A DNA stretch of 64,000 nt from Escherichia coli. GTDB lineage: Bacteria; Pseudomonadota; Gammaproteobacteria; Enterobacterales; Enterobacteriaceae. The notes beneath the pieces are model-generated. The model saw only the letters and a list, made by a program, of their open reading frames with translations, was not told the origin of the DNA and ran no database searches. A program made the position numbers and the translations under genes. Every line of letters starts with the position of its first letter. The first letter of the stretch is position 1. Where the stretch lies: the NCBI RefSeq assembly GCF_030013205.1, contig NZ_CP122648.1; one strand, 5' to 3'. Below, one piece after another: positions 1 to 64,000 of this stretch.

Positions 1-34
1 ATTTGCCTGAGCCATCTTTGCGTTTATCTGTCAT
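1..34 (-). CDS. clpX: ClpX ATP-dependent protease ATPase subunit, first ~11 codons only; gene runs off the window start
   Basis: Reverse complement of 1-34 reads ATG ACA GAT AAA CGC AAA GAT GGC TCA GGC AAA = MTDKRKDGSGK, the ClpX N-terminus as I recall it; lies ~125 bp downstream of clpP as in the clpPX operon. Confidence 0.6.
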   Translation of the reverse strand, partial: MTDKRKDGSGK

Positions 35-159
35 GGGTCAAAACCTCTTCTTTGTTCTTTGTGCCGCACACGACGACGCAAATGCCATTCTCAGGCGCAA
101 GCCGCTTACAGCGTTGTGCCGCCCTGGATAAGTATAGCGGCACAGTTGCGCCTCTGGCA

Positions 160-783
160 TCAATTACGATGGGTCAGAATCGAATCGACCAGACCGTATT
201 CCACCGCTTCAGGGGCGGAAAGGAAGCGATCGCGCTCGGTATCACGTTCAATCTGTTCCAATGATTGACCCGTATGAAGCGCCATAAGTTCATTCATGCG
301 CCCTTTAACTTTCAGAATTTCACGGGCATGAATTTCGATATCGGTCGCCTGGCCCTGGTAGCCGCCCAACGGCTGGTGAATCATCACGCGCGAATTCGGC
401 AGGCAGAAACGTTTACCTTTTGCCCCTGCAGTCAGCAAGAAAGCGCCCATCGAAGCCGCCTGGCCCATACAGATGGTGCTGACATCAGGCTTGATAAACT
501 GCATGGTGTCATAGATAGACATCCCGGCAGTGATCACCCCGCCTGGGGAGTTAATGTACAGATAGATATCTTTTTCTGGGTTTTCTGCTTCCAGGAACAG
601 CATCTGCGCCACAATCAGGTTAGCCATATGGTCTTCAACCTGGCCAGTCAGAAAAATGACGCGTTCCTTAAGTAGACGAGAATAGATATCAAAAGAGCGC
701 TCACCACGTGAGGTCTGTTCAATGACCATCGGCACCAGCGCCATATGGGGTGCAAAGTTATCTCGTTCGCCGCTGTATGACAT
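160..783 (-). CDS. clpP: ATP-dependent Clp protease proteolytic subunit
   Basis: 207-aa [48 protein letters not shown]...; recognised as ClpP with propeptide; position upstream of clpX and downstream of tig. Confidence 0.95.
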
Positions 784-1028
784 TTCCGTCTCCTGGATAA
801 AATTGAAAAAACCTGCTGTACCGATTGTAACCTTATGGACGGATTATCAGCTAGTCCCTGTGTTATGGGTACGGCATCACCATATTTCAAGCATAACAAT
901 CTTTTGTTGTTACGCTAACACCGAAAGAGGCTTTTCGCACGGTTCCATGCAAAATTCATGACAAAAAAAAGCCCACCACCTGGCGGTGACGGGCCTTTGT
1001 GCGAATTTAGCGCGTTATGCTGCGTAAA

Positions 1029-2336
<1,308 letters not shown>

Positions 2337-2670
2337 TCAAAAAATCACAGTGCTCGGTCAACTCTTACCCCGCAAGCACAGGTTGTTGGCTTCGCGGAAC
2401 CGGGATGTTCTTATAATCAATCACATTCCCTGTTACCAGAATCATCCCGAAAGCATTCAAATAGGACGCGGCATTATAGCGGCATCACTTTTATGAGTCG
2501 AGAACGGTTATTGCGCGCTGTCGCGTATTTTTTCACAATTCCCGGGCAATTTTCGTCTGAATGCTGGGCAAAAAGCGCAAAATCCAGACAAAACAAAACG
2601 GCCCGCAGGCCGTTTTTCATAAAATCTTTAGCAACATACTGGAAAAGCGCCGACAGTTGCAAATGCGTTT

Positions 2671-2988
2671 TTACGCGATGCTTCCTGCTCCACGACAGGG
2701 AGGAGAGGCAAAGACGGTGTCCTGCAACCCTTCCCACTCCTTAATAGTGTAAGTATGCAGAGCCAGCGCATGAACGGTAGTAGAGAGTTCCTCCGCTAAA
2801 GTACTGTAAATCATTCGATGACGATTCAGAAAACGTTCACCCGTAAAACGATCGCTGACCAGCACAACTTTAAAATGGCTTTCAGAGCCGGCTGGGACAT
2901 TGTGACGATAGCTTTCATCCACTACTTCGAGGAATACGGGTTGGAACGCCGCCCTTAATTTTTCTTCTATCCGCTCACGTATCATCAT
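2671..2988 (-). CDS. bolA: BolA morphogene / transcriptional regulator
   Basis: ORF track gives a 116-aa frame; trimmed to the internal [31 protein letters not shown]... start (105 aa), the BolA N-terminus as I recall it. Confidence 0.85.
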
Positions 2989-3292
2989 GAAATATCTCCT
3001 CCGACAACGCTGAGATGTCATCCATCCCTTTAAATACTAGCCGCTTTTACCGTTTCCATTGCAGCTTAACAACAAATATTTAGGTTTCGTCCTGGTTTTT
3101 CTGTCAAGCGTATGAAGTTTACTGATTTAAAGATTGAAACACAGGCCTCGCATCAGCGTTTCTTTTACCAGGGGCGATTATTTCGTCAACATGATGAATT
3201 TACATGCCTTACCCACTTCCCCTCGCCGTTGGCAATGTTATGATGGCGGGAATTTTTACCAAACACGCTTAAGAGTCTCTGAGAGCCCGAAC

Positions 3293-3871
3293 ATGTTCAA
3301 AAAAATCCTCTTCCCGTTAGTTGCTCTGTTTATGCTTGCAGGATGCGCAAAACCGCCAACAACTATTGAAGTTTCCCCGACGATGACACTGCCACAGCAG
3401 GATCCAAGCCTGATGGGCGTCACCGTAAGCATTAATGGTGCCGATCAGCGTACCGATCAGGCGCTGGCAAAAGTCACCCGCGATAATCAAATCGTTACCC
3501 TGACCGCCTCCCGCGATCTGCGTTTCCTGCTGCAAGAAGTGCTGGAAAAACAGATGACCGCGCGTGGTTACATGGTTGGTCCGAATGGCCCGGTTAATCT
3601 GCAAATCATCGTTAGCCAACTGTATGCTGACGTGTCCCAGGGCAACGTGCGCTACAACATCGCTACTAAAGCGGATATTGCCATCATCGCTACCGCGCAG
3701 AATGGCAACAAAATGACCAAAAACTATCGTGCCAGCTACAACGTTGAAGGTGCGTTCCAGGCCTCCAACAAAAATATCGCCGATGCGGTTAACAGTGTGC
3801 TGACCGATACCATCGCTGATATGTCTCAGGACACCAGCATCCACGAATTTATCAAGCAGAACGCGCATTAA
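3293..3871 (+). CDS. yajG: Lipoprotein YajG
   Basis: Start trimmed to MFKKILFPLVALFMLAGCAKPP (signal peptide with lipobox LAGC); 192 aa; divergent from bolA as in K-12. Confidence 0.85.
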   Translation: MFKKILFPLVALFMLAGCAKPPTTIEVSPTMTLPQQDPSLMGVTVSINGADQRTDQALAKVTRDNQIVTLTASRDLRFLLQEVLEKQMTARGYMVGPNGPVNLQIIVSQLYADVSQGNVRYNIATKADIAIIATAQNGNKMTKNYRASYNVEGAFQASNKNIADAVNSVLTDTIADMSQDTSIHEFIKQNAH

Positions 3872-3914
3872 TTTCTGCCCTCTGGCCCGGTGCAAACCGG
3901 GCCTGTAGACGCCC

Positions 3915-5390
3915 ATGTCCAGTCAATATTTACGTATTTTTCAACAGCCGCGTTCAGCCATATTGCTGATCCTGGGTTTTGCTTCCGGGCTACCGCTCGC
4001 CCTGACGTCCGGCACCTTACAGGCCTGGATGACGGTCGAGAATATCGATCTCAAAACCATTGGTTTCTTCTCTCTGGTAGGCCAGGCTTACGTTTTTAAA
4101 TTCCTCTGGTCACCACTGATGGACCGCTACACGCCCCCATTTTTCGGGCGGCGGCGCGGTTGGCTGCTCGCCACGCAAATTCTGTTATTAGTCGCCATTG
4201 CGGCGATGGGTTTTCTCGAACCAGGCACCCAACTCCGCTGGATGGCGGCACTGGCGGTGGTGATCGCTTTTTGCTCTGCCTCCCAGGATATTGTCTTCGA
4301 TGCGTGGAAAACCGATGTGCTCCCGGCAGAAGAACGTGGTGCGGGCGCGGCAATCAGCGTGCTGGGTTACCGTTTAGGGATGCTGGTTTCCGGCGGCTTA
4401 GCCCTGTGGCTGGCAGATAAATGGCTGGGCTGGCAGGGCATGTACTGGTTGATGGCGGCGCTGTTGATCCCCTGTATTATCGCGACGTTGCTTGCACCAG
4501 AACCAACCGACACCATTCCAGTGCCCAAAACGCTGGAACAAGCGGTTGTTGCACCTCTGCGCGATTTCTTTGGTCGCAATAATGCCTGGCTTATTTTGCT
4601 TCTTATCGTGCTGTATAAGCTGGGCGACGCATTCGCCATGAGCCTGACAACCACGTTTTTGATTCGTGGCGTCGGGTTTGATGCGGGTGAAGTAGGCGTA
4701 GTTAACAAAACGCTTGGCTTACTGGCGACCATTGTTGGCGCATTGTACGGTGGGATTTTGATGCAGCGCCTGTCACTGTTCCGGGCGCTGCTGATTTTCG
4801 GTATTTTACAAGGTGCGTCTAACGCCGGTTACTGGCTGCTGTCGATTACTGATAAGCATCTCTACAGCATGGGCGCAGCCGTCTTTTTCGAAAACCTCTG
4901 TGGCGGGATGGGTACATCAGCCTTTGTCGCGCTGTTAATGACGCTGTGTAATAAGTCATTTTCCGCTACTCAATTTGCCCTGCTCTCAGCGCTTTCTGCT
5001 GTAGGGCGAGTTTATGTCGGCCCCGTGGCGGGTTGGTTTGTTGAAGCACACGGCTGGTCGACATTCTATCTGTTCTCCGTCGCCGCTGCCGTACCAGGGC
5101 TTATTTTGCTGCTGATTTGTCGCCAGACGCTTGAATATACACGAGTAAATGACAACTTTATCTCCCGTACCGAATATCCGGCAGGTTATGCCTTTGCCAT
5201 GTGGACACTGGCGGCGGGCGTCAGCCTGTTGGCCGTGTGGTTACTGCTGTTGACGATGGACGCGCTGGATTTGACGCACTTCTCTTTCCTGCCTGCTCTG
5301 CTGGAAGTCGGGGTTTTAGTCGCCCTTTCTGGCGTCGTGCTTGGTGGTTTACTGGATTATCTGGCGCTACGAAAAACGCATCTGACGTAA
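3915..5390 (+). CDS. ampG: Muropeptide permease AmpG (MFS)
   Basis: 491-aa polytopic membrane ORF MSSQYLRIFQQPRSAILLILGFASGLPLALTSGTLQAWM...; synteny yajG-ampG. Confidence 0.9.
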   Translation: MSSQYLRIFQQPRSAILLILGFASGLPLALTSGTLQAWMTVENIDLKTIGFFSLVGQAYVFKFLWSPLMDRYTPPFFGRRRGWLLATQILLLVAIAAMGFLEPGTQLRWMAALAVVIAFCSASQDIVFDAWKTDVLPAEERGAGAAISVLGYRLGMLVSGGLALWLADKWLGWQGMYWLMAALLIPCIIATLLAPEPTDTIPVPKTLEQAVVAPLRDFFGRNNAWLILLLIVLYKLGDAFAMSLTTTFLIRGVGFDAGEVGVVNKTLGLLATIVGALYGGILMQRLSLFRALLIFGILQGASNAGYWLLSITDKHLYSMGAAVFFENLCGGMGTSAFVALLMTLCNKSFSATQFALLSALSAVGRVYVGPVAGWFVEAHGWSTFYLFSVAAAVPGLILLLICRQTLEYTRVNDNFISRTEYPAGYAFAMWTLAAGVSLLAVWLLLLTMDALDLTHFSFLPALLEVGVLVALSGVVLGGLLDYLALRKTHLT

Positions 5391-6797
<1,407 letters not shown>

Positions 6798-6806
6798 AGG
6801 GGTTGA

Positions 6807-9743
<2,937 letters not shown>

Positions 9744-9754
9744 GAGCGGCGGTT

Positions 9755-10645
9755 ATGATGTTTAAGCAATACCTGCAAGTAACGAAACCAGGCATCATCT
9801 TTGGCAACCTGATCTCGGTGATTGGGGGATTCCTGCTGGCCTCAAAGGGCCGCATTGATTATCCCCTGTTTATCTACACGCTGGTTGGGGTGTCACTGGT
9901 TGTGGCGTCGGGTTGTGTGTTTAACAACTACATCGACAGGGATATCGACAGAAAGATGGAAAGGACGAAGAATCGGGTGCTGGTTAAAGGCCTGATCTCT
10001 CCTGCTGTCTCGCTGGTGTACGCCACCTTGCTGGGTATTGCTGGCTTTATGCTGCTGTGGTTTGGCGCGAATCCGCTGGCCTGCTGGCTGGGGGTGATGG
10101 GCTTTGTGGTTTACGTCGGCGTTTATAGCCTGTACATGAAACGCCACTCAGTCTACGGCACATTGATTGGTTCGCTCTCCGGCGCTGCGCCGCCGGTGAT
10201 CGGCTACTGTGCAGTAACCGGCGAGTTCGATAGTGGCGCAGCGATCCTGCTTGCTATCTTCAGTCTGTGGCAGATGCCTCACTCCTATGCCATCGCCATT
10301 TTCCGCTTTAAGGATTACCAGGCGGCAAACATTCCGGTATTGCCAGTGGTAAAAGGCATTTCGGTGGCGAAGAATCACATCACGCTGTATATCATCGCCT
10401 TTGCCGTTGCCACGCTGATGCTCTCTCTTGGCGGTTACGCTGGGTATAAATATCTGGTAGTCGCCGCGGCGGTTAGCGTCTGGTGGTTAGGTATGGCCCT
10501 GCGCGGTTATAAAGTTGCTGATGACAGAATCTGGGCGCGCAAGCTGTTCGGCTTCTCTATCATCGCCATCACTGCCCTCTCGGTGATGATGTCCGTTGAT
10601 TTTATGGTGCCGGATTCGCATACGCTGCTGGCTGCTGTGTGGTAA
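9755..10645 (+). CDS. cyoE: Heme O synthase (protoheme IX farnesyltransferase)
   Basis: 296-aa membrane [35 protein letters not shown]...; last gene of cyo operon. Confidence 0.9.
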
Positions 10646-10660
10646 TACAACCTCTCAGTT

Positions 10661-10688
10661 AAAAAGGTGCTACGGCACCTTTTTTCTT
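10661..10688 (+). terminator. Intrinsic terminator after cyoE
   Basis: aaaaaGGTGCtacgGCACCttttttctt: GC stem plus T-tract 15 bp after the cyoE stop. Confidence 0.6.
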
Positions 10689-10793
10689 AGCATTAGAAAC
10701 ATATCCCTCTCGAAATATTTACTAAAAAATCCGTATGTTTACCCCATTCGTTTGCCGCTTTACACTAGTCGCGAATTTAAAACAGAGGTGGTA

Positions 10794-12158
10794 ATGAACG
10801 ATTATAAAATGACGCCAGGTGAGCGGCGCGCGACCTGGGGTTTAGGGACCGTATTCTCGTTGCGCATGCTGGGCATGTTTATGGTTCTGCCGGTTCTGAC
10901 CACATACGGCATGGCTCTGCAAGGTGCCAGCGAAGCATTAATCGGTATTGCCATTGGTATTTATGGTCTGACGCAGGCCGTTTTTCAGATTCCGTTTGGC
11001 CTGCTTTCCGACCGCATTGGTCGCAAACCATTAATTGTCGGTGGGCTGGTGGTATTTGCCGCCGGTAGCGTTATTGCTGCGCTCTCTGACTCCATCTGGG
11101 GAATTATTCTGGGCCGGGCGTTACAAGGCTCTGGAGCGATTGCCGCCGCCGTTATGGCGCTGCTTTCCGATCTCACGCGCGAACAAAACCGCACCAAAGC
11201 GATGGCGTTTATCGGCGTGAGTTTTGGCATTACCTTCGCCATTGCGATGGTGCTTGGTCCGATCATCACTCACAAACTTGGGCTGCACGCGCTGTTCTGG
11301 ATGATCGCTATTCTGGCAACAACCGGCATTGCATTGACCATTTGGGTTGTGCCCAACAGCAGCACGCACGTACTCAATCGTGAGTCCGGGATGGTGAAAG
11401 GCAGTTTCAGTAAAGTGCTGGCGGAACCGCGGCTGCTGAAACTCAACTTTGGCATTATGTGTCTGCATATTTTGCTAATGTCGACGTTTGTTGCCCTGCC
11501 AGGGCAACTGGCTGATGCGGGATTTCCGGCGGCTGAACACTGGAAGGTCTACCTGGCAACGATGTTAATCGCCTTTGGCTCGGTCGTGCCTTTCATTATC
11601 TACGCTGAAGTTAAGCGCAAAATGAAGCAAGTCTTTGTCTTCTGCGTTGGGTTGATCGTGGTTGCGGAAATTGTGTTGTGGAACGCACAAACGCAGTTCT
11701 GGCAACTGGTGGTCGGCGTGCAGCTTTTCTTTGTGGCGTTTAATTTGATGGAAGCCCTCCTGCCCTCACTTATCAGTAAAGAGTCGCCAGCAGGTTACAA
11801 AGGTACGGCGATGGGTGTTTACTCCACCAGCCAGTTTCTTGGCGTGGCGATTGGCGGTTCGCTGGGTGGCTGGATTGACGGCATGTTTGACGGTCAGGGG
11901 GTATTTCTCGCTGGCGCAATGCTGGCCGCAGTGTGGCTGGCAGTCGCCAGCACCATGAAAGAACCGCCGTATGTCAGCAGTTTGCGCATTGAAATCCCGG
12001 CGGACATTGCCGCAAACGAGGCGTTAAAAGTGCGTTTGCTGGAAACCGCGGGCGTCAAAGAAGTGTTGATTGCAGAAGAAGAACATTCAGCTTATGTGAA
12101 AATCGACAGTAAAGTGACGAATCGCTTTGAGGTTGAACAGGCAATTCGTCAGGCATAA
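10794..12158 (+). CDS. yajR: MFS transporter YajR
   Basis: Start trimmed to the ATG at 10794 (MNDYKMTPGERRATWGLGTVFSLRMLGMF...), 454 aa; the ORF-track frame is extended 66 codons upstream. Confidence 0.85.
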   Translation: MNDYKMTPGERRATWGLGTVFSLRMLGMFMVLPVLTTYGMALQGASEALIGIAIGIYGLTQAVFQIPFGLLSDRIGRKPLIVGGLVVFAAGSVIAALSDSIWGIILGRALQGSGAIAAAVMALLSDLTREQNRTKAMAFIGVSFGITFAIAMVLGPIITHKLGLHALFWMIAILATTGIALTIWVVPNSSTHVLNRESGMVKGSFSKVLAEPRLLKLNFGIMCLHILLMSTFVALPGQLADAGFPAAEHWKVYLATMLIAFGSVVPFIIYAEVKRKMKQVFVFCVGLIVVAEIVLWNAQTQFWQLVVGVQLFFVAFNLMEALLPSLISKESPAGYKGTAMGVYSTSQFLGVAIGGSLGGWIDGMFDGQGVFLAGAMLAAVWLAVASTMKEPPYVSSLRIEIPADIAANEALKVRLLETAGVKEVLIAEEEHSAYVKIDSKVTNRFEVEQAIRQA

Positions 12159-12169
12159 AAAACGAGGCG

Positions 12170-12266
12170 AATTGCCTGCTGCGCTACGCTTACCAGGCCT
12201 ACAAAGTTCTTGAGTTACAAATCGTTGTAGGCCGAATTAGCTGTTCATGCTGCATTCGGCATGAAC
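12170..12266. repeat. REP-like palindromic units between yajR and yajQ
   Basis: Inverted units ...cttaccaGGCCTACAAag ... ttGTAGGCCgaattag... and the gttcatgc/gcatgaac stem, typical of REP/BIME-type intergenic palindromes. Confidence 0.4.
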
Positions 12267-12285
12267 AAAACGCACATTGTCGCGA

Positions 12286-12777
12286 TTAATCGCGGAAGTT
12301 TTTGAACTGGAACGGCTGACCCAGATCGCCACCACGTACCATCGCCATGACAGCCTGCAAATCATCACGAGATTTACCCGTTACGCGGATCTCATCACCC
12401 TGAATTTGCGCCTGCACTTTCAGTTTGCTGTCTTTGATCATCTTGACGATTTTCTTCTGGGTCGCACTCTCAATGCCCTGTTTCAGTTTCGCTTCCACAA
12501 ACCAGGTTTTACCGCTATGAACGATATTTTCCGGTACATCCAGCGAACTGCCTTCAATGCCGCGCTTCAGCAGCTTGGCACGCAGAATATCCAGCAACTG
12601 ATTGACCTGGAAATCGGACTCGCTCAACACTTTGATGGTTTTGCTGGCGTCGTTCAGCTCAAATGAGGCTTCAACATTACGGAAGTCAAAACGGGACTCC
12701 ACTTCGCGGCTCGCGTTATCGACCGCGTTACGTGCTTCCTGAAGATCAACTTCAGAGACAATATCGAAAGATGGCAT
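12286..12777 (-). CDS. yajQ: Nucleotide-binding protein YajQ (UPF0234)
   Basis: Trimmed to [34 protein letters not shown]... (163 aa). Confidence 0.85.
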
Positions 12778-12944
12778 CTTTTCCTCTCCCTTCATTTTTG
12801 ATGCGAAGCATAATACCTGCAAAGTTAAATAACCAACAGTCCTGCACCAGGACGTATCCCTTAATTGTGCATAGTCGCAACAGCATGCACAATTAAGGGA
12901 TAGCCTTATTGAACACCCGGAGTGGTTGCGGGTGAGGAGGAACA

Positions 12945-14409
<1,465 letters not shown>

Positions 14410-14462
14410 TGGCGGATGCGGCAAACGTCGCATCTGACCAGATGCGACGTAAAAACCACAAA

Positions 14463-15911
14463 TTACGGGCGATATACCTTCACATTGTTAAAGCCCTGCT
14501 CGCGCAGATAGAGCGCCTGCAGGCGGCTCATCACCCCGCGCTCACACCACAACAGCCAGGTTTTGTTCTGGTCGAGATCGCCAAATTTGGTGCTCAGTTT
14601 ATAGAACGGCAGAGAAACCACATCAATCCCTTCGACTTTCAGCGGCTTATCTTCCTGTTCATCGATAGAACGGATATCGAGGATCACGTCGTTCGGGCCG
14701 AAGCCATTGACGGTTTCCACTTCCACCACTTCCTGCTCGGTCTGCTGGGCGATTTCGCGGATATCAACGTTATTCGCTTCCTCAACCACTTTATCGAGAA
14801 TGCTGAAGTCGAACTTCTCTTCTTCCGCTTCAATCTTCGATTTAACCGCTTTCACCGTCGGGCTTTTGGAGATCACACCGCAATATTCGGGCATCGTGCG
14901 GGCAAAGTCTTCAGTGCCAATCTGGCGAGCCAGGTTGATGATGTGCTCTTTGTCGTAAGAAATCAGCGGACGCAGGATCAGCGTGTCGGAGACGTTATCA
15001 ATCAGGCGCAGGTTAGTCAGCGTCTGGCTGGACACCTGGCCCAGTGCTTCGCCAGTGACCAGCGCCTGAACACCGTAACGTTCAGCCACTTTAGACGCGG
15101 CACGCACCATCATACGTTTAAGGATAACACCCATCTGACCGTCGTCGATTTTCTCGAGAATTTCCCCGACGACAGGTTCGAAATTAATAGCGACAAAACG
15201 CACGCGGTGGGAGCTGCCAAAGCGGTTCCACAGATAATGCGCCACCTGACGCACGCCAATTTCATGCGCCGCGCCGCCAAGGTTAAAGAAGCAGTAATGC
15301 ACACGACATCCGCGACGCATCAACATATAACTGGAAACGCCGGAGTCAAAACCACCGGAAATGAGCGACAGCACATCTTCCTGGGTACCAATCGGGAAAC
15401 CGCCAATACCTTCGTAGCGGCCTTTAATCAGCAGGAGACGATCGTCTTCAACTTCCAGATGGACAGTCACATCCGGATTGGTCAGCTTCACGCGCGCGGA
15501 TTCAATATGCTGATTTAAACCGCCGCCGACGTAACGTTCCACATCAATCGAGCTAAAATCATGTTTGCCACGGCGCTTCACGCGCACGCAGAAGGTTTTG
15601 CCTTCCAGCTGATCGCGATACTGAACCAACGCTTTCTCGAAAATATCGTGCATGTCGGTAAACGGCACGTCTTCGACTTCGAGAATATGGTGGATACCCG
15701 GAATACGGGTCAGGGCGTCGCGAATAGCCAGACGCTGGTTTTCATCTTTTGCGCGAACTTCGATGTTATCCCAGTGGCGGACGACAGCGAGCGTCTCATC
15801 ATAGTGCTTTAAAACGTTACGAATGTTCCCGGTAAGGATTTTTATAAAGCGCAAGCGCACAGATTGGCTTTTGATGGTGATTTCCGGGAACAATTTAATG
15901 ATAAACTTCAT
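14463..15911 (-). CDS. thiI: tRNA 4-thiouridine synthase / thiamine biosynthesis protein ThiI
   Basis: 482-aa [37 protein letters not shown]... with PP-loop SGGFDS and C-terminal rhodanese-like region. Confidence 0.95.
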
Positions 15912-16116
15912 GGCGGCAATGGTTCGTTGGCAAGCCTTAAGCGACTTGTATAGGGAAAAATACAGCAGCCCACACCTGCGGCTGCATCCAGGCGCGGAAG
16001 TATACCACTAACATCGCTTTGCTGCGCACATCACCTTACCATTGCGCGTTATTTGCTATTTGCCCTGAGTCCGTTACCATGACGGGGCGAAAAATATTGA
16101 GAGTCAGACATTCATT

Positions 16117-16359
16117 ATGCCGAAGAAAAATGAGGCGCCCGCCAGCTTTGAAAAGGCGCTGAGCGAGCTGGAACAGATTGTAACCCGTCTGGAAAGTGGC
16201 GACCTGCCGCTGGAAGAGGCGCTGAACGAGTTCGAACGCGGCGTGCAGCTGGCACGTCAGGGGCAGGCCAAATTACAACAAGCCGAACAGCGCGTACAAA
16301 TTCTGCTGTCTGACAATGAAGACGCCTCTCTAACCCCTTTTACACCGGACAATGAGTAA
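16117..16359 (+). CDS. xseB: Exodeoxyribonuclease VII small subunit
   Basis: 80-aa [39 protein letters not shown]... Confidence 0.9.
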
Positions 16360-17258
16360 TGGACTTTCCGCAGCAACTCGAAGCCTGCGTTAAGCAGGCC
16401 AACCAGGCGCTGAGCCGTTTTATCGCCCCACTGCCCTTTCAGAACACTCCCGTGGTCGAAACCATGCAGTATGGCGCATTATTAGGTGGTAAGCGCCTGC
16501 GACCTTTCCTGGTTTATGCCACCGGTCATATGTTCGGCGTTAGCACAAACACGCTGGACGCACCCGCTGCCGCCGTAGAGTGTATCCACGCTTACTCATT
16601 AATTCATGATGATTTACCGGCAATGGATGATGACGATCTGCGTCGCGGTTTGCCAACCTGCCATGTGAAGTTTGGCGAAGCAAACGCGATTCTCGCTGGC
16701 GACGCTTTACAAACGCTGGCGTTCTCGATTCTAAGCGATGCCGATATGCCGGAAGTGTCGGACCGCGACAGAATTTCAATGATTTCTGAACTGGCGAGCG
16801 CCAGCGGTATTGGCGGAATGTGCGGTGGTCAGGCATTAGATTTAGATGCGGAAGGCAAACACGTACCTCTGGACGCACTCGAGCGTATTCATCGTCATAA
16901 AACCGGCGCATTGATTCGCGCCGCCGTTCGCCTTGGTGCATTAAGCGCCGGAGATAAAGGGCGTCGTGCTCTGCCAGTACTCGACAAGTACGCAGAGAGC
17001 ATCGGCCTTGCCTTCCAGGTTCAGGATGACATCCTGGATGTGGTAGGAGATACTGCAACGTTAGGAAAACGCCAGGGTGCCGATCAGCAACTTGGTAAAA
17101 GTACCTACCCTGCACTTCTGGGTCTTGAGCAAGCCCGGAAGAAAGCCCGGGATCTGATCGACGATGCCCGTCAGTCGCTGAAACAACTGGCTGAACAGTC
17201 ACTCGATACCTCGGCACTGGAAGCGCTAGCGGACTACATCATCCAGCGTAATAAATAA
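16359..17258 (+). CDS. ispA: Farnesyl diphosphate synthase
   Basis: 299-aa ORF with prenyltransferase aspartate-rich motifs (LIHDDLPAMDDDDLRRG; FQVQDDILD); start overlaps xseB stop. Confidence 0.95.
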   Translation: MDFPQQLEACVKQANQALSRFIAPLPFQNTPVVETMQYGALLGGKRLRPFLVYATGHMFGVSTNTLDAPAAAVECIHAYSLIHDDLPAMDDDDLRRGLPTCHVKFGEANAILAGDALQTLAFSILSDADMPEVSDRDRISMISELASASGIGGMCGGQALDLDAEGKHVPLDALERIHRHKTGALIRAAVRLGALSAGDKGRRALPVLDKYAESIGLAFQVQDDILDVVGDTATLGKRQGADQQLGKSTYPALLGLEQARKKARDLIDDARQSLKQLAEQSLDTSALEALADYIIQRNK

Positions 17259-17282
17259 ACAATAAGTATTAATAGGCCCCTG

Positions 17283-19145
17283 ATGAGTTTTGATATTGCC
17301 AAATACCCGACCCTGGCACTGGTCGACTCCACCCAGGAGTTACGACTGTTGCCGAAAGAGAGTTTACCGAAACTCTGCGACGAACTGCGCCGCTATTTAC
17401 TCGACAGCGTGAGCCGTTCCAGCGGGCACTTCGCCTCCGGGCTGGGCACGGTCGAACTGACCGTGGCGCTGCACTATGTCTACAACACCCCGTTTGACCA
17501 ATTGATTTGGGATGTGGGGCATCAGGCTTATCCGCATAAAATTTTGACCGGACGCCGCGACAAAATCGGCACCATCCGTCAGAAAGGCGGCCTGCACCCG
17601 TTCCCGTGGCGCGGCGAAAGCGAATATGACGTATTAAGCGTCGGGCATTCATCAACCTCCATCAGTGCCGGAATTGGTATTGCGGTTGCAGCCGAGAAAG
17701 AAGGCAAAAATCGCCGTACCGTCTGTGTCATTGGCGATGGCGCGATTACCGCAGGCATGGCGTTTGAAGCGATGAACCACGCGGGCGATATCCGTCCTGA
17801 TATGCTGGTGGTTCTCAACGACAATGAAATGTCGATTTCCGAAAATGTTGGCGCGCTCAACAACCATCTGGCGCAGCTGCTTTCCGGTAAGCTTTACTCT
17901 TCACTGCGCGAAGGCGGGAAAAAAGTTTTCTCTGGCGTGCCCCCCATTAAAGAGCTGCTCAAACGTACCGAAGAACATATTAAAGGCATGGTAGTGCCTG
18001 GCACATTGTTTGAAGAGCTGGGCTTTAACTACATCGGCCCGGTTGACGGTCACGATGTGCTGGGGCTTATCACCACGCTTAAGAACATGCGCGACCTGAA
18101 AGGCCCGCAGTTCCTGCATATCATGACCAAAAAAGGTCGTGGTTATGAACCGGCAGAAAAAGACCCAATCACTTTCCACGCCGTGCCTAAATTTGATCCC
18201 TCCAGCGGTTGTCTGCCGAAAAGTAGCGGCGGTTTACCAAGCTATTCAAAAATCTTTGGCGACTGGTTGTGCGAAACGGCAGCGAAAGATAACAAGCTGA
18301 TGGCGATTACTCCGGCGATGCGTGAAGGTTCCGGCATGGTCGAGTTTTCTCGTAAATTCCCGGATCGCTACTTCGACGTGGCAATTGCCGAGCAACACGC
18401 AGTGACCTTTGCCGCCGGTCTGGCGATTGGTGGGTACAAACCCATTGTCGCGATCTACTCCACCTTCCTGCAACGCGCCTATGATCAGGTGCTGCATGAC
18501 GTGGCAATTCAAAAGCTTCCGGTCCTGTTCGCCATCGACCGCGCGGGCATTGTTGGTGCTGACGGTCAAACCCACCAGGGCGCTTTTGATCTCTCTTACC
18601 TGCGCTGCATACCGGAAATGGTCATTATGACCCCGAGCGATGAAAACGAATGTCGCCAGATGCTCTATACCGGCTATCACTATAACGATGGCCCGTCAGC
18701 GGTGCGCTACCCGCGTGGCAACGCGGTTGGCGTGGAACTGACGCCGCTGGAAAAACTGCCAATTGGCAAAGGCATTGTGAAGCGTCGTGGCGAGAAACTG
18801 GCGATCCTTAACTTTGGTACGCTGATGCCAGAAGCGGCGAAAGTCGCTGAATCGCTGAACGCTACGCTGGTCGATATGCGTTTTGTGAAACCGCTTGATG
18901 AAGCGTTAGTTCTGGAAATGGCCGCCAGCCATGAAGCGCTGGTCACCGTAGAAGAAAACGCCATTATGGGCGGCGCAGGCAGCGGCGTGAACGAAGTGCT
19001 GATGGCCCATCGTAAACCAGTACCCGTGCTGAACATTGGCCTGCCTGACTTCTTTATTCCACAAGGAACGCAGGAAGAAATGCGCGCCGAACTCGGCCTC
19101 GATGCCGCCGGTATGGAAGCCAAAATCAAGGCCTGGCTGGCATAA
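17283..19145 (+). CDS. dxs: 1-deoxy-D-xylulose-5-phosphate synthase
   Basis: 620-aa [43 protein letters not shown]...; TPP-binding [18 protein letters not shown]. Confidence 0.95.
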
Positions 19146-19224
19146 TCCCTACTCTACTCCTGCTATGCTTAACAAATTATTCATAGACTCTAAATAATTC
19201 GAGTTGCAGGAAGGCGGCAAACGA

Positions 19225-40984: not shown

Positions 40985-42304
40985 TTAGTGAGCGCTGGAG
41001 GTCACCTGACGACCTGCCGCGCGATCCCAGATAATGGCCAGAACCACCATCACCACTGTTGGCATTAACCACGCCAGACCTTGTTCGGCCAGCGGTAAAC
41101 GCTGCGCCCAGGACGGTAAGATATCGCTGAATGCAGATGCTTTGATCCCGTCGAGAATACCAAAAAGCAGGCTGATAAACATCGGCGGAGCAATCACGCG
41201 GGACGAATTATGCCACCATGAGCGTGTAAAACTTAATACAACCAGTGCGATACACGGCGGATAAATGGCGGTCAGCACCGGTACAGAGATCTGAATCAGC
41301 TGACTCAAGCCGAGGTTAGACACCACCATCGAGAAGCCGCCGAGGATAAACACCAGCGTACGATAAGAGAGCGGTACGTACTGGGCGAAGAATTCTGCAC
41401 AAGCACAGGTCAGGCCAACCGCCGTGACCAGGCAGGCGATGAAGATTAACGCCGCCAGCAGGAAGCTACCGCCGCCGCCAAAGGTATGCTGAACGTAAGC
41501 ATGCAGAATAGCAGCGCCGTTTGCAGACTGATCGACCAGCGACGCGCTGTCTGAACCCAGACGGAACAGCGCCAGGTACAGCAGAGTCAGACCAACACCC
41601 GCCATCAGGCCAGCCCAGACGGTATAACGGGTCAGCAGACGCGCTTCGGTAACGCCACGAGAACGCGCCGCGTTAACAATAACGATACCAAACACCATCG
41701 CGCCCAGCGTATCCATGGTCAGATAGCCGTTGACGAAGCCGTTAGAAAACGCAGCGTTTTGATAAGCCTCAGTCGCCGTGCTGATAGAACCCGCCGGCCA
41801 GACAATCGCGGCAACAGACAGGATGACCAGCGCGATAATTTTCAGCGGCGCAAGGAAGTTGCCCACGGTATCCAGCAGTTTGCCCGGATAGAGCGAAACC
41901 AGAATAACGATAGCGAAATAAACCAGGCTGTAGATAAACAGCGGCAGTGCGGAATCACCCGTCAGCGGCGCAATGCCCACTTCAAAAGAAACGGTAGCTG
42001 TACGCGGCGTAGCGAAAAGCGGCCCCACCGCCAGGTAACACACCGTTGCCAGCAGCACGCCAGCGACTTTACCGATTGGCGTGCTGAGGCTGTCAACACC
42101 GCCGCCAACTTTTGCCAGCGCCACTACCGTTAATACCGGCAGGCCAACGGCAGTAATGAGGAAGCCGAATGCCGCAGTCCAGACGTGTTCGCCTGCCTGT
42201 AAGCCGACCATTGGAGGGAAAATAATGTTACCTGCGCCGACGAACAACGCAAATGTCATAAAGCCCAGAGCGATGATATCGCGCGATCTTAATTGATGGG
42301 TCAT
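40985..42304 (-). CDS. brnQ: Branched-chain amino acid transport system II carrier
   Basis: 439-aa polytopic [45 protein letters not shown]... Confidence 0.9.
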
Positions 42305-42710
42305 AAATCATACTGCCTGTGGATGTGGTGTTGTAACGTTAAATTTTTGTGCCAATCCCTGGGGATGATACAGCGGTATATTTAAACAATTTTAGCGGGA
42401 AATACTCCCAACCAGGCGCGGCGAAGAATAGTTTTTCGATTTACCGCGTGAATGCAGTCAGTATGACAGCACCTGAAGCGCAATTTAAACGCTTATAACG
42501 TTTTAAAGCAAGAAGGGATCTAAAAACCAGAGGTATATAGCGATAAGAAATCACCAACCAGTATAAAACACTATTTCCGTGAAAAAGACATGGCTAATCA
42601 TGCGAACAAAAAATCACCAACCGTTGTAAAATCTAACGCCCGTATTTTGACTGCAAAGAAAATAAGCCAGCATCGGCTGGCTTATGGCAATAAAAGATGA
42701 CAAAGGCGGA

Positions 42711-44006
42711 TTAATCGCTGTTTTTGGCAATTAAACGTTCCGGGATAACAAAACTGAAACGTGTTCCTTTTCCTACTGTACTCTCAATATTCAGGCGACT
42801 TTCGTGATGATTCACCGCATGTTTCACGATCGCTAACCCTAATCCGCTACCGCCGGTTTGCCGGGAACGCGCTTTATCAACGCGATAAAAACGCTCGGTC
42901 AGGCGCGGAATATGCTCCGGTGCAATGCCCGGTCCGTTATCTTCAACGCTAAATTCGGCACCGTGCGGCACTCGCTGCCAGCGTACGGTGATATGCGTGC
43001 CTTCCGGCGTATGATTTACGGCGTTATAGACCAGGTTCGAAATCGCACTGCGTAGCTGATCTTCGTTGCCAGACACCTTGAGGCCGTTATCTATCTCAAA
43101 GGTAAATGTCTGTTTTTTCTGACTCAGAGTCTGAGCCTCGCGCTCAACAACGCGCAGCATCATTGGCACATCAACCTTTTCATTGAGCAAATGCGTCGGT
43201 GCGGCTTCTATTTTCGACAGCGTCAGCAACTGCTTCACCAGCCCTTCCATCCGCTGGGTCTGCTCGCGCATGGTGTGCAACGCTTTTTCACGTACCGCGC
43301 CTTCCAGCGGTTGCTCATCCATCATCTCCAGGTAACCCTGTAACACGGTCAATGGCGTACGTAACTCATGGCTCACGTTGGCAAAAAAGTTACGCCGCGC
43401 CCCTTCCAATTGATGCATTTGCGTGACATCACGCGCCACCATCAGCAACTGTTTGTGGGTATAAGGCATGACGCGAATTTCCAGATGCCGCCCGGTGTTG
43501 AGCACCAGATTAAGCGGGCGAGAAAAATCACGCGTTTTCAGATATTGCGTAAACTCCGGGTAACGCAGCAAGTTAAGGATGTTCTGCCCGTTATCTTCCG
43601 GCCAGCGCAAGCCAAGAATCTGTTGCGCCAGACCGTTGCACCAGAAAATACCGCCCTCTTCCGTGGTCAGCACCACCGCGTCGGGCAGCGACTCCGCGCC
43701 GCTACGAAAGCGTTTAATCAGATTGCCCAGTTCGCGGCGGCGTTTTTTATTTCGCAACTGCATCTGGTGTAATCCGTATAGCAGCGGTTCCCAGCTACCA
43801 CGTCCCGGTGGCGGGGTCATACTACGATCCACCCACAGCCACCATGAAAGGCGCAATAAATTCCAGAAATGCCAGATAAGCAGTCCTGTTACCGATGCCA
43901 GCAAAAACCAGGGCAGGTAACCAAAAAATGCACCCAGGATGAAAGCCGGGAGGCAGCAAAGTAGCAGCTCCAGCACCAGCCTTTTCCACGACAGCCGTTC
44001 CAGCAC
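42711..44006 (-). CDS. phoR: Phosphate regulon sensor histidine kinase
   Basis: 431-aa ORF; HisKA H-box [15 protein letters not shown] and HATPase N/G boxes ([16 protein letters not shown]). Confidence 0.95.
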
Positions 44007-44063
44007 GTAAGATACTCCAGTTAAGAATTCATAAGCCCTGCTCTGCGTCCGATGAGCAAGGCG

Positions 44064-44753
44064 TTAAAAGCGGGTTGAAAAACGATATCCTGTACCGCGC
44101 ACGGTCTGCACCATGCGGTCATGCCCGCCGGGCTCCAGTGCTTTACGCAGGCGACGAATGTGGACATCGACTGTACGATCTTCCACATACACGTTGGTTC
44201 CCCAGACGTGGTTTAACAGCTGCTCGCGGCTGTACACGCGCTCAGGATGCGTCATAAAAAAGTGCAGCAGTTTAAATTCTGTCGGCCCCATCTCCAGTGG
44301 CTCTTCGCCCGCCATCACCCGGTGAGATGTCGGGTCGAGGCTTAGCCCCTGCATCTCGATCACCTCTTCCACCGCCATTGGCGAAATACGGCGCATTACC
44401 GCTTTGATTCGCGCCACCAGCTCCTTCGGCGAAAACGGCTTGGTGATATAGTCATCCGCGCCGGTTTCAAGGCCGCGCACGCGATCTTCTTCTTCCCCTC
44501 TGGCGGTCAACATCACCACTGGAATATCCCGGGTCATCGACTCGCGCTTGAGGTGTTTGATGAACTGGATACCGGAGCCGCCAGGTAACATCCAGTCAAG
44601 GAGAATTAAATCCGGCCAGGGTTCATTCAGTTGATTCACAGCACTGTCATAATCTTCCGCTTCGACCGGCTGAAAGCCATTTTGTTCGAGCACGAAGCAG
44701 ACCATTTCGCGAATTGGAGCTTCATCTTCTACGACCAGAATACGTCTCGCCAT
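44064..44753 (-). CDS. phoB: Phosphate regulon response regulator
   Basis: 229-aa [64 protein letters not shown]... (receiver plus winged-helix OmpR family). Confidence 0.95.
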
Positions 44754-44805
44754 GATTTGCCCTGTTGTAATAAATAGGTTGCGATCATTAATGCGACGTC
44801 ATTAT

Positions 44806-44836
44806 GCGTCAGATTTATGACAGATTTATGAAAAGC
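44806..44836 (-). promoter_or_regulatory. Pho box (PhoB binding site) in phoB promoter
   Basis: Minus strand reads cTTTTCATAAATCTGTCATAAATCTGacgcat, tandem CTGTCAT-type 7-bp repeats ~60-90 bp upstream of the phoB ATG. Confidence 0.55.
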
Positions 44837-44942
44837 TCGTCGCACATATCTTCAGGTTATTGATTTCCGTGGCGCAGAAAAAAGCAAATGGCACATCTGT
44901 TTGGGTATAATCGCGCCCATGCTTTTTCGCCAGGGAACCGTT

Positions 44943-46145
44943 ATGCGCATCCTTCACACCTCAGACTGGCATCTCGGCCAGAACTTCTACAGTAAAAGCC
45001 GCGAAGCTGAACATCAGGCTTTTCTTGACTGGCTGCTGGAGACAGCACAAACCCATCAGGTGGATGCGATTATTGTTGCCGGTGATGTTTTCGATACCGG
45101 CTCGCCCCCCAGTTACGCCCGCACGTTATACAACCGTTTTGTTGTCAATTTACAGCAAACTGGCTGTCATCTGGTGGTACTGGCAGGAAACCATGACTCG
45201 GTCGCCACGCTAAATGAATCGCGCGATATCATGGCGTTCCTCAATACTACCGTGGTCGCCAGCGCCGGACATGCGCCGCAAATCTTGCCTCGTCGCGACG
45301 GGACGCCAGGCGCAGTGCTGTGCCCCATTCCGTTTTTACGCCCACGTGACATTATTACCAGCCAGGCGGGGCTTAACGGTATTGAAAAACAGCAGCATTT
45401 GCTGGCGGCTATTACTGATTATTATCAACAACACTATGCCGATGCCTGCAAACTGCGCGGCGATCAGCCTCTACCCATCATCGCCACGGGACATTTAACA
45501 ACTGTGGGTGCCAGTAAAAGTGATGCTGTGCGTGACATCTATATTGGCACGCTGGACGCGTTTCCGGCACAAAACTTTCCACCAGCCGACTACATCGCGC
45601 TCGGGCATATTCACCGCGCGCAGATTATTGGCGGCATGGAACATGTTCGCTATTGCGGTTCCCCCATACCACTGAGTTTTGATGAATGCGGTAAGAGTAA
45701 ATATGTCCATCTGGTGACATTTTCAAACGGTAAATTAGAGAGCGTGGAAAACCTGAACGTACCGGTAACGCAACCCATGGCGGTGCTGAAAGGCGATCTG
45801 GCGTCGATTACCGCACAGCTGGAACAGTGGCGCGATGTATCACAGGAGCCGCCTGTCTGGCTGGATATCGAAATCACTACTGATGAGTATCTGCATGATA
45901 TTCAGCGCAAAATCCAGGCATTAACCGAATCATTGCCTGTCGAAGTATTGCTGGTACGCCGGAGTCGTGAACAGCGCGAGCGAGTGTTAGCCAGCCAACA
46001 GCGTGAAACCCTCAGCGAACTCAGCGTCGAAGAGGTGTTCAATCGCCGTCTGGCACTGGAAGAACTGGATGAATCGCAGCAGCAACGTCTGCAGCATCTT
46101 TTCACCACGACGTTGCATACCCTCGCCGGAGAACACGAAGCATGA
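44943..46145 (+). CDS. sbcD: Nuclease SbcCD subunit D
   Basis: Trimmed to [31 protein letters not shown]... (400 aa), Mre11-like phosphoesterase motifs (DWHLG, GDVFD, GNHD). Confidence 0.9.
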
Positions 46146-49100
46146 AAATTCTCAGCCTGCGCCTGAAAAACCTGAACTCATTAAAAGGCGAATGGAAGAT
46201 TGATTTCACCCGCGAGCCGTTCGCCAGCAACGGGCTGTTTGCCATTACCGGCCCAACCGGTGCGGGGAAAACCACCCTGCTGGACGCCATTTGTCTGGCG
46301 CTGTATCACGAAACTCCGCGCCTTTCTAACGTTTCACAATCGCAAAATGATCTCATGACCCGCGATACCGCCGAATGTCTGGCGGAGGTGGAGTTTGAAG
46401 TGAAAGGTGAAGCGTATCGCGCGTTCTGGAGCCAGAATCGGGCGCGTAACCAGCCGGACGGTAATTTGCAGGTGCCACGCGTAGAGCTGGCGCGCTGCGC
46501 CGATGGCAAAATTCTCGCCGACAAAGTGAAAGATAAGCTGGAACTGACGGCGACGTTAACCGGACTGGATTACGGGCGCTTCACCCGTTCGATGCTGCTT
46601 TCGCAGGGGCAATTTGCTGCCTTCCTGAATGCCAAACCCAAAGAACGCGCGGAATTGCTCGAGGAGTTAACCGGCACTGAAATCTACGGACAAATCTCGT
46701 CGATGGTGTTTGAGCAGCACAAATCGGCCCGCACAGAGCTGGAGAAGCTGCAAGCGCAGGCCAGCGGCGTCGCGTTGCTCATGCCAGAACAAGTGCAATC
46801 GCTGACAGAAAGTTTGCAGGTACTCACTGACGAAGAAAAACAGTTACTTACCGCGCAGCAGCAAGAACAACAATCGCTAAACTGGTTAACGCGTCTGGAC
46901 GAATTGCAGCAAGAAGCCAGCCGCCGTCAACAGGCCTTGCAACAGGCGTTAGCCGAAGAAGAAAAAGCGCAACCTCAACTGGCGGCGCTCAGTCTGGCCC
47001 AACCGGCACGAAATCTTCGTCCGCACTGGGAACGCATCGCAGAACACAGCGCGGCGCTGGCGCATACTCGCCAGCAGATTAAAGAAGTAAATACTCGCTT
47101 ACAGAGCACAATGGCGCTTCGCGCGAGCATTCGCCACCACGCGGCGAAGCAGTCAGCAGAATTACAGCAGCAGCAACAAAGCCTGAATGCCTGGCTACAG
47201 GAACACGACCGCTTCCGTCAGTGGAACAACGAACTGGCGGGTTGGCGTGCGCAGTTCTCCCAACAAACCAGCGATCGCGAGCATCTGCGGCAATGGCAGC
47301 AACAGTTAACCCATGCTGAGCAAAAACTTAATGCGCTTGCGGCGATCACATTGACGTTATCCGCCGATGAAGTTGCTAGCGCCCTGGCGCAACATGCTGA
47401 GCAACGCACGCTGCGTCAGCGCCTGGTCGCGCTGCATGGACAGATTGTTCCCCAACAAAAACGCCTGGCGCAATTACAGGTCGCTATCCAGAATGTCACG
47501 CAAGAACAGACGCAACGTAACGCCGCACTTAACGAAATGCGCCAGCGTTATAAAGAAAAGACGCAGCAACTTGCCGATGTCAAAACCATTTGCGAGCAGG
47601 AAGCGCGTATTAAAACGCTGGAAGCCCAGCGCGCGCAGTTACAGGCGGGTCAGCCTTGTCCACTTTGTGGTTCCACCAGCCACCCGGCGGTCGAGGCGTA
47701 TCAGGCGCTGGAACCGGGCGTTAATCAGGCCCGGCTATTAACGCTGGAAAAAGAAGTGAAAAAGCTCGGCGAAGAAGGTGCGGCGCTACGTGGGCAACTG
47801 GATGCATTAACGAAGCAGCTTCAGCGCGATGAAAACGAAGCGCAAAGCCTCCGACAAGATGAGCAAGCACTTACTCAACAATGGCAAGCCGTCACGGCCA
47901 GCCTCAATATCACCCTGCAGCCACAGGACGATATTCAACCGTGGCTAGATGAACAAGATGAGCACGAACGCCAGCTGCGGTTACTCAACCAACGGCATGA
48001 ATTACAAGGGCAGATTGCCGCGCATAATCAGCAAATTATCCAGTATCAACAGCAAATTGAACAACGCCAGCAGCAACTCTTAACGGCATTGGCGGGTTAT
48101 GCACTGACATTGCCACAGGAAGGTGAAGAAGAGAGCTGGTTGGCGACGCGTCAGCAAGAAGCGCAGAGCTGGCAGCAACGCCAGAACGAATTAACCGCGC
48201 TGCAAAACCGTATGCAGCAGCTGACGCCGATTCTGGAAACGTTGCCGCAAAGTGATGAACTCCCACACAGCGAAGAAACTGTGGCGCTGGAAAACTGGCG
48301 GCAGGTTCATGAACAATGTCTCGCATTACACAGCCAGCAGCAGACGTTACAGCAACAGGATGTTCTGGCGGCGCAAAGTCTGCAAAAAGCCCAGGCGCAG
48401 TTTGACACCGCGCTACAGGCCAGCGTCTTTGACGATCAGCAGGCGTTCCTTGCGGCGCTAATGAATGAACAAACACTAACCCAACTGGAACAGCTCAAGC
48501 AGAATCTGGAAAACCAGCGCCGTCAGGCGCAAACGCTGGTCACTCAGACAGCTGAAACGCTGGCACAGCATCAGCAACACCGACCTGACGGGTTGGCTCT
48601 CACTGTAACGGTGGAGCAGATTCAGCAAGAGTTAGCGCAAACTCACCAAAAGTTGCGTGAAAACACCACCAGTCAGGGCGAGATTCGCCAGCAGCTGAAG
48701 CAGGATGCAGATAACCGTCAGCAACAACAGACCTTAATGCAGCAAATTGCTCAAATGACGCAGCAGGTTGAGGACTGGGGATATCTGAATTCGCTAATAG
48801 GTTCCAAAGAGGGCGATAAATTCCGCAAGTTTGCCCAAGGACTGACGCTGGATAATTTAGTCCATCTCGCTAATCAGCAACTTACCCGGCTGCACGGGCG
48901 CTATCTGTTACAGCGCAAAGCCAGCGAGGCGCTGGAAGTCGAGGTTGTTGATACCTGGCAGGCAGATGCGGTACGCGATACCCGTACCCTTTCCGGTGGC
49001 GAGAGTTTCCTCGTCAGTCTGGCGCTGGCACTGGCGCTTTCAGATCTGGTCAGCCATAAAACGCGTATTGACTCGCTGTTCCTTGATGAAGGTTTTGGCA

Positions 49101-49285
49101 CGCTGGATAGCGAAACGCTGGATACCGCCCTTGATGCGCTGGATGCCCTGAACGCCAGTGGCAAAACCATTGGTGTGATTAGCCACGTAGAAGCGATGAA
49201 AGAGCGTATTCCGGTGCAGATCAAAGTGAAAAAGATCAACGGCCTGGGCTACAGCAAACTGGAAAGTACGTTTGCAGTGAAATAA
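46142..49285 (+). CDS. sbcC: Nuclease SbcCD subunit C (SMC-like ATPase)
   Basis: 1047-aa ORF with Walker [10 protein letters not shown], long Q-rich coiled coil containing a CPLCGS zinc hook, and C-terminal signature/Walker B ([17 protein letters not shown]...[11 protein letters not shown]); start overlaps sbcD stop (ATGA). Confidence 0.95.
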
Positions 49286-49410
49286 CTATTCAGCAGGATA
49301 ATGAATACAGAGGGGCGAATTATCTCTTGGCCTTGCTGGTCGTTATCCTGCAAGCTATCACTTTATTGGCTACGGTGATTGGTAGCCGTTCTGGTGGTTG
49401 TGATGGTGGT

Positions 49411-50595
49411 ATGAAAAAAGTCATTTTATCTTTGGCTCTGGGCACGTTTGGTTTGGGGATGGCCGAATTTGGCATTATGGGCGTGCTCACGGAGCTGGCG
49501 CATAACGTAGGAATTTCGATTCCTGCTGCCGGGCATATGATCTCGTATTATGCGCTGGGGGTGGTGGTCGGTGCGCCAATCATCGCCCTCTTTTCCAGTC
49601 GCTACTCGCTCAAACATATCTTGTTGTTTCTGGTGGCGTTGTGCGTCATTGGCAACGCCATGTTCACGCTCTCTTCGTCTTACCTGATGCTCGCCATTAG
49701 TCGGCTGGTTTCCGGCTTTCCGCATGGCGCATTTTTTGGCGTCGGCGCGATCGTGTTATCAAAAATTATCAAACCCGGCAAAGTCACCGCCGCCGTGGCG
49801 GGGATGGTTTCCGGGATGACAGTCGCCAATTTGCTGGGCATTCCGCTGGGAACGTATTTAAGTCAGGAATTTAGCTGGCGTTACACCTTTTTATTGATCG
49901 CTGTTTTTAATATTGCGGTGATGGCATCGGTCTATTTTTGGGTGCCGGATATTCGCGACGAAGCGAAAGGAAAGCTACGCGAACAATTTCACTTTTTACA
50001 CAGCCCGGCCCCGTGGTTAATTTTCGCCGCCACCATGTTTGGCAACGCAGGTGTATTTGCCTGGTTCAGCTACGTAAAGCCATACATGATGTTTATTTCC
50101 GGTTTTTCGGAAACGGCGATGACCTTTATTATGATGTTAGTGGGGCTAGGGATGGTGCTGGGGAATGTGCTAAGTGGCCGGATTTCAGGACGTTATTCAC
50201 CACTGCGCATTGCAGCAGTGACTGACTTTATCATTGTACTGGCACTGCTGATGCTCTTTTTCTGCGGCGGCATGAAAATAACGTCGCTTATTTTTGCTTT
50301 TATTTGTTGCGCGGGATTATTTGCCCTTTCAGCACCTCTGCAAATATTGTTACTGCAAAACGCCAAAGGCGGAGAGTTATTAGGTGCCGCAGGTGGGCAA
50401 ATAGCGTTTAACCTCGGTAGCGCCGTCGGCGCATATTGCGGTGGTATGATGCTGACGCTGGGGCTGGCATATAATTACGTGGCGCTGCCTGCCGCCCTGC
50501 TTTCGTTTGCTGCGATGTCGTCGTTGCTGCTGTATGGTCGCTATAAGCGCCAGCAAGCGGCGGATGGTCCGGTGCTGGCGAAACCACTGGGGTAG
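49411..50595 (+). CDS. araJ: MFS transporter AraJ
   Basis: Trimmed to MKKVILSLALGTFGLGMAEFGIMGVLTELAHNVG... (394 aa). Confidence 0.85.
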   Translation: MKKVILSLALGTFGLGMAEFGIMGVLTELAHNVGISIPAAGHMISYYALGVVVGAPIIALFSSRYSLKHILLFLVALCVIGNAMFTLSSSYLMLAISRLVSGFPHGAFFGVGAIVLSKIIKPGKVTAAVAGMVSGMTVANLLGIPLGTYLSQEFSWRYTFLLIAVFNIAVMASVYFWVPDIRDEAKGKLREQFHFLHSPAPWLIFAATMFGNAGVFAWFSYVKPYMMFISGFSETAMTFIMMLVGLGMVLGNVLSGRISGRYSPLRIAAVTDFIIVLALLMLFFCGGMKITSLIFAFICCAGLFALSAPLQILLLQNAKGGELLGAAGGQIAFNLGSAVGAYCGGMMLTLGLAYNYVALPAALLSFAAMSSLLLYGRYKRQQAADGPVLAKPLG

Positions 50596-50627
50596 ATTGC
50601 GGTCACGTTGCGCGTTGCTTATTGCTG

Positions 50628-50733
50628 GATACGGCATGAACGCCTTATCCGCCCTACGCGGTTCTGGCACATTTTGTAGGCCTGATAAAACGCGGCAAGC
50701 GTCGCATCAGGCATGATGCGCCAATTGCCTACG
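50628..50733. repeat. REP (BIME-type) palindromic cluster between araJ and mak
   Basis: Units acGGCATGAACGCCTTATCCGCCCTACg and tTGTAGGCCTGATAAaacGCGgcAAGCGTCGCATCAGGCATgatGCGCC... match the REP consensus family. Confidence 0.55.
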
Positions 50734-50737
50734 TTTT

Positions 50738-51646
50738 TTACTCTTGTGGCCATAACCACGCAGCGCCGCGTACGCCGCTGGAATCACCGTGCTTCGCCTT
50801 ACGCACCGGCGTTTCACATTCGCCGCCGAAGACAAATTGTTTAATCAACTGCGGAACCGTTTGATATAAACGGTCTACATTGCTCATCCCGCCCCCCAGG
50901 ACAATCACATCCGGATCGAGAATATTCACGACATGTGCCAGCGATTTCGCCAGCCGCAGCTCGTAGCGACGCAATGCCAGTTCCGCTACCGGATCGCTTT
51001 CTTCAACCAGGCGGATAATTTCACTGCCTTTCAGCGCATGTCCGCTCAAACGACGATAATCCGTAGCGAATCCCGTGCCCGAAATAAAGGTTTCAATACA
51101 ACCTTGTTTACCGCAATAACAAGGGACTTCCTCGCGATAACGCAGTTCGTCTTCGTCCATCCACGGTAGCGGATTGTGTCCCCACTCACCTGCCGTGCCA
51201 TTGCCGCCGATATGCGCCCGCCCATTGAATGCCACGCCCGCGCCGCATCCCGTGCCGATAATCACGGCAAATACCGTCTGCGCTCCCGCTGCCGCGCCAT
51301 CTACCGCTTCTGAAACCGCCAGACAGTTGGCGTCATTTGCCAGCCGCACTTCCCGCTGCAACCGCGCGCTTAAGTCTTTATCGAATGGCTGACCGTTGAG
51401 CCAGGTTGAATTGGCATTCTTCACCACGCCGGTGTAAGGCGAAATTGAGCCAGGAATGCCCATACCTACCGTTCCGCGCAGCCCTGTCGCCTGCTCCGCC
51501 ATATCAACCAACGTGGCGATCGTTTCAATAGTCTGCCGGTAATCATCACGCGGCGTGGGCAGACGATGGCGGTACAACTGCTCCCCTGCATCGCCCAGTG
51601 CAATCACTTCAGTTTTGGTGCCGCCTAAATCGATACCTATACGCAC
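50738..51646 (-). CDS. mak: Fructokinase/mannokinase (ROK family)
   Basis: Trimmed to a GTG start giving (M)[31 protein letters not shown]... (302 aa); ROK-type zinc cysteines (CYCGKQGC). Confidence 0.8.
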
Positions 51647-51770
51647 GGTACTCTCCTTATTTTTTTCAATATCAATAGCGTAGAGACGGACAACTGGATT
51701 GGCAATGCAAGGCCGCCGACAATTCGTTATCATGCCCGCTAAATTTAACGACAAGGCCGTGGAAATTATC

Positions 51771-52682
51771 ATGCTGTGGTTCAAAAATTTAATGGTTTAC
51801 CGTCTTAGCCGCGAGATTTCGTTGCGTGCAGAAGAGATGGAAAAACAGCTAGCCTCGATGGCATTTACCCCATGCGGCAGCCAGGACATGGCGAAGATGG
51901 GCTGGGTTCCTCCGATGGGATCGCACAGCGATGCGTTAACGCACGTTGCCAATGGTCAAATTGTTATCTGCGCGCGCAAAGAAGAAAAAATCCTCCCGTC
52001 TCCGGTGATTAAACAGGCGCTGGAAGCGAAAATCGCCAAACTGGAAGCGGAACAGGCGCGTAAGCTGAAGAAAACCGAAAAAGATTCGCTGAAAGACGAA
52101 GTGCTGCACTCTCTGCTGCCACGTGCTTTCAGCCGTTTTAGCCAGACAATGATGTGGATCGACACGGTTAATGGTTTGATTATGGTGGACTGCGCCAGTG
52201 CCAAAAAAGCGGAAGATACGCTGGCATTACTGCGTAAAAGCCTGGGGTCGTTACCGGTTGTACCATTGAGCATGGAAAACCCGATTGAACTGACGCTGAC
52301 CGAATGGGTACGCTCCGGCAGCACAGCACAGGGCTTCCAGCTGCTTGATGAAGCCGAGCTGAAATCACTGCTGGAAGATGGCGGCGTGATCCGCGCGAAG
52401 AAACAAGATCTGACCAGCGAAGAGATCACCAACCACATTGAAGCCGGAAAAGTGGTGACTAAACTGGCGCTCGACTGGCAGCAGCGCATTCAGTTTGTGA
52501 TGTGCGACGATGGTTCGCTCAAGCGTCTGAAGTTCTGCGACGAGCTGCGCGATCAAAACGAAGATATCGACCGTGAAGATTTCGCCCAGCGTTTTGATGC
52601 CGATTTCATCCTGATGACTGGTGAACTGGCAGCGTTAATTCAAAACCTGATTGAAGGATTAGGTGGCGAAGCACAACGTTAA
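51771..52682 (+). CDS. rdgC: Recombination-associated protein RdgC
   Basis: Trimmed to [40 protein letters not shown]... (303 aa). Confidence 0.9.
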
Positions 52683-52701
52683 TTGCTGATTTACCTTTAA
52701 T

Positions 52702-52739
52702 GCCGGATGCGACGCCTGCCGCGTCTTATCCGGCGTACG
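52702..52739. repeat. REP element downstream of rdgC
   Basis: GCCGGATGCGACGCctgccGCGTCTTATCCGGCgtacg, a canonical REP-type palindrome. Confidence 0.55.
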
Positions 52740-52839
52740 AAGCTACACCAGGCATATAATTATTCGCTACGGCGGGCAATAATTTTTAGCGCAGCAATAT
52801 TATGCGTTTTACGCTGTAACTTGATCCAGGGGCGTTGTG

Positions 52840-53118
52840 TCATTGTTTTTCCTCAAGCCGGTGACGCGCTTCACTGCGAATTTTCCGCGTTGCCCCGGTT
52901 TTCACTAAATCCCGTAACTGCGAAAGAGCGGGTTGATCGACAAATAAAAGTAATGATGGCTCCTCTTTTAGCCACACCGTTTTCACATCGGCAGCCAGCT
53001 GTGGATTATTAATAGCCAGCGACCGATCCTGAGACTCCGTCAATGTCGTTAACAACATCGGGGTATGTGCGTTGCGCAATGCCGTTTGGCGCAAATGATC
53101 ATTGCGACTTTGCAGCAA
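52840..53118 (-). CDS. Small hypothetical ORF in the rdgC-ppnP gap (position corresponds to K-12 ykiA); coding status uncertain
   Basis: 92-aa ORF MLQSRNDHLRQTALRNAHTPMLLTTLTESQDRSL...; no recognisable domain; may be a gene remnant. Confidence 0.3.
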   Translation of the reverse strand: MLQSRNDHLRQTALRNAHTPMLLTTLTESQDRSLAINNPQLAADVKTVWLKEEPSLLLFVDQPALSQLRDLVKTGATRKIRSEARHRLEEKQ

Positions 53119-53325
53119 TGCACGCCACCATTCATCATCTGATTTATCTTTTATCGTCGCCAGTTCCGCAACAATATCTGGAGATCTTCACTGATATTTA
53201 TATCAACCTTGATGAATTATGAATATATCGGAAATCGAAAAAATCGCAGCAAAGGAAATATTATTATGGGTTTATGAGAGGACATTTCAGAAAAATGCCC
53301 TCCCGTTCATGGGGAAGGCGAGGAA

Positions 53326-53610
53326 TTACAGATAGCGGCACAGATAAGAGGTGGGTTCGGCAACTTGCAGATGAAACTCGCTGTGACCGGGAACATTAAA
53401 CACCGAACCGGCTTCATACACTTGCCAGTCGGTCGCGTCAGGCAGTAACACATTCAGCGCACCACTGATTACCGTCATCTCTTCAGGCTCAGCGGTGCTG
53501 AAGGTGTATTCACCTTCAACCATAACACCCACGCTGGCGCGACCAGTGCTGCTGCTGGAAAAGCCGATCGATTTCACTTTGCCGGAAAAGTACTCATTAC
53601 TTTGAAGCAT
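53326..53610 (-). CDS. ppnP: Pyrimidine/purine nucleoside phosphorylase (cupin, UPF0345)
   Basis: 94-aa [53 protein letters not shown]...; formerly yaiE. Confidence 0.85.
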
Positions 53611-53681
53611 AAACTGGCCCTGTCTGGTAGTTGAACATCTACTTCACTATAGGGGCCAGAGGCGCTGGCTGTCACGCAAAA

Positions 53682-64000: not shown

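Follow-up and report, generated by a model that had tools for sequence, protein, structure and literature searches.

The locus considered here raises a simple question: what occupies the unusually long interval between rdgC and ppnP in a 64,000-nucleotide stretch of Escherichia coli DNA (the window, to which all coordinates refer unless stated otherwise). The left flank is rdgC (51771..52682, plus strand; ORF translation MLWFKN...EAQR*), which is annotated under that name in the identical strain CFSAN018748, and the right flank is ppnP (53326..53610, minus strand), recognized by its ORF and by annotation. The end of rdgC at 52682 and the minus-strand end of ppnP at 53326 delimit a spacer of 643 bp (52683-53325), as stated in an initial annotation that was made from the sequence alone. 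That annotation described the spacer as gene-poor, with a 92-aa ORF lacking a recognizable domain and a REP palindrome, and suggested that it might be a decaying gene remnant at the position of K-12 ykiA, or might hide a small RNA or a regulatory region.

The spacer is 100% identical to that of E. coli CFSAN018748, and a match to it is present in 5424 of 5426 complete E. coli genomes. In the RefSeq/PGAP annotation of CFSAN018748 it includes, at window 52840-53178, a DUF2773 pseudogene flagged as “incomplete; missing N-terminus” and, at 52760-52843, a CDS of 27 aa; the term gene-poor is thus apt in part, given that PGAP already places these two features there. The layout is shared by a K-12-like strain, in which ‘protein YkiD’ occupies 408947-409030, the exact MG1655 coordinates of VanOrsdel et al. 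2018 (PMC6001520), and comparison with the annotated strains bears out the assignment of the locus to the position of K-12 ykiA. Two plus-strand ORFs in the spacer, of 101 and 38 aa, had no family match and were dropped as antisense or chance ORFs. The spacer is an ordinary, already annotated pseudogene locus and not a hidden new element. Our reading, to which we give a probability of roughly 0.9, is that it is what deletions have left of a minus-strand operon of two genes, which lay downstream of ppnP, on the same strand as ppnP and convergent with rdgC. What is new is the exact anatomy of the deletions and the recognition of YkiD as an in-frame deletion product of an SF0329-family gene.

The larger of the two relics is the ykiA pseudogene (52840..53178, minus strand), which preserves the 3′ end (the final ~112 codons) of a 759-aa DUF2773 gene and is identified by its Pfam match, the PGAP note and homology to the intact locus described below. 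The TTG-initiated 92-aa ORF at 52840-53118 (minus strand), which is present in the ORF list as first reported, is contained within it. Contrary to the initial view that it has no recognizable domain, this ORF matches the complete Pfam DUF2773 model (PF10971; profile positions 1-81/81) at E=2.7e-38 (130.4 bits; cut-off 25). The full-length DUF2773/YdbD-like architecture, which comprises ~750 aa with a beta domain, an alpha-solenoid and its own start, is absent from the remnant. A word-indexed search with the remnant returned E. coli fragments only (66-152 aa), whereas an exhaustive HMMER search recovered longer proteins (746-766 aa), similar to the remnant over their final ~110 residues with 35-42% identity, together with a 342-aa E. 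coli fragment that is 94% identical to it. Searches of PDB sequences with the remnant and with SF0329 gave nothing below E=0.1. A 152-aa database protein (P0054, from a 944-bp Logan contig) has the first ~44 residues of the 92-aa ORF fused to the C-terminal part of RdgC; the fused genes lie on opposite strands, and the protein represents an inversion/deletion variant or else a chimeric assembly.

Searching complete genomes with the 5′ part of the 342-aa fragment identified E. coli O145:H28 RM9872, in which the ppnP-rdgC interval contains an intact 759-aa DUF2773 gene and a 151-aa SF0329-family gene that overlaps the stop codon of the 759-aa gene by 4 nt. The same order (ppnP, 759-aa DUF2773, 150-151-aa SF0329, rdgC) is found in O157:H7 H6437. 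This operon (WP_120795310 / WP_122986368 and WP_000194201) is orthologous to the spacer locus and shares its flanks, promoter region and REP, and the blocks retained in the window are 97-98% identical to it. In the window the large gene is short of ~1.94 kb and the SF0329 gene of 372 bp, with the result that neither protein can be made. The suggestion of a decaying gene remnant is accordingly supported, the 92-aa ORF lying in the final ~112 codons of the gene that O145:H28 and O157:H7 still have in intact form. The ancestral operon would have encoded a 759-aa paralogue of YdbD followed by a translationally coupled 151-aa SF0329-family protein. The GC content of the operon is 42.5-45%, as against 50.6% for the window.

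Alignment of the window to the O145 locus (L009) by BLAST yields three collinear blocks of 97.3-97.9% identity that define both deletions. Block 1 (window 53184-53700, L009 3297-3813; 97.9%) covers part of ppnP and the upstream region of the operon, and ends 2 nt before the ATG of the 759-aa gene. Block 2 (window 52812-53178, L009 5753-6122; 97.3%) holds the large-gene remnant and the start of SF0329, and block 3 (window 52600-52826, L009 6481-6706; 97.8%) holds the end of SF0329, the REP and the end of rdgC. The loss of ~1.94 kb between blocks 1 and 2 deprived the large gene of its start codon and ~646 codons and left a two-part junction. An 18-nt segment at 53167..53184 (minus strand), TCTCCAGATATTGTTGCG, matches L009 4883-4900 at 100% and corresponds to codons 357-362 (SPDIVA) of the intact gene, the junction reading GAAGA|TCTCCAGATATTGTTGCG|GAACTGG; the presence of this internal segment indicates that the loss has two parts. 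The first part spans L009 3814-4882, that is, the start codon and 356 codons. The second is an in-frame 870-bp deletion between the near-identical 12-nt repeats GATATTGTTGCG and GATATTTTTGCG, which sit in two helical repeats of the 759-aa protein. The converse history, in which a short spacer came first and an insertion into it created the ‘intact’ O145/O157 form, is argued against by the shared flanks and by a composite junction that retains internal codons 357-362.

The second deletion produced the smaller relic. A 27-aa ORF at 52760..52843 (minus strand; MTQRPWIKLQRKTHNIAALKIIARRSE) is in the ORF list, is a CDS in CFSAN018748 and is ‘protein YkiD’ in the K-12-like strain. Alignment to the intact 151-aa gene shows that it consists of SF0329 residues 1-11 joined to residues 136-151. 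The junction is a 372-bp (124-codon) in-frame deletion inside SF0329 between AGTTACAGCG and AGTTACGGCG, the two copies of a 10-bp imperfect direct repeat, of which the surviving copy lies at 52812..52821 (minus strand) in alignments with the O145 locus and with the corresponding locus of strain PK12 (L003). The ORF still has the Shine-Dalgarno sequence (GAGGA), ATG and stop codon of SF0329, and its ATG is overlapped by the stop codon of the ykiA remnant (ATGA). Its product has no Pfam or NCBIfam match, falling outside the SF0329 models PF25753 and NF049912. The window peptide agrees with K-12 YkiD (MTQRPWSKLQRKTHNIAALKIIARRSE) at 26/27 residues, the exception being S7I, and occupies the same position between ykiA and rdgC. 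In K-12 the YkiD protein has been detected by chromosomal epitope tagging and immunoblot (VanOrsdel et al. 2018, PMC6001520); as the inherited initiation signals are intact, the relic ORF should still be translatable in the window strain. The initial annotation overlooked both this ORF, which is translated in K-12, and the DUF2773 domain.

The distribution of the two junctions among strains orders the events. Junction 1 is common to all remnant-bearing strains examined, from which it follows that the large deletion occurred once, and at least 4522 of the 5426 complete E. coli genomes match contiguously across it. In strain PK12 an intact SF0329 gene lies beside a remnant that contains an internal stop codon, and together with the shared junction 1 this places the large deletion before that in SF0329. 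The later 372-bp in-frame deletion would then have cut SF0329 down to the 27-aa ykiD; a contiguous match to junction 2 is present in at least 4100 of the 5426 genomes. The deletion alleles stand at 76-83% frequency, while the 5′ part of the large gene is kept in 447/5426 complete genomes and the SF0329 middle in 921/5426. Decay has taken other forms in single strains: in MS1665 the remnant is gone and SF0329 is frameshifted, and in STO_Bone1B an IS1 element replaces the entire ykiA/ykiD region (L012:3146-3843). In a metagenomic contig (L006:1-95) the large gene is cut by an IS1-like terminal repeat, read by eye. IS1 is active at the ykiA/ykiD locus, as seen in this contig and in STO_Bone1B.

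Constraint on the remnant was assessed across 12 loci, of which 11 have a remnant-homologous region (nine remnant alleles and the intact O145 and O157 genes). Pooled pN/pS is 0.55 for the remnant region, compared with 0.02 for rdgC, 0.00 for ppnP and 0.08 for aroM. Relative to the intact O145 gene, the nine remnant alleles contain 33 nonsynonymous and 17 synonymous distinct variants, including one nonsense variant, and these counts do not differ significantly from a neutral site fraction of 0.765 (binomial p=0.09). Some of the changes fall at family-invariant residues, and the window allele itself has a one-codon deletion. The intact gene, by comparison, has a dN/dS of 0.12 overall and 0.23 over the last 113 codons (O145 vs Escherichia sp. 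E4930). The remnant alleles evolve nearly neutrally, and the strong purifying selection that the initial annotation had named as the mark of a real small gene was not found. With nine alleles, a pN/pS below 1 and an N:S count slightly below the naive neutral value may possibly reflect weak residual constraint or polymorphism inherited through recombination.

These results weigh heavily on the proposal that the 92-aa ORF, or a version of 112-113 aa, is a functional small gene encoding a stand-alone DUF2773 protein, which we regard as very improbable. The ORF is open in most alleles and holds the whole Pfam domain, but in every full-length relative DUF2773 is merely the C-terminal tip of a ~750-aa solenoid protein, and the changes at family-invariant positions include P to S in the HTP motif. 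The sequence GGTGG lies 6 nt upstream of the TTG, yet the native start codon of the large gene has been deleted and an in-frame TGA directly precedes the fragment. Older K-12 annotation lists YkiA as a 113-aa protein (Table 1, PMC3950696), and according to the same paper the locus is transcribed in K-12 upon BglJ expression; against this stand the pseudogene call of PGAP, the pN/pS of 0.55, the nonsense allele, the complete loss of the remnant in some strains and the existence of database protein variants that include frameshifted fusions of the remnant to ykiD. The ykiA fragment is more probably a non-functional pseudogene under neutral drift.

A related proposal is that the YkiD peptide, or a BglJ-RcsB-dependent transcript, has been co-opted and that the deletion allele is kept by selection and not by drift. 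The deletion-allele frequency and the open ykiD reading frame are compatible with some retained use: at least 76% of complete genomes carry junction 2, the reading frame is uninterrupted in each of the nine remnant-plus-ykiD (372-bp deletion) alleles examined, the promoter and BglJ-RcsB site are retained, and YkiD is detectably made in K-12 (PMC6001520). The translation of YkiD is, however, explained by the inherited Shine-Dalgarno sequence and ATG, and its sequence is just the two ends of SF0329, with no family match. Among only nine strains the peptide shows several amino-acid changes (S7I, R11H, T13K, K20R and R25C), and one copy is shortened to 26 aa; some other strains are without ykiD, and the literature found reports no phenotype for it. 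Co-option consequently has a slim chance, and the products of the remnant locus are probably without function.

Upstream of the deletion scar, the native AT-rich upstream region of the lost operon is preserved for 141 bp (53185..53325, minus strand; GC 36.7%), up to 2 nt before the former ATG of the 759-aa gene, and is recognized by its homology to the O145 locus. Over 147 bp it is 94.6% identical to the K-12-like strain (8/147 positions differ). According to Salscheider et al. 2013 (PMC3950696), the K-12 ykiA promoter in the homologous interval is activated by BglJ-RcsB, on the evidence of lacZ fusions, 5′-RACE and site mutagenesis. The regulatory region envisaged in the initial annotation is thus present and represents the lost operon's own promoter region. 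The homologous promoter sequence is in the window, and by analogy with K-12 it would be expected to respond to BglJ-RcsB; a candidate match to the wwTTCykA core (ATTTCCGA) was read by eye at 53228-53235 (minus strand). The locus may be transcribable from the old promoter, which in K-12 is silent unless BglJ-RcsB is present. A pattern scan also found an intrinsic-terminator-like hairpin after the ppnP stop codon (53297..53319, minus strand), with an 8-bp stem of which 6 pairs are G-C, followed by ATTTTTCT; this is a consensus match only. The promoter region, the putative ppnP terminator and the REP have survived the decay.

The REP palindrome, reported in the initial annotation at 52702-52739, was recovered at 52702..52734 (plus strand) as a single element in the gap where the 3′ ends of rdgC and ykiD converge, 19 nt after the rdgC stop codon. 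It has 0 mismatches to the consensus GCCGGATGCGRCGY-N5-RCGYCTTATCCGGC, which had 0 matches in 100 shuffles of the window, and the 78-nt region folds with -29.8 kcal/mol (z = -4.0). It shares with E. coli REP elements the same exact consensus, a stable hairpin and a site between convergent genes, and differs in being a single copy and not a BIME cluster. A second REP-like palindrome, with 3 mismatches to the consensus, lies at 50680-50712 (minus strand) just downstream of the mak stop codon. The idea that the spacer hides a small regulatory RNA drew on its length, the structured REP and promoter-like hexamers on both strands, but these hexamers number 4 against 1.7 ± 1.3 expected, barely above chance, and the intact operon, its upstream region and the REP account by homology for every part of the 643 bp. 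An Rfam search of the spacer found no family at the gathering threshold, the sole match being a partial, REP-like tail of the REP-derived naRNA4 (27.8 vs 59.5 bits). A small RNA, which had been proposed at the outset and was not found, is extremely improbable.

With regard to the proteins that the operon once specified, the AF2 model of the 759-aa protein has a mean pLDDT of 84.5, with a beta-rich domain at ~25-180 and a confident alpha-solenoid at 240-759; residues 1-22 have a pLDDT below 50, and the N-terminus is hydrophobic and may be signal-peptide-like, judging from its sequence. Foldseek matched the model to generic HEAT/ARM solenoids only, with low TM-scores, and relatives of the protein have sub-threshold LRV/HEAT Pfam matches; DUF2773 is the last 81 residues of this HEAT/LRV-like solenoid. 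For the 759-aa protein, NCBIfam yielded no meaningful match. The orthologous intact protein of 151 aa reaches 80.7 bits with Pfam PF25753 and 93.7 bits with NCBIfam NF049912. PADLOC defence models matched neither intact protein (759-aa or SF0329), and no relevant literature was found under SF0329, DUF2773 or the Pfam accessions.

YdbD (b1407), which PGAP names ‘DUF2773 domain-containing bactofilin’, is a paralogue of the 759-aa protein, and both end in DUF2773. The two are 28% identical over 588 solenoid residues and 30% identical over the N-terminal beta domain, whereas the window keeps only the C-terminal tip. The bactofilin Pfam match is sub-threshold in YdbD (E=0.0036) and absent in the O145 protein. 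The YdbD locus is different (pdxI-ydbD-ynbA) and is without an SF0329 partner; ydbD is frameshifted in several strains. It lies directly upstream of ynbA, whose promoter is also a BglJ-RcsB target according to PMC3950696, and both E. coli DUF2773 loci therefore adjoin BglJ-RcsB-activated promoters.

The gene pair is also found in a more distant enterobacterium. A Logan contig (SRR31227373; L020:102-3377) retains the synteny of ppnP, DUF2773 (755 aa) and SF0329, with identities of 87% for PpnP, 77% for SF0329 and only 30% for the large protein; these unequal identities within a conserved arrangement indicate that the locus is old and that the large gene evolves fast. Such strikingly unequal rates within one operon suggest that the solenoid gene has diversified rapidly or been replaced as a cassette. 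In Escherichia sp. E4930, of a cryptic clade (L019:4001-7336), an intact 759-aa gene encodes a protein with 74% aa identity; the gap between this gene and rdgC is only 145 bp, which leaves no SF0329 gene, and the pairing is consequently not obligatory. In Leminorella grimontii (L004:2238-5471) SF0329 is not beside a DUF2773 gene and instead ends a same-strand run of small genes comprising HTH_35, two genes without family match, WGR+DUF4240 and a 109-aa gene without family match. This context may hint at the function of the SF0329 family. The 109-aa gene upstream of SF0329 was considered as a DUF2773 homologue and rejected (BLASTP E=2).

A close known counterpart of the window locus is the K-12 ykiA (b0392) pseudogene with ykiD, which has the same rdgC-ppnP position, the same two junctions and the same layout. 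The remnant DNA is 95.3% identical to that of K-12; the differences are the one-codon deletion in the remnant, S7I in YkiD and the 8 upstream positions noted above. Expression data for ykiA/ykiD come from K-12 only, and both the promoter activity and the translation of YkiD would be carried over to the window strain by analogy, given the 94.6% upstream identity and the 26/27 shared YkiD residues. Inheritance is the most economical account of such expression: the former promoter would respond to BglJ-RcsB as before, and ribosomes would load at the initiation signals left from SF0329 and make the 27-aa relic peptide.

The long spacer is fully explained, and the annotation is tidied with little consequence for wider biology. 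The DUF2773 domain defined by YkiA amounts to no more than the C-terminal tip of a YdbD-like solenoid protein of ~750 aa, and YkiD is an in-frame deletion relic and not a purpose-built microprotein, which counsels caution in small-protein catalogues. The mildly novel thread is the role of the intact DUF2773/SF0329 pair. For E. coli itself, the locus offers a clean, datable case of stepwise decay by short-repeat deletions, with intact, intermediate and lost states in one species.
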